Of a stretch of 64,000 nt of DNA, positions 1 to 64,000 are shown in pieces. The notes under the pieces were generated by a model that saw only the letters and a list, made by a program, of their open reading frames with translations, made no database searches and was not told the DNA's origin. The first letter of the stretch is position 1. Every line of letters begins with the position of its first letter. The DNA comes from a virus (lineage: Duplodnaviria > Caudoviricetes): the IMG/VR virus record IMGVR_UViG_2687453284_000002, positions 1,700 to 65,699 of that record; one strand, 5' to 3'. The translations under genes and the position numbers were made by a program.

Positions 1-416
1 CGCTCGATCGCGCGCAGCGCCTCCAGCGTGGCAGCGATTGCGGCCAGGTTGTCAGCTACCGCTCGGTACTGGTCGATGGCCATCACGCGCGGGGCGCCGG
101 TGCGGTCCTGCCAGTAGACCGCGGCGCCCGGGTCGGCGGGCTCGCGCTGCCCCGAGCGCGGCAGCCCGTCCAGGCGGGTCACCACGTTCGTGCTGATGAC
201 GGTGAAGGCCGGCCGCGCCCCGAGGCGTGCTAACTCGTCGAGCACGCGGTTCACGCCGTCGGACACGGTGAGCGCCTTGGTGGTGGTGTACGACGAGCTG
301 GCGCCGTTCGTGTAGTTGACCGTGCGACGGTCCTTGCGACCGAAGCGGGCGTCCGCGCGCTGGGCGTCGGTTTTGCGCGGCCAGCCGGCGGGCCAGGTCA
401 AGGGGTAGTTCGTCAC
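1..416 (-). CDS. Phage J-domain (DnaJ-like) family protein, N-terminal part; runs off the window
   Basis: Manual translation from GTG 416, which overlaps the ASCH stop: MTNYPLTWPAGWPR...VISTN..RLDGLPRS...DPGAAVYW...DNLAAIAATLEALRAIER, the typical N-terminus of phage J-domain proteins; the J domain itself would be outside the window. Confidence 0.75.
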   Translation of the reverse strand, partial: MTNYPLTWPAGWPRKTDAQRADARFGRKDRRTVNYTNGASSSYTTTKALTVSDGVNRVLDELARLGARPAFTVISTNVVTRLDGLPRSGQREPADPGAAVYWQDRTGAPRVMAIDQYRAVADNLAAIAATLEALRAIE

Positions 417-889
417 GCGTGCTCCCGGAGTGCAGCCAGCACATCGGCTGGTACGTCGAAGAAGCCGAGTGCGCCCTTGCACGGCACGAAGGGGAGCGCC
501 TTGGCATCAGTGATCTGAAAGCCGAACTGACCTTCCATATGCCATTGCGACACGCGGGCCGCCCAAGAGGGTACGCAGTCGGTGATGGTGGCGACGCCAA
601 CGATGCCTCCGCGCTGCAGCTCCTCTAAAGCAGGCAGCACGATAGGAGCGGCTTCATTGCCGGTCAGAAAGTCTGCGCGGTTCAGGTTGCGCACGAAGTC
701 CGCCACGTCCTCGTACTCCTGCCGCGTTATGCCCTTGCTGGCGTGGATCAGCGTAGGGCCGCGATGTTTGGTCGACCAAGTGCGGTTTTCAATGTCCTTG
801 AACCCTTGGACAATTAGCCAGGCCCACGGCTGGCGGATGGACAGCGCCTTGGTCGGCAAGGGGCTAGTGAGGATGGAACGCTTATTCAT
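413..889 (-). CDS. ASCH domain protein
   Basis: KALSIRQPWAWLIVQGFKDIENRTW..HRGPTLIHAS and PCKGALGFF motifs; start placed at ATG 889. Confidence 0.9.
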   Translation of the reverse strand: MNKRSILTSPLPTKALSIRQPWAWLIVQGFKDIENRTWSTKHRGPTLIHASKGITRQEYEDVADFVRNLNRADFLTGNEAAPIVLPALEELQRGGIVGVATITDCVPSWAARVSQWHMEGQFGFQITDAKALPFVPCKGALGFFDVPADVLAALREHA

Positions 890-924
890 TGGTTCACGCT
901 CAGGTATTCGGATTGGTTGCCGAT

Positions 925-1194
925 ATGGCACCCATGACCAAGTTTTTCGACAAGAAGCTCGAGGAAGAGCTGGGCACAGGGGCGGCCCTTCAAATCGCCG
1001 GGATGGCGGCTGAACTGGGCGCCAGGATCGAGACTTACAACGCGCTCCAAAAGGCGAATGGGATGCCCACTCTTGATGAGGAATGGGAGGAAGCCGAAGA
1101 CTACGTGCGGCAGATGGTTGCGAGAGGCGAGGCCCGGCGCGAAGACTACCCGGACCTCTTTGAGGACGAGATCCCGGATGCCGAAGGCGAGTGA
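925..1194 (+). CDS. Small acidic hypothetical protein, antisense to the early-left operon
   Basis: Protein-like acidic composition; start could be ATG 925 or 934; fully overlapped by minus-strand ORF 886-1209. Confidence 0.55.
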   Translation: MAPMTKFFDKKLEEELGTGAALQIAGMAAELGARIETYNALQKANGMPTLDEEWEEAEDYVRQMVARGEARREDYPDLFEDEIPDAEGE

Positions 1195-1215
1195 CTGTGC
1201 GGGGACCATGGTCGG

Positions 1216-1512
1216 TTACCACTCCACGACGGTGTACATATCCACGAACTGCCGCTCCTCGTAGAAGAACCGAACCTTGTAGCCGAGCTCCTTTAGCTGC
1301 TTCACGGCCTCGTCGTACTGCTTGGCCAGCAGGGTGCTACGGTCGCTGCCATAGCCTCCGTTGACCCAGAAGTCTTCGTGCAGAGACACCGAGCGCTTCT
1401 TGTTCTCAGCGGCCGCGCGGATCCGGTCCAGGGCTGCGTCGACGCGCTCGGACGGCGTTGGGCCGGCGATCTCTCTCGCCTCGGCGGCGCTGAGTCGGTT
1501 CGTGTTCATCAT
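1216..1512 (-). CDS. Hypothetical phage protein
   Basis: ATGA overlap with the upstream MTase stop; 98 aa. Confidence 0.75.
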   Translation of the reverse strand: MMNTNRLSAAEAREIAGPTPSERVDAALDRIRAAAENKKRSVSLHEDFWVNGGYGSDRSTLLAKQYDEAVKQLKELGYKVRFFYEERQFVDMYTVVEW

Positions 1513-2369
1513 GCGATCAGTTCCATCTGTGCACGCTGACGCTCGAGCGCGATAGAGCATGCGGGATTAATCCAAACCACTTCGGTGCGCGCCCGTCCGC
1601 CGTCCGCCATGTGGCGGCGCTCGTGGCGCTCCCACTGCGGAAACAGTTCATCGTCGTAGAGGTCGGAGGGGTAACCGGAAAGGACCACCATCGCGCTCGA
1701 GCTGTGAAGTACTGCGGCCAAACGGCGATGGTCGTCATCGGTCATCTCATGGCGGTACCCGTGCGTCTTGGCTGACCGCCCCTGGATTGCCGAGCGCGTG
1801 CTATGTGCGTACGGCGGATCCGCATAGATCAGCGTGTTCGGGTTGTCCATGCGGACGATCACCTCGAGCGCATCACGGTTCTCGAGCAGTACTCCCTGCA
1901 AGCGCCGAGTAAAGGAGGGCACTGCATCCGGCCAGCGCATCCATTCGGCAGACGGCAGGCCCCGTCCCTCTGTCAGCTTCGACCTGAATCCGGTGCGGCA
2001 GCCGCGAGTTGCGCTGTCGCTGCCATGGCCGAAGAAGGAGCGCACGATCATCTTGTGCGCGCTATCAATGTCGTCGACGACCGGCTCATACGACCAATCG
2101 AATTCATCGCGCGAGAATGGCGTCAGTGCGACGCGGCGCTGCAGCTCGAGCGCCTTGTCCTGATCGCGCAGGACGCGGAAGACGTTGACCACCTGGCCGT
2201 CCAGGTCGTTGTAGCACTCGGCCGGCACGCGGTCCTTTTGCAGTAGGATTCCCGCGCCGCCGCCGAACGGCTCAACGTAGCAAGTGTGAGTCGGGAAGAA
2301 GCCCATGACCCATGGAGCAAGCCGGAACTTGCTGCCGTGGTAGCGCAGTACTGGCCGGCTTACGGTCAC
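1509..2369 (-). CDS. DNA adenine methyltransferase (Dam/D12 class)
   Basis: LRYHGSK, YVEPFGGGAG, YNDLD and ADPPY motifs; GTG start overlaps the Dcm-like gene stop. Confidence 0.93.
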   Translation of the reverse strand: MTVSRPVLRYHGSKFRLAPWVMGFFPTHTCYVEPFGGGAGILLQKDRVPAECYNDLDGQVVNVFRVLRDQDKALELQRRVALTPFSRDEFDWSYEPVVDDIDSAHKMIVRSFFGHGSDSATRGCRTGFRSKLTEGRGLPSAEWMRWPDAVPSFTRRLQGVLLENRDALEVIVRMDNPNTLIYADPPYAHSTRSAIQGRSAKTHGYRHEMTDDDHRRLAAVLHSSSAMVVLSGYPSDLYDDELFPQWERHERRHMADGGRARTEVVWINPACSIALERQRAQMELIA

Positions 2370-4159
2370 GCTGCAGCCTCCGTCTGTTGCGAAACGGTCA
2401 ACGCGATCGCCACCGGGCGAACCCACACGGGTGTGGCCGACAGCATGAACGTCTCGCCGGTCTCCGCCAGAAGTAGGGTGGTGCCCATCACCTCGGCGAT
2501 AGCCTGGGCCGCGTCCGGCGGTACCGCGTTGCCGATGCGCTCGCGCCAGGCCTGATCGCTCAATCCATCTAGCTCCAGGTATTCCTCCGGCTCGATCAGT
2601 GACTGGATCGCGGCCAGTTCCAGCGTGGTGAACGGGCGGTGCCAAGTACCGTCGAGGGCGCGGATGATGGCCACGAGCTTGTCGTTCGCCGCCGGCAGGC
2701 GTGGGTCAGCCACCGACCACCGGCCGTTGTCGTGGCCAGCAGCTGCCGACACCGCACCACTGGGCTGATCCCAGCCCACAACGCCGTAATGCCCGCCAGT
2801 CAGGTAGTGGTCGCCGCGCTCGCGCCGCATGCCAGGGCGCGGGTCAGCGACCGCGTACGCGCCCTGGCCGGTGTCGCTGCGCGCGATGACGGTGCCGGCC
2901 GGCTCGTCGTAGCCGGTGATCCGGTACTTGCCTGCGCCCTCGAAGCCCGTCGACGCGCGCGGGTCCTGCACACACTGACCGGTGCCGTGCGCGCTGGTGA
3001 CGGCGCCGGCGGCCAGGTGCCACGGCACGATCCGGAACTCGTTGTTATGCTTGGTCGGGCCGGCGTGGCGCGGGTCGGCCACGCTGAACGTGCCCTGGCC
3101 AGGGTTCGTGCCCGCGGTGATCGTTCCCGAGGACTCGCTCCAGCGCAACACGCCGTATTGCTGGTACTGCGCGGCGTTGGCGGGCCCGCGTGGGTCGGCG
3201 ATCGAGAACGTTCCATTGCTGGGCAGCGACTCGCCAGCGACCGCGCCAGCATGCTCGTTCCAGTCCAGTACGCCCAGCGCGCCGTTTCGGCGTTCCGGCA
3301 TGATCAGGTAATCCCGCAGGTGACCGTCGACGACTTCTAGGCGGTTCAAGCTGCGCCAGTCGCTACCAGCCTCGACGAATGCCAAGCGGACCCAAGTCTT
3401 CCACTGCAGCGACGGCACGCGATGCATCGGCCCGCCTGCGGCGTCACCAGGTTGCGGCATGCGGCCGAGCACGGTACCGACGCCCTGCAGGCGACGCAAC
3501 TCTGGCTCGTACAGGAAGGCGGGTACCTTCTCCATGTGGCGTGCCACCAGCAGAAAGCGCTTGCGGCTCTGCGCCAGTCCACCCAGTTCGCCGCAGTCGT
3601 GAGTCGTCTCGTTCACGGCATAGCCATAGTGGCGCAGGATCTGGTTGATCTGGTCCAGCAGATGCCGGCCGCGCGTAGCCAGCCGCGGCACGTTCTCGAA
3701 GACGATCAGCTCGACCGGGTCGTCCTTCCAGGCTTCGCACATCAGCCAGACGCAGCGCAGCGTCAGCTCGTTCAGCGCCTGGTACTTGGGCGTGCGGCTC
3801 AGCGTCTCGGAGAGGAGCCCAGACGCGCCCTTGCAAGGCGACGAGATGAACACGCAGTTCGGCCGCTCGTTGCCGGCTGCGCGGCGGATGTCTGCGGGCG
3901 TGGCCTCTCGCCAGCCAGCCGGCGGCTCGTTACCGTGGAACGCCGTGTACTGCTGACGGGTGAACAAATCCATGACCGTGCACGGCACGCCGACCAGTGT
4001 CTCGAAGTCGCGCGCTGCTGCCGGGTCGACATCGATGCCGCCGATGCACTTCCATGTGGCCACCATGTTGCCCACCTGCGAGGCAGCCTTCTTGAAGCCC
4101 TTGGCGCCGCCGCCGAGGCCGCAGCAGAAGCCGAACGTCTTGTATTCGCGGACGATCAT
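2366..4159 (-). CDS. DNA cytosine-C5 methyltransferase with repeated variable region
   Basis: Motif I FCCGLGG, motif IV SSPC, motif VI ENV, motif VIII QSRKR, motif X IGNAVPP; five internal ...ADPR repeats. Confidence 0.92.
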   Translation of the reverse strand: MIVREYKTFGFCCGLGGGAKGFKKAASQVGNMVATWKCIGGIDVDPAAARDFETLVGVPCTVMDLFTRQQYTAFHGNEPPAGWREATPADIRRAAGNERPNCVFISSPCKGASGLLSETLSRTPKYQALNELTLRCVWLMCEAWKDDPVELIVFENVPRLATRGRHLLDQINQILRHYGYAVNETTHDCGELGGLAQSRKRFLLVARHMEKVPAFLYEPELRRLQGVGTVLGRMPQPGDAAGGPMHRVPSLQWKTWVRLAFVEAGSDWRSLNRLEVVDGHLRDYLIMPERRNGALGVLDWNEHAGAVAGESLPSNGTFSIADPRGPANAAQYQQYGVLRWSESSGTITAGTNPGQGTFSVADPRHAGPTKHNNEFRIVPWHLAAGAVTSAHGTGQCVQDPRASTGFEGAGKYRITGYDEPAGTVIARSDTGQGAYAVADPRPGMRRERGDHYLTGGHYGVVGWDQPSGAVSAAAGHDNGRWSVADPRLPAANDKLVAIIRALDGTWHRPFTTLELAAIQSLIEPEEYLELDGLSDQAWRERIGNAVPPDAAQAIAEVMGTTLLLAETGETFMLSATPVWVRPVAIALTVSQQTEAAA

Positions 4160-5814
4160 GCCTGCTCCTTGCCGTTCAGCGGCTTGGCGACGCCGGCGCA
4201 GGGTGGCGTATCGAAGCACATGACAGTTTTCAGTTCCAGACTGGAGAGAGCCCGCGTCGGGAGTGGGGTGCCGAACTCACGTACCAGGTCGGTGGACAAC
4301 TGCGGGTGCGTGGCGGCACAGCTTGCGGCGTAGGCTCGGAGCGCGGCCGGCGCGTGCGCATCATGGTCGAGGTCCAGCACAAAATACCGGCAGCCGTGGT
4401 GCTTGCCACCGGGCGCGTCGCAGCCATCGGTGCGGCGCACGTCGAATTTGCGGAACAGCCCCTGCTGCTCGGCCGGCTTGCTGGTGTCGCGCTCGGGCAG
4501 GGAAGGTGATGCGCTCACGGCGCAGTGCTGGCACTCGCCGCGATACTCGCCGGTCGCGTCATGCACATGAACGAAGCCGCCGCAGGTGCTGCACTCTGGC
4601 GCGCTGGCTATCGGGGCGGCTTGGGCTAGGATGGCGCCGATTGCAGCGTCGGCGATTTCCGCCACGCGGTCGGAATCTTCCGCGACCAATGCAAAGTCAT
4701 CCCGCCCCATCGTACCCATGCCCCACGCCGACCACACACGCATGCAGTCATAGGCATTGCCCAGCGCGCCGGCCACTGCTTCGGATACCTTCTCGCGTTG
4801 ATCATCCGTCAGCGCGGCAGGCGCTGCGCTCGGCACGTGCTCAGGCAGCGGCGAGTGTTTCGGTTTGGCCGCTTGCTTCGCGCGGATCTGCTCGACCTTC
4901 GTCCAGATGCGGGCGAGCTCTGCTTCGCCGGCCGCATCCATGTCCAGTCCTTGCGCCAGGCATAGCGCTGCGAGCGTGACCATCACGCCGCCAGCTTCCT
5001 GGTGCTTGTCGCCAACGGGCCGGCCGTAGATGTAGTCGACAAGCTGGTGCGCCTCGCTGGCCGTGGCGCCGCAAGCCTGCACCAGCTCCAATGCCTCTTC
5101 GAGGAAGCGGTGATTGCGTTCCTGCTGGTCCGCTGCGATCTGGGCACCGAAGCATTCCATCATCCACGGTTGGACGCGCGTCTGAAACGGCGCGGGCGAT
5201 GCACTCACCGTAGGGGCCGTAAATGCCTCGCCTTCGATGGCCGGCTCAGGTTCTTCAACGTCGAAAGCCTTGCCTTGAAGAACGGCCTTAGCGATGCTGC
5301 CATCCTCAACGGTAGCGGTGCCAGCATCGTCGCACCAGAAGTTCTGCGGCTCACCCGATACCGTGTCCCAAGCTGTTTCGTCTGACAGGGTAAAGTGGCT
5401 GCCATTAGCGTAGAAGCGCAGGGCATCCAGCACAGCAAACGGCAGCGCAACCAGCTCAGCCTGTTGCTCGCTGGCACTGGTTGCTGCGATGGTTGATGGT
5501 GATGCTGCCAGCAGTTCGGCCATGGTTTGGAAGTTACTGCCAGCCAGGATGATCTCATCGCGGCCGGCCAGCACATCCTGCACGAAGCGTTCGCGCTGGT
5601 CGGCAGTGAGGTCCGGGCGCTGGATAACGGCGCGCAGCAGATCGACGGCCGTGATCTGCGGGCGCTGCGTCCAACCGGCGCGTAAGCTTTCGGCAAACCG
5701 GCCAAGGGCCGCGTCCCATGTGTTGGTGCCAGGCGTCGCAGTGAACAACCCGCATTTGCGAGCCAGCTTCCAATCGGCGTCAGTGCATTGCGCCGGCGTA
5801 ATCGATTCGCTCAT
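4156..5814 (-). CDS. Mosaic multidomain phage protein with a MazG-like pyrophosphatase segment
   Basis: 552 aa; low-complexity linkers between modules; RFLEEALELVQ...QEAGGVMVTLAAL resembles the all-alpha NTP-pyrophosphatase fold. Confidence 0.7.
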   Translation of the reverse strand: MSESITPAQCTDADWKLARKCGLFTATPGTNTWDAALGRFAESLRAGWTQRPQITAVDLLRAVIQRPDLTADQRERFVQDVLAGRDEIILAGSNFQTMAELLAASPSTIAATSASEQQAELVALPFAVLDALRFYANGSHFTLSDETAWDTVSGEPQNFWCDDAGTATVEDGSIAKAVLQGKAFDVEEPEPAIEGEAFTAPTVSASPAPFQTRVQPWMMECFGAQIAADQQERNHRFLEEALELVQACGATASEAHQLVDYIYGRPVGDKHQEAGGVMVTLAALCLAQGLDMDAAGEAELARIWTKVEQIRAKQAAKPKHSPLPEHVPSAAPAALTDDQREKVSEAVAGALGNAYDCMRVWSAWGMGTMGRDDFALVAEDSDRVAEIADAAIGAILAQAAPIASAPECSTCGGFVHVHDATGEYRGECQHCAVSASPSLPERDTSKPAEQQGLFRKFDVRRTDGCDAPGGKHHGCRYFVLDLDHDAHAPAALRAYAASCAATHPQLSTDLVREFGTPLPTRALSSLELKTVMCFDTPPCAGVAKPLNGKEQA

Positions 5815-5815
5815 G

Positions 5816-6148
5816 TCATTGGTCCTTAATCGAGGCGAGAAGAATCGCCATCGGCCCGAACTTCACCCAGCGGGACAGCGGCTGATGCGGGTGCTTTACT
5901 GCGGCGCGCTTGAGCTCGACTGCCAGCTTTTCCATCTGTGCGATCTGGAGCGCTGCCATGGAGTTCGAATCGCGCACGATGCTGAGGATCTCGTTTGCCT
6001 GTGCCAGCGCACGCTCGGCGTTATCGAGCTTTCGCCGGAGTGTTGCGTTCTCACGCTTGAGCGCTGTCGAGTCGGCTGCGAGGTCAACGATGTCCTCGTT
6101 CAGGCGACGCGTTGCCTTGCTGACGGGGGTTCCGATGGGCCAGTCCAT
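5816..6148 (-). CDS. Coiled-coil hypothetical protein
   Basis: ATG 6148 lies just after the upstream stop; heptad-rich sequence. Confidence 0.7.
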   Translation of the reverse strand: MDWPIGTPVSKATRRLNEDIVDLAADSTALKRENATLRRKLDNAERALAQANEILSIVRDSNSMAALQIAQMEKLAVELKRAAVKHPHQPLSRWVKFGPMAILLASIKDQ

Positions 6149-6152
6149 GGTG

Positions 6153-6566
6153 TTATGCCTCAGGGTGGTGGTAGTCGGCGCCCTGGACGCGTAGGTCCGG
6201 CGTTTCGCCTTCGCGCCAGATGTCCTTGACGATGCCCGCCAAACGGTCGCTGAGTTCGTCGCCATAGCGCGTCTTTACCTCAGCAATGCGGCGCATAGCT
6301 AAAGTGGTCGCGCGCTCTTCCGTCATGCCGATCCAGACTCGCTGTCCAAAGTGAGGCTTGTGGTTCGGTGCGCAGAAATCCGCGCCCCAGTTCACGTGCT
6401 TCAGGCCCATGCGGTCGCCGCAGCTCGGGCATGGCACCGTGAAAGCCGTTACCCCGTCTCGGCTGTTCCAGATGATTTCGCTGTGGCCGCAGCCGCAGGA
6501 GTAGCGCATCAGGCAGAAGGCTTCAGCGTGCTGGTGGCCGCGCGGGGTGAGAGGTCGCTGGGTCAT
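6153..6566 (-). CDS. Zn-ribbon hypothetical phage protein
   Basis: CGCGH...IWNSRDGVT...CPSCG; tight operon spacing. Confidence 0.75.
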   Translation of the reverse strand: MTQRPLTPRGHQHAEAFCLMRYSCGCGHSEIIWNSRDGVTAFTVPCPSCGDRMGLKHVNWGADFCAPNHKPHFGQRVWIGMTEERATTLAMRRIAEVKTRYGDELSDRLAGIVKDIWREGETPDLRVQGADYHHPEA

Positions 6567-6570
6567 GGCA

Positions 6571-7053
6571 TCAGTCCTCGATGCGATATCCGAATGGCAC
6601 GCTGCCGGCCACGATGCTTTCCATATGGGCCACCACGTTCGGATGCATGTTGGCGCTGCCGCCAGCGAGGTCGGCTGCCGCCTTCTTCTGCAGGTGTTCC
6701 CACGCTTCACGCGGAATCGCTGCGAACTTCGACTCGTACTGGGGGAAGCGCATCAGATCGAATTCGACAATGCGGGCAGGCCCTTGGATGCCTTGCCAGT
6801 GCTGAAGTACCTGCCACGTGATCGCACCGCCTTGAAAGCCGGTGATGCCGCCGCAGGGAGCACGCTCCACGGCCCACATCGCAGCGATACCGGCCGCCGC
6901 GATCGCGTGGCAGATCGTGCCGTAGTCGTGGTGATATTCGGTGGTCAGCTTCTGGATGAAAGCGGGCAGCGTCTCAACGGTCATGGCCTTGGCGTCGACG
7001 TACCACTGCTGGTGAACCTTCGATTCTTCGGTGATGGCTTGCATGCTGGTCAC
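6571..7053 (-). CDS. Hypothetical phage protein
   Basis: GTGA overlap with the upstream gene (alternative start ATG 7044); HDYGTICHA...GITGFQ. Confidence 0.75.
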   Translation of the reverse strand: MTSMQAITEESKVHQQWYVDAKAMTVETLPAFIQKLTTEYHHDYGTICHAIAAAGIAAMWAVERAPCGGITGFQGGAITWQVLQHWQGIQGPARIVEFDLMRFPQYESKFAAIPREAWEHLQKKAAADLAGGSANMHPNVVAHMESIVAGSVPFGYRIED

Positions 7054-7307
7054 TCCACGCAGGAATAGGGTTGAGGGCACGCCGTATGTCCTGCGCATTG
7101 CTCCGGCTTGAAGCAGAACGAAGGGCACACGCCGTACTTGGGGTCTACGTACTTATTGATGCGCGGCTGCGCTGGATAGGGCAGCGACTCGCAGGACGCC
7201 GCCTCGTGGCCAGTGACCTCTTTTGCAATCTCTTTGGCGTCAGACTCGCTCTTCGCCTCGACGCAGCCGGCAGGATAATCGTTGAACTTCAACCAGAAGG
7301 TGCGCAT
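7050..7307 (-). CDS. Small Cys-rich hypothetical protein
   Basis: 85 aa; coupled to both neighbours. Confidence 0.7.
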   Translation of the reverse strand: MRTFWLKFNDYPAGCVEAKSESDAKEIAKEVTGHEAASCESLPYPAQPRINKYVDPKYGVCPSFCFKPEQCAGHTACPQPYSCVE

Positions 7308-7309
7308 GG

Positions 7310-8182
7310 TCAGTCCCTCACGTTGATGGCTGCCTGCTGCACATCCGCCGCAAGCTGCTGGTCTTCGACGGAGGCGAAGAGGCGGTCATAGCTCCAGGTC
7401 GTGTCGCGAAAGACGCGGCCGTCGCAGAAGTCCTCCAGGCAGGCCAGGATGTCGTTCGCGATGTCCTTGTCTTCGGTGGTCTCGATCTGGAAGCGGTCCA
7501 GCGCATTGCGGACGCGATAAGGGCCTTCCGACCAGTCGCCGCGCGTCTGCTGCATGGCTACCGCCAGATCAAGGCGCTGGTGCTTCGCGCACAGGGCCTC
7601 CAGCACATCCGGCCAATCTGAATCCTGGTCGAGGCCGTAGCGCAGGATGATCGACGCCAGGGCAATGTTCTTGCGCCGTTCTTCCTTCTGGCGCTCTGCT
7701 TCGGCCTCGCGCAGCTGCTCGGCACGCTTTGCTTCTTGCGCGGCGGTCGCTGCATATTCCTCGTAGCGCTTCTTCAGGGATTCATAGGTCGAAGTGGCGG
7801 AGGCAAAGCCGTCGGACACGACCACATGCTTGGCGAGGTCACCCAGGTATCCGGCGGACACTGTCCTGCTCTTGGGATAGCGCGCCCGCGAGGCATGGTC
7901 CCGCTCTGACCAGGTATCGGGGATGCCGGCCGCCTTCATCAAGGCAATAACTCGCTCGCGAAGCGCCTGGTTGTGTGCCAACGCCGCGAGGTTCTTCTCA
8001 TGCGCCTCGAGGTCCTTGGCGCGGGCAGCCTCCAATGCACGCATCGCGTACGCTGCGATTTGCGACGCGCTCGGCTTCGAGTAGCCGACCTTCGCAGCGT
8101 GCTCATAGCCGCCTGGGTGGCTCTGGCATTTGCCGACGTGGCCGACCATCTCGATCGGCATTGCCTTGGTGATCTCTTCCAT
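7310..8182 (-). CDS. Hypothetical phage protein
   Basis: Protein-like only from ATG 8182; the upstream part of the listed ORF runs through a structured non-coding region. Confidence 0.75.
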   Translation of the reverse strand: MEEITKAMPIEMVGHVGKCQSHPGGYEHAAKVGYSKPSASQIAAYAMRALEAARAKDLEAHEKNLAALAHNQALRERVIALMKAAGIPDTWSERDHASRARYPKSRTVSAGYLGDLAKHVVVSDGFASATSTYESLKKRYEEYAATAAQEAKRAEQLREAEAERQKEERRKNIALASIILRYGLDQDSDWPDVLEALCAKHQRLDLAVAMQQTRGDWSEGPYRVRNALDRFQIETTEDKDIANDILACLEDFCDGRVFRDTTWSYDRLFASVEDQQLAADVQQAAINVRD

Positions 8183-8199
8183 GTCTTGTGCGCTCGATG

Positions 8200-8375
8200 A
8201 AGGGGTGGGCGGGCCGGCGACTTTCCAACCAAAGGAGTAAGGGTGTCGCGCGCTATTTATCGGGACTCGGCGTTGTCCCGTCGCCGGCCTGCCCGTTGAA
8301 AGGGTGGGGTACTCGCTGCGTTCCGCCGTCCACACGGTTAGTCCCTGGCTCGGACATCCGCTTTCCCCCGTTGAT
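8200..8375 (-). ncRNA. Candidate tandem structured RNA elements in a 400-nt intergenic region
   Basis: Closing stems GGGG-GAA...AGUA-CCCC and GGGCAGGCCGGCGAC/GUCGCCGGCCCGCCC, each beginning with UCAACGGG. Confidence 0.45.
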
Positions 8376-8583
8376 CGGTTGCCGCTTACCCTCGTGCGGC
8401 GACGCGTCATTCCCCCGCGGTGGGGACTTCTTGCGCCGGGTGCCCTGCAGCGGTACAGGGGCCAGCCAGTTGCCGGAGGCTCGGCTTCTGGCATCTCATG
8501 GCGGTCGTACCTTCTGTCGACCAGTTCTCGGCCGGCAGTCGGATTGCAGCGGTGCTCTGCCGCGCGACCCTCTCGGGGTGCAT

Positions 8584-9087
8584 TTAGTCTTCGACTTCTT
8601 CCTGCGCGTCCTCGTCTACAGTCAGGCTCATGTGCACTTCCTGACCAAGCAGCGCGATCAGCCGGGCGCTGACCTTCTCGTCCGGGTGCGCCTGCGCGGT
8701 GAAATCGATGAAAACAGTGCCGCCTTCCTGCATGTCAAAGACCAGCTTCTTGACGCGGACATCGTCGAGCTTGATGTCGTCTTCCTTCTTGACCTTGTGA
8801 TGGATAGTCAGCAGTTGGTGTTCCCAAGTGCCTTCCCACTTCTGCATGCCCAGCTTTGGGTTCTTCAGATTCGGCAGGTGATCGGCGGTAGTGACCAAGT
8901 CGCCCTGCACGCTGTCGTCCTTGTGGTAGAAGCTGGACTTCAGCGTCGTCGAGAACATGGCCAGCGAGTCGTTTGACACGCGGGCGCGGAGGCGAAGATC
9001 CATCCCGAGCACTGGCTCGTCGCCGTGCTTCTCGTTGCGCACGTTCACGTGCAGGATCTTCACCATCTGGTTTTCGAGTTCGAGCAT
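8584..9087 (-). CDS. Hypothetical phage protein
   Basis: 167 aa; AAGGA SD; sits directly downstream of the recombination genes. Confidence 0.8.
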   Translation of the reverse strand: MLELENQMVKILHVNVRNEKHGDEPVLGMDLRLRARVSNDSLAMFSTTLKSSFYHKDDSVQGDLVTTADHLPNLKNPKLGMQKWEGTWEHQLLTIHHKVKKEDDIKLDDVRVKKLVFDMQEGGTVFIDFTAQAHPDEKVSARLIALLGQEVHMSLTVDEDAQEEVED

Positions 9088-9121
9088 TCCTTGGGCTCCG
9101 TAGAAGATGAGAGGGCGGGGA

Positions 9122-10732
9122 TTAGGCGGCGGCGTCGAAGGACGAGAAGTCGAGTTCGCAGAGCCAACCGATCACCTCGGCCTCGGTGGCCTCGAAGTGG
9201 CTGACCAGGGCGCTGATGATCTCGGCGTCCGTCGGGCGCGACGGTGGCTGCGGGCGGCGTGCCATTTGCATAACGGGCGCGCCGCGCTGCGCCGAACCCA
9301 TAGGGACGCGTGCAGCCGTTGGGGTGGGCCGAGTCGGGGTAGGGGCGGGCGCTGGTGCGGGCGCCTGGGCAGCAGCCTTCTCTGCCGCGGCTTTCTCGGC
9401 GGCTTCGCGCTCCAGCTTCTGCTGCTCTTCCTTTCGGATGCGCTCGCGATCGGCTTCCTCGTCGGCCTTGTGCTTGTCGATCCGGCTCGACACCACCAGG
9501 CGCAGGTCGTCCAGTTGCTTCGTTGCCAGGGCAACGCGGTCGGCGAACAGGAACTCGTAGCCGACGATTTCCTTGTCGAGGAAGGCGACGTTTGAGCGGA
9601 TGCGCTTCGCCGACGCATCGGCTTCGATCTTGGCGTTGGCCAACAGCGTATCGACGGCATCCTGAATGCTCGATACCGAGCGCTTGCCCTTGGCCGCTCC
9701 AGCGAAGTCGGGTATGCCGAGATCCACCCAGGCGCCCCCGGTCTCAGCTTTCAGCGACTGGATGTGCTTGGCATACGTATCGCGGCCGCCACGGATGATG
9801 GATTCCTTCACTTCGACCTTGCGACGCGTCACCAGCTTGTCCAGGTCGAGACGTACGCGGCGGGCCTCGGCGCTGATGTCGTCGATAGTGCGGAACAGCT
9901 CGTCGATGCTCGCCGTCTGCGACAGCGCATGCTGTTTGGCGGCGGCCAGACGTTCCTCGACCATGCCGCACCACTTCACCGTCTTCTCGGCGTCGGCAAA
10001 GTCCTGATCGCTCGACAGGTCCTTGTTGATGCCGGCAAACACGGCGAGGGCGTGCTCGCGGTAATCCCGGAGGTTGCTGGCCGTCACGTGGCCGGTCACC
10101 TCGACCAGCAGGGCGGGCAGGGTCTCGGGGGTACGGCCGAGCGGCTTCACTTCGACGGCCTGAGGCACGTACTCGGCCAGATCCTTCTCGAACTGCTCCC
10201 AGCCGGCGCGGATGCGATCGAACCAATCCGAGTCGGGCGTGACCTCGGAGTCCACCATGTTCTCGCGAGTGCCGTCCGACACGACGAAGATGACGCGCTT
10301 GGCGCCGGTCACCATCAGGATCTGCTGGCACTGGGGCATGTGGCTGTCTGGCACGATCCCGTCGGCCACGCTGGCGGCGAGGTCGGCATTCCACTGCTTG
10401 TGCTCGAATGCCGTCTCGCCGTCCATGGTCAGGCCGTCGCACGAAGCGGAAATGCGGCCATCGGAGCAGGTGACGGGGTACAGATCCTCACCAAGGTCTT
10501 CTTCGACCAGCGGTCGGGCAAGCGCCTCGACCTGGTGGCCGTGGTCAAGGATGCGCTCCTGCACGAAGTCGCTGAATTCCTTCGGCGTACCAGTGTGCTT
10601 GATGTGCAGCAGCTCGGTGCGCTTCATGTATGGCGACAGGCCGAGCATGGCGGCTGCCTCGCTCGCGCCGTGGTACGAGAGGCGGAAGTGTTGCCATTCG
10701 GTGGTGCCTTGCACCAGGTTCTGGATCTGCAT
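9122..10732 (-). CDS. YqaJ-like viral recombination exonuclease with coiled-coil C-terminus
   Basis: QGTTEW..FR....ASEAAAMLGLSPY, GHQVE..AR, ASCDG, FEHK, QCQQ. Confidence 0.92.
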   Translation of the reverse strand: MQIQNLVQGTTEWQHFRLSYHGASEAAAMLGLSPYMKRTELLHIKHTGTPKEFSDFVQERILDHGHQVEALARPLVEEDLGEDLYPVTCSDGRISASCDGLTMDGETAFEHKQWNADLAASVADGIVPDSHMPQCQQILMVTGAKRVIFVVSDGTRENMVDSEVTPDSDWFDRIRAGWEQFEKDLAEYVPQAVEVKPLGRTPETLPALLVEVTGHVTASNLRDYREHALAVFAGINKDLSSDQDFADAEKTVKWCGMVEERLAAAKQHALSQTASIDELFRTIDDISAEARRVRLDLDKLVTRRKVEVKESIIRGGRDTYAKHIQSLKAETGGAWVDLGIPDFAGAAKGKRSVSSIQDAVDTLLANAKIEADASAKRIRSNVAFLDKEIVGYEFLFADRVALATKQLDDLRLVVSSRIDKHKADEEADRERIRKEEQQKLEREAAEKAAAEKAAAQAPAPAPAPTPTRPTPTAARVPMGSAQRGAPVMQMARRPQPPSRPTDAEIISALVSHFEATEAEVIGWLCELDFSSFDAAA

Positions 10733-11689
10733 TTAGTTGTCCTCTGCGGCGGGGGCGGCCCACGATGCGATTTCCATCTTCTGGTCGTCGCTCAGGGTTT
10801 CCTTGGTTTCGATCATGGCGATGACCTCGTTGACGGTCTTCTGTGCGGACTCTATGGCCTTCTTCCAGCCGCCTTTCTTCTTTTCGAATGCCTCCGGGGT
10901 GCATGCCGGCTTTTTGGCATCGGCGCGCGGTGCCTGGCCTTCAGCGGCCGGCGCGGCGTTTCGGACCTCGCCGGTGAAGACGTCCTCAGCAGTGGCCTCG
11001 CCTTCCTTCAGCGAAGTAGTGATGCCGAAGAGGGTGGTCAGATGCTCGACGGTGATGTCTTCCTGACCAGCCACGCCCAGGAACGCGAAGACCTTCTCGG
11101 GCGAGACACCGTAGCGCTGCAACACCGACAGGGCGCGCGCGCGGCGGTTGGCCAGGGTCTGCACGTTACCGATCGCGGTTTCACGCGCTTGCTCGTACAT
11201 GTCCGACCAGAACGCCTTCGGAACGCCTTTCAGGATGGCGTTGCGCAGCGCGATCGAGCATGCAGCGTTGGCTGTCACGCCGATCATGTCGGGCTTGTAG
11301 CGCTTGCCGTTCTTGTCGGTAATGCGGCGCTGAACTTCGTACGTGATGGCGACGTTGCGCTCCAGGTCATGGAATACGCCTTGCGCGGTCACGAACTCGC
11401 CCTGGTCGTTGATGACGCGAGCGCCAGCGCGGCTGTTTCCCCATGCGGAGGCGACGACCTCGGCGAAGCGCGCGCTCGGCCCTTCGATGGTCTTGCCATC
11501 CCGCGGCAACGCGTAGATGCACTCTTGCGCGATGTTCTCGTTCAAGGTGACCATCGCCAAAGCCTCATCGCGGAAGCGCTTGATGCTGCGCGGAAACTTG
11601 TGTGCCGTCGCGATCTGCATGTCGATCTCGCTCTTGTTGAGCAGCGCGGCCGTGCCGGATTCGGCGGTGACGAGTTCTAGTTCGCTCAC
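10733..11689 (-). CDS. Putative single-strand annealing protein (recombinase partner of YqaJ)
   Basis: Abuts YqaJ; QIATAHKFPRS...YALPRDGKTIEGPSARFAE motif; function inferred from position. Confidence 0.7.
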   Translation of the reverse strand: MSELELVTAESGTAALLNKSEIDMQIATAHKFPRSIKRFRDEALAMVTLNENIAQECIYALPRDGKTIEGPSARFAEVVASAWGNSRAGARVINDQGEFVTAQGVFHDLERNVAITYEVQRRITDKNGKRYKPDMIGVTANAACSIALRNAILKGVPKAFWSDMYEQARETAIGNVQTLANRRARALSVLQRYGVSPEKVFAFLGVAGQEDITVEHLTTLFGITTSLKEGEATAEDVFTGEVRNAAPAAEGQAPRADAKKPACTPEAFEKKKGGWKKAIESAQKTVNEVIAMIETKETLSDDQKMEIASWAAPAAEDN

Positions 11690-11726
11690 GGTATTTCCTT
11701 GGAGTGGGGCGGATGGCTGAAACGGA

Positions 11727-11999
11727 TCAGACGGCCGGGGCAGCCTCGACCTTCACGTACGGGTATTTCTTGTCGTACGGCTTGATTTGCTTGTGGAAGT
11801 GCGAGCCAATCGATTCGGCATCGCGCAGCGCGACGAAGTCCTCAGCGGTGAAGTTGCTGTAGTGGTAGAGGCTGGTGGCCTCGCCCTTGTAGTTCTTAAA
11901 GCGGACGGCCAGGGTGTTGGTCTCCGCGTCGTGACCGATGCTGTGAATCTTTGACGAATCGACCGGCTGCATGCCGATCGCGGGTGCGGTGGTTTCCAT
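11727..11999 (-). CDS. KTSC domain protein
   Basis: MQPVDSSKIHSIGHD...LAVRF...YHY..F......AESIGSHFHKQIK. Confidence 0.9.
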   Translation of the reverse strand: METTAPAIGMQPVDSSKIHSIGHDAETNTLAVRFKNYKGEATSLYHYSNFTAEDFVALRDAESIGSHFHKQIKPYDKKYPYVKVEAAPAV

Positions 12000-12022
12000 G
12001 ATGGTCTCCAGGTGCGAAAGGG

Positions 12023-12169
12023 TTAGAACAGGGCGCCGGCGCGGATGGCGACAGCGAAAAACCAGACGACGGGCGCAGCGATGCAGAAGCCGGCCGCACA
12101 GGCGTATTCGATTGAGCGCTTACGCTTTGCCAACGCCAGCAGCTGATTGGTGTTGGGGTCGTAGGTCAT
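12023..12169 (-). CDS. Small membrane protein (48 aa)
   Basis: Manual translation MTYDPNTNQLLALAKRKRSIEYACAAGFCIAAPVVWFFAVAIRAGALF; ATGA coupling. Confidence 0.6.
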   Translation of the reverse strand: MTYDPNTNQLLALAKRKRSIEYACAAGFCIAAPVVWFFAVAIRAGALF

Positions 12170-12300
12170 ACGAGTCCGAGCGCCTGAAGCGCGTTGGCCA
12201 GCAGCAGGATGCCGATCGCCGTCCAGGTTGCGGTACGCAGGCGCGAGATGTTGCGGGCCTGGCGCTCGCGCAGCTTGTTGAAGTCGTCGATGTCGATCAC
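12166..12300 (-). CDS. Small membrane protein (44 aa)
   Basis: GTGA coupling; C-terminal hydrophobic helix TAIGILLLANALQALGLV. Confidence 0.6.
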   Translation of the reverse strand: MIDIDDFNKLRERQARNISRLRTATWTAIGILLLANALQALGLV

Positions 12301-12533
12301 GATTGCGGCTCCTTGCGCTTCTCCACGACGGTCGCGACGTTGAGTGCCGTCTCCATCAGGATCTTCGTGGTGCGCTCCAGGCCAGCCACGCACTCGATGC
12401 CGAGCGCGGCTTTGCTGATCAGCATGATCAAGGCCTGCCGCACCATGTCGCGATCGCCATAGGCGCCTAATTCGCGCACGTACTGACCGATCAGCTGATC
12501 TGCCTTTTCTGCTGCGATTTGGGGGGTCATCAC
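12297..12533 (-). CDS. Hypothetical protein
   Basis: Overlapping start/stop coupling on both sides. Confidence 0.65.
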   Translation of the reverse strand: MMTPQIAAEKADQLIGQYVRELGAYGDRDMVRQALIMLISKAALGIECVAGLERTTKILMETALNVATVVEKRKEPQS

Positions 12534-12865
12534 GATTGGTCTCCGCAGGCTTTGGCGAGGGCGGCACGCAACTTGAACAAAGCAATAGCCTCCGGATCGG
12601 TGGAGGACTCCAGCCATCCACCCTTTGCCAACACCGCTTCAGCTGCCGTTGCGGCGTCCACGAGATCAGGCGCGGCCTGGATCAGCAGGAGATTCGCGTT
12701 GCTTTCCGCCAGGGTCTTCTTAGGGTCGGAGCACAGAAATCCCCAGCCGATGTATTCCGCATCGACGATCGTGTGAACCGCGTTGTTGTTCGGGTCGGGA
12801 TCAGTCGGCCGCAGCTTGTAGCCGTCCCACTGCCACGGCCCCGGTGTGAACTTGGCTTCCATCAC
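12530..12865 (-). CDS. Hypothetical phage protein
   Basis: KFTPGPW...ANLLLIQAAPDL motif common in phage early genes. Confidence 0.8.
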   Translation of the reverse strand: MMEAKFTPGPWQWDGYKLRPTDPDPNNNAVHTIVDAEYIGWGFLCSDPKKTLAESNANLLLIQAAPDLVDAATAAEAVLAKGGWLESSTDPEAIALFKLRAALAKACGDQS

Positions 12866-13095
12866 GCAGCCTTCGAGACTTGTTGGACTTCAGCGGCTTC
12901 CTCGGCCACGACTTCGCGGAGCAGCTGCTCGGCGTAGGAAACGACTTGGGTCTTGTCGATCGAGCCCCAGGCCACGCGCTTCTCCGCTGCAGCGATGTAG
13001 TTGCGCAGCAGTAGGGCGGCCTTACGTCCGAGCGCCAACTGATTGAGAAACGCGCGCTCTGCGGCTGTGCCGTAAGAGAGTTCCGTGGTGTTCAT
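12862..13095 (-). CDS. Hypothetical protein
   Basis: AAGGAG SD before ATG 13095; coupled. Confidence 0.7.
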   Translation of the reverse strand: MNTTELSYGTAAERAFLNQLALGRKAALLLRNYIAAAEKRVAWGSIDKTQVVSYAEQLLREVVAEEAAEVQQVSKAA

Positions 13096-13265
13096 GCTTG
13101 CTCCTTGGCGCGGGAGAGTACTGCTTTTGCGGTGCGGTACAGGCTGGTCTGCTGCACGCCTTTGCCGCGCATGTCGTCGCACTGGACATAGCGCTCGACC
13201 ACCTCCGCTAGTTCTCGAATCAGCTTGTCCCGATCGGTTTGAGATAGAGATTGATCGCAGGTCAT
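13092..13265 (-). CDS. Small hypothetical protein (57 aa)
   Basis: Manual translation MTCDQSLSQTDRDKLIRELAEVVERYVQC...; ATGA overlaps at both ends. Confidence 0.6.
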   Translation of the reverse strand: MTCDQSLSQTDRDKLIRELAEVVERYVQCDDMRGKGVQQTSLYRTAKAVLSRAKEQA

Positions 13266-13561
13266 GCCGCAGCCCTTCCGCCCTCAGTCAGCGATTCCAC
13301 GGCGTCGGCTTCGAGCTGCTCGATGAACGCCTTGGAGAAGATGTCCTGCATGGGGGCGGACTCGCTGCCGTCGTCGTTGATCAGCCGGATGTCGCTGGCC
13401 TCGAACATCGGCGTCTGGCCGATGCCGGGCGTGCTGAATTCGCCGGTGACCGACCAGAACAGGCCGGCGGTCATGACCACAGTGCTGACTTCGTCTGCGC
13501 GCAGCTGCCGACGGGGGCAGATGCGAGTGGGTGGGATCGGGGAGGGCATTGCGAGCTCCAT
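13262..13561 (-). CDS. First gene of the PL operon, hypothetical
   Basis: 99 aa; GAAGG SD; follows the long PL leader. Confidence 0.65.
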   Translation of the reverse strand: MELAMPSPIPPTRICPRRQLRADEVSTVVMTAGLFWSVTGEFSTPGIGQTPMFEASDIRLINDDGSESAPMQDIFSKAFIEQLEADAVESLTEGGRAAA

Positions 13562-13840
13562 CGGGGTTACCTTCGACGAAGCCGGGATTCAGGGGAGGGC
13601 GCGACAGTTCTGCTATGCTCGCCGAGCCGACGAGCACTCAGCTCCCGGACGCGGTTGAGTGCCGCGTAACGGTGATCCTCGAAAACATCTGGCGGTACCG
13701 GATGGATGTCCGGCAGGGCGCAAGCCCGTGCACCAGTTGCCGTAGGGGTGAGCCGCTGCGGGTCGCTATCCTAGGCGGCGATCCGCAAGCCAACCCTAAA
13801 CCAGTTGGCAGCGCTGCCAGCGAAGACAGGGCCACTCGCC

Positions 13841-13924
13841 ATGTTGGAACTGACGGTAAAACTGAAGCTCAGCGGCAAGCAACTCCAAGCTCTAATCGGA
13901 TTGCTCATGCTGTTCTTCAGCTAG
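13841..13924 (+). CDS. 27-aa hydrophobic peptide (candidate type I toxin or exclusion peptide)
   Basis: MLELTVKLKLSGKQLQALIGLLMLFFS; extended -10 TGCTATGCT at 13611-13619 upstream; hairpin at 13931-13951 downstream. Confidence 0.5.
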   Translation: MLELTVKLKLSGKQLQALIGLLMLFFS

Positions 13925-14033
13925 TTGTACCCCGGCCCCTTTGGGGCTGGGCTCTCGCTGGCGGGCCGGTGGTCACGACACCGGCCCGTCGTCACAAGCA
14001 CGCATCCCTGCGCGCCCTCTCCTGAATCCCGAC

Positions 14034-14047
14034 TTGTCAAAGAACGC
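14034..14047 (-). promoter_or_regulatory. boxA-like antitermination element in the PL leader
   Basis: GCGTTCTTTGACAA compared with the consensus (C/T)GCTCTTTAACA; preceded by a hairpin. Confidence 0.6.
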
Positions 14048-14090
14048 TCACCTGGCACGGCTTCGTGCTGCTCGGTGAGTTGATGGAGTT

Positions 14091-14145
14091 ATTACACCAA
14101 ACGGTGAATAGATCGTCAACACCAAACGGTGAATGAATGGTGAAT
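14091..14145 (-). promoter_or_regulatory. PL promoter with OL operators
   Basis: TTGACG-17-TGTAAT; two copies of ACACCAAACGGTGAA, matching the copies at OR. Confidence 0.85.
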
Positions 14146-14161
14146 TGTGACTAATGTCACA
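14146..14161. promoter_or_regulatory. CRP-type box
   Basis: TGTGA-ctaatg-TCACA, perfect core. Confidence 0.55.
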
Positions 14162-14292
14162 ATGTTCGCCCACGTCCAAGGAGAAGGCGCTGCCGCACAA
14201 CGTGCCTAGTGCCGAGAAGGGGGAGTGGCGGAACAAGCGAAGCTACGGTCGGTATCGTCTAAACTGGCTCGACGCAATAGACAGGAGCCGCT

Positions 14293-14505
14293 ATGGATCC
14301 CGCAGACGTGATCGCCGCCTTCCAGCAGCTGGCGCTGGACGAGGAACTGGAACTAGATGTGGATGACGCTGTGGCCGGCCTGGCGCAGATCCTGGCCGAC
14401 GAGCGGATGCCGGAGGAGGTTAGGGTGGCGCTGGAGATGGTGGGTGCTACGCTCTACCGGGTGGGGTTGGAGCGGCGGATGGGGCCGGTGGGTGAGGAGG
14501 GGTAG
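14293..14505 (+). CDS. Small acidic hypothetical protein
   Basis: CAGGAG SD; 70 aa. Confidence 0.7.
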   Translation: MDPADVIAAFQQLALDEELELDVDDAVAGLAQILADERMPEEVRVALEMVGATLYRVGLERRMGPVGEEG

Positions 14506-14585
14506 GACTTGACCACCACGGGCAAGTCCTTTCGCTACAAGGGTTGGCGGGGAAGCGGCCACCAAACCACCAGGGCGAGGGCGTG

Positions 14586-14608
14586 AAAAAGCCCGCTAGG
14601 GGCGGGCT
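14586..14608 (-). terminator. Intrinsic terminator
   Basis: AGCCCGC-loop-GCGGGCT followed by a U-tract on the minus strand. Confidence 0.75.
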
Positions 14609-14631
14609 GATCAATGGGCGTTCGGACTGGC

Positions 14632-15033
14632 CTATTTCTTGGCGGGTGTCTGCGGCGCTTGGCCGGGCACGTTGATGATGATGGGTGGCTGCGTCGCCAC
14701 TTGAGCCGCAGGCGCGGAGGGTGGCTTGCTCGCGTTCCAGATGGTGAACATCAAGCCAAGGATACCGAGAACGAAGGTCCCGAACATGCCAAGCGTTGCT
14801 GTATGAGTCCAGCGATTGTTCTCGGCTATGGCCTTGTTGATGTCGGCGCGGATCTCCGCAACGTCTGCCTTGGTGGCGTAGTTTGCGCGCATGACTGCCA
14901 CGTCCTGCTGGAGGGCGGCCATGGTGTCTTCGAGGGCTTTGACGCGGGGTTCCATAGCCTCAGTATAAGGAGGTTCTCCGCCGCCAGGAGGAACTTCGAA
15001 CTCGCGGCGGGTAACCATGTCAGTTACCGCCAT
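14632..15033 (-). CDS. Coiled-coil membrane-anchored protein (DUF1640/XhlA-like)
   Basis: MEPRVKALE...YATKADVAEIRADI followed by a TM helix; start uncertain. Confidence 0.7.
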   Translation of the reverse strand: MAVTDMVTRREFEVPPGGGEPPYTEAMEPRVKALEDTMAALQQDVAVMRANYATKADVAEIRADINKAIAENNRWTHTATLGMFGTFVLGILGLMFTIWNASKPPSAPAAQVATQPPIIINVPGQAPQTPAKK

Positions 15034-15298
15034 AGATGAACTTTCGGAAGGTTTCCGGTAGGAAGTGTGCAACGAAGCCACATGTCAGGCATGTCAGCCC
15101 AGACACTGGCGTATGGCGCGACTCAGGGGAGCTGTCGGGCGAGAACATGCGCTGCCAGCCTATGGTCAGGCGGAAGTCCTTACCGGATATCGCTGACCAG
15201 TTCTCGTGGTGGCACATCGGACACACGAATTTCGTGGCCCTTCTTGCAAGGGCGGCCTCTATATCCGAGGCCGACGGGAAGGCACTCTGCTCTGCCAT
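15020..15298 (-). CDS. Zn-ribbon hypothetical protein
   Basis: CPMC...CLTCG. Confidence 0.7.
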   Translation of the reverse strand: MAEQSAFPSASDIEAALARRATKFVCPMCHHENWSAISGKDFRLTIGWQRMFSPDSSPESRHTPVSGLTCLTCGFVAHFLPETFRKFIYGGN

Positions 15299-15329
15299 TT
15301 CAACGTTTCCAAGCTAGGGACGGAGCGCT

Positions 15330-15518
15330 CTACCGGAGCAGCAGCACATCGGCCGTGGCGCCTTTCTGGAGGTCGGTACTAGACCGAATCTCCAGCACCT
15401 CAATGTATTCCAGACAAACATCGTCCATGTGACCGCGCACGGCAAAGGTCACTGGCATTTCGCCTTTGCCGGCTTCCATCAATTGATCCAGGGCGTCGCG
15501 CAGTTCCGAGATCGTCAT
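15330..15518 (-). CDS. Small hypothetical protein
   Basis: MTISELRDALDQL...GEMPV, a common phage mini-protein start. Confidence 0.65.
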   Translation of the reverse strand: MTISELRDALDQLMEAGKGEMPVTFAVRGHMDDVCLEYIEVLEIRSSTDLQKGATADVLLLR

Positions 15519-15567
15519 GGTTCGTTAAGCTGTTTGGTGCGCCCGCCAAAGCGGGCTTGTCGCGGGG

Positions 15568-16557
15568 TTATCCCAGCCAGGTGATGTACTCAATTCCGTT
15601 CTGCATCTGGCCCAGCAGTTGCACATGGTTTTCCTGGCTATCCGCGAAATCGGCCAGCACCACATCACGACCCTTAGCGCCAGAGTCGATCTGCTGCACA
15701 TAGAAGTCGAGTCCGGCTTGGTCCGGCGCGCGGTTCAGGATGTTGTCGTACAGCTCCGTCACGAACTCGGTAGTCGTCGGATTGGCCCCATAGAGGCCTC
15801 GGAACTCGTCGGAGTTGATGAAGTTGGCTGCGACCTCAACTGTGCTCATGCCGCCATCGAGCTTGCTGATCCAGAAGCCGAGGCCAACCTGGTCGGGTGA
15901 GCGGTCGAAAGCTGCCTTGTAGAGGCGAAATGCGTCGCCGGCAGAATCCTCGAAGTCGAAGGCAAGGCGCTTATCGGAAAAAATGATCCGCTCAATGCCA
16001 TTCACATAGTAGTTTAATGCGGGCGTGTAAATAACGCGTTCACTCCCCTCCCAAGTAACCAGGCAGTCTTTGATTGGCTCGAGAATGACGTAGCTATCAC
16101 GGCCAGTGCTGCTGGGCGGCCGATGGAATGGATTCGGCTCAGCATATATCAGCACGTTGTAGAAGGTTGGCGTGAAGTCGTTTGTTGTGGAAACTGATAG
16201 CGAAAGCGTTGTCTCCTTTGTAAATGTCAGATACCCACTTCCAGATGCCTGAGATGTATCGCCTGTCTGATATTTGTAATCGTAATAGACTCCTCCTGTG
16301 GCAGTGTCAAAGATCTTCATTTCCAAGTTGCCAGGCCCGGCGAACTCAAATTCGTAATTTACCCCCGGCTTCACAGTTACCGAGTAAGTGTCGCTGCTCG
16401 GAGTCGGACCGGTGTCACGGTAATAGTTGAGGGTGCCGCTGACTACTGCGTCGCGTGTGTACCTGTAGCCATCTGGCGTAATGCGGATCTGGCCGTCTGT
16501 AGCTGGGAATACTACGGGCAATTCAGGGTTGAAATAAATCGGCTTGCTTGCTGGCAT
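15568..16557 (-). CDS. DUF4214 (S-layer/RsaA-N-like) domain protein, moron
   Basis: RLYKAAFDRSPDQVGLGFW and LYDNILNRAPDQAGLDFY repeats; IERIIFSD motif; lower GC; own SD. Confidence 0.88.
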   Translation of the reverse strand: MPASKPIYFNPELPVVFPATDGQIRITPDGYRYTRDAVVSGTLNYYRDTGPTPSSDTYSVTVKPGVNYEFEFAGPGNLEMKIFDTATGGVYYDYKYQTGDTSQASGSGYLTFTKETTLSLSVSTTNDFTPTFYNVLIYAEPNPFHRPPSSTGRDSYVILEPIKDCLVTWEGSERVIYTPALNYYVNGIERIIFSDKRLAFDFEDSAGDAFRLYKAAFDRSPDQVGLGFWISKLDGGMSTVEVAANFINSDEFRGLYGANPTTTEFVTELYDNILNRAPDQAGLDFYVQQIDSGAKGRDVVLADFADSQENHVQLLGQMQNGIEYITWLG

Positions 16558-16588
16558 GTCCCGTTCCTCTCTTGTGGTAGGTCGGGAA

Positions 16589-16631
16589 ACCCTAGCAAAG
16601 GCCGGCGCTGGGCGCAGTGATGAATCTCACA
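16589..16631 (-). promoter_or_regulatory. Class II CRP-type promoter of the DUF4214 gene
   Basis: TGTGA-gattca-TCACT centred 41.5 bp upstream of the predicted +1; extended -10 TGcTAGGGT. Confidence 0.6.
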
Positions 16632-16668
16632 AGTCGTTGAATAACGAACTGGTGCAAGGGGGGATAAC

Positions 16669-16690
16669 AAAAAGGCCGCTCTAGGCGGCC
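16669..16690 (-). terminator. Intrinsic terminator after the P63C gene
   Basis: GGCCGC-ctaga-GCGGCC followed by TTTTT. Confidence 0.8.
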
Positions 16691-16705
16691 ACTGAACTCT
16701 TGGTC

Positions 16706-17749
16706 TCAGTTGAAAGGCAAATTCAGCTGATTCCCGTCAAGGCGCGGGTAGCCTCGTTCGAGAGCGACCCTGAAATCTTGCCAGGTATCGGAGATCCGCA
16801 GGAGAAGCATCACGCCCTCCAAGTGCCGTTCGAGCGCGGGGTGCCCAACTTCCTCCGTAAGCCATTGGTGATGCTTGGCCTTCCTATACCCTTTCTCGGT
16901 CCTGGGATTCTTTCGTTCGAGCTCTTCCAGGATGCCAGGTGCGATGCGTGCGTAAACAATATTCTTGGTGTAGCCTGCGACGATGCCTGGGCGGCGAAGA
17001 CTATCCCATTTCCATCCGCGCAGTCGGAAAATCTCTCGATAGAAGTTGTCCGGGAATCGCTTGGCCCAGGCAGCCAGTTCCTTTCTGAGGTACTGGTCAA
17101 GAATCGCCTGCAGAGCCAGGCGGTCGCGCACCTCTTGGTAACCGGTGGCTTCATCGACGAGCGCAACCACGCCGACCTGAGCCAACGCACGCATCAAGAT
17201 TTCAGCTCTTTGCGCAACTGCGAGTTGCGGTCTCATCCGTAGCGCTCCGGCTTCCCTAGCCTTGAGCCATACATCGCAAATCTTGGGTAGCGCTGTTGCT
17301 TCAACACCGTGAGCCACCCCACCGCCAGCTCCGCGATAAAGGATTGGATCCGTTACCAGCAGCAGCAAGTCATTGGAAATAAAGGGATTTATCGCCTTTG
17401 ATGATAGAAAAAAGGGTAGTTTCCCACCGCCGTCGGAATCACTTTCCTGTCGACTCCAATCAGATCCACCGTATGACCTGCCCAGGGCTTTACCGACGCC
17501 TCGCTGGGAAAGGACTCGCCGGCCGTCCGGTAGTACGGCACATGGAATTCGAAGGTTACCTATCGCCAATTCCCCGATGTGGGTTGCCTTCGGCACAGCC
17601 CCCCATCGGGCTGCCGCTCCCTTCTGGGCAATCGTCTTCCTTTCTTCCGGCGACAACGCTTCCGCCCTGGCTTTCGCTCCCTTCGCACGACCCGTAGGTT
17701 CACCCATGATTGTCATCTTGAGGTTGGATGCTGGCATCGTATCCGTCAT
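16706..17749 (-). CDS. P63C domain protein (Mx8 p63 C-terminal family)
   Basis: CAVLPDGRRVLSQRG, VGVVALVDEATGYQ, WAKRFPDNFY, KHHQWLT; N-terminal ARAEALSPEERKTIA..AAARW. Confidence 0.88.
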   Translation of the reverse strand: MTDTMPASNLKMTIMGEPTGRAKGAKARAEALSPEERKTIAQKGAAARWGAVPKATHIGELAIGNLRIPCAVLPDGRRVLSQRGVGKALGRSYGGSDWSRQESDSDGGGKLPFFLSSKAINPFISNDLLLLVTDPILYRGAGGGVAHGVEATALPKICDVWLKAREAGALRMRPQLAVAQRAEILMRALAQVGVVALVDEATGYQEVRDRLALQAILDQYLRKELAAWAKRFPDNFYREIFRLRGWKWDSLRRPGIVAGYTKNIVYARIAPGILEELERKNPRTEKGYRKAKHHQWLTEEVGHPALERHLEGVMLLLRISDTWQDFRVALERGYPRLDGNQLNLPFN

Positions 17750-17757
17750 TTAGTGGA

Positions 17758-17798
17758 TTTGCAAGCATACTAAGGTAGAGTGCTAGGATGCTTGCAAA
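17758..17798. promoter_or_regulatory. 11-bp inverted repeat upstream of P63C, probable autoregulatory operator
   Basis: TTTGCAAGCAT-N19-ATGCTTGCAAA. Confidence 0.55.
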
Positions 17799-18093
17799 CA
17801 CGATGGCAAGAACGAGTTGCAGCCCTCGGAGGGGCGGGGCTAGCCCGCTGTGACGTATCGATGCACCGCGAAGATGCAGTGACCAATCTCACAAGCCGCA
17901 GGATATGGTCACGCGGACCGTTGACTACCGTGGCCCATCTGCCTCGCGGAGCTACCCACGGTTGTGTCAGTTACGGCTCTTGCAAGTGCGCGCACGGTGT
18001 GGTACGGGCCGACCATGAGTTGCTGGTGCGAGCTGCTCGCCGCGATAACAGAAGCCTGCGCGCAGCGGGCTTAGCTATTGCTGGTTAGTAGTG

Positions 18094-19356
18094 TTATTGC
18101 ATATCGAAGAGCGCAGGCTGCTTCGCGATAGCCTCAAGGAGGAGAGCCTCGACCTCCTTGCGCACCTCAGAAACTTCCACTGGCGTCCCGCTGCAATCAG
18201 CTCGCATATTGTCATTAGCGATAAAGTCGGCGGAAGATACTCCGCCAAAGACATTTACGATTCGCGAGTTCGCGCAGGTGGAGTATGACCGATTGAGTGT
18301 GCCGCGTACGAGCTCGGCCTTGGAAGGACCCGCCTTTATCTCATACGCGTACTCGAGAGTGATGCCGCCAGTCCTCTTATCGTAAAGATAGGATGCGTTC
18401 CTTGGCATCAACAGTGCTGCCGCAACGAAGTTGACGTTATGTTGCGCTACCGTCACCGTCTCCGTCCGTTCGGGCTGTACGCGTTCCTCGTGACGGAGCT
18501 TTTTAACTACCACTGGGATTGCGCCTGGGGAACTGTCTACAAACTGCGCCAGCGGCAGTTTTTTTCCCAGAGCTTCTGATAGATCGGTTTGGAGCAGCGG
18601 GTCCTCCGGGGAAATTTGGAGGTGAATCTTGCCTCGCCGCTTCGCAAGTGACTTCTCGGCTTCAGGTCCGAAATTCCGAGCTACCGAACCGGTGCTCGCT
18701 TGAGATGGAGTCAATCTTAGGGTCGGCAACGTGGCTGTGAAGTCGTTGTGGATTTTCCCGTGGGGAGATTCTTCGCTAGCGATGTCTGCCATTGCCTCGA
18801 CATCAGCGACGTAGAAGGTCGGGGGGAATGGCTTGGTGGATTGCGCTTCGACGACTCGCTTCTTGATAGTAAAGTAGCGCTCTGCGTTTAGGCCTTGACG
18901 TTGTTCACCGTAAAGCGCCCCGATTAAGGTGGTCGAGTAAACGTACTTCCCCGCCACTATCTCTGGCCGCACTCTATTTGCGAGACTGCTTCGGAGTGTC
19001 TCGGCCTCCTCAGTCGTTACAAGGCCACGCACTTCGATGGCCGAGATTGTTTTGAACGTTTGTTCAATGCCCGGCTCACTGAACTCAGTAGTTTTGGCCA
19101 TGTATTCGGAGCCCTGAGTATAGAAGGCCTTTTTCCCTTCTTGCGTGGCGACTTTGGTCCATAGATCACCGGTGCGCTCGGGCATCGACCTATCCAAGTC
19201 AACTAGTGCTCGAGCCGCTTCAAAATATTCTCCCTGTTTAACCTTGTCCTGAACCGCAAGTTCGGCTCTGTCCTGCCAAGTCTGGCGTGGGATTATTGCG
19301 CATGCGGACAGGAGGCCTGCAACTGCAATAGATGTGGCTTTCAACATACGGTCCAT
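18094..19356 (-). CDS. Lipoprotein of unknown function, moron
   Basis: Signal peptide with lipobox LLSAC; lower GC; own predicted promoter. Confidence 0.8.
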   Translation of the reverse strand: MDRMLKATSIAVAGLLSACAIIPRQTWQDRAELAVQDKVKQGEYFEAARALVDLDRSMPERTGDLWTKVATQEGKKAFYTQGSEYMAKTTEFSEPGIEQTFKTISAIEVRGLVTTEEAETLRSSLANRVRPEIVAGKYVYSTTLIGALYGEQRQGLNAERYFTIKKRVVEAQSTKPFPPTFYVADVEAMADIASEESPHGKIHNDFTATLPTLRLTPSQASTGSVARNFGPEAEKSLAKRRGKIHLQISPEDPLLQTDLSEALGKKLPLAQFVDSSPGAIPVVVKKLRHEERVQPERTETVTVAQHNVNFVAAALLMPRNASYLYDKRTGGITLEYAYEIKAGPSKAELVRGTLNRSYSTCANSRIVNVFGGVSSADFIANDNMRADCSGTPVEVSEVRKEVEALLLEAIAKQPALFDMQ

Positions 19357-19515
19357 ACGAATTCTTGTAGTTGGCTTGCAAGGAACGCTAGGCAAATAGC
19401 TTTGCCATGACGTCTGAGGGGGGTTATTTGATGCGCCGATAGGCTGAGGGAAATAACGCACAAGCGAGATTACGCATCGGAATCGAGCTAGAGGAAAATC
19501 GGGGGGAGGGCTGTC

Positions 19516-19558
19516 AACCTAGTTCATTTTCGCGGCAAATCTTGTGACGGGCATCACT
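19516..19558 (-). promoter_or_regulatory. Class II CRP-type promoter of the lipoprotein gene
   Basis: TGTGA-cgggca-TCACT centred at -41.5 relative to -10 TAGGTT (19521-19516). Confidence 0.55.
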
Positions 19559-19584
19559 ATCCGCGAAAGAACGGACGCCAGTCA

Positions 19585-20013
19585 TCAAGCTGCGTTACTT
19601 TTTGCGTGCGCTGGCTTTGGAGGCGGCTCATCGTCTGCAGCAACGTTTTCCAGCGCCCCCAAAGCATAGATTTCAATCCTCTCCCTGGTCCGCTTCGGTG
19701 CTTTTTTCCACTGCTCGCGGGTGATCGACACGAACGGCCAATCACCGTTGCTGGCGGTAGCTGGTTCTTTGGCAGGAAGGTCAGTCGAGCGCAGGTCCGA
19801 TGCGGCTTCGGAATCAAGCCATCCCGTTGGGCGGTCACTATCCCACGCGACTTCCATTGCCCGCGCGATCTTTTCGCCAAATGACTTCCTGCCAGCCAGC
19901 ATATCGCTGATCTGGCTGGCGGGCTTGCCTAGCCGCCTCGAGACAGGGGCAAGCCCGTGCTGGTCGACCAGGCGGGCCAAGTTTCGGCGCCTTGTTTCAG
20001 GAAGTTTACTCAT
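19585..20013 (-). CDS. cI: CI-like repressor (HTH, no S24 peptidase domain)
   Basis: RRRNLARLV..HG...VSRRLGKPASQISDMLAGRKSFGEKIARAME...PTGWLD; divergent from cro. Confidence 0.85.
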   Translation of the reverse strand: MSKLPETRRRNLARLVDQHGLAPVSRRLGKPASQISDMLAGRKSFGEKIARAMEVAWDSDRPTGWLDSEAASDLRSTDLPAKEPATASNGDWPFVSITREQWKKAPKRTRERIEIYALGALENVAADDEPPPKPAHAKSNAA

Positions 20014-20033
20014 GAGGCATTAGAGCATTTTGC

Positions 20034-20087
20034 AACCAAACGGTGAATTCACCGTATGGTGTCAATATTCACCGTTTGGTGTATGAT
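20034..20087. promoter_or_regulatory. OR operators with the PR (and PRM) promoter region
   Basis: Three ACCAAACGGTGAA/TTCACCGTWTGGTG sites; GTGTCA-17-TATGAT just before the cro ATG. Confidence 0.85.
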
Positions 20088-20094
20088 TCAGGGA

Positions 20095-20319
20095 ATGGAA
20101 AAGCTCAAAACATTCCTCATGACCATCCCCAAGGAGGAACGCGCCCCCTTCGCGGAGCGCTGTGGGACAACTTGGCCGTTCTTAAGGAACGTCATGTACG
20201 GCCAGCGCACCCCTGGTGAAAAGCTATGCGTGGCGCTGGAGCGTGAATCCGGTAAGGCGGTCACTCGCAGAGATCTGCGCAACGATTGGTTTGAGATCTG
20301 GCCGGAGCTGGCCGCCTAG
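20095..20319 (+). CDS. cro: Cro/YdaS-like regulator
   Basis: FAERCGTT..FLRNVMYGQR....LCVALERESGKAVTRRDLR.DW.EIWPEL; probably leaderless. Confidence 0.88.
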   Translation: MEKLKTFLMTIPKEERAPFAERCGTTWPFLRNVMYGQRTPGEKLCVALERESGKAVTRRDLRNDWFEIWPELAA

Positions 20320-20430
20320 CCGGAGCCAGCGATGCTGAAGCGCGTTTGCTCATTGCTTCGGCAGGCACTGGCGATCCCGCCTCTTGCCCAAATCGGGTGT
20401 GGAGATTCGGCGGCGAGGGGAGCACGTGCC

Positions 20431-20640
20431 TTAGTCCTTCGGCGGCAGGTCGATGTACTGACCGAGCAGCGCTCGGACCTCCGCGATCTTCTTTCGCATC
20501 ATGGTCTTCCACGGATCTTCGTAGATGACCTGGCCGCCGCAGAGAGGACACGGCGAGCCTTCCTTGGCCTCGCTGGACTGGAGGCAGGTGTAGCAGTGCC
20601 AGGCGCGACGATCGTCTGGTGGTTTCTTGGCTGAGGGCAT
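20431..20640 (-). CDS. Small Zn-finger protein, antisense between cro and cII
   Basis: CYTC...CPLCGG; in-register sense ORF 20332-20634 overlaps it. Confidence 0.55.
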   Translation of the reverse strand: MPSAKKPPDDRRAWHCYTCLQSSEAKEGSPCPLCGGQVIYEDPWKTMMRKKIAEVRALLGQYIDLPPKD

Positions 20641-20717
20641 GGCGGTAGCGGTCCATGGCTTGTGCTGGGCAGTTTAGCGGCATCGCTTCGATGCCTTTCT
20701 TTTTACGGGAGAACCAA

Positions 20718-21137
20718 GTGTCAACTCCAGTGTCAAGTGTTGCCACTCAAACAGAGTTGCCGCTGATGTGCTTGATGGAGAAGCCGCGCGCCATTGAGCA
20801 AGGTGTCATCTCGTCCATCTCCGACGAGTCCAGCCTGATCCGCAAGGCAATCGAACTGAGTCGATTCAAGTTCATGGAGAAGACCTATGCGGGCTACCTG
20901 GGGCTGTCGCCGTCTCAGTTCTCCAAGATCAAGCACGGCCGTGACGGCGCCGGGAAGGTCTGGCATCTGCCCATCACCGCCATTGCGCGCTTCGAATGCC
21001 TGGTCGGCCATACGCTGCTGACGCAGTGGATCACCTACCAGCGAGACCTGATGTTCAGCGACGACCTGCGCGAGCTGCATGATGCGGAGCAGAAGGCCGC
21101 GGCGCTGCGGGCCAAGCTCCTCGGGAGGGCGGCATGA
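20718..21137 (+). CDS. CII-like transcriptional regulator
   Basis: Position after cro; HTH-like YAGYLGLSPSQFSKIK; GGGAG SD with GTG start. Confidence 0.7.
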   Translation: MSTPVSSVATQTELPLMCLMEKPRAIEQGVISSISDESSLIRKAIELSRFKFMEKTYAGYLGLSPSQFSKIKHGRDGAGKVWHLPITAIARFECLVGHTLLTQWITYQRDLMFSDDLRELHDAEQKAAALRAKLLGRAA

Positions 21138-21295
21138 ATGCGCGCAACCTTCAAAAGGCGCAGCGCGCCTGGATCAACGAGCTGCTGCACAGGATGACCA
21201 TGGCCAATACCCAAGCCGTGCGTGTCCAGCTGTGCGCGGAACTCAAGCGGGAAATTGCCGAGCTGCTGGAAGGGCAAGTAGGGAGCAAGCAGTAA
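21134..21295 (+). CDS. Small hypothetical protein (53 aa)
   Basis: Manual translation MNARNLQKAQRAWINELL...; ATGA and TAATG coupling. Confidence 0.6.
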   Translation: MNARNLQKAQRAWINELLHRMTMANTQAVRVQLCAELKREIAELLEGQVGSKQ

Positions 21296-22251
21296 TGGCT
21301 AAGGATGTCACGAAGCCACCGCAGAAGAACCGGTACCGAAAGATCGAGGTGCGCATGTGGGGGGACGAGAAGTTCCGCAACCTGTCCCCGTTGCAGCCTA
21401 GCGGTCAGGGCCTATGGGTCTTTCTGTTGACCGGCCCGCACACCGGGCCCATCCCCGGCCTGTTCCGAGCCGGGCGCGCGGCGATGGCGGAAGAACTGGA
21501 CTGGGACGTGGAAGCCTTCGAGGAAGCCTTCGGGGAAGTCTTCCAGCAAGGTATGGCGAAAGCCGACTGGAAGGCTAAGGTGGTGTGGATTCCGAACGCG
21601 ATCCACTGCAATCGGCCCGAGTCTCCGAACGTGGTGCTGTCCTGGGGTGGAGAGTGGGACTTGATCCCAGAGTGCGACCTTAAGCGGGAAGCCTACGAAG
21701 CCCTGAAAGCCAGCATCTACGCGCTCGGAGAGGGTTTCGCAAAGGCATTCGACAAGGCTTTCGGTAAGCCTTCCGAAAAGCCTTCCACAAAGCCTACTGG
21801 CAAGACATGCCCTAATCAGGAACAGGAGCAGGAGCAGGAGCAGGAGCAGGATAAAAGAAGTAACCCTGACGGGTTACTCGTCGACAGCGACCCCGCTGAC
21901 GACTTCGTCCTCGGCGAAGGCGGGGGAAAGGCAACTCGCCCTGACTGCCCGCATCAGGAAATCATCGCCCTGTACCACGAGATTCTGCCGATGTGCCCGT
22001 CCATCCGCGAGTGGAAAGGCGCGCGTCAGGCGAACCTGCGCACTCGTTGGAACGAGGATCCCAAGCGGCAGAACCTCGACTACTGGCGGACCTTCTTCAC
22101 CTACGTTGCAGAGTCCAAGTTCCTCACGGGTCGAGCGAAGACGCAGGAAGGCCGCAAGCCATTCCTTGCCAGCCTGGACTGGATCGTGAAGGCCGAGAAC
22201 TTCACCAAGATCCGTGAGGAGCGCTACCACAACGAGGAATCCGCGCCATGA
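21295..22251 (+). CDS. Phage replication initiator (O-like)
   Basis: RYRKIEVRMWGDEKF N-terminus, QEQEQE linker, C-terminal ASLDWIVKAENFTKI; lies upstream of DnaB. Confidence 0.85.
   Translation: MAKDVTKPPQKNRYRKIEVRMWGDEKFRNLSPLQPSGQGLWVFLLTGPHTGPIPGLFRAGRAAMAEELDWDVEAFEEAFGEVFQQGMAKADWKAKVVWIPNAIHCNRPESPNVVLSWGGEWDLIPECDLKREAYEALKASIYALGEGFAKAFDKAFGKPSEKPSTKPTGKTCPNQEQEQEQEQEQDKRSNPDGLLVDSDPADDFVLGEGGGKATRPDCPHQEIIALYHEILPMCPSIREWKGARQANLRTRWNEDPKRQNLDYWRTFFTYVAESKFLTGRAKTQEGRKPFLASLDWIVKAENFTKIREERYHNEESAP
21728..21850 (+). repeat. 12-bp periodic AAGCCTT-type repeats plus a CAGGAG array, probable replication-origin iterons
   Basis: aaggcattcgac aaggctttcggt aagccttccgaa aagccttccaca aagcctactggc within the initiator gene. 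Confidence 0.6.
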
Positions 22252-22253
22252 GC

Positions 22254-22523
22254 CTATTCCTCGCTCGGTGGGCGCAACAGCTTGTCCTGGATGCCGGCTC
22301 GGCTGTCGCGTATGTCCTGAACGCGACGGGCAACATCGCGAGCTTCAATCTCGTCGGTGAAGAGGCCAAGCACCGTGCTGCTCGGCAGCGGCTTCATTGC
22401 CTGAAAGGCTTTCACGTTTTCGCGAACCAGATCCTTCACTTCGATGACGGTCACTGCGAATCGCGACGGCGCTTCGTAGTTCTCAGCCAGAACGGCCCAC
22501 AATTTTTTGGAGATTCCTGACAT
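22254..22523 (-). CDS. Hypothetical protein, antisense within the replication operon
   Basis: Protein-like composition; covered by in-register sense ORF 22248-22520. Confidence 0.5.
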   Translation of the reverse strand: MSGISKKLWAVLAENYEAPSRFAVTVIEVKDLVRENVKAFQAMKPLPSSTVLGLFTDEIEARDVARRVQDIRDSRAGIQDKLLRPPSEE

Positions 22524-22734
22524 GTTCGACGGACGTGTTGTTTGGTTGCATGACGACGATTTTAAGCCCGAGCTGATTCACGACGAATCAACGCCGGTCC
22601 AGTACCGTCTGAAGCCCGAGGCTTTTGACGCGTCGTTGACTGCCCACTTCCTGGTGTGGGGCGATCGGATCGTCAAGAACCGGCATGGAAAGACTGGCGA
22701 AATCACCGCCGAGTACAGCGGGGCGCCGGTATGA
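22522..22734 (+). CDS. Small hypothetical protein
   Basis: GGAG SD before ATG 22522; ATGA overlap with dnaB. Confidence 0.6.
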   Translation: MFDGRVVWLHDDDFKPELIHDESTPVQYRLKPEAFDASLTAHFLVWGDRIVKNRHGKTGEITAEYSGAPV

Positions 22735-24122
22735 ACGCCCCCGACGATTTCCCGCAGCCCCGCGCGCTGTTCAGCATCGAGGCAGAGCAGGCGGTGCTGG
22801 GTGGTCTGATGCTCGACAACGGCGCAATCGACCGCATCAACGGCTTGGAGCCGGCGCACTTCTACCGCGACGACCACCGGGAGGTGTTTGGCGCAATCTA
22901 CCGCCTGGTGTTGGCCAACCGTCCTGCCGACGTCGTGACCGTGTTCGAGGCGTTGCAATCGCAGGGCAAATCCGAGCGCTGCGGCGGACTGGGTTACCTG
23001 ACCGACCTAGCGCAGCGCACACCCAGCGCGGCGAACATTGCCCGCTACGCCGAAATCGTCCGGGACCGCGCGCTGCTGCGCGAGACTGCTGTGGCCGCAC
23101 GCAAAGTGCTTGAGCTCGTCGAGTCGCCGGGCCCGACGAAAGGGGCAGAAGCCGTCGATCGCGCGCAAGGGCTATTCGCGGACCTTGCGCAGGTCGGCGT
23201 GCGCCGTGGGCCGAAGATGATCGGCGAGCTGATGGAGTCGGTCATCACGCAGGTCGACGAGCGGTACCACAGCGGGATCGAACCCGGCATATCAACCGGC
23301 ATCGAATCCATCGACCGCGCGCTGAACGGCGGTCTGCATGCCGGCAACCTGGTTATCGTCGCCGGGCGTCCCTCAATGGGGAAGACTGCGCTAACCACTG
23401 ACATCGGCCTGAACATAGCGGACGCCGGCCTAAGCGTCCTGTTGGACTCCATGGAGATGTCCGACGCCGAGATCGTTGCGCGCGCATTGGCCAACCGCGG
23501 TCGCATCAACCTGTCGGCACTTCTGCGCGGGCGCCTGGAGGACAGCGACTGGCCCCGCCTGACCTGGGCGGTGCAAAACATGGGCGACATGCGTTTTGCC
23601 ATCGATGACACGCCCGCGATGTCGCTGCTCGAGGTGAAGACCAAGGCTAAAGCCCACAAGCGCAAGCATGGGCTGGACCTGCTGATCGTCGATTACCTGG
23701 GCCTCATGTCCGGCGGCGAAGAAAAGATGCGCACCCAGCAGATCGGCGCCTATTCGCGCGGCCTGAAGGCGCTGGCCAAGGAACTGGACATTCCTGTGGT
23801 TGCGCTGTCGCAGCTCAGCCGAAAGAACGAGGAACGCCCAGACAAGCGGCCCATGCTGTCGGACCTGCGCGACTCCGGGGACATCGAGCAAGACGCCGAC
23901 GTGGTGCTTTTCGTGCACCGGCCAGAGATGTACGACCCGAACAACGAGGCGCTGAAGGGTTACGCCGAGGTGCTGATTCGCAAAAACCGGAATGGAGCGC
24001 TCTGCGACGTGCCGTTGCTCTACAAGGGGCCAGTGACCAAGTTCGAGGATTGGACGGGCCCGCTGCCGATGGTTTCTGCCGGCGCGGCGGCGCGCAAGCG
24101 CGGCATCGCCGCGGATCTGTGA
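22731..24122 (+). CDS. dnaB: Replicative DNA helicase, phage-encoded
   Basis: EAEQAVLGGL, Walker A AGRPSMGKT, IVDYLGL, LSQLSR, DLRDSGDIEQDAD, KNRNG. Confidence 0.97.
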   Translation: MNAPDDFPQPRALFSIEAEQAVLGGLMLDNGAIDRINGLEPAHFYRDDHREVFGAIYRLVLANRPADVVTVFEALQSQGKSERCGGLGYLTDLAQRTPSAANIARYAEIVRDRALLRETAVAARKVLELVESPGPTKGAEAVDRAQGLFADLAQVGVRRGPKMIGELMESVITQVDERYHSGIEPGISTGIESIDRALNGGLHAGNLVIVAGRPSMGKTALTTDIGLNIADAGLSVLLDSMEMSDAEIVARALANRGRINLSALLRGRLEDSDWPRLTWAVQNMGDMRFAIDDTPAMSLLEVKTKAKAHKRKHGLDLLIVDYLGLMSGGEEKMRTQQIGAYSRGLKALAKELDIPVVALSQLSRKNEERPDKRPMLSDLRDSGDIEQDADVVLFVHRPEMYDPNNEALKGYAEVLIRKNRNGALCDVPLLYKGPVTKFEDWTGPLPMVSAGAAARKRGIAADL

Positions 24123-24129
24123 GGACAGC

Positions 24130-24675
24130 ATGAGCGACTTCTTCGAAACCGCGACCGCCACGGAAGCGCCTGATTCGCAAGGGAATGTCCCCGCAGCGTT
24201 GGGTACGCCGGCCTGCAACCTGAACATCCTGGCCATCGACATCGGCACCACCACCGGCTGGGCGCTGGGCATGCACGACGGCGCGCTGCACAGCGGTAGC
24301 GAGTCCTTCGCGCCCCGCCGCAACGACGGGCCCGGCCAGCGCTGGCTGAAGTTCTCTGCGTGGCTCGGCGAGCGCGCGCGGCAGGCCGGCGAGATCCACG
24401 CCGTCTACTACGAGCTGGTGCTGCGCCACACCGCGGTGCAGGCCGCGCACGTGTACGGCGGATTCGAGGCGCACCTGCAGGCTTGGGCCGACCGCAACCG
24501 GATCCGCCTGGTCGGTGTCCCGGTGCCAGTAATAAAAAAGGCGGCGACGGGGAAGGGCAACGCCGACAAGGACGCCATGATCGCCGCCATGCGCGCGCGC
24601 GGCTATCGAGTGGTCGACGACAACCACGCCGACGCGCTGGCTCTGCTCGAGCACGCCCGCAAGCAGGAGGCCTGA
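24130..24675 (+). CDS. RuvC-like Holliday junction resolvase
   Basis: ILAIDIGTTTGWA, YYE, IKKAATGKGNADK, DDNHADALA. Confidence 0.85.
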   Translation: MSDFFETATATEAPDSQGNVPAALGTPACNLNILAIDIGTTTGWALGMHDGALHSGSESFAPRRNDGPGQRWLKFSAWLGERARQAGEIHAVYYELVLRHTAVQAAHVYGGFEAHLQAWADRNRIRLVGVPVPVIKKAATGKGNADKDAMIAAMRARGYRVVDDNHADALALLEHARKQEA

Positions 24676-24677
24676 CC

Positions 24678-25241
24678 ATGCCGCGTTGGACTCCCAAAGA
24701 GGAACAGAAGCTGCGCGAACTGGTGGCCACTGGCCAGTCGTATCGCGTGATCGGGGCTCATCTGGGTCGCGCCGGTGACACGGTGTTTGCCAAGGCCAAG
24801 GCGATGGGGCTCGGCCCGAAGCCGCTTACCGGCGAACGCTCGCCCACCTGGATCGCCATCCTGCGGATCTGTGCCGACGGGATTCCGCGCACGGTGCATG
24901 AGTTAGCCATGGCCACCGGCGCAGCGCGGCACACCGTCGAATGCTTGTTCTGGGAGCGGAAGAAGTCGAAGCAGGCGCACGTGGCGCGCTGGCTGGCCGG
25001 CCACGGGGCGCCGGTGCCGTACTGGCTGCCGGTACCGGGGCGGAGCGCACGTCGGCCATCGACGCTGACACCGGCTGAGGTGTCGAAGCGCTTCCGCGAC
25101 CGGCTCCGCGAGAACGACCCAATTGCATACCGCGCCTACCTGGCACGGGCTACAACGCGCGCCGCGCTGAAGGCTGGGAAGGTGAAGCCGCAGCACGCCG
25201 TAGTGCGCGCGCTTTTTGGAATGGGAGGAACCAGAACATGA
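24678..25241 (+). CDS. HTH-containing hypothetical protein
   Basis: MPRWTPKEEQKLREL..G.SY..IG..LGR, a GcrA/Myb-like N-terminus. Confidence 0.7.
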   Translation: MPRWTPKEEQKLRELVATGQSYRVIGAHLGRAGDTVFAKAKAMGLGPKPLTGERSPTWIAILRICADGIPRTVHELAMATGAARHTVECLFWERKKSKQAHVARWLAGHGAPVPYWLPVPGRSARRPSTLTPAEVSKRFRDRLRENDPIAYRAYLARATTRAALKAGKVKPQHAVVRALFGMGGTRT

Positions 25242-25339
25242 GCAACTGGAACGGATAATGCTGCTACTGCGGTGCGATCGGCCACCGGCCCGAGAACTGC
25301 CGCTGGAATCGCGGCGTGCGATTGGCGAGGCCGCTATGA
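25238..25339 (+). pseudogene. CCHC zinc-knuckle mini-gene with an in-frame TAA at codon 7
   Basis: MSNWNG*CCYCGAIGHRPENCRW...; ATGA-coupled at both ends. Confidence 0.55.
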
Positions 25340-25536
25340 GCAACGGTCACGGAACCTGCTTGAAGTGCCGGGGCGATGTTCAGGTGTTCGGCTCGCGCTG
25401 GTGCCAAGAATGTTGGTACCCCGGAATCGACGACGGCTACCAGCGGTACCGCGATCTGATCGAGGAAGGGCACTCGCGCTACCAGGCGAAGGTCATGTCT
25501 GGCTGGGGCGATCCGGACGAAGCGAGGGACGACTGA
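25336..25536 (+). CDS. Small Cys-containing hypothetical protein
   Basis: CLKC...CQEC; GAGG SD. Confidence 0.65.
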   Translation: MSNGHGTCLKCRGDVQVFGSRWCQECWYPGIDDGYQRYRDLIEEGHSRYQAKVMSGWGDPDEARDD

Positions 25537-25538
25537 CC

Positions 25539-25958
25539 ATGGCAGCGCTATACCGCGAGTTCACCCTCAAGTCGCCCGGCATCTGGCCGACGGTGCTCGC
25601 GTTCATCAAGGCCAATGCCGCAGCGTGCGCCGACAAGGGTAGCCCGCTGCGCATCATCGTGACGGCCGAGGAACGGCGGCGCACGACCGAGCAGAACGCC
25701 TTCTACTTCGGCCCGGTGCTGCGCGACATCGAGGAGCAGGCCTGGATCGACGGGCAACAGTTCAAACGCGCCACCTGGCACGAGTACTTCGCAGACATGT
25801 TCGCGCCGAAGGTTGAGATTGCGCTGCCCGATGGCCGGTTGTTCACGCGGCGGAAGTCGACGTCGGAGTTCAGTGTCGGCGAATTCAGCGAATACGTGGC
25901 CAAAGTGCAGGCGCACGCGGCCAACGAGTTTGGAGTCGCGTTTGACGGCGTGCAGTGA
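25539..25958 (+). CDS. ninB: NinB family recombination protein
   Basis: RRTTEQNAFY, WHEYF, KSTSEFSVGEFSEYV..V.A.AA.EFGV. Confidence 0.85.
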   Translation: MAALYREFTLKSPGIWPTVLAFIKANAAACADKGSPLRIIVTAEERRRTTEQNAFYFGPVLRDIEEQAWIDGQQFKRATWHEYFADMFAPKVEIALPDGRLFTRRKSTSEFSVGEFSEYVAKVQAHAANEFGVAFDGVQ

Positions 25959-25993
25959 CCTGTCAAATGACCATCAAATAGGGGAACCATTCG

Positions 25994-26875
25994 ATGCAAT
26001 ACAACCGCTTGACCGACAACGATCGCCGCTTCGGCCCCTTTGACCTTGGCCAGCGCCACACGGACTGGCGCCCGATCAGCCTGGTCTTGCAGTCGGGGAG
26101 CGGGGAGCACCTGGGCTGCGCTCTCATTGCGCGTGCCTTTGGCTGGACGCTTCGCCTTCGCCTGCCGCAGATCATCAAGCCGTTCGAGATTCGGCACAAG
26201 GCCGAGACGTGGGACGCGGCCACCATCGAGCGGATGGGTCGTGACTGGTGGGCCGAGGTGTTCCCGTGCGAATACGGCTTCAGCGTCGACGATGGCTTCC
26301 TGCAGGTGTACCTCGGTCCGCAGACGCACGACAGCCTCACGACCAAGAGCTGGTGCAAGCACCTGCCCTGGACGCAATGGCGCTTCATCCGGTTCAGCCT
26401 CTTCGGACTGGACGGCGAGCATCTGCGTACGTGGCTCGAGCCCAAGCGCCGCAAGCTCGATGGCAGCGGCTACGACCGATTCACCCAGCAGCGCGAGTTC
26501 GAAAAGACGATGCCCAAGGCGGTGTTCGAGATCGAGGACTACGACGGCAAGCGCATCCAGGCCACCACGCACATCGAGGAGAGCGAATGGCGATTCGGCG
26601 AAGGCTGGTTCAAGTGGCTGTCGCTGTTCTGCCGCCCGAAAGTCCGCCGCTCGCTGTCCATCGACTTCGACAGCGAGGTCGGCCCGGAGAAGGGCTCGTG
26701 GAAGGGCGGACTGATGGGCACCGGCATCGACATGCTGCCCGGCGAGCTGCACGAGGAAGCCTTCCGCCGCTACTGCGAGGACGAGCTCAACAGCAAGTAT
26801 CGGAAGTACCGCATCACTTTCGTTCGACGCGTGGATGCGTCAGCGCCAAACGAAGGGGGAAAGGTAAATGGCTGA
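25994..26875 (+). CDS. Hypothetical phage protein
   Basis: 293 aa, Trp-rich; strong GC3 codon bias. Confidence 0.8.
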   Translation: MQYNRLTDNDRRFGPFDLGQRHTDWRPISLVLQSGSGEHLGCALIARAFGWTLRLRLPQIIKPFEIRHKAETWDAATIERMGRDWWAEVFPCEYGFSVDDGFLQVYLGPQTHDSLTTKSWCKHLPWTQWRFIRFSLFGLDGEHLRTWLEPKRRKLDGSGYDRFTQQREFEKTMPKAVFEIEDYDGKRIQATTHIEESEWRFGEGWFKWLSLFCRPKVRRSLSIDFDSEVGPEKGSWKGGLMGTGIDMLPGELHEEAFRRYCEDELNSKYRKYRITFVRRVDASAPNEGGKVNG

Positions 26876-28049
26876 GAACTCAACCATCGAATGGACCGAT
26901 CACACGTTCAATCCATTTATCGGGTGCACGAAGGTCGGTCCCGGCTGCGACAATTGCTACGCAGAGCACCTGATGGACAAGCGAATGCATAAGGTCGTCT
27001 GGGGCCCGCACGGCGAGCGCGTCCGCACCAGCGCTGCCAACTGGCGCAAGCCGTTGGCTTGGAATGCCCGGCACGAATCCTTCTTCGCGGAGCATGGTCG
27101 CCGGCAGCGCGTCTTCTGCGCCTCGCTGGCTGACGTGTTTGACAACGCCGTCAGCGTCCAATGGCGCTATGACTTGCTGCGCTTGATTATGGACACGCCC
27201 AATCTAGACTGGCTTCTGCTGACGAAGCGGATCGGCAATGCAGAGCCAATGCTCGAACAGTCCATGCGCGCGCTCACGCACGGGCGCGAAGGATGGCGCG
27301 ATAACTACCTGCCCAACGTCTGGCTGGGCGCCACCATCGTCAACCAGGCCGAGGCTGACCGCGACATCCCGAAGCTAGTGGAGATCCCGGCGCGCGTGCG
27401 CTTCCTCTCCATGGAGCCGCTGCTTGGTCCCGTCGATATTGCGAAATGGCTAGAGCCTTGGACGTGCTCGGACTGCGCGTACCACGGCAGCGAGAACGAT
27501 AGCGGCGCCTGTATGTGCGCCGATTGCGGCATCGAGGCGCAGTACGACGAGTCGATCGGTAGTGCCCGGTGCGCGCAGTGCAGCAAGGACGATGGTACAT
27601 CCGACGATGTTGGCGACACCTGCCCTAAGTGCGCAAGCGTCAGAGGATGGGGTCGCGACTACGGCTTCAAGTTTGACAGCGAGAAAAAGCTATTGGACTG
27701 GATCATCGTGGGTGGGGAAAGTGGCCTCGGAGCGCGGCCGATGCATCCCGACTGGGCCCGGAGCCTGCGCGACCAGTGCGCAGCGGCCGGCGTGCCGCTC
27801 CTGTTTAAGCAGTGGGGTGAGTATCTGCCGTGGACGCATTTCAATGTTGCCAAGATCGATGACCCGCCCGAGCAAACGCGATTCGGCACCATGGAGTGGC
27901 AAGACGACCATTGGGAGCACGTCGGCTATCCGACCTGGGCGGATTCCGCGGACGGCGTGATCGACGACTTGCAGTGCATGGGGCGCGTCGGCAAGAAGGC
28001 CGCCGGCCGCCTGCTGGACGGCGTGCAGCACGATGGATTCCCGGTATGA
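26868..28049 (+). CDS. Gp37Gp68 (DUF5131) family protein with Zn-ribbon insertion
   Basis: IEWTDHTFNP..GCTKVGPGCDNCYA, VFCASLADVF, LLLTKR, RFLSMEPLLG, WIIVGGESG, FKQWG. Confidence 0.92.
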   Translation: MAENSTIEWTDHTFNPFIGCTKVGPGCDNCYAEHLMDKRMHKVVWGPHGERVRTSAANWRKPLAWNARHESFFAEHGRRQRVFCASLADVFDNAVSVQWRYDLLRLIMDTPNLDWLLLTKRIGNAEPMLEQSMRALTHGREGWRDNYLPNVWLGATIVNQAEADRDIPKLVEIPARVRFLSMEPLLGPVDIAKWLEPWTCSDCAYHGSENDSGACMCADCGIEAQYDESIGSARCAQCSKDDGTSDDVGDTCPKCASVRGWGRDYGFKFDSEKKLLDWIIVGGESGLGARPMHPDWARSLRDQCAAAGVPLLFKQWGEYLPWTHFNVAKIDDPPEQTRFGTMEWQDDHWEHVGYPTWADSADGVIDDLQCMGRVGKKAAGRLLDGVQHDGFPV

Positions 28050-28378
28050 GCGCCGCCGGATCGAAGCACCTGAAGCGGCTGACGCCCATGGTGCCGGGCG
28101 AAATGCAACCGGTGTTGTGGCCTGACGGCAAGGTCCGGGAAGGGTTCTATAGCGGCGAGGCGACTCACGGCCGTGGCTTTCCGCAGTGGGCGCTGCAGCT
28201 ATTCGGCGGCAATAAGGCGCATTGGTTTCTGGAGATGAATAGTACGCCAGACAAGCGTTCGCTTTGCGGGCGCGTGTGGTCGTCTCCGGCCCAGCTTCAC
28301 CTGCCGGGCAACTACCCGCGCTGCAAGGCCTGTGAGAAGGCGCGGGAGGCGCAGCAGCGCGCGGGGGTGATGCCATGA
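28046..28378 (+). CDS. Hypothetical protein
   Basis: ATGA coupling on both sides; H...C...CKAC. Confidence 0.65.
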   Translation: MSAAGSKHLKRLTPMVPGEMQPVLWPDGKVREGFYSGEATHGRGFPQWALQLFGGNKAHWFLEMNSTPDKRSLCGRVWSSPAQLHLPGNYPRCKACEKAREAQQRAGVMP

Positions 28379-29229
28379 AGTGGACGCATGACGCTCTGCA
28401 GGAGGATCTGGCCCAGTACCTGCGCGAGAAGACCCAGCGCATGGTCTGGACCAACATGCAGCTGGGGCCTGTTGGCTCCCCGCGGCCCGATGCCTACAGT
28501 CTGGCCTTCAGCTTCAGCCGATTCACGCCGCTGGCCTACGAGGTCAAGATCTCCACATCGGACTTCCGCCGCGACGTGACGGCGGGAAAGTGGCAGAGCT
28601 ACCTTCGCTACGCCTCGGCTGTCACCTTCGCAGTGCCGACCGGTCTGATCGGCAAGGATGACATTCCCAGCGGGTGCGGGCTGATGGTCCGCAACGACAC
28701 CGGATGGCGCACCGTAAAGGCGCCGACACTACGCGCCGTCGATAACCTGCCGCTGGACGCGTGGCTGAAGCTGCTGATGGACGGCGTGAGCCGGCTGGTG
28801 GAGCTGAGCCTGCCGACGCGCCGCGACGAGTACCGCCTGATTGCCGAACTCGAAGTGCGGCTCGGAAAAGAGGTCTCCGAGCTGTTGCATGACCGTCGGT
28901 CCGCCCGGTACCGCTATGAGCAGGCCACAGCGGCACTGGAAGAGGGCGCCAAGGCCGCCGACACCAAGTACCGCGAGTTGATGGAGCGGGCCCGGAAGGA
29001 CGCCGACCGCGACGCTGCAACCATCGATTCGGCCAGACGCGAGCTTGCCGAGGCGTTGGGACTGGAGCCGGACGCCCGGACTTTCGAGATCGCCGGTGCC
29101 GCGCGCTCGGCTGCGCTTCGCCTGGAACAGGACGCAGAGGTCCAGCGCCTGCGGCGGCTGCTGAAGCAGGTGAGCCAGTCGCTGGACGAAGTCGACAAGC
29201 CACTGCCGGCTATCGCGAGGGCTGCGTGA
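28375..29229 (+). CDS. MmcB-like PD-(D/E)xK nuclease with coiled coil
   Basis: RPDAY...AYEVKIS.SDFRRD...KWQSY. Confidence 0.75.
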   Translation: MKWTHDALQEDLAQYLREKTQRMVWTNMQLGPVGSPRPDAYSLAFSFSRFTPLAYEVKISTSDFRRDVTAGKWQSYLRYASAVTFAVPTGLIGKDDIPSGCGLMVRNDTGWRTVKAPTLRAVDNLPLDAWLKLLMDGVSRLVELSLPTRRDEYRLIAELEVRLGKEVSELLHDRRSARYRYEQATAALEEGAKAADTKYRELMERARKDADRDAATIDSARRELAEALGLEPDARTFEIAGAARSAALRLEQDAEVQRLRRLLKQVSQSLDEVDKPLPAIARAA

Positions 29230-29648
29230 GCAACGTCATCCAGATCGAAGAAATGCGGCTGACCCAGCGCAGCCGCTCCTATGTGGGGCGGAGCGGCGAA
29301 TGTCAGCACATGAACCTCACAATGGACGAGGACGGCGACATCGTGAAGTGCGATGACTGCGGCATTCAGGTGTCCGCCTTCTGGGCGCTGAAGCTGTTGT
29401 CGGAGAACTACGGGCGCGCCATGGCGAAGCTGCAGAGTCGAGAGCGCCGGCAGGCAGACGTGGAGGGCAAGACCATCCATCTCCGAGCCGCCCAGGAAGT
29501 CGAGCGAGCATGGCGCAGCCGCACCATGGTGCCGACCTGCCCGCACTGCGGCGAGGGCATCGCGCCGACGGACGGATTCGGGAGGTCAGCGGTCAACAAG
29601 CAGATTGACGAGCGTCGCCGTCAGCAGCGCCGGGAGGGCGAATCTTGA
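29226..29648 (+). CDS. Zn-binding hypothetical protein
   Basis: CQH...CDDC...CPHC. Confidence 0.75.
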   Translation: MSNVIQIEEMRLTQRSRSYVGRSGECQHMNLTMDEDGDIVKCDDCGIQVSAFWALKLLSENYGRAMAKLQSRERRQADVEGKTIHLRAAQEVERAWRSRTMVPTCPHCGEGIAPTDGFGRSAVNKQIDERRRQQRREGES

Positions 29649-29857
29649 CCCTTCCAAGCTGGAAATTCCGTGACCCCGCCGAGGTCTACGAACGGACTGA
29701 GTCGATGGGGTGCAAGGGCTGCGTTCATGTCGACATGGTTTTTGGCAAGAGCATTTGCAAGAAGGGGAAATACTATGGCAGACGGTGCAAACACTATGCC
29801 GAAGAGACTGTCGGAAACCAATGTGGGGGACGTGTTCGGGCGTCTGACGGTTCTTGA
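29645..29857 (+). CDS. Small Cys-rich protein
   Basis: RDPAEVYE...CKGC.H...C..G..YG.RC; its 3' end is overlapped by the HNH gene. Confidence 0.6.
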   Translation: MTLPSWKFRDPAEVYERTESMGCKGCVHVDMVFGKSICKKGKYYGRRCKHYAEETVGNQCGGRVRASDGS

Positions 29858-30443
29858 CCTTAACGTGGAGCGGGACTCGCAGGGGCGCCGCAGGTTCTTA
29901 TGTAACTGCGCCTGCGGCTTTAGAGGTCAGTTTGACGCGTACAACGTGCGCTCTGGCATGACCAAGTCATGTGGTTGCTTGCGCGACGAACTGAGCAAGG
30001 TTCGGCGAAACCGTGTTCGACACGGGATGCACCTCACGCGGGTTTATCGGATTTGGGGCGGCATGAAGAGTCGATGTCAGAACGCGAACCATCATGCCTA
30101 TGCAGACTATGGCGGTCGCGGAATCAAGGTCTGTGAGCGGTGGATGGTGTTTGAGAGTTTCCTGGCAGACATGGGCGAACCGCCGCCAAAACGAACGATT
30201 GAGCGCATTGATAACAATGGCAACTACGAGCCCGGGAATTGTCGATGGGCGACTGTCGCGGAACAGAACAAGAACAGAAGGGACACATCCCGCGTGGTTC
30301 TCGCTGGGATGCTTCGGCCGCTTTGGGATGTGGCCGTTGAATGCGGACACTCCGTCGGGCTACTCAAGAGCAGACTCAAGCGCGGGTGGTCAATCGAAAA
30401 GGCGGTGCGGACCCCGAAATTGCAGAAATGGGAAAGGGCGTGA
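29796..30443 (+). CDS. HNH homing-endonuclease-like protein
   Basis: FGRLTV, CNCACG, TKSCGC, YRIW.GMK.RC, YGGRGIKVCERW, TIERIDNNGNYEPGNCRWAT. Confidence 0.9.
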   Translation: MPKRLSETNVGDVFGRLTVLDLNVERDSQGRRRFLCNCACGFRGQFDAYNVRSGMTKSCGCLRDELSKVRRNRVRHGMHLTRVYRIWGGMKSRCQNANHHAYADYGGRGIKVCERWMVFESFLADMGEPPPKRTIERIDNNGNYEPGNCRWATVAEQNKNRRDTSRVVLAGMLRPLWDVAVECGHSVGLLKSRLKRGWSIEKAVRTPKLQKWERA

Positions 30444-30520
30444 CCAGAAGCTGCTGCCGGGCGGCAAGCGAAGGAATCACGGCAAGCGTTGCCAAAGCTA
30501 CAACAACGGGGAAAAAGCCA

Positions 30521-30916
30521 ATGAAGGTATCTGAACTGCAGGAAGGCTTGCTTGACTACTGGGTGGCCAAGGCACTCGGCGATCGAGAGATCAGCATGCG
30601 GGATGGTAAATGCGAGTCGAGGTTCCACCCCGATTTTGATTTCCACTTGTTCTCGCCCACCGTTGCCTGGCATGAGGCCGGCCCGATCATCCAGGCTAAC
30701 AACATCCAAATCGGTCCGCCGACCGGGGCTGTGCATCGTTACGGTGGACCGAATGCAGGTTGGGGGCCTTCTGGATTCTGGTCTGCCTGCACCTGGCACG
30801 CTGGAGTCGACGGCAAGCGAGCGTTCGGGCACGACAAAGACAGCCCGCTTGTGGCAGCAATGCGCTGCTACGTGATGCTGAAGTTCGGCCGCGAAGTACC
30901 GGAGGTGACCCAATGA
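30521..30916 (+). CDS. NinX/DUF2591 family protein
   Basis: MKVSEL...LDYWVAKA, FSP...W..AGPII, PLVAAMRCYV..KFG. Confidence 0.85.
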   Translation: MKVSELQEGLLDYWVAKALGDREISMRDGKCESRFHPDFDFHLFSPTVAWHEAGPIIQANNIQIGPPTGAVHRYGGPNAGWGPSGFWSACTWHAGVDGKRAFGHDKDSPLVAAMRCYVMLKFGREVPEVTQ

Positions 30917-31527
30917 CTCAGGCGATTTTCAGGAACACCGCGCAGGCGCTGCACGTGTCGTATTTGGTGCTCAGCATGCCGCCGCGGCAAGGGGCACCGT
31001 TCCGCAACATGCTGGTTCGCATGCTGGAGGATCTGGATGACCTGACCCACCAGCAGCAGGTGTGGCTGGATCAGCTGCGCGGCACTGCCGGTAGCGGCAC
31101 CGTCAACTTCGGCGGCCTGTCCCCGGACGAGATCCGGGCCCAGTGCAGCATGATCACGGCGGCGGTGCGCGACCGGCTGCCGGAGCCCGAACGCAATGTC
31201 ATTTGGGCGCGCTATGCCTACCAGGCCGAGCGAGCTTCCGGTGTACGTGGCTTGGCCGGCTACTACCAGAGCTTGATTGGCGTGGGCAACGACATGGCCA
31301 TGTTGGCGCTGGTCTGGCGCCGGTACGCCGGGAAGGAGAGGGCAGATCAGGATTTCTCGTTCCGGCAGATCGCGGCCGAGTGCGGCGGGAGCAAGAGCAC
31401 CTACGAGCGGGCGAACAAGGTGCTGACCGCCCATCTGCGCGCTCTGGAGGAGCGGGCCGACGAGACGCTGACCGCCAATTTCCGTGCCCACGGCGTGATC
31501 GAGGACGAATCCTTACAAGCAGCTTGA
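30913..31527 (+). CDS. Q-like late antiterminator/regulator
   Basis: Last gene of the nin region; C-terminal HTH SFRQIAAECGGSKST; followed by a promoter and terminator. Confidence 0.7.
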   Translation: MTQAIFRNTAQALHVSYLVLSMPPRQGAPFRNMLVRMLEDLDDLTHQQQVWLDQLRGTAGSGTVNFGGLSPDEIRAQCSMITAAVRDRLPEPERNVIWARYAYQAERASGVRGLAGYYQSLIGVGNDMAMLALVWRRYAGKERADQDFSFRQIAAECGGSKSTYERANKVLTAHLRALEERADETLTANFRAHGVIEDESLQAA

Positions 31528-31552
31528 GTTTCTGGGACAGTTGGCATAGTAT
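31524..31552 (+). promoter_or_regulatory. Late promoter (PR'-like)
   Basis: TTGAGT-17-TAGTAT. Confidence 0.65.
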
Positions 31553-31579
31553 TTGCCCAGACTCGCAGCAGTTGTCCCC

Positions 31580-31604
31580 GAAGCCCGCCTAGTGCGGGCT
31601 TTTT
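31580..31604 (+). terminator. tR'-like terminator
   Basis: AAGCCCGC-ctagt-GCGGGCTTTTT. Confidence 0.85.
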
Positions 31605-31767
31605 GCGTTTTGGAGCTGCCAGCGGGGCGAAAGACGCGGCGCCGCGGTGGGTGCGCTAACACCCAACCGCGGCCCGCACCAGCAGCGTAAACCTGCAAGT
31701 TTGGCCAGGGCCGCGCCACCTGTCGACAGGCGAGGGCATCCTAGCACAGCGCAGGAATCTAACCCCC

Positions 31768-31998
31768 ATGCAGGAGATCCGTTGCGGTAACTGCCACCGC
31801 AAATTGGCGATGGGCGCGTACACGCACCTGTCCATCAAGTGTCCGCGCTGTCGGACGATGAACGACCTGAGGGCCGCGAGCTCCGCACCAGAGAGCCAGC
31901 GAGCTCCGCTAGACGGAGATCGCGGCCATGACGGCACCGAGCACGCTGAACACCCTTCATCGCGAGAACGCTGTGGAGATCCTTCGGACGCTACCTGA
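31768..31998 (+). CDS. Mu Com-like zinc-finger regulator
   Basis: MQEIRCGNCHRKLA......IKCPRC.T.N. Confidence 0.88.
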   Translation: MQEIRCGNCHRKLAMGAYTHLSIKCPRCRTMNDLRAASSAPESQRAPLDGDRGHDGTEHAEHPSSRERCGDPSDAT

Positions 31999-32653
31999 GC
32001 TGTCGGTGGATCTGTTCTTTACCGATCCGCCATATTCGTCGGGTGGCCTACATTCCGGTGCCCGGGCGCAGGCCCCTGGCCAGAAGTATGTCGGCGGCGA
32101 CGTCAAGACGAAGTACGTCGAGTTCGGCCATGACAACAAGGACCAACGGTCCTGGACCTTCTGGTGCATGACCTGGTTGTCGGAAGCATTCCGCGTGGCT
32201 AAGGACGGCGGCAACCTGGTCTGCTTTTCGGACTGGCGCCAGCTTCCGAGTTTGACGGATGCGGTCCAGGGCGCGGGATTCATCTGGCGCGGCGTGGCGG
32301 TTTGGGATAAGACCCCGGGCCGTGCGCGGCCACGTATGGGTGGCTTCTCCCAGCAAGCCGAGTTCATGGTGTGGGCAACGAAGGGCGCCGTGAAGACCGA
32401 TATCGGAGTTTGCTTGCCCGGGGTGTTCTCGGAGCGGCTGCCGCACCCCAAGCGGCACATGACCGAGAAACCTTCCGGTTTGGCGCGCGACATCGTCCGC
32501 CTGACGCCAGCCGGTGGCGTGGTGTGCGACCCCTTCGCAGGGTCCGGCACGTTCTTACTTGCGGCGCAGGAGGCTGGACTTCACTGGATCGGCTGCGAGA
32601 TCGAGCCGGCATACCACGAACTGGCGAGTCAGCGCCTTGGCGGCGCGACGTAG
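31928..32653 (+). CDS. Site-specific DNA methyltransferase (N6A/N4C, beta class)
   Basis: TDPPY, H.TEKP, DPFAGSGT, GCE. Confidence 0.93.
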   Translation: MTAPSTLNTLHRENAVEILRTLPELSVDLFFTDPPYSSGGLHSGARAQAPGQKYVGGDVKTKYVEFGHDNKDQRSWTFWCMTWLSEAFRVAKDGGNLVCFSDWRQLPSLTDAVQGAGFIWRGVAVWDKTPGRARPRMGGFSQQAEFMVWATKGAVKTDIGVCLPGVFSERLPHPKRHMTEKPSGLARDIVRLTPAGGVVCDPFAGSGTFLLAAQEAGLHWIGCEIEPAYHELASQRLGGAT

Positions 32654-33013
32654 CCAGATGACCTACGCGCAATCCCTCTTTGCGGACCGCCGAATCATCC
32701 CGGATCCTCACTGGGGCGCCCAGGCGGAAATATGGGCGCGCACTTCTTCCGTGGCGCAGTCCCGCGATGAGGTAGGCAGCGAACCGTGGCGCGCAGCGCT
32801 GGCCGTTTGGCCGGCGTAAAAGGATGCGCGACGAGCGCCGGAGCGGTTGGCCGGTGCGGTGCCGGTGGAAGCCCGGCTCCCTCACGCATGGCGGCCGGTG
32901 GGGTAAATCCCGCGCTCCGGAGTATCGCGGACGGAGGCAGGTTCCAGGCGCAGCCGGTCGTCATCCCCGAGGGAAGACTCGGTCCCGCCCGGCGGGAATC
33001 CCGATGCGAGGCC

Positions 33014-33343
33014 TCAGACGTCGAGCTGCGCCACGCTGATCCCCAGTGCGGCTGCTATCTTCTCCAGCGAGGACTTGCGCAGCTTCGTGCTGCTCTCTTG
33101 CTGGGCATAGGCGGATTGGCTGATACCTAGTCTCTCTGCCACTTCCGTCTGCGTGAGACGGAGGTGTTCTCGCCATGCTCGAGCCGGCGTGTAGTCGTGA
33201 TCGATCATCAGGCCCACGACCTCATTAGGGATGGTCGGCTCCGCCTTCTTTTCCATGGCCAAGTAATCGGCGTAGGGAATGACCACAAAGGCCGGCTTCC
33301 CATCCGGCCCGTTGATCAGTTGAATGTCAGTACGTGCGTTCAT
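33014..33343 (-). CDS. HigA-like XRE antitoxin
   Basis: GKPAFVVIPY..Y, RAWREH..LTQ.EVA.RLGISQSAYAQQE. Confidence 0.88.
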   Translation of the reverse strand: MNARTDIQLINGPDGKPAFVVIPYADYLAMEKKAEPTIPNEVVGLMIDHDYTPARAWREHLRLTQTEVAERLGISQSAYAQQESSTKLRKSSLEKIAAALGISVAQLDV

Positions 33344-33590
33344 TGCGCTTCTCCACTTGCGTGATGGTCACGATCAGCGGGTTTCCAGTCTGGTCGATCT
33401 CGAAGATCACCCGGTAGTCGCCAACGCGGAGCCTGTAGTCGTCGCGGCTCTTCAGGCTTTTGATGTTGCCGGGGCAGTTCGGCCAGTGCGCCAGTTGCTG
33501 GGCTTCTGCATAGATCGCTTGGCGCTTAGCCTTATCAGCGATCTTTCGCAGTTGGCGGGTTGCTTTCATGGACCAGGTGATCGTGTTCAT
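33327..33590 (-). CDS. RelE/HigB-family toxin
   Basis: I.WS.KA.RQL.KI, IK.L....YRLRVGDYRVIF; toxin-first gene order. Confidence 0.92.
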   Translation of the reverse strand: MNTITWSMKATRQLRKIADKAKRQAIYAEAQQLAHWPNCPGNIKSLKSRDDYRLRVGDYRVIFEIDQTGNPLIVTITQVEKRNERTY

Positions 33591-33597
33591 GTGTTGA

Positions 33598-33640
33598 ATT
33601 ATAAGATAAGTATAAGTTTTGTCAACACAAATAAGTTATT
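33598..33640 (-). promoter_or_regulatory. Consensus sigma70 promoter of the TA operon, giving leaderless mRNA
   Basis: TTGACA-16-TATAAT ending 7 nt before the ATG; four ATAAG repeats. Confidence 0.8.
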
Positions 33641-33685
33641 GGAGGTTGGCCGATCCGGCTGTCTCCTCGGGCATCCCGCCCGATT

Positions 33686-33721
33686 CCGCCCCGCCCGGGT
33701 AGGCCGGCGCGGGGTTTTTTC
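33686..33721 (+). terminator. Intrinsic terminator
   Basis: CCCCGCCCGG...CCGGCGCGGGG followed by TTTTTT. Confidence 0.7.
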
Positions 33722-34028
33722 ATTCTGAGGTCAGACATGTTCCTGCCAGTGATTTGCTTCCTGTTGTGGGGCGTCTGGGTTCGAGCGTGCTGGCCGAAAA
33801 ACCACGGCTGATGCCATAGGAAACGCGGATGAAACGCCAGTACCAGGACCAGGTGAACGCGGACCAGATCACGACAGGCACGCTAGACGGCTTGCGTCTG
33901 ACGGCTGACGTCATTGCAGTCGGCACGCTTGGCGAGTTCCAGCTCAGTGTCGGCCGCTTGTCTGCTGCTGTGTCGCCTATGACCACCGTCGAAGAGTGGG
34001 CTGAGCTGACGCAAAGCCCGGGCATCTC

Positions 34029-34340
34029 TCACTGCTGACCGACCACGGCATCCCTCCCGGACAAGCCGGCCTTACTGCGGCGGATCACCTCGTAGACGGT
34101 CTGGCCGCGCTCGTTCTTGCCGACCCGGCGCCAGCTCGATTCGGGCGGCTGAACTCCGCGCTCGATCGCCTTGCGAAACTCGATGCCGATCTGCTGGCGC
34201 ACGGACAGGTCGATGGTTAGCCAAGTGTCTGGCCGAAGCTCCGAGAGGATCTGGGCGACCGTGCAGAGCGTGCCGTGTGGCATCCGGGTCGGCGTGCTGG
34301 CCAACTGGACAGCGGTGGTTTGGGGGTTGGGTGTGGACAT
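34029..34340 (-). CDS. DUF1413-like small nucleic-acid-binding protein
   Basis: CAGGAG SD; W.......RQQIG.EF...I......GKN..GQTVY pattern. Confidence 0.55.
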   Translation of the reverse strand: MSTPNPQTTAVQLASTPTRMPHGTLCTVAQILSELRPDTWLTIDLSVRQQIGIEFRKAIERGVQPPESSWRRVGKNERGQTVYEVIRRSKAGLSGRDAVVGQQ

Positions 34341-34481
34341 GACGGTCTCCTGTGTTTGGTGACTGGAAATACCGTGAATTCGCAGAATCAACCAAGAAAT
34401 TCGATGATTCTTTGTGCGGGACCGCACATTTCAATCCGCAGAGTCGATGCCTGAGGCGTCATTCCCTGAGGGACCGCGCCA

Positions 34482-34937
34482 ATGGCACGACCATCCAAGT
34501 ACCAGCCGGAGTTTGCCGAGCAGGTCCGAAAGCTCACCCTGTTGGGTGCCACAAACCAAGAGCTGGCCGATTTCTTTGGCGTCAGCACCGCCACTCTGCG
34601 CAAGTGGGGGGCGGACTTCCCGGAGTTTCTGCTCGCCCAAAAACAAGGCAAGCAGCTGGCGGATGCAAATGTTGCGGACCGGCTGTACCAGCGCGCCTGT
34701 GGCTTCGAGCACGACGACATCGATATCCGGGTGGTGGGCGGCAAGATCCGGAAGACCAAGATCCGGAAGTACTACCCGCCGGACACCGCGGCCGCGTTCA
34801 TCTGGCTGAAGAACCGCCAGCCCGCCAAGTGGCGTGACAAGACCGATCCGAAGGACGCGGATGACGTGCCGCCGCCGGTGATGGTCACGGTCACCGTGCA
34901 GGACGCCAGCCGGCCCGAGCCTGAGAGCGACGCCTGA
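34482..34937 (+). CDS. terS: Terminase small subunit
   Basis: MARPSKY.PE, LGAT..ELADFFGVS, YYPPDTAA.FIWLKNRQP..WRDK. Confidence 0.93.
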   Translation: MARPSKYQPEFAEQVRKLTLLGATNQELADFFGVSTATLRKWGADFPEFLLAQKQGKQLADANVADRLYQRACGFEHDDIDIRVVGGKIRKTKIRKYYPPDTAAAFIWLKNRQPAKWRDKTDPKDADDVPPPVMVTVTVQDASRPEPESDA

Positions 34938-36211
34938 TGCCTTCCCTGAACGTGCCACAGGCGCAGTTCTTGGCTCTGCCGCACAAGTTCAAGGCGTTCG
35001 TGGCCGGCTTCGGCTCCGGCAAGACGTGGGTGGGGGGCGCTGGGCTGTGCAAGCACGCCTGGGAGTTTCCGCGCATCAACGCCGGCTACTTCGCGCCGAC
35101 CTACGGCCAGATCCGGGACATCTTCTTCCCGACCATCGAGGAGGTGGCCCACGACTGGGGGTTGGTGGCGAAGGTGAATGCCTCCAACAAGGAGGTGCAC
35201 CTCTACAGCGGGCGCCGGTACCGGACGACGATCATCTGCCGGTCGATGGACGACCCGGGCAAGATCGTGGGTTTCAAGATCGGCAAGGCGCTGGTCGACG
35301 AGCTCGACGTCATGCGCAAGATCGAGGCGCAGACTGCCTGGCGCAAGATCATCGCGCGGATGCGCCAGGTGGCGCCGGGCCTGCTGAACGGCATCGATGT
35401 CACGACGACGCCCGAGGGTTTCAAGTTCGTCTACGAGCAGTTCGTCAAGGCGGCCCGGGAAAAGCCCGAGCTGGCCAGCTTGTACGGCCTGGTGCAGGCG
35501 AGCACGTACCAGAACGCCAAGAACCTGCCGGACGACTACATCGATTCGCTGCGTGCCAGTTACCCGCCGCAGCTGATCGCCGCTTACCTGCGCGGCATGT
35601 TCGTGAACCTGACCAGCGGCTCGGTCTACCCGAACTTTGACCGCCGGTTGAACCACACCGACGAGGTGATGGAGCCGGGTGAGCCATTGCACGTCGGCAT
35701 GGACTTCAACGTGCTGAAGATGGCCGCGGTGATCCTCGTGGTGCGAAAGGGTGAGCCACGCGCGGTGGGCGAGTTGACCGAGGTCCGGGATACCCCGGCC
35801 ATGGCCAAGCTGCTCAAGGAGCGCTTCAAGGACAAGGGGCACCACATTAAGGTGTACCCGGATGCCAGTGGCCAGAACACCAGCAGTAAGAACGCGTCCG
35901 AGTCCGACCTGTCGATCCTGAGGGCCGCGGGCTTCCAGATCGAGGTCAACCCGACTAACCCGGCCGTCAAGGACCGGCTCAACTCGGTGAACGCCCTGAT
36001 CCTGAACGACCAGGGCGAGCGCCGGTTCAAGGTGAACACGCACCTGTGCCCGGTCTACACGGAGGCGCTCGAGCAGCAGCCTTACGACAAGAACGGCGAG
36101 CCGGACAAATCGGGCGGCCACGACCACGTGAACGACGCTGGTGGCTACCCGCTGGTCAAGCTCTGGCCGATCGTCAAGCGCACGGCGAAGGTGACTTTGC
36201 TTCGCGCATAA
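34937..36211 (+). CDS. terL: Terminase large subunit
   Basis: Walker A AGFGSGKT, Walker B LVDE, TTPEG, nuclease GMDFN, DHVNDAGGY. Confidence 0.96.
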   Translation: MPSLNVPQAQFLALPHKFKAFVAGFGSGKTWVGGAGLCKHAWEFPRINAGYFAPTYGQIRDIFFPTIEEVAHDWGLVAKVNASNKEVHLYSGRRYRTTIICRSMDDPGKIVGFKIGKALVDELDVMRKIEAQTAWRKIIARMRQVAPGLLNGIDVTTTPEGFKFVYEQFVKAAREKPELASLYGLVQASTYQNAKNLPDDYIDSLRASYPPQLIAAYLRGMFVNLTSGSVYPNFDRRLNHTDEVMEPGEPLHVGMDFNVLKMAAVILVVRKGEPRAVGELTEVRDTPAMAKLLKERFKDKGHHIKVYPDASGQNTSSKNASESDLSILRAAGFQIEVNPTNPAVKDRLNSVNALILNDQGERRFKVNTHLCPVYTEALEQQPYDKNGEPDKSGGHDHVNDAGGYPLVKLWPIVKRTAKVTLLRA

Positions 36212-36223
36212 CCCGACCACACC

Positions 36224-37594
36224 ATGGCAAAAGACGTACGAGCCCTCTCCGCTGTAGTGAAGGCGATGCACAAGCCGCTGCCGCTCATCCGGGCGTTGCT
36301 CGGCGGCACGGCCGCCATGCGGGCAGCCGGGAAAGACTATCTTCCGCAATGGCCGAACGAACAGAGTGAAAGCTATGCCGCGCGGCTCGCTGTCGCCACG
36401 CTGTTCCCAGCGTACAACCGTACGGTTGAGGTCCTTGCAGGCAAGCCGTTCTCCAAGCCGCTGACGCTCAGCGATGACGTGCCTGCTAGGCTTAAGGCCT
36501 GGTGCGAAGACATCGACCTGCAAGGGCGCAACCTGCACACCTTTGCAGCGACCTTGTGTGAGGAGGCGCTGGGCCCAGGCTTCTGCGGAATCCTGATCGA
36601 TTACCCGACGACCAAAGGCTTGCGAACGCAGGCAGACGAGCAGCAGGCCGGCGTGCGACCGTACTTCGTGCACATCCGTCTGGATGACATGCTGGGCTGG
36701 CGATGCAAGCGTGTGAATGGCGTTTGGACGCTGACGCAGTTCCGCTTTCTAGAGACCGCAGTCGAGGAAGATGGTGACTTCGGCGAGAAGGCGATCGAGC
36801 AGGTCAGGGTGCTGTACCCCGGGCGGTGGGAAATACACCGAAAGGTCGATGGGAAGGACGACTGGACGCTGCACGATGAGGGCACCACCACTCTGAAGAT
36901 GATCCCGCTTGTTCCCGTCTACGGTAAGCGCAAGGCCTTCATGATTGGGGTGCCGCCGCTGTTGGATCTCGCATTCATGAACGTCGAGCACTGGCAGTCC
37001 AAGAGCGACCAGCAGACCATCCTGCACGTCGCCCGGGTGCCGATCCTGTTCACCAAGATGCTAGGCGACGAGGTCGAGATCACGGTTGGCGCCAATACTG
37101 CGGTGAAAGCTCAATCGCCCGAAGCCGACATGAAGTTCGTCGAGCACAAGGGCGACGCCATCGAGGCCGGGCGAAAGTCGCTGCTGGATTTGGAAGACCA
37201 GATGCGCCAAGCCGGTGCCGAACTTCTGGTCATCAAGCCCGGCAACGTCACTGAGGCGCAGACGGTGGCCGACAACGAGCAGGGATCCTGCGCGCTGCAG
37301 CGAATTGCCGGCGACCTTGAGGATGCCATTGATGCGGCCCTGCAACTCATGGCGGATTGGGTGGGCGAGAAGGAGGGCGGCCACGTCACCGTCTACAAGG
37401 ACTTCGGTGCTGCGACATTGGCCGAGGCTTCTGCCGACCTGCTGCAGAAGATGAACGTGGCCGGCACGCTGTCCGATGAGACCTTGTTTGAGGAGTTCCA
37501 GCGCCGCGGCATGATACGGCCCGACCTGAGGTGGGGCGACGAGCAGCAGCGGATCGGAAAACCAAGGCCTGGTGCGGCGCCTGAGGCGGCATAG
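36224..37594 (+). CDS. Portal protein (DUF4055)
   Basis: GGT.AMRAAG..YLP..P.E...Y..RL; PPLLDLA..NV.HWQ..SD; follows terL. Confidence 0.9.
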   Translation: MAKDVRALSAVVKAMHKPLPLIRALLGGTAAMRAAGKDYLPQWPNEQSESYAARLAVATLFPAYNRTVEVLAGKPFSKPLTLSDDVPARLKAWCEDIDLQGRNLHTFAATLCEEALGPGFCGILIDYPTTKGLRTQADEQQAGVRPYFVHIRLDDMLGWRCKRVNGVWTLTQFRFLETAVEEDGDFGEKAIEQVRVLYPGRWEIHRKVDGKDDWTLHDEGTTTLKMIPLVPVYGKRKAFMIGVPPLLDLAFMNVEHWQSKSDQQTILHVARVPILFTKMLGDEVEITVGANTAVKAQSPEADMKFVEHKGDAIEAGRKSLLDLEDQMRQAGAELLVIKPGNVTEAQTVADNEQGSCALQRIAGDLEDAIDAALQLMADWVGEKEGGHVTVYKDFGAATLAEASADLLQKMNVAGTLSDETLFEEFQRRGMIRPDLRWGDEQQRIGKPRPGAAPEAA

Positions 37595-37596
37595 CT

Positions 37597-38655
37597 ATGG
37601 GCGATCTATCGATTCTGATATCGCTGCTGTCGATCGAGCGGCAGCTCCACCTCAACCGCGTCTTCGCCCGAGAGTTTGACCTTGTCGCTCAGCTGCTGTC
37701 CAACGTGGTCGACGACGTCAATCGGAAGCTTGACCGCGAGGGGCAACTCACCGATTTCCGCAGGGACCGCCTGCAACGGATCGTCAACGAGATTCAGGAG
37801 CTTGTGTCCGGCCGCTACGCAGAGCTCGGTGAGCAGCTGCGGGACGATCTAAAGGATCTGGCTGGCCAAGAGGCAAAGTGGGCGATGACCAGCCTGAACG
37901 GATCCGTCGGCGTGGACCTGCTGAAGGCCGCGCCGCCTACCGCAGTACTCAATGCCCTAGTGGATGCCGGCTCGTTCCAGGGGGCGCTGTTGTCAGACTG
38001 GCTGGACAAGCAGTCCGGCGACACGGCATTCCGCGTTACCAAACAGATGCGCCTCGGGATAGCCCAGAGCGAGACAAACGCGGAGATCGTGCGGCGCATT
38101 GCTGGGTCGAAACGGCTTGGGATTTCGGGCATTCTGGAGATCAGCCGCCGCGACGCTGAGGCGCTAGTGATCACCGCGGCGCAGACGGTCACGCAGCGGG
38201 CGAGCATGAGGGTGTACGAGGCGAACCCTGACCTGCTGGTCGGCTGGTTCCAACTCTCGACCCTTGACGGCAGGACATCGGACATCTGCATGGCCTACAG
38301 CGGCAAGGAGTGGGACAAGGACTTCAAGCCGGTCGGCCACAAACTACCGTTTAACAACGGCTGCCCGCGGCACTTTCGTTGCCGCAGCCGGATCCTGCCG
38401 AAGTTTCCGGAGCAATACTCTGGGACTGACATCCCGCGGTTCAAGCCGTCGGTGCGCGCCAGCATTGACGGCTACGTCGACGCAAACATCACCTTCGAGA
38501 GGTTTCTGGAGAAGAAGGGGGTGGCGTTCCAGGATGAAATGCTCGGCCCGGGGCGGGCCACTATGTGGAGAGATGGCAAGATTTCCCTGTCCCAGTTGCT
38601 TGACCAGAGGGGGCGGCCGATGACCCTCGATCAACTGAGGAAGAAGTATGAGTGA
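37597..38655 (+). CDS. Minor head protein (SPP1 gp7/Mu gpF family)
   Basis: STLDGRTSDIC...G...P.HFRCRS. Confidence 0.9.
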   Translation: MGDLSILISLLSIERQLHLNRVFAREFDLVAQLLSNVVDDVNRKLDREGQLTDFRRDRLQRIVNEIQELVSGRYAELGEQLRDDLKDLAGQEAKWAMTSLNGSVGVDLLKAAPPTAVLNALVDAGSFQGALLSDWLDKQSGDTAFRVTKQMRLGIAQSETNAEIVRRIAGSKRLGISGILEISRRDAEALVITAAQTVTQRASMRVYEANPDLLVGWFQLSTLDGRTSDICMAYSGKEWDKDFKPVGHKLPFNNGCPRHFRCRSRILPKFPEQYSGTDIPRFKPSVRASIDGYVDANITFERFLEKKGVAFQDEMLGPGRATMWRDGKISLSQLLDQRGRPMTLDQLRKKYE

Positions 38656-38762
38656 GCGAATCACGATCATCAGCGACGGCGCGACCCGTCGATCTGGTTG
38701 AACTGCGCATCACGGCAGAGCTTGCCCCCTTGCCGCAATCCGGCGGCCAGAACGACAAATAG
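38648..38762 (+). pseudogene. Probable deleted or frameshifted remnant of a small gene
   Basis: MSERITIISDGA then, in another frame, VDLVELRITAELAPLPQSGGQNDK*. Confidence 0.35.
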
Positions 38763-38778
38763 CACGACGAAATATTCC

Positions 38779-40765
38779 GTGCGCCGTGCAAAGGCACGGT
38801 TTCTCAGCGGGTGCGAATCCCGCCCGGCAACTCTCGCTCCAGCCGGTAGCAATCGGAGCAGTCGTGGAGGTAACGAAGCGGCTGAAGCCTTCGATGTAGA
38901 GGGTCATGTAAGTGACTTGGCGAGTATGCAGGCCGTAACGTGAGTGAACGCTGAGCAGGCCTCGAAAGACGCAATGCGGAAGCCGACCCGTCGGAATATC
39001 GGGGAAGGCTGCCACCGTGGGGGAAGAGAGCGAAACATGCACCCCGCGGTTCCGCCGGGGTAGTGGCGACAGCATGCATACAAGAGGGAAACCGATGCAA
39101 CACGGGAAGCCCCGTGCGTGGTCGAGCGCAACGACCAACCGGAAGCCGGTGACGGACAGGCCGGGCGCATAGGGGTGGCGGAGAGGCCCGTATTACCGAG
39201 GAAGCTGGGTAATGCCAGTGGAGGAAAGGGGCCTCAGTTCAGAACCAACGTTGAAAGTGGGAAAGGACAGGAGATTGGGAAACCTAGCAACTCCGATTAG
39301 CGTTCAGGGACTACGGACGGCGTTACATGCGAAAGCGAAGGAAGAACCCGAGTTTCGCTTCTATGCCTTGTACGACAAGATCTATCGAATGGACGTGCTA
39401 AGGCACGCCTATGCGTGTTGCCGCGCCAACAAGGGGGCACCGGGTGTAGACGGCCTGACGTTCGATGATGTTGAGCAGTATGGGCAGGAGCGATGGCTTG
39501 GGGAATTGGCGCAGCAGCTTCGGGATGGAACGTATCGTCCGGAAGCGGTAAGAAGGGTCTATATTCCAAAGCCGAACGGCAAACTCAGGCCGCTTGGCAT
39601 TCCGCGACTGGCGGAAAGGGTGTGTCAGACGGCGGCGATGCTGGTCTTGGAGCCAATCTTCGAGGCCGATCTGCCGCCAGAACAGCATGCCTACCGACAA
39701 AACCGGAGTGCACAAAGCGCTGTGCGCGAGGTACACGGGCTACTGGCCAGTGGCCACAAGGATGTTGTGGACGCCGACCTGTCCGGGTACTTCGACACGA
39801 TCCCGCACGTCGAACTCATGAAATCGGTAGCACGCCGGGTTGTTGATAGGCGTGTTCTGCATCTGGTGAAGCTCTGGCTGGATGCCCCGGTGGAAGAGGA
39901 GGATGAGCGAGGTCGCAAGAAGCGCACGACGTCCAATCGGGATACCAAGCGGGGCATTCCGCAGGGCTCGCCGATCTCACCCCTACTGTCCAATCTGTAC
40001 ATGCGACGATTTATCTTGGGGTGGAAGAAGGCTGGCTTGGAACAGCGGCTTGGTGCTCGGATCGTCAATTATGCCGACGATCTGGTCATCTGCTGTAAGG
40101 GCAGCAATGCCCAGAAGGCGCTCGCCGCCATGCGGCAGATGATGGGCCTGCTTAAGCTTACGGTGAACGAAGAAAAGACCCGGATTTGCCGCCTTCCGGA
40201 TGGCGAGTTCGACTTCCTGGGGTACACCTTTGGTCGGCGCTACTCGGTCAAGACTCGGCGGCCGTACATCGCCGCTCGACCGTCGCGAAAGAGCATAAAG
40301 CGCATGACTGAAACGGTGCGTATCCAGACAGGCCGAAACATGGCATGGATGGATGCCGGGGAAATGGTGAAGCGTCTGAATCAGAAACTTGGCGGATGGG
40401 CCAACTACTTTAGCCTCGGCCCGGTCACTCCTGCCTATCGGTTCCTCGACAAGTACACCACAAACCGGCTCCGCCGATGGTTGTGCAAGAAGCACAAGCA
40501 GCGCAGTGGGGGAGTAGCGCGCTACCCCGATGAGTATCTCTACCAGCAGCTTGGACTCATCCGCCTGCCAAAGCTTCCGCAGAACCTTCCGTGGGCGAAG
40601 GCATGATGTTCTGTCCGAGAGCCGGATGCGTTAGTAGCGCACGTCCGGTTCGATGAGCGGGATGTGAAAACGGAGCCACGGTTCGGCTAATGAGGCACCG
40701 CCAAACGAAAGGGGCGGCTACTGATATGCAGAACCTAACGCCACCGCGTCACATCTCGACTCTAC
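38779..40765 (+). mobile_element. Group II intron (ribozyme plus RT ORF), apparently intact
   Basis: 5' GTGCG; DV GAGCCGGATGCG...CGCACGTCCGGTTC; 3' ...CGACTCTAC; EBS1 GGAATAT (38993-38999) is complementary to the 5' exon ATATTCC (38772-38778). Confidence 0.95.
39275..40606 (+). CDS. ltrA: Group II intron reverse transcriptase/maturase, no endonuclease domain
   Basis: NKGAPGVDG, RPLGIP, DADLSGYFDTIPH, GIPQGSPISPLLSNLY, YADD, FDFLGY, GWANYF; start codon uncertain. Confidence 0.95.
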   Translation: MGNLATPISVQGLRTALHAKAKEEPEFRFYALYDKIYRMDVLRHAYACCRANKGAPGVDGLTFDDVEQYGQERWLGELAQQLRDGTYRPEAVRRVYIPKPNGKLRPLGIPRLAERVCQTAAMLVLEPIFEADLPPEQHAYRQNRSAQSAVREVHGLLASGHKDVVDADLSGYFDTIPHVELMKSVARRVVDRRVLHLVKLWLDAPVEEEDERGRKKRTTSNRDTKRGIPQGSPISPLLSNLYMRRFILGWKKAGLEQRLGARIVNYADDLVICCKGSNAQKALAAMRQMMGLLKLTVNEEKTRICRLPDGEFDFLGYTFGRRYSVKTRRPYIAARPSRKSIKRMTETVRIQTGRNMAWMDAGEMVKRLNQKLGGWANYFSLGPVTPAYRFLDKYTTNRLRRWLCKKHKQRSGGVARYPDEYLYQQLGLIRLPKLPQNLPWAKA

Positions 40766-40776
40766 CGATTTATTCC

Positions 40777-40810
40777 AGCGCCCGCGGGCTTCGGTCTGCG
40801 GGCGCTTTTT
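40777..40810 (+). terminator. Intrinsic terminator just downstream of the intron
   Basis: AGCGCCCGCGGGC-TTCG-GTCTGCGGGCGCT followed by TTTT. Confidence 0.85.
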
Positions 40811-40896
40811 CATTGCCCGAGCGGTGGATGCCGCCGGGCGCAACGCCGAGGAATCGGCAACCGCACTGAGGCTGGATAGCCAAGGAAACAGCAACC

Positions 40897-41682
40897 ATGA
40901 AACTGAAGCTCGACGAACAAGGCAACGTAGTTCTCCAGGACGGCAAGCCGGTGTACATCCACGACGACGGCAAGGAGGTGGCATTCGACGCCCCCTCAGC
41001 CGTGTCAAAGATCACCGCGCTGAATGCCGAGGCCCGCAGTCACCGCGAGGCCAAGGAAGCAGCCGAGACCAAGCTCAAGGCGTTCGATGGAATCGAGGAT
41101 GGCGAAGCAGCCCGGAAGGCGCTGGAGACCATCAAGAACATCGATGAAGGCAAGCTGATCGCCGCCGGCAAGGTCGAAGAGATCAAGGCCGCGGCGCAGA
41201 AGGCCGCCCAAGAGCAAGTCGCCGCCGCCAGCAAGGCGCACGCTGAGGAATTGGCGCGCACGAAGCAGGCGCTCGACAATGTGACTGGGGACCTCTACGC
41301 CGAAAAGATCGGCGGCAGTTTCACCCGCTCCAAGCTCATCTCGGAAAAGTTCGCCATCCCGGCAGACCTGGTGCAAGCCCGGTTCGGATCGGCGTTCAAG
41401 GTCGAGGACGGGAAGATCGTGGCCTATGACCAGGCCGGCAACAAGATCTTCTCGCGCGCTCGGCCCGGTGACTTGGCCGACTTCGATGAGGCCCTCGAAA
41501 CCCTGGTCGACCAATACCCCTACAAGGAGCAGATCCTGAAGGGCACGGGTGCGTCTGGCGGTGGGGCGGGCGGCGGCCCGGGCGCTGGCGGAAACAACCA
41601 ACTCAAGGGCAATCTCGGCGGAACGCGGGAAGAGCGCACCGCCGCCATTGCCAGTCGATTCCCTGAACTTTCGAAAGGCTAA
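40897..41682 (+). CDS. Head scaffolding protein (DUF6651-like)
   Basis: MKLKLD..G.VV..DGKPVY..DDGKE, coiled coil, ADFDEALE.LV..YP.K..IL; precedes the capsid gene. Confidence 0.85.
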   Translation: MKLKLDEQGNVVLQDGKPVYIHDDGKEVAFDAPSAVSKITALNAEARSHREAKEAAETKLKAFDGIEDGEAARKALETIKNIDEGKLIAAGKVEEIKAAAQKAAQEQVAAASKAHAEELARTKQALDNVTGDLYAEKIGGSFTRSKLISEKFAIPADLVQARFGSAFKVEDGKIVAYDQAGNKIFSRARPGDLADFDEALETLVDQYPYKEQILKGTGASGGGAGGGPGAGGNNQLKGNLGGTREERTAAIASRFPELSKG

Positions 41683-41685
41683 GCA

Positions 41686-42672
41686 ATGTCCCTCTCTCAA
41701 ATGCAGGTGTTCAACAAGTACATCATGCCGGCGATCATCGAGACGCTGGCGCAAATGGTGGACAAGTTCAACCAGGCCAGCAATGGCGCCATTCGGCTGA
41801 CCACCGAAGGCTTCGAAGGCGACTTCCTGCAGGAGTCGTTCTTCGCGGCCATCCACTCTGCACAGCGTCGCGTCGATCGCTATGCCGCCAATGGCAATGC
41901 AGCGCCCACCGATCTGACCCAGCTGAAGCACAGCTCGGTCAAGGTCGCAGGCGGCTTCGGTCCGATTCGCTTTGAGCCCTCACAGCTTACCTGGCTGAAC
42001 AAGCCGACTGCCGAAGGCATCGAGGTGGCGTCCCGCAACTTCGCCGAGGCGATGCTGGCCGACCAGCTGAACACGGCGATCATGGCGCTGGTGGCTGCGA
42101 TCAGCAACAACGTTGACGCCGTCAACGACGTGTCTGCCGCAAACGGCATCAGCTACGTTGCCATGAACGAGGCGCACGGCAAGTTCGGTGACCACAGCGG
42201 CAATCTGGTGGCGCAGATCATGAACGGCGTCACCTTCCACAAGCTGATCGGTGCCAACCTGGCCAACGCCCAGCATCTGTTCCAGGCGCAAAACGTGCGC
42301 GTGGTCGACATCCTGGGTAAGCCGGTGGTGGTGACCGACTCGCCCGCGCTGTCGACTCCGGCGGTGGTCGGCCCGCCGGCCGTACCTGCAAAGCTGCGGG
42401 TGCTGTCCCTGGCTGAAGGTGCGGCGACCGTCTCCGATGGCTCGGACGTCATCAGCAACATCGAGACCTCGAACGGCAAGGAGCGGATCGAGACCACGAT
42501 GCAGGTGGACTACACCTTCGGCCTTGGCCTGAAGGGCTACACCTGGGATGAAGCAAACGGCGGCAAGTCGCCTACCGATGCGAAGCTGGCGACCGGCGCC
42601 AACTGGGACCAAACCGCTTCCAGCATCAAACACACCGCCGGCGTCATTACCATCGGCGACGCCTCGAAGTAA
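41686..42672 (+). CDS. Major capsid protein
   Basis: 328 aa after the scaffold gene; strong codon bias; FN.ASNGAI, LKGY.WD...GGKSPTDA.L.TG.NW. Confidence 0.9.
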   Translation: MSLSQMQVFNKYIMPAIIETLAQMVDKFNQASNGAIRLTTEGFEGDFLQESFFAAIHSAQRRVDRYAANGNAAPTDLTQLKHSSVKVAGGFGPIRFEPSQLTWLNKPTAEGIEVASRNFAEAMLADQLNTAIMALVAAISNNVDAVNDVSAANGISYVAMNEAHGKFGDHSGNLVAQIMNGVTFHKLIGANLANAQHLFQAQNVRVVDILGKPVVVTDSPALSTPAVVGPPAVPAKLRVLSLAEGAATVSDGSDVISNIETSNGKERIETTMQVDYTFGLGLKGYTWDEANGGKSPTDAKLATGANWDQTASSIKHTAGVITIGDASK

Positions 42673-42728
42673 GCCGTAAATCGCTGTGGTGGTGGGGCTT
42701 CGGCCTCACCGCCTCATGGAGAGAGCAT

Positions 42729-43238
42729 ATGAATATCCGAGAGATTTGGTACGAGCCGCATCCGGTGTCGCCTCAACGCAAGGCCGAGCTGCGCGCCATG
42801 GGAGTGCAGGTTGTGGACGCTGTCTTCAAGCCAGAAGGCTACGAGAACCCTCCGCTCCGGAATGCGGAAGGGTTGTGGGCGGATGGGCCTACCATTGCTG
42901 AGTTCATTGCGGCCGGCTACCCGCCCACAGAGTATCCACCGCATGGCTACGCGCCGCGCAGCACTGCCGAAGAGATCGCTTCCGCCATCGCGGCTGCAAG
43001 CGCAATCGCGCCTGAGGGTGGCCAGCGTCCGGACGGCAGCGCTGCTGGGGTGCAGATCGACGGCCAAGGCCTTGGGGCGATCCATGGCGACAAGCCAGCC
43101 GATACGAACGGCGATGGCAAGCTCGGCATCGAAGAGATCCGTATTGCCTTGACTGCGAAGGGCATCAATTTCGATCCGAAGGCGAAAAAGGCAGACCTGC
43201 AGGCCCTGCTGGACGCCGCCAACAAGCCGCAATCCTGA
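42729..43238 (+). CDS. Head-associated protein with EF-hand-like loop and HeH-like C-terminus
   Basis: IWYEPHPVS.RKAELR; DTNGDGKLGIEE; L.AKGI.FDPKAKKADL.ALL. Confidence 0.75.
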   Translation: MNIREIWYEPHPVSPQRKAELRAMGVQVVDAVFKPEGYENPPLRNAEGLWADGPTIAEFIAAGYPPTEYPPHGYAPRSTAEEIASAIAAASAIAPEGGQRPDGSAAGVQIDGQGLGAIHGDKPADTNGDGKLGIEEIRIALTAKGINFDPKAKKADLQALLDAANKPQS

Positions 43239-43241
43239 TCC

Positions 43242-43736
43242 ATGGCAATCGACACTACCACTGGCAGCCCGACAGCCGACAGCTACGTGTCGGTGGCCGA
43301 GGCGGACGCCTATCACAGCAAGCGCGGCAATACGGCATGGGCTGGTGTGGCAGCGGACGATAAGGAATCGGCCCTGGTGCGGGCTACCGGCTACGTCGAC
43401 GCGGAGTACTCGTGGAAGGGAGTACGGGCTTCCGCTGGCCAGGCGCTCGCTTGGCCGAGGTATGACGTTAGGACGGATGGATACCCGGTCGACCCCGATG
43501 TGGTCCCGCAGCGCGTCAAAGACGCGGTGTGCGAGCTCGCCCTGAAGACGAGGACCGGCGAACTTTCGCCGGACATATCACCGCAGCAGGTGGTCGAGCA
43601 GACGGTAGGGCCGATCACTCGAAAGTTCGCTCCAGCCGAGCGCAATGGCGGTCAGAAGCGGTATGCCTACGTCGATTCGCTTCTGCGCCAGCTGGTGGCG
43701 GGTGGAGGCGGGCAGATTCGTTTGGTCCGCGCATGA
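43242..43736 (+). CDS. Head-tail adaptor (DnaT-like family)
   Basis: ADSYVSVAEADAYH..RG, L.RAT.Y.D, QALAWPR, VP..VK.A.CELA, VGPI. Confidence 0.88.
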   Translation: MAIDTTTGSPTADSYVSVAEADAYHSKRGNTAWAGVAADDKESALVRATGYVDAEYSWKGVRASAGQALAWPRYDVRTDGYPVDPDVVPQRVKDAVCELALKTRTGELSPDISPQQVVEQTVGPITRKFAPAERNGGQKRYAYVDSLLRQLVAGGGGQIRLVRA

Positions 43737-44164
43737 GCGACAACGCCTTTATCCATCGGGACGCCTTTAATCTGCTGTGTGCCGACCGCATCGGCTACGG
43801 CATGAGCAGATCTGTTTTCTCTAGCCGCGTTTTGCCGGATTGCGTGGTGAAGGTCGAGGAGGACGCTGGCCGGTTCCAGAACGTGATTGAGTGGGAGATC
43901 TGGCAGCGCGTGCAAGGCACCGACATCGAGAAGTGGTTCGCACCATGCCGCTGGATCAGCCCGAACGGCGGCGTGCTGGTGATGGCGCGTACCACGCCTG
44001 CTATCGAATATCCGGACAAGATGCCGGTCTTCCTGTGCGATTTCAAACGCACGAACTATGGCGTCTATGACGGTCGCCTGGTCTGCCACGACTACGGCAC
44101 CAGCCTAATCTTCGAGCACGGCATGACCAAGCGCATGCGAAAAGCGGAATGGTGGGACGCATGA
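43733..44164 (+). CDS. Minimal protein-kinase-like protein (143 aa)
   Basis: IGYGMSRSVF, VVK, QNVIE, DFKRTN and DYG in kinase order; ATGA overlaps at both ends. Confidence 0.72.
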   Translation: MSDNAFIHRDAFNLLCADRIGYGMSRSVFSSRVLPDCVVKVEEDAGRFQNVIEWEIWQRVQGTDIEKWFAPCRWISPNGGVLVMARTTPAIEYPDKMPVFLCDFKRTNYGVYDGRLVCHDYGTSLIFEHGMTKRMRKAEWWDA

Positions 44165-44535
44165 GTACCTTCTACGAGGAGATGGCGGCGCTAGCGCAAG
44201 AGCTGCTGGCAGAGTTCGGAAAGCCGCTGACGCTGCGCCGGGTGGTTACGGGTGACTATGATCCGGACAGCGGCACGGTGCCGGAGGCTCCCGTGGAATA
44301 TCCGGGCACCGGCGCGCTATTCGACTACGAGTCGGTGGGCTCCGGCCAGACGTGGATCCCCAGCACGCTGATTGAGGTCGGCGACAAGCAGTGCTTGCTG
44401 TCGCCGACGGGCATGCCACTGCCTGCCACCGGCGACAAGCTGGTCGACGGCGCCGACGTGTGGCAGGTCCAGAACGTCAAGGCGGTGAACCCGGCCGGCA
44501 CGCCGGTGCTCTATGAGTTGCAACTTCGGAGGTAG
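44161..44535 (+). CDS. Head closure/stopper protein
   Basis: FY..MA..A..LL.EFG, G.YDP..G, I..GDK, V..VNPAGT.VLY.LQLR. Confidence 0.85.
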   Translation: MSTFYEEMAALAQELLAEFGKPLTLRRVVTGDYDPDSGTVPEAPVEYPGTGALFDYESVGSGQTWIPSTLIEVGDKQCLLSPTGMPLPATGDKLVDGADVWQVQNVKAVNPAGTPVLYELQLRR

Positions 44536-44583
44536 TACATGCCAACGTGGTAGATTTGTCGCTTTCCACAACGGGAGTCGGAA

Positions 44584-45066
44584 GTGGCAAGTCCATTCAG
44601 CGGTGCACAACTGCGCGAGGCGCAGAGGCGAGCAGCGGAAACATCACGGTTGCTCGTCGTGGCAAACACCCTTGCGCACAATTTGCAAGAGCGGCTCGCA
44701 AATGGAGTCCAAACTCACTTTGTCGAGCTACAGGAGATCGATATCGGTCATTCTCAAAGGGATTTGGTGTTTCAAACACCCTTTGGGAAAGTCTGGGGCC
44801 GTTTTGGTATCAAGCGAGACGCCAACAATCTGTTTGGGGTGCTTGACCTGTTTCGCCGTGACCGCAAGCTCGATGGCACCACCGAGATGGTGCGGATGCA
44901 TGGATTGCTTTTCAACGACCGCGGCTTAGTGAGCTTAAATGCTACGCAAGAGCTCGATTGGGACTGGGACATAGCAGCGCCAGATGAGGGCGATGCGATG
45001 CAGTTCGCTCGGAATCTTGCAAACACTTTATCAGCCAAATTTCTTGAGCTAGTCACCGACCTGTGA
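44584..45066 (+). CDS. Moron, hypothetical protein
   Basis: Lower GC; GGGAG SD; own terminator; inserted between conserved neck genes. Confidence 0.72.
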   Translation: MASPFSGAQLREAQRRAAETSRLLVVANTLAHNLQERLANGVQTHFVELQEIDIGHSQRDLVFQTPFGKVWGRFGIKRDANNLFGVLDLFRRDRKLDGTTEMVRMHGLLFNDRGLVSLNATQELDWDWDIAAPDEGDAMQFARNLANTLSAKFLELVTDL

Positions 45067-45084
45067 CTAGCTCATAAGCAAGAG

Positions 45085-45109
45085 AGGCCGCCATATTGGC
45101 GGCTTTTTT
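45085..45109 (+). terminator. Moron terminator
   Basis: GGCCGCCA-tat-TGGCGGCT followed by TTTTT. Confidence 0.8.
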
Positions 45110-45110
45110 C

Positions 45111-45518
45111 ATGCCTGCCAACGACGACTTCCGCCGCAAGCTTGCCGCCTTTGTCCAGCGCGCCAAGGACAACCAAGAGAAGGTCATCCGCGAAGTCGCC
45201 GAAGACCTCCTCCAGTCAATCCAGATGCGATCGCCCGTCGATACGGGCCGATTCCTTGGCAACTGGTTCGTGCAGGAGAGCATTAGCCAGCAGACGACTG
45301 AGGAGACTGACCCGACCGGTCAGCAGATGCTGGCGCGCGGGAAGGCTGGCATAGCGGAATTCAAGCCCGGCGGAGTGCTCTACATCGTCAACTTCTTGCC
45401 CTATGCCCAGCGCCTCGAGTACGGCTGGAGTTCGAAGTCGCCTCAGGGCATGGTGCGCGTCACTATCGCTGAGTTCGACCAGTATCTGACCAAGCATGTC
45501 GGGGAATTGAAGCAATGA
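45111..45518 (+). CDS. HK97 gp10-like neck/tail completion protein
   Basis: RSPVDTGRF..NW, N.LPYA.RLEYGWS...P.GMVR. Confidence 0.88.
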   Translation: MPANDDFRRKLAAFVQRAKDNQEKVIREVAEDLLQSIQMRSPVDTGRFLGNWFVQESISQQTTEETDPTGQQMLARGKAGIAEFKPGGVLYIVNFLPYAQRLEYGWSSKSPQGMVRVTIAEFDQYLTKHVGELKQ

Positions 45519-45922
45519 GCCTCTCTTTGATCCGCCGCGCCTTGGAAAAACACCTCCTTGCAATGGCGCCAGTACTGCCCCTGGCGCCTGAGAATGTGCC
45601 ATTCACCCCGACGCCTGGGGCCCCATACCAAAGGGTGCACCTGCTACCTGCCACACCGGCCAATCCGACGATGGGCGATGGTTTCTACCGAGAAGTGGGC
45701 GTCTTCCAGGTCTCTCTCTACTACCCGCAAGGAACCGGGCCGGCTGCGGCACAGACACGCGCTGAGGCGGTCCGAAACTACTTTCCGCGTGGCCTTCTGA
45801 TCCCTGAGGGCGGCATATCGACGCGTGTTGAGCGGACGCCTGCTATCTCCTCCGGTGTGCCGGACGGCGATCGCTGGTGTATCCACGTGTCGATCCAGTA
45901 CTCGGCAGACATCTTCACCTGA
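45515..45922 (+). CDS. Tail terminator protein (DUF4128-like)
   Basis: ENV.F.P, G.FQV...YP.G.G, F.RG. Confidence 0.82.
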   Translation: MSLSLIRRALEKHLLAMAPVLPLAPENVPFTPTPGAPYQRVHLLPATPANPTMGDGFYREVGVFQVSLYYPQGTGPAAAQTRAEAVRNYFPRGLLIPEGGISTRVERTPAISSGVPDGDRWCIHVSIQYSADIFT

Positions 45923-45980
45923 CCCCGCCCCGCGCCAGCGGGGTTTTTTCATCCTTGGCCCGCTGAACGCGGGCTTTTTC
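45923..45980 (+). terminator. Tandem intrinsic terminators
   Basis: CCCCGC...GCGGGG-TTTTT and GGCCCGC...GCGGGC-TTTTT. Confidence 0.75.
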
Positions 45981-45996
45981 GTTTGGAGCACACATC

Positions 45997-47181
45997 ATGA
46001 CCATTGCAAGCGGCGTAGCGAAAAAGGTCGTCATCAGTAAGGAAGCCGCCTGGGGCGTTAAGCCCGCGGCGAATACCGGCCGGTACATGCGCCGGGTGAC
46101 GGCGGAAATCAACCTGGAGCGCCCGACGTTCGAGTCGAACGAGATCCGCACCGACTACCAAACGGCGGACATGCGCCTGGGCACGAAGGCGGTCAACGGC
46201 ACGCTGTCGGGCGAGCTGTCGCCCGAGACTTTCGAACTGATCTTTGCTGCGGCCCTGCGCGCAGCGTGGGTGGCGGGCGAGACTTATACGGGCGCCGACA
46301 TTGCCGCAGCGGACGCCGGCAACAGACTGGTCAAGTCGGCCGGGTCCTGGCTGACCGAGGGATTCAAGATCGGTGACCTGGTGACGGTGTCGGGCTTCGC
46401 CACCTTGTCGAACAACGGCCAGGCGGTGGTGCTGGGCGTGACGGCAACCGATCTGTCCCTCGATAAAGAGTTGGTTACCGAGGCGGAGGGCGCCAACGTG
46501 ACCGTTGCTGTCGCGGGCAAGAAGCTCGCCGTGCCATTGAGCGGGCACACCAACGACAGCTTCGCGATCGAGCAGTGGTACAGCGATATTCTGGCCAGTG
46601 AGCTTGCTCTCGGCGTTCGAATCGGCTCCGTCGCGCTGAATTTCCCGCCGAACGGCATGGCGACCGTCGAAGTGACCCTGATGGGCAAGGACGTCGAGAC
46701 TGACGATGTAGCCTATTTCGTGGCACCGAGCCCGGCCACTGACACCAGCATCTTGGCCGGCACTCGTGGCGCGCTGTACGCCGGCGGTGCCAGCATCGCT
46801 GTCGTGACTGGTCTCAATTTCACGATCGAAGGAGGGATGGAGACGGGCGAGGTCATCGGTTCGCCGACCACGCCGGACGTCTTCGCCGGCCGCGTCCGCG
46901 TCTCGGGCCAGATGACAGCGTACTTCGAGAACAACGACCTATACACCAAGTTCGTCAACGAGGAAGAGACCTCCTTGGTGTTCCGCCTCGATGGCGACCC
47001 CGGCGAGTCGATGATGTTCAAGCTGCCGCGCATCAAGCTGGGCGGCGCATCGAAGGACGACAAGGAAACCGGCGGCATCGTCCAGACCATCCCGTTCACC
47101 GCGCTGCTGAACGTCCACGGCGGTGCGGCTGAGGCCACCGAGAAGACCACAATCGTGATCCAGGACACCACCCTGGTCTGA
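45997..47181 (+). CDS. Major tail tube protein
   Basis: IASGV.K, E..WGV.P, SNEIR.D.Q, VSG..TAYFE; position before the chaperones. Confidence 0.87.
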   Translation: MTIASGVAKKVVISKEAAWGVKPAANTGRYMRRVTAEINLERPTFESNEIRTDYQTADMRLGTKAVNGTLSGELSPETFELIFAAALRAAWVAGETYTGADIAAADAGNRLVKSAGSWLTEGFKIGDLVTVSGFATLSNNGQAVVLGVTATDLSLDKELVTEAEGANVTVAVAGKKLAVPLSGHTNDSFAIEQWYSDILASELALGVRIGSVALNFPPNGMATVEVTLMGKDVETDDVAYFVAPSPATDTSILAGTRGALYAGGASIAVVTGLNFTIEGGMETGEVIGSPTTPDVFAGRVRVSGQMTAYFENNDLYTKFVNEEETSLVFRLDGDPGESMMFKLPRIKLGGASKDDKETGGIVQTIPFTALLNVHGGAAEATEKTTIVIQDTTLV

Positions 47182-47296
47182 TCCAGAGCCCCGCGCAGAA
47201 GGGGCGCATTTACTTACCCCCGGAGCAGCTTCGCTCCACCCTAGGGCGTTACCCGCCGGCATGTGTCGGCGGGCTCTTTTTTCTATGGAGCTTCAC

Positions 47297-47722
47297 ATGA
47301 AAACGGCAGAACAGAACCTGATCAGCATCGACGACCTGGACGTCGTGAAGGCGAGCGAGATTCCCTTTACATTCGATCTGCTGGGCGCGGATGACAAGCC
47401 CACCGGCGTCAAGTTTTCGGTGTACGGCGATCAGTCGGAGCGAGTGCAGAAGTTCATCCGTGACAACCTGAACAAGCGCCGCACCCGGGCTGCGATGGCG
47501 GCCAAGAAGGGGAAGGATCTACCGGTCGACATGATCGAGGACGATGAGGAATTCCTCATCAAGTCCTGCGTCGTCAGGCTAGCGAGCTGGGAGGGCATGA
47601 AGGAGGAATGCACGCCGGAGAACGCCGAAAGGCTGTTCCGCAAGTACCCGAGCGCGCGCCGTCAAGTGCTGGACCAATCGGCTGAAGCGGGAAATTTTAT
47701 GCCGAGCTCGCGCAAGAGCTGA
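47297..47722 (+). CDS. Tail assembly chaperone (G-like)
   Basis: Between tail tube and tape measure genes; ends ...AGNF at the slippery site. Confidence 0.85.
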   Translation: MKTAEQNLISIDDLDVVKASEIPFTFDLLGADDKPTGVKFSVYGDQSERVQKFIRDNLNKRRTRAAMAAKKGKDLPVDMIEDDEEFLIKSCVVRLASWEGMKEECTPENAERLFRKYPSARRQVLDQSAEAGNFMPSSRKS

Positions 47723-48066
47723 TCGACTTTGCGCGACACGAGTTCGCACTCGCGACCCCGCAGAAGGATGGCCAGCCTCTGCGGGCGCACCTGGAGGCCG
47801 TCGAAAGCCAGACAGGCAAACGGCCTCCCCAGCTAGTCGGGCCAGAATTTCCGGACGGCGCCCAGCACGTCTGGGACTGGTTCAAGGCACTGCACCGCCA
47901 GCGGCAGAGCAGCGGCTTCGGTCCGAATCCAACCTCCTTCGAAGAAATACGCAGCTATTTCCTGCTGCGCCGAGAGCATCCGGCCCAGTGGGAACTCGAC
48001 CTCATCCAGGCGCTAGACCAAGTGGCGCTTGAGAACAAACCGAAGGTAAAGACCGATGTCCCTTGA
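47689..48066 (+). CDS. Tail assembly chaperone GT extension via -1 programmed frameshift
   Basis: Slippery GGGAAAT/AAATTTT at 47689-47698; the -1 frame stays open (YAELAQELIDFARHEF...HVWDWF..L...R...GFGPNP) to TGA 48066. Confidence 0.82.
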   Translation, partial: GKFYAELAQELIDFARHEFALATPQKDGQPLRAHLEAVESQTGKRPPQLVGPEFPDGAQHVWDWFKALHRQRQSSGFGPNPTSFEEIRSYFLLRREHPAQWELDLIQALDQVALENKPKVKTDVP

Positions 48067-51000
48067 TATTGCCGCACTGGGCCTGAAGCTTGATACGACC
48101 GACGTCGAGCGGGGGACGCGCTCGCTTGACGCTGTCGCAAAGGCCGGTGACAAGGCTGCGGACGCCTTGGATCAGGCCGGCACGCGCGGCAGCACCGGCA
48201 TGCGGAAGGTGGGCAGCGCCGCGGCGGAAGTTGACCGGCAGTTCGGCGGCTTCCGCCGAGTGTCGCAGGACGTGTCGCGCCAGTTGGGTAGCGTGAGCAC
48301 GGAAAGCGCGAGCGCCCAGCGCCAGCTGGAGATGCTGCGTCGCGCTACCGATGGAAACACGGCAGCCACCAAGGCCCAGGTGGCTGCCGCGCGCGAAATG
48401 GAGAAGGCACTCGCCACGCTCAACGCGCAGAGCTCGCTGCAGATCAAGATGGCCAAGGACGCCGCAGCGGCGGCGCTCCAGAAGGCCAATGCTTCGGCCG
48501 CCGAGACTGCGCGGATGCGCGAGAGCGTGAAGGCGCTGCAAGAGCAGGTCAGCGCTATGAAGCAGCAGCAGAGCACGCTTCCCGGTCTGACTGCTGGCAT
48601 CGGCGGTTACGTGCGCGCGCTCATGGCGGCGGTGACCGTACAGAAGCTGATTGGTGCGGCTGATGAATGGACGAACCTGAATAACCGGCTCAAGCTGGTC
48701 ACGAACGGCTCCGCCGAGTTCGCGCAAGCACAGCGCAGCGTGATCAGCATCGCCAATGAGACGCGTCAAAGCCTCGCCGGTACCGCAGAGCTGTATCAGC
48801 GCCTGGCCATGAATCAGGAGCAGCTGGGCCTCTCTGGCGAGCGTATGTCGGGGGTGGTCTCCACGATCTCCAAGGCCATGGTGGTGAGCGGCACGAGCGC
48901 GCAAGGTGCGCAGGCTGCTCTGGTGCAACTGGGCCAGGCATTCGCGGCCGGCACGCTCCGCGGCGAGGAACTGAATTCGGTTCTGGAGCAGGCGCCGGCG
49001 CTTGCGCAGGCCATCGCCAAGGGATTCGGTGTCACCGTCGGGCAGCTGAAGAAGCTGGGCGAGGAGGGCAAGCTCACGGCGCAAGGTCTCATCACGGCAT
49101 TGGAAAGCCAGGCCGGGGCCGTCGATCAGGCGTTCGGCAAAATGGACGCGACTGTCAGTCAGGCACTCGAAGTGCTCAACAACAAGTTCCTCGAGTTCGT
49201 CGGCAATGTCGATGATGCGACCGGCGCGTCCAAGATGCTGGCCGATGCAATCCTGGCAATCGGCAACAACCTGCCAGCCGTTGTGAGCGGCGTGAGCACG
49301 CTGGTCGGCGTAGGTCTGGTGGCGTGGCTTTCAAGATCGGCTGCGGCTGCTGGCGGCTTGGTGCCGCTGCTCGCGGGTGTTGGCGCGGCAGCGCGGGGGG
49401 CCGTCATGGCCATGGGTCCGGTAGGGCTGATGATTGGTGGTCTGACGTTGGCAATCGGCGGCGCGGTTACGGCCTATAAGTACTTCACCAATGGTGCGCA
49501 GGAGGCGGAGGCTGCGGGCGTAAAGATGGCCAACAACACGGCCAACGCAATGTCGCAAGCCGTGGTCAGCATCTCAAACGATGTGGGTCGCCTCGTTGGC
49601 ACGCTGGATGAAGTCAACAAGGCGCTCGGCAAGAAGCTGGAGCTGGACCCGTACGAGAAGTACAACGCGGTACTGAAGGAGCAGACAGGGCTCGTTGACA
49701 AGCAACGCTTCGCCCTCAAGATGCTCAATGAAGCTGAAAAGGGCATCGGTGCGTACACCACCGCCACCGCTGAGGACCGGGCAAAGGCGGTAGCCGGCTG
49801 GCGCAATGAGCTGCAACAAACAACAGCGGCCATACAGCCGCTTGATCAGAAGATTGCGGCGACGCGCGGCGTTGTGTCTGACTCCTACGTCAAAGACACG
49901 AACCGCATGACGGATGCGGACAAGAAGCGCGCAGCTATCGCCAAAGAGGAGGCCGCATACCAAGCCGCGCTGAATAGCGCCAGTGGCGACGCCGTGAAGC
50001 TGGTCGAGATCGAAGCGAAGCACAAGACGGGCCTCGCGAAAATCGAAGAGGACTTCACCAAGAAGACGAAAGCCGGCAACAAGGTGCGCGCCGAGCGCAA
50101 TACCCTTGCTGACAGCTATCTGAAGTCCGCAGACGAAGAGATTGCATCGCTTCGTGAGCAAGCGGCCGGTACCGACAAGCTGAGCGCAGCCCAGAAGACG
50201 ATCATCAAGCTTGAGGCCGACCTGGCGGGCGGCAAAGACAAAAGCATCAAGCTGCATGAGTCGGAGATCCGCCAGCGGATCGACCTGCTCCGTACGCTGG
50301 AGCTGGAGGCCATTGCGCGCGCGGAGCTTAAGCGCGTCGAGGATGAACGCTACAACGCGAGTACGGCGAGCGTCGACCAGCTGCAGCAACAGCTGAACGC
50401 GCTCAAGCTTGAGTACGAGGCCATTGGGCTGACGAAGGAGCAAACCGAGCGGCTGGAAGCCGCACGCCTGCGCGACGCGGCGGCCGTCAAGCGTCAGCAA
50501 CTGGCTGAGGCGGAGCGGACTAGCACTTCCGCCTCGTATATCGAAAGCCTGCGCGAAGAGGCGGAGCTACTAGAGGCCATCGCCAACCAAAGGGAGGCAA
50601 ACGCAGGGCGACAGGCAATCGCTGATCAGGCCACGCAGGCTGCCGACGATTGGAAGAGGGCGAGCGACGACATCAACAGGTCCCTGACCGATGCGCTACT
50701 GCGTGGGTTCGAGTCCGGCAAGGGCTTCGCGGAGAATTTCCGAGATACCCTCAAGAACATGTTCAACACGCTCGTGTTGCGACCAGTAATCTCGGCCATT
50801 ATGCAACCGGTGGCTGGCCTAGTGCAGTCCGGTCTGAGCATGCTCGGTCTGGGTGGCACGAGCGCCACCGGTGGTGGTGGCCTGGGCGCCGTCAGCAGCG
50901 GCGTCAATTTGCTCAGTGCAGGGCGTAGCGTCTACTCGGCGCTGCAAGCTGGTGCAGTGAGCTTGCCGGGCGCTATAGCAACTCCAATCGCGGAAATGGC

Positions 51001-54000
51001 GGGCGGCGACGTGCTGGGCAACCTCATTGCGCTCAAGGGCGCAGGCACTGCGGGCGCGACGCCGGGTGTTGCAGCGCTTTCGTCGGGCCTGAACTTCTTG
51101 GGTGGAACCGCTGCAGGGTACGGCGTGGGCTCATTGATCTCGGGTCAATACTCGGCAATTGGCGGCACACAGGCATGGGCGTCTGGCGGCGGCGCGGCCA
51201 TTGGTGCCGCTATCGGCTCCATTGTCCCAGGCTTGGGCACGCTAATAGGCGGTGTGATTGGTGGCGCCATTGGTGGCGTTGTCAACCGTGCCTTTGGCAT
51301 GGGTCCGAAGGAAGTGCAGAGCGCTGGTATCGAGGGCCGCTTCACTGGTGCCGGCTTCAGCGGAGGTCAGTACGCCGACTTCAAGCAGAAGGGGGGATGG
51401 TTCCGCAGCGATCGGTACAGCAGCGAGTCGAAGCCGTTCGGCGACAAGGAGATGGCCGCCATCCAGACGGAGTTCTTTGGGATGGTCGACATCCTCAAGG
51501 GGCTCAATTCCGTCTCCAATCGTTGGGAGATGGATAGCCGCTTGGGCATGTTCGACTACTCGATCCGCAATGACTGGCGGAGCGAGGAGAACCGCAAGAA
51601 GTCGTGGGGCGACCTGAGCGATGCGCTTGCGGAAAACATGATTCCGGGCATTGCGGCGTTCCGCAAGGAGGGCGAGAACCTGGTGCAGACGGCCCTGCGC
51701 CTGACCGACATCTTCAAGTCCACCAATCTGGTCGCGGAGGCGCTTGGAAAGAATCTCGACACCGCTTTCGGTATCGGGGGCATCGGTGGCGCAGGCAAGC
51801 GTGAGGCTCTGGTCAATGCGGCCGGTGGGGTGGACAACCTTAACTCGATCGCGTCGGCCTATATGGACGCGGCATTCTCCGATCAGGAGAAGGTTACCTA
51901 CGCTGCCAAGCAGTTGGGGGACCAGTTTGCCGCGCTGGGCTTCTCGATGCCAGAGAGCACTGCGCAACTTCGGGAGTGGATCGAGCAGCAGGACCTGTCC
52001 CGCGAGAACGAGGCCCAGCACGCGGTTGCGCTCATGGCGTTGACGCCTGCGTACAAGCAGCTCGAGGACGCAATGCGCGGCCTAAACGGCACCGTGACGG
52101 AAGTGCGCACTGGGATTGTCGATCTCGAGAACATTTTGTTGACCGATCAGCAGAAGCAGGAGAACCGCATTAACTCGATGCGTGAGGAGCTCGACAAGCT
52201 CGGCCTGTCCAGCATCACCACGCGCGACGGACTACTCGAGTATGCCCGAGGCCTCGACCGGAACACCGAGGCCGGCGAACAGGCATACCAGGCGCTGGTG
52301 CGGGTCGCGCCGGCCTTCCTGGAGGTTGAGGCAGCGGCAGCCCAGGCCGCGGCGGCGGCGGAGGAGGCTGCGGCCAGGACGCGCGAATTGACGGACAGCT
52401 ATTACAGTCTGTTCAAGTCCCCGGAGGAGCAGCTGGGCCGGTTACAGGATCAGCTCAGTGCGGAGTTTGCCAAGCTGGGCCAGGCGCTGCCGATGAGCGC
52501 GATCGCCTATACCCAGCTCGTCGACAGCATCGACACCAGCACTGCGAGCGGCCTGAGGCTCAAGGATGGGCTGATGGCGCTCGCGCAGCAGATGTCGAAC
52601 TTCCTGCAGCAAATGCAGGCACAAGGTAAGCAGCTTGGCACCGGGCTTTCAGATCTCATGGCACAGCAGATGGTGGCGTTGGAGAATCTTCGTGGGCGCG
52701 TGGCTTCGCTGTCGGCCGAAGTGCAAGCGGCATTCACGCTGCGGGGCAATGCCCGGTCGATGCTGTCGCAGATCGGGCAGGCTCTTGGTCAGGGCGGCAG
52801 TACTGCTGGCCGTAAGGACCAACTGTGGGGAATGCTCCAATCCGGCATTTCGCCGCAGCAGAAGCTGGACCTTGCGGGCGAGTTGATGGGGTTGATCACG
52901 CAGGCACAGTCCCCGGTCGACACATCTGGCTATCAGGCAGACCTGAGTGCAGCGCAAGAGCAGCAGAGCGCGGCGCAGGAGCTGATGAACGCCGGGAAGA
53001 GCTTACGCGACGCTGGTCGCCAGTTGCGCGATTACGTTAGCGACCTGCGCACCGGTGACCTGTCTCCGCTCACCAACATGGAGAAGCTGGGCCAGGCGCA
53101 GGCGAACTACGAGGCGACGCTGGCGAAGGCGCGCGGCGGAGACCAAACCGCGATCGGGCAGCTCCAAGGAGCAGCGAGTGAATACCTGAATCTCGCGCGC
53201 ACGGTCTATGCCAGCGGCGAGCAGTACACGCAGATTTTCAACAGCGTGACCGGCTCGCTGGATTCGCTCGGTGCCGGCTTGGAAAGTCAGGGCGCGGCCC
53301 AAGAGGCGGCGGCCCAGCAGCAGCTGGCGGTCGCTCGCCAGCAGGCCGATACGGCGCAGCAGCAGTTGAACGCTGCCCAGCAACAGACGGGCTTGAGTGC
53401 GCAGCAGGTGGAGGAGCTGACGCGCCTGCAGCAGTTTGTGCAAGGTATCGAGGCGGCGGCCGACGCCAACTACAACGACCTGACGGCCAAGCTGGCTGCA
53501 GAACTAAGCGCACTGCAGGCGTTGGAGCAGGCGATGGGATTGCAGTCGACGGTCCCGGGCCTGCTGCAAGGACTACCGGCAGAGATCGCTGCGCAACTCG
53601 CGCCGCTAATCAACACGGTGGCGGGCGGCGCGCAGTTGGCGACGCAACTCTACAAGGATCTTCTTGGCCGAACTCCGGATGCATCGGGGCTCGACTACTG
53701 GTCGCAGCAGTTCTCTACGCCGGGCGGTCAGGGCATCAACGACTTCGCCTGGGGCGCGTACGAGGAGCAGATCAAGAAGGCGTACCAGGACGTGATGGGG
53801 CGCGATGCGGACGCGGCAGGGCTGCGGTTCTACGCCGAGCAGATGCAAGGCGGGAAGAGCATTGCCGACATCCGAAGCGAACTGGAATGGGCGAAGGCTC
53901 ATGGCAGCCACGCTGACGGACTGGCCAGCGTCCCGTTTGACGGGTACAGGGCAATCCTGCACGCGGGTGAGCGGGTAATGACGGCACAGGACAACCGTGT

Positions 54001-54241
54001 CTTCTCCGCCATCGACTGGTCGCAGTTCGGCCGGGGTGATGGCCTGCTCAAGGCGCTGATTGGCAAGGTCGATCAGTTGACGCGTGTGGTCGACATGCTG
54101 CGCACCCAACAGGCTCAGGAGTCGGCTGAGCAGGTCCGTGCCACGCGCGATGCAGGCGATCGCATGGCGAACGCTTCCGAGGACAGCGCCAAGTTGGCCG
54201 TTGAAACGAATCGCACCCGCAAGGGACCAGCACTATCATGA
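48056..54241 (+). CDS. Tape measure protein (2061 aa) with C-terminal DUF4214-like repeats
   Basis: Tape-measure domain ADEW..L.NRL...LRGEELNSVLEQAP; Ala-rich helices; Gly-rich hydrophobic segments; GSHA.GL..VPFDGY.A.LH.GE.V. Confidence 0.95.
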   Translation: MSLDIAALGLKLDTTDVERGTRSLDAVAKAGDKAADALDQAGTRGSTGMRKVGSAAAEVDRQFGGFRRVSQDVSRQLGSVSTESASAQRQLEMLRRATDGNTAATKAQVAAAREMEKALATLNAQSSLQIKMAKDAAAAALQKANASAAETARMRESVKALQEQVSAMKQQQSTLPGLTAGIGGYVRALMAAVTVQKLIGAADEWTNLNNRLKLVTNGSAEFAQAQRSVISIANETRQSLAGTAELYQRLAMNQEQLGLSGERMSGVVSTISKAMVVSGTSAQGAQAALVQLGQAFAAGTLRGEELNSVLEQAPALAQAIAKGFGVTVGQLKKLGEEGKLTAQGLITALESQAGAVDQAFGKMDATVSQALEVLNNKFLEFVGNVDDATGASKMLADAILAIGNNLPAVVSGVSTLVGVGLVAWLSRSAAAAGGLVPLLAGVGAAARGAVMAMGPVGLMIGGLTLAIGGAVTAYKYFTNGAQEAEAAGVKMANNTANAMSQAVVSISNDVGRLVGTLDEVNKALGKKLELDPYEKYNAVLKEQTGLVDKQRFALKMLNEAEKGIGAYTTATAEDRAKAVAGWRNELQQTTAAIQPLDQKIAATRGVVSDSYVKDTNRMTDADKKRAAIAKEEAAYQAALNSASGDAVKLVEIEAKHKTGLAKIEEDFTKKTKAGNKVRAERNTLADSYLKSADEEIASLREQAAGTDKLSAAQKTIIKLEADLAGGKDKSIKLHESEIRQRIDLLRTLELEAIARAELKRVEDERYNASTASVDQLQQQLNALKLEYEAIGLTKEQTERLEAARLRDAAAVKRQQLAEAERTSTSASYIESLREEAELLEAIANQREANAGRQAIADQATQAADDWKRASDDINRSLTDALLRGFESGKGFAENFRDTLKNMFNTLVLRPVISAIMQPVAGLVQSGLSMLGLGGTSATGGGGLGAVSSGVNLLSAGRSVYSALQAGAVSLPGAIATPIAEMAGGDVLGNLIALKGAGTAGATPGVAALSSGLNFLGGTAAGYGVGSLISGQYSAIGGTQAWASGGGAAIGAAIGSIVPGLGTLIGGVIGGAIGGVVNRAFGMGPKEVQSAGIEGRFTGAGFSGGQYADFKQKGGWFRSDRYSSESKPFGDKEMAAIQTEFFGMVDILKGLNSVSNRWEMDSRLGMFDYSIRNDWRSEENRKKSWGDLSDALAENMIPGIAAFRKEGENLVQTALRLTDIFKSTNLVAEALGKNLDTAFGIGGIGGAGKREALVNAAGGVDNLNSIASAYMDAAFSDQEKVTYAAKQLGDQFAALGFSMPESTAQLREWIEQQDLSRENEAQHAVALMALTPAYKQLEDAMRGLNGTVTEVRTGIVDLENILLTDQQKQENRINSMREELDKLGLSSITTRDGLLEYARGLDRNTEAGEQAYQALVRVAPAFLEVEAAAAQAAAAAEEAAARTRELTDSYYSLFKSPEEQLGRLQDQLSAEFAKLGQALPMSAIAYTQLVDSIDTSTASGLRLKDGLMALAQQMSNFLQQMQAQGKQLGTGLSDLMAQQMVALENLRGRVASLSAEVQAAFTLRGNARSMLSQIGQALGQGGSTAGRKDQLWGMLQSGISPQQKLDLAGELMGLITQAQSPVDTSGYQADLSAAQEQQSAAQELMNAGKSLRDAGRQLRDYVSDLRTGDLSPLTNMEKLGQAQANYEATLAKARGGDQTAIGQLQGAASEYLNLARTVYASGEQYTQIFNSVTGSLDSLGAGLESQGAAQEAAAQQQLAVARQQADTAQQQLNAAQQQTGLSAQQVEELTRLQQFVQGIEAAADANYNDLTAKLAAELSALQALEQAMGLQSTVPGLLQGLPAEIAAQLAPLINTVAGGAQLATQLYKDLLGRTPDASGLDYWSQQFSTPGGQGINDFAWGAYEEQIKKAYQDVMGRDADAAGLRFYAEQMQGGKSIADIRSELEWAKAHGSHADGLASVPFDGYRAILHAGERVMTAQDNRVFSAIDWSQFGRGDGLLKALIGKVDQLTRVVDMLRTQQAQESAEQVRATRDAGDRMANASEDSAKLAVETNRTRKGPALS

Positions 54242-55749
54242 CGACGCAAGCGGAGTTCGAAACCTGGCTGAAGTCGAGCCATGGGCGCCGGACGGTACTG
54301 GTGGAAGCGGTGGCGCGGGTTGGTGTCACCGAGACCACCTTCTACATGACCAACCGCGCCTACAATACGGGTGCGGCTGATGCGCCGGCCAACACCCACT
54401 ACAGGCCGATCATTACCGGCGGCGTGACCTTCAATGAGGCCCTCAATGTGCTGGGCTTCGATGGTCCGGGGAGTAGCGCCGGCGCTGCGCGGTTCGCGAC
54501 GGGCGCGTTCATCCTGCAGAACAGGGACGGCGCGTTGGATGGTTGGCTAGGCTACGTCTGGGCAAATCGGGTTATCCGGGTGTACATGGGGGACCCGACC
54601 TGGTCCCGCGCCGACTTTTATCCGATCTTCAACGGCATCATCGATGACATCAAGCCGTCCGGGAGGGAAGCGCTGTCGCTGACGGTGACGGACAAGCTGC
54701 AGCGCCTTAATTCCCCAATATCGGAGGTAAAGATCGGAGGCGCCGGCATCGATAAGGACACGCTGCTGCCCGTCTGCTTCGGGGAGTGTCACAACGCCGA
54801 GCCTGTGCTGACCGCCGCGGCCACGCATGACTACGCTTTCCATGTCGGCCAGGCAGAGGTGATTAACGAGGCGCGGGATAACGGCGTGCCAGTGAACTTC
54901 TCGTCTACCTTGTTGGGGACTGGGAAGGTGCGATTGCTCCAGTCGCCAACCAACGGCGGCACGATCACGCTTTCGGTGCAGGGGGACAAGTCCGGGGGCG
55001 TGTACACCGATCGCATTGGGCCGATCATCCAGCGCATAGTGACGGGCTTCGGCAAGGCAACGGAGCGCTTTCTCAATGCCGACCTTGATCTCGCAAACCT
55101 CACCGCGTTCAATGCGGCCAATCCTCAATGCGTCGGCCTGTACAGCCGAGATCGCGTGAACGTGCTGGAGGCATGCAACATCCTGGCCGCCAGTGTGGGC
55201 GCGCAAATCGCCATGTCGCGTGCTTCGCAATTGAGGATACACAAGGTGGAACTGCCGCCAAGCGGTGCGCCGCGCGACATCAAGCGATCCGACTATGAGC
55301 AGTTCAGCCTGAGCATCAAAGCACGCAGCTTGGTCCGCGGTGCCGTAAAGCTGGGGTACTGCCGGAACTGGGCAGTACAGAGCAATTTGCAAACGGGCAT
55401 TCCCGAAGCGCACAAGGAGTTGTACGGCAAGGAATACTTGACTGCTACTGCGACGGATGCCGGAACGATCGGCGACTGGAAGCTGGTGGGGGATCCGGAA
55501 GAGGAGGACACCCTGCTCAATATCGGCAGTGAGGCGCAGTCGGAGGCGAATCGCCGTCGCGATCTTTGGAAGGTGCCGCGCCACATCTACGAGGTCGTTT
55601 GCCTGCCGCACATGCTCACGCTTGAGCTCGGCCAGCCAGTGCGCCTGTTCGGCAATCGCTTTGGGATGGAGGCGGGGAAGGTGGGCATGGTGACGGCGCT
55701 CGATTCGAATTGGCTTGATGGGCGTGTTCGTGTGGAGGTACTGGCGTAA
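54238..55749 (+). CDS. Tail tip/baseplate hub protein
   Basis: Follows the tape measure gene; LP..FGECHN..P motif. Confidence 0.7.
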   Translation: MTTQAEFETWLKSSHGRRTVLVEAVARVGVTETTFYMTNRAYNTGAADAPANTHYRPIITGGVTFNEALNVLGFDGPGSSAGAARFATGAFILQNRDGALDGWLGYVWANRVIRVYMGDPTWSRADFYPIFNGIIDDIKPSGREALSLTVTDKLQRLNSPISEVKIGGAGIDKDTLLPVCFGECHNAEPVLTAAATHDYAFHVGQAEVINEARDNGVPVNFSSTLLGTGKVRLLQSPTNGGTITLSVQGDKSGGVYTDRIGPIIQRIVTGFGKATERFLNADLDLANLTAFNAANPQCVGLYSRDRVNVLEACNILAASVGAQIAMSRASQLRIHKVELPPSGAPRDIKRSDYEQFSLSIKARSLVRGAVKLGYCRNWAVQSNLQTGIPEAHKELYGKEYLTATATDAGTIGDWKLVGDPEEEDTLLNIGSEAQSEANRRRDLWKVPRHIYEVVCLPHMLTLELGQPVRLFGNRFGMEAGKVGMVTALDSNWLDGRVRVEVLA

Positions 55750-57098
55750 TGGCAGCAATCCGCAATGACCGCGATATTTCTATCCAGGGGGCGGCAACGC
55801 GAGTGAATCAAATCACGATTCCAGGCAACGTCACTGTGCCACCATCCAATCTCGGGCCGGGCCAAATCCCCGTTGGCGTGACTGTGCAGAGCGGCAGCGT
55901 TCAGGGCCTTGGCCAGCTTGCGCTGCAGAACACGGTGAACGGCTCCACCCAAGTCACCAACCTTGGTCTGCTCGCGTTTGCCAATACGCTTTACGCAAAC
56001 CAGCTTGGCTCTGGGACGTTTCCGGTCGGGGTTATTTACGCGGGCACGGTGCTTCTGTCGCAACTGGGATCGGGGCAGTTACCTGTGGGTGTCGTCTATG
56101 CGGGCACCCTGAACGCCAACCAGATCAACGGTGGCGATTTCACTGGTAAGACATTCACGGGCGGGAGCTTCGTCGGTGCTTTCTTCACCGGATCGACCGA
56201 TATTTCGATTCCGGGTTCTGTGGCCCTGCGCACGAACTATGCGAAGTTCGAAGTGAGCGCGGTATTCGATAAAGGTCTCTATGTTGGAGACCCAGTCAAC
56301 CAAGACAACTCGGCGGCTGGGCGTGAGGGCCTCCGGTGCCAGGTCGGCTACAACGTGGAGTTGCTCGGCAGCTACATGACTCTCAATTCCCGCGATGCGG
56401 CAAACCGCGCCACTTTTTGGGCGGAGGCGTCTGGCAGCAACGGGAACAATCACGCCATCCGAGGCATTCGCCGAAACGTAAAAAACGGAACCATTCAATC
56501 GTCCGGCATTGTGGGACAAAACGGGGGCTTCGCTTTCTACGCTGAGACCTTCCAAGGCTCCACCGGCTATGGGCCATTCACGGCTGGACATGAGGCCTTG
56601 ATCCCGAAGGAAACCGCCGCGGATGTTGGGATGGTTCTTGATGATGACGAGCTTATCGCAGCGCGCGATCTCGGCAACACACTGCTGACGACCAAGCCGA
56701 GCAGCTCGGCTCGAAGCCCGCGCAGTGCGGGCGTGCTCGTCAGTAGGCGGCCGCTGCGGGATGGCGTGCCGGCGGCGCTGATCAAGGAGTACCGGGAAGA
56801 AGGGGAGGGAGAGGATAAAACAATAACGCCTGTTCTTGTCGATGAGTGGGATGACCTATGTGAGCGCTATGACCTAGTGGTGATGAACGCGCTCGGTGAC
56901 GGCCAGGTGCTCGCATGCGGTCGAAATGGCGACATCGAGGCAGGCGATTGGCTGTGCTCGAGCGACATGCCAGGCATCGCACAGCGTCAGGGAGACGACG
57001 TTTTCAGGAATTACACGCTTGCGAAGTCGCGGGTTGGCGTGACCTTCGACTATCCGGACCAGGTGAAGCTGGTTCCGCTTTTCTACAAATGCGGCTAG
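55749..57098 (+). CDS. Tail fibre/spike with C-terminal chaperone-like domain
   Basis: LG.G..PVGV.YAGT repeats; GPFTAGH; NALGDGQV..CG.NGDIEAGD.L.SS..PG.A..Q.DD. Confidence 0.75.
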   Translation: MAAIRNDRDISIQGAATRVNQITIPGNVTVPPSNLGPGQIPVGVTVQSGSVQGLGQLALQNTVNGSTQVTNLGLLAFANTLYANQLGSGTFPVGVIYAGTVLLSQLGSGQLPVGVVYAGTLNANQINGGDFTGKTFTGGSFVGAFFTGSTDISIPGSVALRTNYAKFEVSAVFDKGLYVGDPVNQDNSAAGREGLRCQVGYNVELLGSYMTLNSRDAANRATFWAEASGSNGNNHAIRGIRRNVKNGTIQSSGIVGQNGGFAFYAETFQGSTGYGPFTAGHEALIPKETAADVGMVLDDDELIAARDLGNTLLTTKPSSSARSPRSAGVLVSRRPLRDGVPAALIKEYREEGEGEDKTITPVLVDEWDDLCERYDLVVMNALGDGQVLACGRNGDIEAGDWLCSSDMPGIAQRQGDDVFRNYTLAKSRVGVTFDYPDQVKLVPLFYKCG

Positions 57099-57107
57099 GA
57101 GGCCCAC

Positions 57108-57356
57108 ATGCCACGTATCAGCATTCCGATGCAGTTCACCGTTCAGCTTGACAATCCGGTCCAGCCGGCAGCCTACGGCTCCGCAGCGATCATGACTGTG
57201 GCGAGCGTCATGGTTGACCAGAACGGGAAGGCGGTCAGCCAGCCTGCCCCTTCCCAGTTCCCCGCGGAGCCCGAGGACATTACGCCTGAGTTGCTGGCTG
57301 CGCTAAATGCGAAGCTGGCCGTGCTTGGCCTGAAGCTGGAGCGCCTGGATGCCTAA
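57108..57356 (+). CDS. Small tail-associated hypothetical protein
   Basis: AGGAGG SD; overlaps the next gene. Confidence 0.7.
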   Translation: MPRISIPMQFTVQLDNPVQPAAYGSAAIMTVASVMVDQNGKAVSQPAPSQFPAEPEDITPELLAALNAKLAVLGLKLERLDA

Positions 57357-58182
57357 CCTGCGCGTCATCCACGACAACGCGGTGGATCGAGGCACGGTAA
57401 CGGCGAGCAGTACGGCAGCCGGCTATCCGGCATCAAACCTGTTGACGGATCGCAAGGTGGAAGTCCATCGGAGCACCGGAACGAGCGTCACCTACAAGGT
57501 GACTTGGCCGAGCCTGGAGACCGTTGGGATGATGGCCCTGCCATCTTCCAACGCCAGTGAGACAGCCACGGTCCGCATGCGCGCGTGGGATGCGGAGGTC
57601 GGTGGATCGCTACTGGCCGATACCGGGACGATCTATGCGGCGCCGGGCGCCGATCTGGGGATGTGGGATTGGGAGATGCCGCTCAATTCCAACGCCGCGC
57701 TGTATGGAGGCGACGTGAAGGCGACAGCTTATTTCGCCGACCATGTAGCTGCGCGCCGCGTGGAGATCGAGGTGATCGATCTCGACAATCCGGCCGGCTA
57801 CATCGATCAGGCGCGGCTGGTGGTCGGCCAGTACTGGGAGCCGGAGCACAACGCGGAGCTGGGCAGCGCGCGCGTCAGCGTTATCGACACCAGCAAGGTG
57901 AGTCGCGCCGATTCGGGTGATCCTGTGGTGGACCGCGGCACGCTACATAGTGCGCTCGCGTTCGATATGACGTGGCTTGATCCTGAGGACCGTGCACGCC
58001 TCGCGCACATCCTGCGCGGCTGCGGGCTGTATCGCCCGCTCTTCATCAGCATCTATCCGGAGAGCGAAGATGTGCTGACCGAGCAGGATTGCATGATCTA
58101 TGGCCGCATCAAGGCAATGCCGGCGCTCACGCATGCCCGGCTCGGCTTGTTCGCGTCGCAACTGGAAATTGAGGGCTGGTAA
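57349..58182 (+). CDS. Distal-tail-like/tail tip protein
   Basis: MPNLRVIHDNA.D, NPAGYI...RLVVG.YW.P..NA. Confidence 0.7.
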   Translation: MPNLRVIHDNAVDRGTVTASSTAAGYPASNLLTDRKVEVHRSTGTSVTYKVTWPSLETVGMMALPSSNASETATVRMRAWDAEVGGSLLADTGTIYAAPGADLGMWDWEMPLNSNAALYGGDVKATAYFADHVAARRVEIEVIDLDNPAGYIDQARLVVGQYWEPEHNAELGSARVSVIDTSKVSRADSGDPVVDRGTLHSALAFDMTWLDPEDRARLAHILRGCGLYRPLFISIYPESEDVLTEQDCMIYGRIKAMPALTHARLGLFASQLEIEGW

Positions 58183-60557
58183 TGGCTACGGAGTTCTATA
58201 CCAAGCAGAAAGGCCCGGACGCGGTCAAGAAGCTGAATCAGCTCTGGGATCGCGTGACGGAGCAAATTGCCGGCACCAGTGGCACGGTCCTGACAATTGG
58301 CGCCGGCGCCAAGGTACTGCTTACGCAGGCCAGCAAGCAGTTTGCCGTCGGCATGCCGGTGCGTATCACACGCACGAGCGACGTCACGCAGTGGATGGAT
58401 GGTCAGGTGTCGGCCTACGACGCCGAGACTGGCGATATGTCGGTCCTGGTTGCTGCCACCTCCGGCGCAGGGACGTTCTCCAACTGGACGATCAGCCTGT
58501 CCGGCCAGAGTGGGCCGGCCGGAGCCGTCGGCGATAAGGGTTGGAGCCCGGTGATCGCGGTGATCGTCGACGGCGCACGCCGCGTCATGCGCGTGATTGA
58601 CTGGGCCGGTGGGCAGGGCGTCAAGCCGTCATCCGGGGCCTACGTCGGCGCCGCGGGCCTGGTGGCCCATATCGCGCAGGCTGTGGATATTCGGGGCCCG
58701 CAGGGCGACGTCACGGCTGCCCTAGAGGCGTTGCGCGAACAGGTGGAGCTCGATGCGCAGGCCGCAGCGGATGCCGCACTGGCTGCTGGCCAATCCGCCC
58801 AACTGGCTGGTCAGCGTGCACAGGCCGCCGATGAGGCAGCCGGTGCAGCGGCCGCCAGTGCCTCGTCTGCTGGCGACAAAGCGGATGAGGCGGCCGCCAG
58901 CGCGGAAACGGCCGCGGCGAGGCGCGACGAAGCGGTCCAGGCAGCCACGGATGCCGGGCAGGCGAGGGCAGATGCTGATACCGCGCGCGACCAGGCAGTT
59001 GCGGCAAAGGGTGATGCGGTTGCGGCAAAGGGCCAAGCCGAGGCGGCGCGGGACGCCGCGCAGAACTACGCGGCGGCACTGGCGGGATCCTCGGTGACGC
59101 CGCTGGTTCCAGGTGCCGGCCCTGCGGTGTTCGCCACCCAGGCGGGCAAGGCTTGGACTCTTGGCCAGCGCCTGCGCGCGGCGAGCGACGACGGGTCCGT
59201 GTTCGTCGAAGGGCCGGTCTCCGCCTACGCCGGCACGAGCCTGACTCTGGCGGTGGAGTACTTCGTGGGCGCAGTCGAGCATGCCGACTGGAACATCGCT
59301 CTGGTCGGGGGGCGCGGTGCACAGGGTGTCCCAGGCCTGGTCTCGCGTGGCCCATGGGCGGCGGCGGCGGCCTACGCCGTCGGGGATCTCGCCACAGACG
59401 ACGGTGCCACCTGGGAGCGCATCGTGGCAGGTACCACGCCAACGAACCCGGCCGCGGATCCCGTCAACTGGCGGGTATTCGCTCGGCGCGGGATCGACGG
59501 CTCCGGGTCAGTGGTGTCGGTTCAAGGCATTGCGCCGGACGGCGGTGGCGACGTCACGCTGCCCGAGGCGACTGCCGCTGCAGCTGGCCTGATGCCCGCG
59601 GCGGACAAAGGCAAGCTCGATGGCGTGGCCGCGGGGGCGACGGCCAACGCGGCGGATTCGCACCTACTGGATCGAGCAAATCACACCGGAGAGGAGCCGA
59701 TCAGCGCGGTGAGTGGATTGCAGGCCGCGCTGGACGGCAAGATCCCGCTCGCGGAGAAGGGTGCAGTCGGTGGCGTTGCAACGCTTGATGGCGGCGGCAA
59801 GGTGCCTGCGGCGCAGCTGCCAAGCTTCGTGGATGATGTCCTCGAGTACGCCAGTCAAGCCGCATTTCCGGCCGTCGGTGAGAGCGGAAGAATCTATGTT
59901 GCGCTGGACACGAACAAGACCTATCGCTGGTCTGGATCCGCCTACGTCGAGATCAGTGCGAGTCCGGGCAGCACAGATGCGGTCCCCGAAGGGGCGATGA
60001 ACCAGTACTTCACAGCCGCACGCGTGCGCGCCGCTGTGTTGACCGGACTGTCGACGGCGGTCAACGCTGCAATAGCGGCGACCGACACAATGCTGGCGGC
60101 GCTGGGAAAACTGCAGCGGCAGATCACCGACAACGCGGCGGCTGCCGCGAACGCGAGCAACCTGACCAGCGGCTCGCTGGATGATGCGCGACTGCCGTCG
60201 GTGATGACCGGGAAGCAGCTGACGAGCATGAGTGAGACGTCGACCTCGCCGGCTATCAGCGGCGGGACGCTGGTGCTTGACTGCAGCGCTGGCAACCAGT
60301 TCACGGTCTCGCTGAACGCCAACATCACCACGCTGACAATCGCGAATCCGCCGGCGGCTGGTAAGAGTTACGCCATGGACCTGGAATTCGTTGCAGATGG
60401 CACTGCGCGCACGATTGCGTGGCCAGGTACCGTGAAGTGGCCGGGGGGCACGTCCCCTTCACTCACTGCAGCCAACGGCAAGGCAGATGTGTTCGTGCTG
60501 CGCACACGTGATGGTGGCGCAACCTGGCGCGCCTTCAAGGCAGGGCAGAACTCATGA
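58182..60557 (+). CDS. Tail fibre protein
   Basis: Ala-rich stalk, collagen-like G-x-y, GLMPAADK.KLDG, GVATLD..GKVP..QLPS.VDDVLE modules. Confidence 0.88.
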   Translation: MATEFYTKQKGPDAVKKLNQLWDRVTEQIAGTSGTVLTIGAGAKVLLTQASKQFAVGMPVRITRTSDVTQWMDGQVSAYDAETGDMSVLVAATSGAGTFSNWTISLSGQSGPAGAVGDKGWSPVIAVIVDGARRVMRVIDWAGGQGVKPSSGAYVGAAGLVAHIAQAVDIRGPQGDVTAALEALREQVELDAQAAADAALAAGQSAQLAGQRAQAADEAAGAAAASASSAGDKADEAAASAETAAARRDEAVQAATDAGQARADADTARDQAVAAKGDAVAAKGQAEAARDAAQNYAAALAGSSVTPLVPGAGPAVFATQAGKAWTLGQRLRAASDDGSVFVEGPVSAYAGTSLTLAVEYFVGAVEHADWNIALVGGRGAQGVPGLVSRGPWAAAAAYAVGDLATDDGATWERIVAGTTPTNPAADPVNWRVFARRGIDGSGSVVSVQGIAPDGGGDVTLPEATAAAAGLMPAADKGKLDGVAAGATANAADSHLLDRANHTGEEPISAVSGLQAALDGKIPLAEKGAVGGVATLDGGGKVPAAQLPSFVDDVLEYASQAAFPAVGESGRIYVALDTNKTYRWSGSAYVEISASPGSTDAVPEGAMNQYFTAARVRAAVLTGLSTAVNAAIAATDTMLAALGKLQRQITDNAAAAANASNLTSGSLDDARLPSVMTGKQLTSMSETSTSPAISGGTLVLDCSAGNQFTVSLNANITTLTIANPPAAGKSYAMDLEFVADGTARTIAWPGTVKWPGGTSPSLTAANGKADVFVLRTRDGGATWRAFKAGQNS

Positions 60558-61318
60558 GTACGAAGATGCTGATGATGTGTGGCGCGCAAGAAGCTGCGCC
60601 AAGCCAGGTGGTCTTCGAATCCACCACAACGGGCGGCTTTGATGGTTATAGCTGGACCGTCCCGGATGGTGTCACGCATGTTTGCGTTGCAGCTGTGTCG
60701 CCTGGGGGTAATGGGGGTGATTGGGGCGGCTCGACTGCGACAGGAGGCAAAGGTGGCGATTTTGGCTGGGCAAACGAAATCCCTGTTACTCCAGGCACAA
60801 AGATCATTGTCCAATTTTCATCCAGTGGGGCGCAGATCTACAGTCGCGTCTCGCTGCCGAACGGTGCTGGCGATCTCTACGTGTATGCGGGGCGGGCGAG
60901 CGTTAAATCGGGAGCGTTCAGTTCGGCCACGGTCTACAGCGGCGGCAGCAGTGCCTCGTACTCGTTCGGTGGTGGAGGCGGAGGCGCAGGTGGCTACACA
61001 GGTGCAGGCGGCGACGGACAGGGTAGCGGCAGCGGTACGGCGGGCGGGGGCGGCGCCGGAGGCGGAGGCGGGGGCGGGGATGGGGGAGGTGGCGTCGCCT
61101 TGAGAGGCCAAGGGCCGAACGGCACCTATTCAAGTGGTTTGCCCGGTGGAGGCGGGTCCGGCGGATCCGCTGGCATCGGCAAGAACGGCGGCAACTACGG
61201 TGGGGGCGGCGCTGGAGGTCGCAGCGGCAGCACGGATGGCGGTGTCGGTGGCAAGGGCGCTGTGCGCATCCTGTGGGGAGGTGGGCGCTCCTATCCAAAT
61301 AACGCTGCGGACCTTTGA
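60554..61318 (+). CDS. Glycine-rich tail fibre adhesin-like protein
   Basis: SWTVP.GVT.V, poly-Gly tracts, GAVRILWG.GRSYP. Confidence 0.78.
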   Translation: MSTKMLMMCGAQEAAPSQVVFESTTTGGFDGYSWTVPDGVTHVCVAAVSPGGNGGDWGGSTATGGKGGDFGWANEIPVTPGTKIIVQFSSSGAQIYSRVSLPNGAGDLYVYAGRASVKSGAFSSATVYSGGSSASYSFGGGGGGAGGYTGAGGDGQGSGSGTAGGGGAGGGGGGGDGGGGVALRGQGPNGTYSSGLPGGGGSGGSAGIGKNGGNYGGGGAGGRSGSTDGGVGGKGAVRILWGGGRSYPNNAADL

Positions 61319-61327
61319 GGACACGAC

Positions 61328-61951
61328 ATGCACTATGTGAAGATTGAAAACGGCCAACCGGCCGGCCCAATCATTAATCAGCACCAACTTCGACAACAGC
61401 TGCCGGCGGGAATCTCGTTTCCAGTGGTGATTCCGGGCGAGCTGGCGGCCGAGTATGGTTTTGCTCCGGCGATGGATATGGCAAAGCCCACCGTCGGACT
61501 GCTCGAGTCCGTCCAGGATGCCGGCTTCAAGCTGGTTGACAGTACCTATTACCAGACTTGGTCGATCGCCATGGTTGGCTCACTGGAGGCGGCGCAGGCC
61601 ATCGCCATCGAGGCGATCGAAGCGCTGGCCAAGAGCAAGCGCGATGCAGTGGTTTCCAACTACAGCCCGGCAGAGATGGCATCTTGGGGCATCAAGCGTT
61701 GGGAGGCGGTCACGTATCAGGATACACAAGACCCAAGCCGATCGCCGAATCTGGCGATGGAGGCGCAGGTGCGAGACATACCCTTGGTCGAGCTGGTGGC
61801 GAAGGTGTTGTCCAAAGCGGCGGCCTTGTCCAAACTTGAAGCCCGCATTGCGGGCACGTGTGGGCGAAAGCAGGACGCGGTGCGCGGTTGCACAAGCGTC
61901 GCGGAAGTCAAGGCACTTTGCGACGAGATTGAGGTGGGCTGGCCGGTGTGA
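61328..61951 (+). CDS. Tail fibre assembly-like protein
   Basis: Follows the fibre genes; AEMASW..K..EA, C-terminal GWP. Confidence 0.72.
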   Translation: MHYVKIENGQPAGPIINQHQLRQQLPAGISFPVVIPGELAAEYGFAPAMDMAKPTVGLLESVQDAGFKLVDSTYYQTWSIAMVGSLEAAQAIAIEAIEALAKSKRDAVVSNYSPAEMASWGIKRWEAVTYQDTQDPSRSPNLAMEAQVRDIPLVELVAKVLSKAAALSKLEARIAGTCGRKQDAVRGCTSVAEVKALCDEIEVGWPV

Positions 61952-62135
61952 GCTGGCGCTCGCAGCCGTTCTCCTCACAACTGTGGTCCCACAACATCCG
62001 GTGCACTGCGGAAAGCGCGGCCTGTTGTGTCGGGTATGGGGTATTAAATACCAGGGTGTAACCTCGGATGGGCCATTCGACGATCCAACCATTCGGCGTC
62101 CTTATCGCCTTCGCGTTTCGGAAGCTCTTTCTCAC
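61908..62135 (-). CDS. Small hypothetical protein (antisense moron)
   Basis: GTG start with GGAG SD; GWIVEW......YPTQQAA beta-beta-alpha pattern. Confidence 0.45.
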   Translation of the reverse strand: MRKSFRNAKAIRTPNGWIVEWPIRGYTLVFNTPYPTQQAALSAVHRMLWDHSCEENGCERQLTPASPPQSRRKVP

Positions 62136-62289
62136 GTCCGTGTTGCTCCAATTCCTGCTGCCGTGTCTGCATGGGAGCAGTTTCGGCGCGAGGTATTACG
62201 GCACGCCATAGGTAACTGCTGGAATTGTCACCAAGGAATTGGAGAGGTAATCTCGCGAGCTGGTGTTGACGCCGACCACGACTAGCCTA

Positions 62290-62358
62290 CAAAGAGCCAG
62301 GCAGCCGGGGGGAAGGAAGCCTGGCATTCGGGCAAAGCTCGAGGAGAGGACCCCGAAC
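62290..62358 (-). ncRNA. Candidate double-hairpin sRNA with CU-rich loops
   Basis: UUCGGG-(UCCUCUCCUC..)-CCCGAA then GCCAGGC-(UUCCUUCCCCCC..)-GCCUGGC-UCUUU; -10 TACAGT and CRP box upstream. Confidence 0.6.
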
Positions 62359-62364
62359 GCACTG

Positions 62365-62406
62365 ACTGTAGTCCGACAGCCATAAGTTTCTGTGATGCAG
62401 ATCACA
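62365..62406 (-). promoter_or_regulatory. CRP-type promoter of the sRNA
   Basis: Perfect TGTGA-tgcaga-TCACA centred at about -40.5 relative to -10 TACAGT. Confidence 0.6.
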
Positions 62407-62453
62407 AGCCGCTTCGTGCGGCTTTTTTTGTGCCCGCCGCGTGCGGGCTTTTT
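62406..62453 (+). terminator. Tandem intrinsic terminators before the lysis cassette
   Basis: AAGCCGC-ttcgt-GCGGCTTTTTTT and GCCCGC-cgcgt-GCGGGCTTTTT. Confidence 0.8.
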
Positions 62454-62470
62454 CATTTGACGGGGAATAC

Positions 62471-62746
62471 ATGCCGGATAACGCAAACCATGTCAGCCGG
62501 GAAGAGTTCGAGCAGCTGGTCGGTGAGGTGAAGGCCCTTAAGGAAAGCGTGGCGGAGAACACCGAGTGCACGCGCCGGACGGAAGCCAACACACAGGGAC
62601 TGGTCGAGCTGTTCGATGCCCTCTCTGGTGGATTCAAGGTCATCGCTTGGCTTGGGCGGGCTGCGAAGCCAATCGGCTACATCGCGGGCGCGCTGGCGGC
62701 GGTCATTGGCTTGTGGACGGCCATCAAGGGAGGCGGAATCAAATGA
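62471..62746 (+). CDS. Holin-like membrane protein
   Basis: N-terminal coiled coil plus C-terminal TM helix; ATGA-coupled to the endolysin. Confidence 0.65.
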   Translation: MPDNANHVSREEFEQLVGEVKALKESVAENTECTRRTEANTQGLVELFDALSGGFKVIAWLGRAAKPIGYIAGALAAVIGLWTAIKGGGIK

Positions 62747-63234
62747 GCAAGGCCAAATTGATCGCGCTGGTCGGCGCGCCAACGGCGGCTTGGCTGCTCG
62801 CCATCACGCCGCAGCTTGAGGGCAAGGTGCTGCGCGGGTACAGGGACCCGATCGGCATTGTCACCGCTTGCTCGGGACACACGAAGACCGCCGTGCTTGG
62901 CAGGCCATACACGGAGGCCGAATGCGAAAAGCTGCTGGTCGATGATCTGATCGAGCATGCAGAGCCGGTGCTCGCTTGCACGCCGGGACTGAAGGGAAGG
63001 CCATGGCAACTGGGGGCGGCCGTAAGCTTCGCGATCAACGTGGGCGCCGGTGCCTACTGCGGCAGCGCGACGGCGGCGCGGTTCAACGCCGGGAACTTCC
63101 GCGGGGCCTGCAGGGCGATGAACGAGAGTGACAGCGGACGGCCTCAATGGGTGACTGCAGGCGGTAAGGTTCTGCCCGGCTTGGTCAAACGTCGTGCGAT
63201 TGAGCGCAGTGTTTGTGAAAGGGGGCTGCCATGA
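62743..63234 (+). CDS. Endolysin (GH24 lysozyme, possibly SAR-type)
   Basis: LEG.....Y.D..G..T.C.GHT catalytic E-D-T pattern; GGKVLPGLVKRR..E...C. Confidence 0.93.
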   Translation: MSKAKLIALVGAPTAAWLLAITPQLEGKVLRGYRDPIGIVTACSGHTKTAVLGRPYTEAECEKLLVDDLIEHAEPVLACTPGLKGRPWQLGAAVSFAINVGAGAYCGSATAARFNAGNFRGACRAMNESDSGRPQWVTAGGKVLPGLVKRRAIERSVCERGLP

Positions 63235-63605
63235 CGCCGATGGCCATCCTATGGCGCGGGGCCGGCGCCCTGGTGCTGGCCGCTGGCCTGTTTGCCGCCG
63301 GCTGGACCGTCAACGGCTGGCGCAAGGGCGCCGAGATTGCGGAGCTCACCGCGGCGCGGGCCCAGGCCGACCTTGCCGACGCCAACACCGCGCTCAGCGA
63401 TCTCAAGGAGGCGGGAGTCAGGATCCGCCAGAGCGCTGACGACTACCTGGTTATCAAATCGGATCTCGGCGCCAAGATGGACGCCATCCGGAAGGATCTG
63501 AAAAATGCGAAGCCTCTGCCTGTGGATTGCCGCCCTGATGATGTCCGCGTGCGCAACCTCTCCAGCGCTGTCGACGCAGCCAAGCAAGCCGCCGCCGCTC
63601 GATAG
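63231..63605 (+). CDS. i-spanin (Rz-like)
   Basis: N-terminal TM helix, coiled coil, LP.DC. Confidence 0.82.
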   Translation: MTPMAILWRGAGALVLAAGLFAAGWTVNGWRKGAEIAELTAARAQADLADANTALSDLKEAGVRIRQSADDYLVIKSDLGAKMDAIRKDLKNAKPLPVDCRPDDVRVRNLSSAVDAAKQAAAAR

Positions 63606-63750
63606 CGCGCTGGCTGCCCCATGCGTGGTGCCGGACGCGCCAGAGGTGGCTGACTATGACGTTTGGCAGGACTGGATGGTGACGGTGCTGGGTGAGCTGG
63701 GCGACTGCGCGGCACGCCACCGAAAGACGGTGGAGGCTTGGCCCAAGTAG
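63505..63750 (+). CDS. o-spanin lipoprotein (Rz1-like)
   Basis: Overlaps the Rz-like gene in the +1 frame; lipobox MSAC; Pro-rich; C...C.ARH. Confidence 0.82.
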   Translation: MRSLCLWIAALMMSACATSPALSTQPSKPPPLDSALAAPCVVPDAPEVADYDVWQDWMVTVLGELGDCAARHRKTVEAWPK

Positions 63751-63826
63751 CTTCCCCTGCAAAGGGAGGGGTAAAGCAACGTTCAGCAGGGGCCGTTAAA
63801 CAAGACTCCACCTTCCCGGAGTCTTT

Positions 63827-64000
63827 ATGAATATGCGTTACATTCCGACCCAAGATGAGCAGCTGGGTTTTGATGTGGAGGCCTTTATCCGCGCCTGCGT
63901 GCCCGGCGGCCCATCGTGTGATCCGGGTCTTGTGGCCGATGCGATCCGAGAATGGTTCGATAGCTTCGATGATGGTCCCGTCTCTTGGCCGACGGATTAA
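63827..64000 (+). CDS. Small hypothetical protein (57 aa)
   Basis: GGAG SD; MNMRYIPTQDEQLGFDVEAFIRACVPGGPSCDP..VADAIREW. Confidence 0.55.
   Translation: MNMRYIPTQDEQLGFDVEAFIRACVPGGPSCDPGLVADAIREWFDSFDDGPVSWPTD

Follow-up and report, generated by a model that had tools for sequence, protein, structure and literature searches.

Among described protein-kinase-like (PKL) enzymes, the RIO proteins and Bud32/PRPK show the best structural likeness to the small phage protein analysed here. Both are cellular rather than phage-borne, acting in ribosome maturation and as tRNA-t6A factors; they function largely as ATPases inside assemblies, and have no activation loop while keeping the helices of the C-lobe. 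The N-lobe and the catalytic and metal-binding loops are shared with the phage protein, whereas the solved RIO and PRPK chains comprise 225–292 residues and are aligned over longer chain ranges than our 143-residue model. The smallest solved PKL domains among the matches listed are those of the type III effector kinases OspG, NleH and HopBF1, with chains of 160, 169–171 and 175–176 residues. These are bacterial effectors directed against eukaryotic hosts, and the phage protein is still 17–33 residues shorter. OspG was, according to the titles of the structure entries, crystallised with a host E2-ubiquitin conjugate and provides a precedent for a minimal kinase that is completed by a partner. 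A further group of cellular proteins, YrbL (PF10707, "PhoP regulatory network protein"; 185–210 aa), shares with the phage family the N-lobe signature G-x-G-x-x-R-x-x-[YF] ... [IV]-K-[IV], but the similarity ends after β3 (hhalign of the family against three YrbL proteins, E 4e-4 over 30 N-terminal columns). E. coli YrbL carries the RefSeq name "protein kinase-like domain-containing protein".

Phage kinases have recently gained importance. Two reports show T7 gp0.7 (T7K) and JSS1_004 to be phage PKL kinases that phosphorylate many host proteins and broadly disarm bacterial defence systems by phosphorylation; they come from early genes, mainly of Autographiviridae, and have DPV where other kinases have DFG, together with a C-terminal shut-off domain (PMC13645617, PMC12345140). 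Moreover, the archaeal, cellular RNA 2'-OH kinase Ark1 shows that a minimal PKL is able to act on RNA (PMC10622864). Here, we describe a member of the phage family phrog_4301 that retains the catalytic residues of a protein kinase on a very small scaffold. Ark1 has no sequence link to it, and the only link to the T7K family is an Atlas lead, a cluster with PF27024 in 13% of its members (score 0.93).

A small gene between adaptor and head-closure genes

The window, i.e., the whole 64,000-nucleotide stretch of prophage DNA that was analysed, carries the minimal PKL gene on the + strand at 43733..44164, where the frame translates without an internal stop into 143 aa (16.6 kDa, pI 6.3). It is preceded by the gene of the head-tail adaptor Ad1 (43242..43736, +), recognised by phrog_477 (E 1.4e-52) and PF20557 (E 6.4e-50), and followed by that of the head-closure protein Hc1 (44161..44535, +), residues 3–124 of which align with positions 2–119 of the 120 in the phrog_161 profile (E 2.3e-29). 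The initial annotation had placed the gene in ATGA overlaps with the adaptor stop and the head-closure start, and both are present in the sequence: the PKL ATG (43733–43735) and the Ad1 TGA (43734–43736) share one ATGA, the PKL TGA (44162–44164) and the Hc1 ATG at 44161 the other. As Hc1 has an earlier in-frame ATG at 44149, its ATGA start is the better-supported but not the sole choice. Upstream of 43733 the PKL frame stays open to a GTG at 43529; a methionine stands at the position of 43733 in 88 of 90 aligned homologues. The GC3 of the frame is 0.778, compared with 0.68–0.85 in the neighbouring genes. The open reading frame 43733..44164 is an intact, real gene.

Neither promoter-like sites within 40600–47400 nor a terminator-like site on the + strand between 40806 and 45927 were found. 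With no separate signals and with ATGA junctions to Ad1 and Hc1, the gene would probably be made late; its translation in this prophage would be coupled to that of the two connector genes.

Conserved motifs and predicted fold

Conservation was assessed in 90 aligned members of 137–176 aa, picked from 270 listed, with fragments and partial matches left out. Ten residues are invariant in this set, which extends down to 37% identity (G23, R26, K40, N50, E53, P98, D103, N108, G110 and D120). The Gly-rich loop I20–F29 (IGYGMSRSVF; 43790..43819, +), which joins β1 and β2, has the pattern G21-x-G23-x-x-R26-x-V28, with G21 in 85, G23 and R26 in all 90 and V28 in 81 members. K40, the equivalent of the β3 lysine (43850..43852, +), ends a VVK motif (38–40) within strand 37–42, and E53, the equivalent of the αC glutamate (43889..43891, +), closes QNVIE (49–53) within helix 49–60. 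LVM occupies residues 82–84. The catalytic-loop equivalent DFKRTN (103–108; 44039..44056, +) contains D103 and N108 in every member and K105 in 80/90; at 101–102, where HRD kinases have H and R, the alignment shows L/F and C/T. The DFG equivalent DYG (120–122; 44090..44098, +) is formed by D120 (90/90), Y121 (89/90) and G122 (75/90). The chain ends 21 residues past G122, and these C-terminal residues (44099..44161, +) replace the whole C-lobe. They form a helix (126–129) and a strand (135–137) and include the conserved residues G130 (71/90), R134, W140 (84/90) and W141 (60/90). Hence, the Gly loop, β3 Lys, αC Glu, catalytic Asp with downstream Asn and DFG Asp that define the PKL superfamily are all present.

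The AlphaFold (AF2) model of the protein is confident (mean pLDDT 95.3, pTM 0.87), and the motif residues fall on the expected secondary-structure elements. DSSP assigns strands 16–22, 26–31, 37–42, 72–75 and 81–85 in addition to helix αC (49–60), i.e., the five-stranded sheet and αC of a PKL N-lobe. Computation shows the modelled N-lobe in the order N-terminal helix, β1, Gly loop, β2, β3 with K40, αC with E53, β4 and β5; beyond it, the predicted structure comprises just the catalytic loop (D103, K105, N108), a β7–β8 hairpin, DYG with D120 and the 21-residue tail. No helix of four or more residues is assigned by DSSP between residue 60, the end of αC, and residue 126; the usual C-lobe core is therefore missing, and the computed model has no αD, αE or αF helix, no activation loop and no substrate-binding C-lobe. 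For want of the helical C-lobe (αE, αF), we class the protein as a minimal variant and not as an ordinary PKL member. The αE and αF helices usually buttress the catalytic loop, and their lack in the predicted model counts against an active kinase.

Fold comparison points uniformly to PKL enzymes. All Foldseek matches listed against the PDB belong to this class, the top ones being Rio2 1zao (E 1.2e-4), BMPR2, PRPK, APH(2''), CK2, HopBF1 (E 1.2e-3) and OspG (E 2.8e-3). Likewise, 49 of the 50 best matches listed by VIA-align against 48,161 representative chains have the PKL fold, the exception being SAICAR synthetase. The greatest coverage among the structural matches is reached by RIOK1 (6zxd_z; Z 9.2, rmsd 3.9, 135 residues aligned) and by PRPK/Bud32 (Z 8.2–8.7, 133–141 of 143 residues aligned; 7sza_C, Z 8.7 with 134 aligned; 7szc_A, Z 8.4 with 141/143 aligned). 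Rio1 and Rio2 score Z about 8, and OspG, NleH and HopBF1 Z 7.0–7.3. Because Z-scores of 7–9 are only "middling" on the scale of the tool, the case rests on the uniformity of the matches together with motif conservation. An independent BFVD model of the homologue from PaMx11 superposes on our model at TM 0.89/0.90. No solved PKL chain among the matches listed is as short as the protein; the shortest of them is NleH1 (160 residues).

We consider the PKL fold to be nearly certain. The motifs named in the initial annotation were all located in the translation, and its description of a stripped-down kinase-like protein is supported because two checks agree, namely a clear structural match to PKL folds in both Foldseek and VIA-align and the conservation of the K/E/D/N/D set (K40, E53, D103, N108 and D120, each 90/90). 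The fold is silent on a protein substrate, since APH(2'') and the tRNA 2'-OH kinase Ark1 score level with protein kinases.

A large family in changing genomic surroundings

The protein matches phrog_4301 with E 2.2e-34 (residues 3–140 on profile positions 25–185 of 225). This family has no annotated function in PHROG and no corresponding family in Pfam or NCBIfam. Its relatives form 260 clusters at 90% identity and, at 50% identity, 1084 clusters at E<=1e-3 or 755 at E<=1e-10; the best 150 of the 1084 are 97–220 aa long. Longer or fused relatives were found neither at 252–2000 aa with the single sequence nor at 309–2000 aa with the profile, which is weak evidence by the rating of the tool itself. 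A Pfam search with the protein returned no family at E<=10, the NCBIfam search nothing significant and the PADLOC search no matching model, while phmmer against PDB sequences gave chance lysozyme matches alone (E 0.17–0.5). The sub-threshold sequence links of phrog_4301 all lead to kinases. The profile meets TGF-beta receptor-2 kinase among PDB sequences at a sub-threshold E of 0.65, and this HMMER alignment places the Gly loop on GxG, D103/K105/N108 on HRDLKSSN and D120 on DFG of the receptor kinase.

Assignment to described families was considered and rejected in each case. A Hanks-type kinase (Pfam Pkinase) is absent from the 18 Pfam families matched by any of the 90 members, H-R is not found at 101–102, and the chain stops before any APE or αF region. 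For YrbL-PhoP_reg (PF10707), 19 of the 90 members give weak matches (best E 0.0032), but none reaches the 31.5-bit cut-off; the likeness is confined to the Gly loop through β3, and the genome of the window holds no PF10707 match. RIO/Bud32 offer the best structural likeness found, but with Z of only 8–9 and without a Pfam or NCBIfam match. Membership in the T7 kinase family (T7K/JSS1_004, PF27024) is opposed by the lack of a Pfam match, provided that the Pfam copy searched includes PF27024, by the motif DYG instead of DPV, and by the lack of extra domains in the protein and of longer relatives in the searches. One member of 90 weakly matches each of the NCBIfam models for HopBF1 (E 0.004) and NleH (E 0.02), whereas the protein of the window matches no model of the HopBF1/NleH/OspG group. 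Finally, the 5-hmdU DNA kinase of phage M6 is a separate gene, gp54, while the M6 homologue of the PKL gene is ORF081 (57446–57814) (PMC5889632).

A partial literature search, which covered the main texts of articles, found no paper describing the phrog_4301 family. Two GenBank records name homologues as kinases. The word "kinase" is absent from the genome papers on PAKlein3 (10.1101/2024.09.05.611452) and R26L (PMC11806900) and from PMC5418858, and it occurs once in PMC11946847, for the 5-hmdU kinase.

The gene is carried by 92 phage records, 74 of which are Pseudomonas phages of the YuA, M6 and PaMx11 kinds. Among 150 genomes of the bacterial family of the host, the profile matches two, including that of the window itself. 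We compared 102 loci, 11 of which have a PKL sequence identical to that of another locus. Neighbours were clustered as longest ORFs by BLAST single linkage in high-GC DNA; 40 neighbour ORFs from 37 loci were scanned against PHROGs (29 matched, 20 with a named function), and the remaining labelled loci were assigned by cluster membership or tblastn. The PKL gene directly adjoins a TerS, TerL, portal, adaptor or head-closure gene in 40/102 loci, a floor given that 47/102 are unclassified. Eighteen loci have the arrangement Ad1|PKL|Hc1 of the window, and in nine further ones the gene occupies the corresponding position downstream of the capsid gene, next to small genes of other kinds. For the phrog_14539 and phrog_14605 neighbours, hhalign against Ad1 detects an 11-column shared C-terminal tail (E 0.003, probability 10%) and nothing convincing against Hc1; we suggest that they might be adaptor and closure analogues. 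Other settings include positions before TerS and between TerL and portal, beside a primase or helicase (5 loci), after NinB (2 loci) and, in YuA and PAKlein3, in the early/middle region. The ATGA overlap with the upstream gene, whatever its kind, is found in 35/102 loci. The annotated neighbours included no phosphatase or FHA-type reader and no partner gene that recurs.

The nearest relative of the gene of the window, L030, is 91% identical and has different flanking genes. On a quick tree, from which three loci (L019, L060 and L097) were dropped by the length and stop filter and in which 11 duplicates were collapsed, the Ad1|PKL|Hc1 context requires at least three gains or losses. The location in the head-tail joining module that the initial annotation reported thus stands for this prophage and 18/102 loci but does not extend to the family, in which other contexts also occur. 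The gene behaves as a mobile, moron-like accessory whose most frequent, though not sole, location is the packaging/portal/connector part of the late operon.

Proposed function and its alternatives

Having kept the half that binds ATP and all the catalytic residues, the protein is probably a very small working kinase. On balance, we regard it as an active minimal phosphotransferase of the large, uncharacterised and phage-borne phrog_4301 family, with Ser/Thr protein kinase as its most probable type; here it would be made together with late virion genes. This explanation commands slightly more belief than doubt. Phosphotransfer activity as such appears likely, whereas a role as protein kinase towards host or phage proteins, with T7K/JSS1_004 as the functional analogy, is a more tentative proposal. 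In the mechanism envisaged, ATP-Mg would be held beneath the Gly loop with its alpha and beta phosphates positioned by K40 and E53; N108 and D120 would hold the metals, K105 would touch the gamma phosphate, and D103 would serve as base. The gamma phosphate would then pass to a hydroxyl, most likely of a Ser/Thr in a host or phage protein. Lacking an activation loop, the enzyme might be constitutively open and promiscuous, or its site might be completed by a bound partner or substrate.

The nature of the substrate separates this proposal from its strongest rival, an active kinase that phosphorylates a small molecule, sugar or lipid, or nucleic acid, as aminoglycoside phosphotransferases and Ark1 do. 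APH(2'') ties with the best structural matches (Z 8.0–8.8, 121–126 residues aligned), Ark1 is a similarly small PKL (8yv5_B, a 173-residue chain; Z 7.2, 109 aligned), and the model has none of the C-lobe elements by which ordinary protein kinases hold a peptide. Dozens of protein kinases, however, score at least as well as Ark1, and all the sub-threshold sequence links, namely to TGF-beta receptor-2, YrbL, HopBF1 and NleH, concern protein kinases or proteins resembling kinases. A lysine in the catalytic loop is typical of Ser/Thr protein kinases and not of APH or choline-kinase enzymes, and the D-x-K-x-x-N loop of the family has it in 80/90 members. Furthermore, no metabolic or nucleic-acid-modification genes recur among the annotated neighbours, and M6 encodes its 5-hmdU DNA kinase elsewhere, as noted above. 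A non-protein substrate is the less probable option, though one to be taken seriously. That the protein is instead a catalytically dead pseudokinase with a structural or binding role would fit the missing C-lobe core and the replaced H and R of HRD, yet pseudokinases usually lose some phosphotransfer residues, and here all five persist in 90/90 members down to 37% identity, along with the Gly-loop glycines (85/90 and 90/90). We consider this very improbable.

Genomic context bears on the remaining explanations. A RIO/Bud32-like ATPase or nucleotide-dependent switch at the portal vertex, serving packaging termination or head completion rather than signalling, would agree with RIOK1 and PRPK/Bud32 as the matches of greatest coverage, with the 40 loci beside packaging, portal or connector genes and the nine in the slot downstream of the capsid gene, and with ATGA coupling in 35/102 loci. 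It is nevertheless unlikely, given the early/middle or replication settings in YuA, PAKlein3 and the primase/helicase and NinB loci, the near-identical copies in different flanks, the repeated gain or loss of the Ad1|PKL|Hc1 context, and an occurrence in 2/150 host-family genomes that is too patchy for an essential assembly factor. An equally doubtful variant is a connector- or portal-linked kinase, co-made with the terminase, portal, adaptor and head-closure proteins; here too, the early/middle place in YuA and PAKlein3 speaks against any role bound to late genes. Such a kinase might be packaged and ejected with the DNA so as to disarm the defences of the next host before phage gene expression, for which Alt of T4, a packaged host-modifying enzyme, is a precedent. 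Alternatively, it might neutralise host sensors that are triggered by those late proteins, or phosphorylate connector proteins as a step of head completion. A prophage-encoded defence or superinfection-exclusion kinase serving the lysogen would suit the prophage location and moron-like mobility, and kinase-based defence has precedent, reportedly in Stk2 of staphylococci. Its chances seem slim, as no PADLOC model matched, the gene lacks a separate promoter or terminator and is joined to virion genes by ATGA, and the family resides in 92 phage records, mostly of the YuA/M6/PaMx11 kinds; a group related to these is described as possibly obligately lytic (PMC11946847).

The phrog_4301 proteins constitute a second phage kinase-like family that is unrelated to T7 gp0.7/JSS1_004 and far larger than its obscurity implies. 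As it occurs in Pseudomonas aeruginosa phages that are in wide use (the YuA, M6 and PaMx11 kinds), the proposal of a minimal kinase is directly testable. Were the link to the portal true, the family would provide the first example of a kinase whose function is bound to the virion portal vertex, on the smallest kinase scaffold so far. Within about 140–155 residues, the family keeps all catalytic residues and discards nearly the whole C-lobe; if active, it would define how little scaffold phosphotransfer needs.

The PKL gene and its late-operon setting

The protein-kinase-like (PKL) gene (43733..44164, + strand) encodes 143 residues and is translated without a stop. Its ATG shares the tetranucleotide ATGA with the TGA of the directly upstream ORF, the head-tail adaptor gene Ad1 (43242..43736, +; phrog_477, E 1.4e-52), and its TGA shares ATGA with the ATG at 44161 of the directly downstream head-closure gene Hc1 (+; phrog_161, E 2.3e-29). 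For Hc1, the start at 44161 is preferred over an alternative ATG at 44149 because the alignment read from 44161 begins at profile position 2. Both overlaps, described in the initial annotation, are borne out in the sequence, and the kinase motifs named there are all present in the translation, in the order and with the spacing proposed. The PKL frame is open upstream as far as 43529, and the methionine at the position of 43733 is the start in 88 of 90 aligned homologues. With a GC3 of 0.778 the gene is similar to those adjoining it. The surrounding genes form an ordinary siphophage late operon, including genes for head morphogenesis (37597), scaffold (40897), major head protein (41686), the neck protein Neck1 (45096) and the tail terminator (45515). 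No promoter-like sites were found in window positions 40600-47400, and no + strand terminator-like sites between 40806 and 45927. Together, the two ATGA overlaps and the missing signals imply, short of proof, that the PKL gene is expressed within the late operon.

The same region holds further features. Between Hc1 and Neck1, a 160-aa ORF (44584-45066) has a clearly lower GC content (0.534) and GC3 (0.571) than its neighbours (0.59-0.65 and 0.68-0.85, respectively). It matched nothing in PHROG, Pfam or PADLOC, and tblastn gave no match in any of 101 related loci; this ORF is probably a second accessory gene that the same connector module acquired recently. A 169-aa ORF (42729-43238), with the major head gene on one side and Ad1 on the other, has at its C-terminus an HeH/LEM-like motif that falls just short of the cut-off (PF12949, E 2.1e-6) and through which alone its matches to PHROGs labelled Arc-like repressor arise; several related loci have the same C-terminal piece downstream of the capsid gene. 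A group II intron (38805-40806) lies between the head-morphogenesis gene (end 38655) and the scaffold gene (start 40897), with a match to Rfam RF02003 (group-II-D1D4-4) at 38805-38943 (105.8 bits), an ORF (39212-40606) with RVT_1 (E 1.4e-35) and group II maturase (E 9e-17) domains, and a terminator-like hairpin (40777-40806).

Residue conservation and predicted fold

Conservation was assessed in an alignment of 90 sequences (the query, 8 of 120 listed clusters at 90% identity and 81 of the best 150 clusters at 50% identity, excluding fragments and partial matches), with identities to the query from 92% down to 37%. G23, R26, K40, N50, E53, P98, D103, N108, G110 and D120 are conserved in all 90. 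Hence the residues initially proposed to be catalytic (K40, E53, D103, N108 and D120) are strictly constrained, and K105 is conserved in 80 sequences. Nearly invariant are G21 (85), V38 (87), W57 (88), A70 (88), S76 (86), G79 (89), P94 (89), V117 (86), Y121 (89) and W140 (84). R26, three residues past the second Gly-loop glycine, and N50, at the helix start, share the strict constraint; the classical kinase signature includes neither this arginine nor this asparagine.

AlphaFold2 on this alignment returned a model with mean pLDDT 95.3 and pTM 0.87, all five models reaching at least 92.5. A helix (residues 5-15) precedes two strands flanking the Gly loop (16-22 and 26-31), the strand with K40 (37-42), the helix with E53 (49-60) and strands 72-75 and 81-85. 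A short strand (96-98) leads into the D103-N108 loop, a hairpin (109-112/115-118), the D120-Y-G motif, a four-residue helix (126-129) and a strand (135-137). The model contains no helix between residues 60 and 126, and therefore αD, αE, αF, the activation loop and the remaining C-lobe are absent. As modeled, the protein consists of a kinase N-lobe to which only the catalytic and metal-binding loops are added, in agreement with the stripped-down kinase-like protein suggested initially.

The structural match sought for this reading was found. Among the matches listed, Foldseek against the PDB gave protein-kinase-like enzymes only, with Rio2 1zao on top (E 1.2e-4), followed by BMPR2, PRPK, APH(2''), CK2, HopBF1 and OspG. 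Of the 50 rows listed by a search independent of Foldseek, over 48,161 representative chains, 49 have the PKL fold, the exception being SAICAR synthetase (Z 7.6); DRAK1 ranks first (Z 8.8, rmsd 3.9, 121 aligned). The widest-coverage matches in a second structural comparison were atypical kinases, namely RIOK1 (6zxd_z; Z 9.2, 135 aligned) and PRPK (Z 8.2-8.7, 133-141 of 143 aligned), with Rio1 at Z about 8; APH(2'')-IVa scored Z 8.8. As Z-scores alone these values are in the middling range, and the fold assignment is based instead on the near-uniform fold among the matches and on the invariant residues at catalytic positions. For the PaMx11 homologue ('Uncharacterized protein') a viral library provides an independent model, which superposes with TM 0.89/0.90, and annotated viral Ser/Thr kinases rank lower in the same list. 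A sub-threshold HMMER alignment with the TGF-beta receptor-2 kinase places D103-x-K105-x-x-N108 on HRDLKSSN and D120-Y-G on DFG. The solved PKL chains in the match lists are all longer than the 143 residues of the window's protein; NleH1 has 160, OspG 169-171, Ark1 173 and HopBF1 175-176.

Family distribution and mobility

The protein falls in phrog_4301 ('unknown function', E 2.2e-34). Clusters sharing words with the query numbered 260 at 90% identity (E≤1e-3), and when 1.84 billion representatives were searched exhaustively with phmmer, 1084 of the 50%-identity clusters reached E≤1e-3, 755 of them E≤1e-10. Lengths among the best 150 of the 1084 are 97-220 residues. No fused domains were seen; longer relatives were found neither at 252-2000 residues by sequence nor at 309-2000 by profile, which is weak evidence. 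YuA gp39 (L001, 27380-27997) is annotated with 205 aa, about 50 residues more N-terminally than its match to the window's protein, and some 25 leading positions of the phrog_4301 profile are likewise unmatched; some members may thus have an N-terminal extension, or mis-called starts.

Named sources of the 90%-identity clusters are Burkholderiales (Cupriavidus, Ramlibacter, Roseateles). By tblastn the gene is present in 92 sequenced phages, 74 of which infect Pseudomonas (YuA, M6, PaMx11 and related kinds); other hosts are Vibrio, Xanthomonas, Stenotrophomonas, sphingomonads, Dinoroseobacter and the cyanobacterium Pseudanabaena. Forty of these phage records were listed and 32 are annotated, all but two with 'hypothetical protein'; PAKlein3 has 'serine-threonine kinase' and Pan1 'cyclin-dependent kinase-like 5 / kinase-like protein'. 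A single copy is present in the host genome, and among 150 genomes sampled from the host's bacterial family the family profile matches two, one of them the window's own; the gene is therefore carried by phages rather than being part of the host core.

Neighbouring ORFs were clustered across 102 loci (21 from reference genomes, 80 from IMG/VR and the window), 11 of which have a PKL sequence identical to that of another locus; PHROGs were used to label 40 neighbour ORFs from 37 loci, and cluster membership or tblastn with the window's proteins to label further loci. The order Ad1|PKL|Hc1 occurs in 18 loci, one with an extra 80-aa ORF between Ad1 and PKL, and Hc1|PKL|Neck1 in one. The head-closure gene Hc3 lies upstream in four. 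PKL adjoins the terminase gene TerL in eight (TerL|PKL|portal in three of them) and a portal or portal-like gene in five, and stands just upstream of TerS in four, preceded in one by a Holliday-junction resolvase. In total, an immediate neighbour of PKL is a packaging, portal or connector gene in 40 of the 102 loci, and 47 loci are unclassified. Seven loci read phrog_14539, or an 80-120-aa ORF, then PKL and phrog_14605; in three (L030, L033, L049) the flank covered contains scaffold or capsid homologues upstream, and in L013 and L032 a HeH-protein homologue alone is seen. In L021 and L077 PKL has the capsid gene on one side and Neck1 on the other; these two and the seven above share the same head-to-tail slot but have different small neighbours. 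Elsewhere PKL follows NinB (two loci) or a tail-fibre gene (one) or precedes a primase or helicase (five), and in YuA and PAKlein3 it lies among early/middle genes. The head-tail setting initially noted thus holds for the window, but not as a strict link for the family. Raw locus counts favour the packaging-to-connector part of the late operon as the PKL site.

An ATGA overlap with the upstream gene, whichever it is, occurs in 35 of 102 loci, and a 4-nt overlap with the downstream gene in 24. The closest relative of the window's PKL (L030, 91% identity) has different flanking genes. On a quick maximum-likelihood tree (three rows left out, duplicates collapsed) the Ad1|PKL|Hc1 context changes nine times, at least three of them forced by well-supported branches, and is still clustered (0 of 500 shuffles as low). 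From its sequence contexts, the gene appears to be a promoterless accessory cassette that rides in other operons and often changes place.

Two observations concern its upstream partners. Ad1 and phrog_14539, both preceding PKL, have in common a tail G-G-x-x-[IV]-[RK]-[LV]-V-R-A (L049:1221-1616, L050:3112-3504, window 43242-43736); the match is weak (11 columns, E 0.003), the proteins otherwise look unrelated, and in both genes the stop overlaps the next ATG. The tail may be a portal-docking tail or a recombination joint. At three loci with differing surroundings, among them those of the two nearest relatives of the window's PKL, an 80-120-aa ORF ending ...MPPV[AS]LEV.. lies directly 5' of PKL with an ATGA overlap (L004:3762-4004, L030:3262-3504, L032:381-743). 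The window is without this ORF, which may form a travelling two-gene cassette with PKL.

Relation to known kinases and possible function

Judged by sequence comparison, the PKL protein is a member of no described family. A Pfam search with it returned no family even at E≤10; the nearest Pfam model, YrbL (PF10707), matches 19 of 90 members weakly (best E 0.0032, none near the cut-off). Hhalign against E. coli YrbL and two relatives gave E 4e-4 over 30 columns only, from the Gly loop to β3, where both families have the pattern G-x-G-x-x-R-x-x-Y ... I-K-V. NCBIfam yielded isolated weak matches among the 90 members (YrbL two, HopBF1 one, NleH one). A protein-language-model atlas returned unnamed viral clusters only, the nearest named lead being a cluster with the T7-kinase family in 13% of its members. 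According to two papers, the T7K/JSS1_004 family is clearly distinct: T7K and JSS1_004 have a DPV motif where DFG stands and a C-terminal shut-off domain, and are early genes, mostly of Autographiviridae (PMC13645617, PMC12345140).

The gene is intact and coupled to its neighbours, and the family combines strong constraint with an N-lobe bearing the full catalytic constellation. We infer that the protein binds ATP-Mg and passes on the γ phosphate. Lysine in the catalytic loop is typical of Ser/Thr kinases, and the D-x-K-x-x-N loop would point to Ser/Thr protein substrates. A non-protein substrate, as for APH or Ark1, is a main rival; APH(2'') is among the structural matches, and we consider this reading unlikely. 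The other, a RIO/Bud32-like ATPase at the portal vertex, is less probable still; RIO proteins and PRPK are among the widest-coverage matches and the window's gene sits among connector genes, but the family also occurs at early/middle sites. For the preferred reading, a protein kinase, the missing activation loop and substrate-docking helices would mean either unregulated promiscuous activity or dependence on a partner; a precedent for a partner-dependent minimal kinase is OspG, whose crystals contained an E2-ubiquitin conjugate. If T7K and JSS1_004 are taken as the model, the most economical guess would be that the protein targets the host, in takeover or counter-defence, and this fits a gene useful early (YuA-like phages) or late (window).

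No curated family exists for these proteins, and no paper on them was found in the literature searched, phage genome papers included, although the supplementary homologue table of PMC13645617 might list the family. The bare resemblance to kinases is not new, since two GenBank annotators had already written 'kinase' on homologues. The family is of moderate to good interest because it is large, has members in well-studied Pseudomonas phages of the therapeutic type and can be tested directly.
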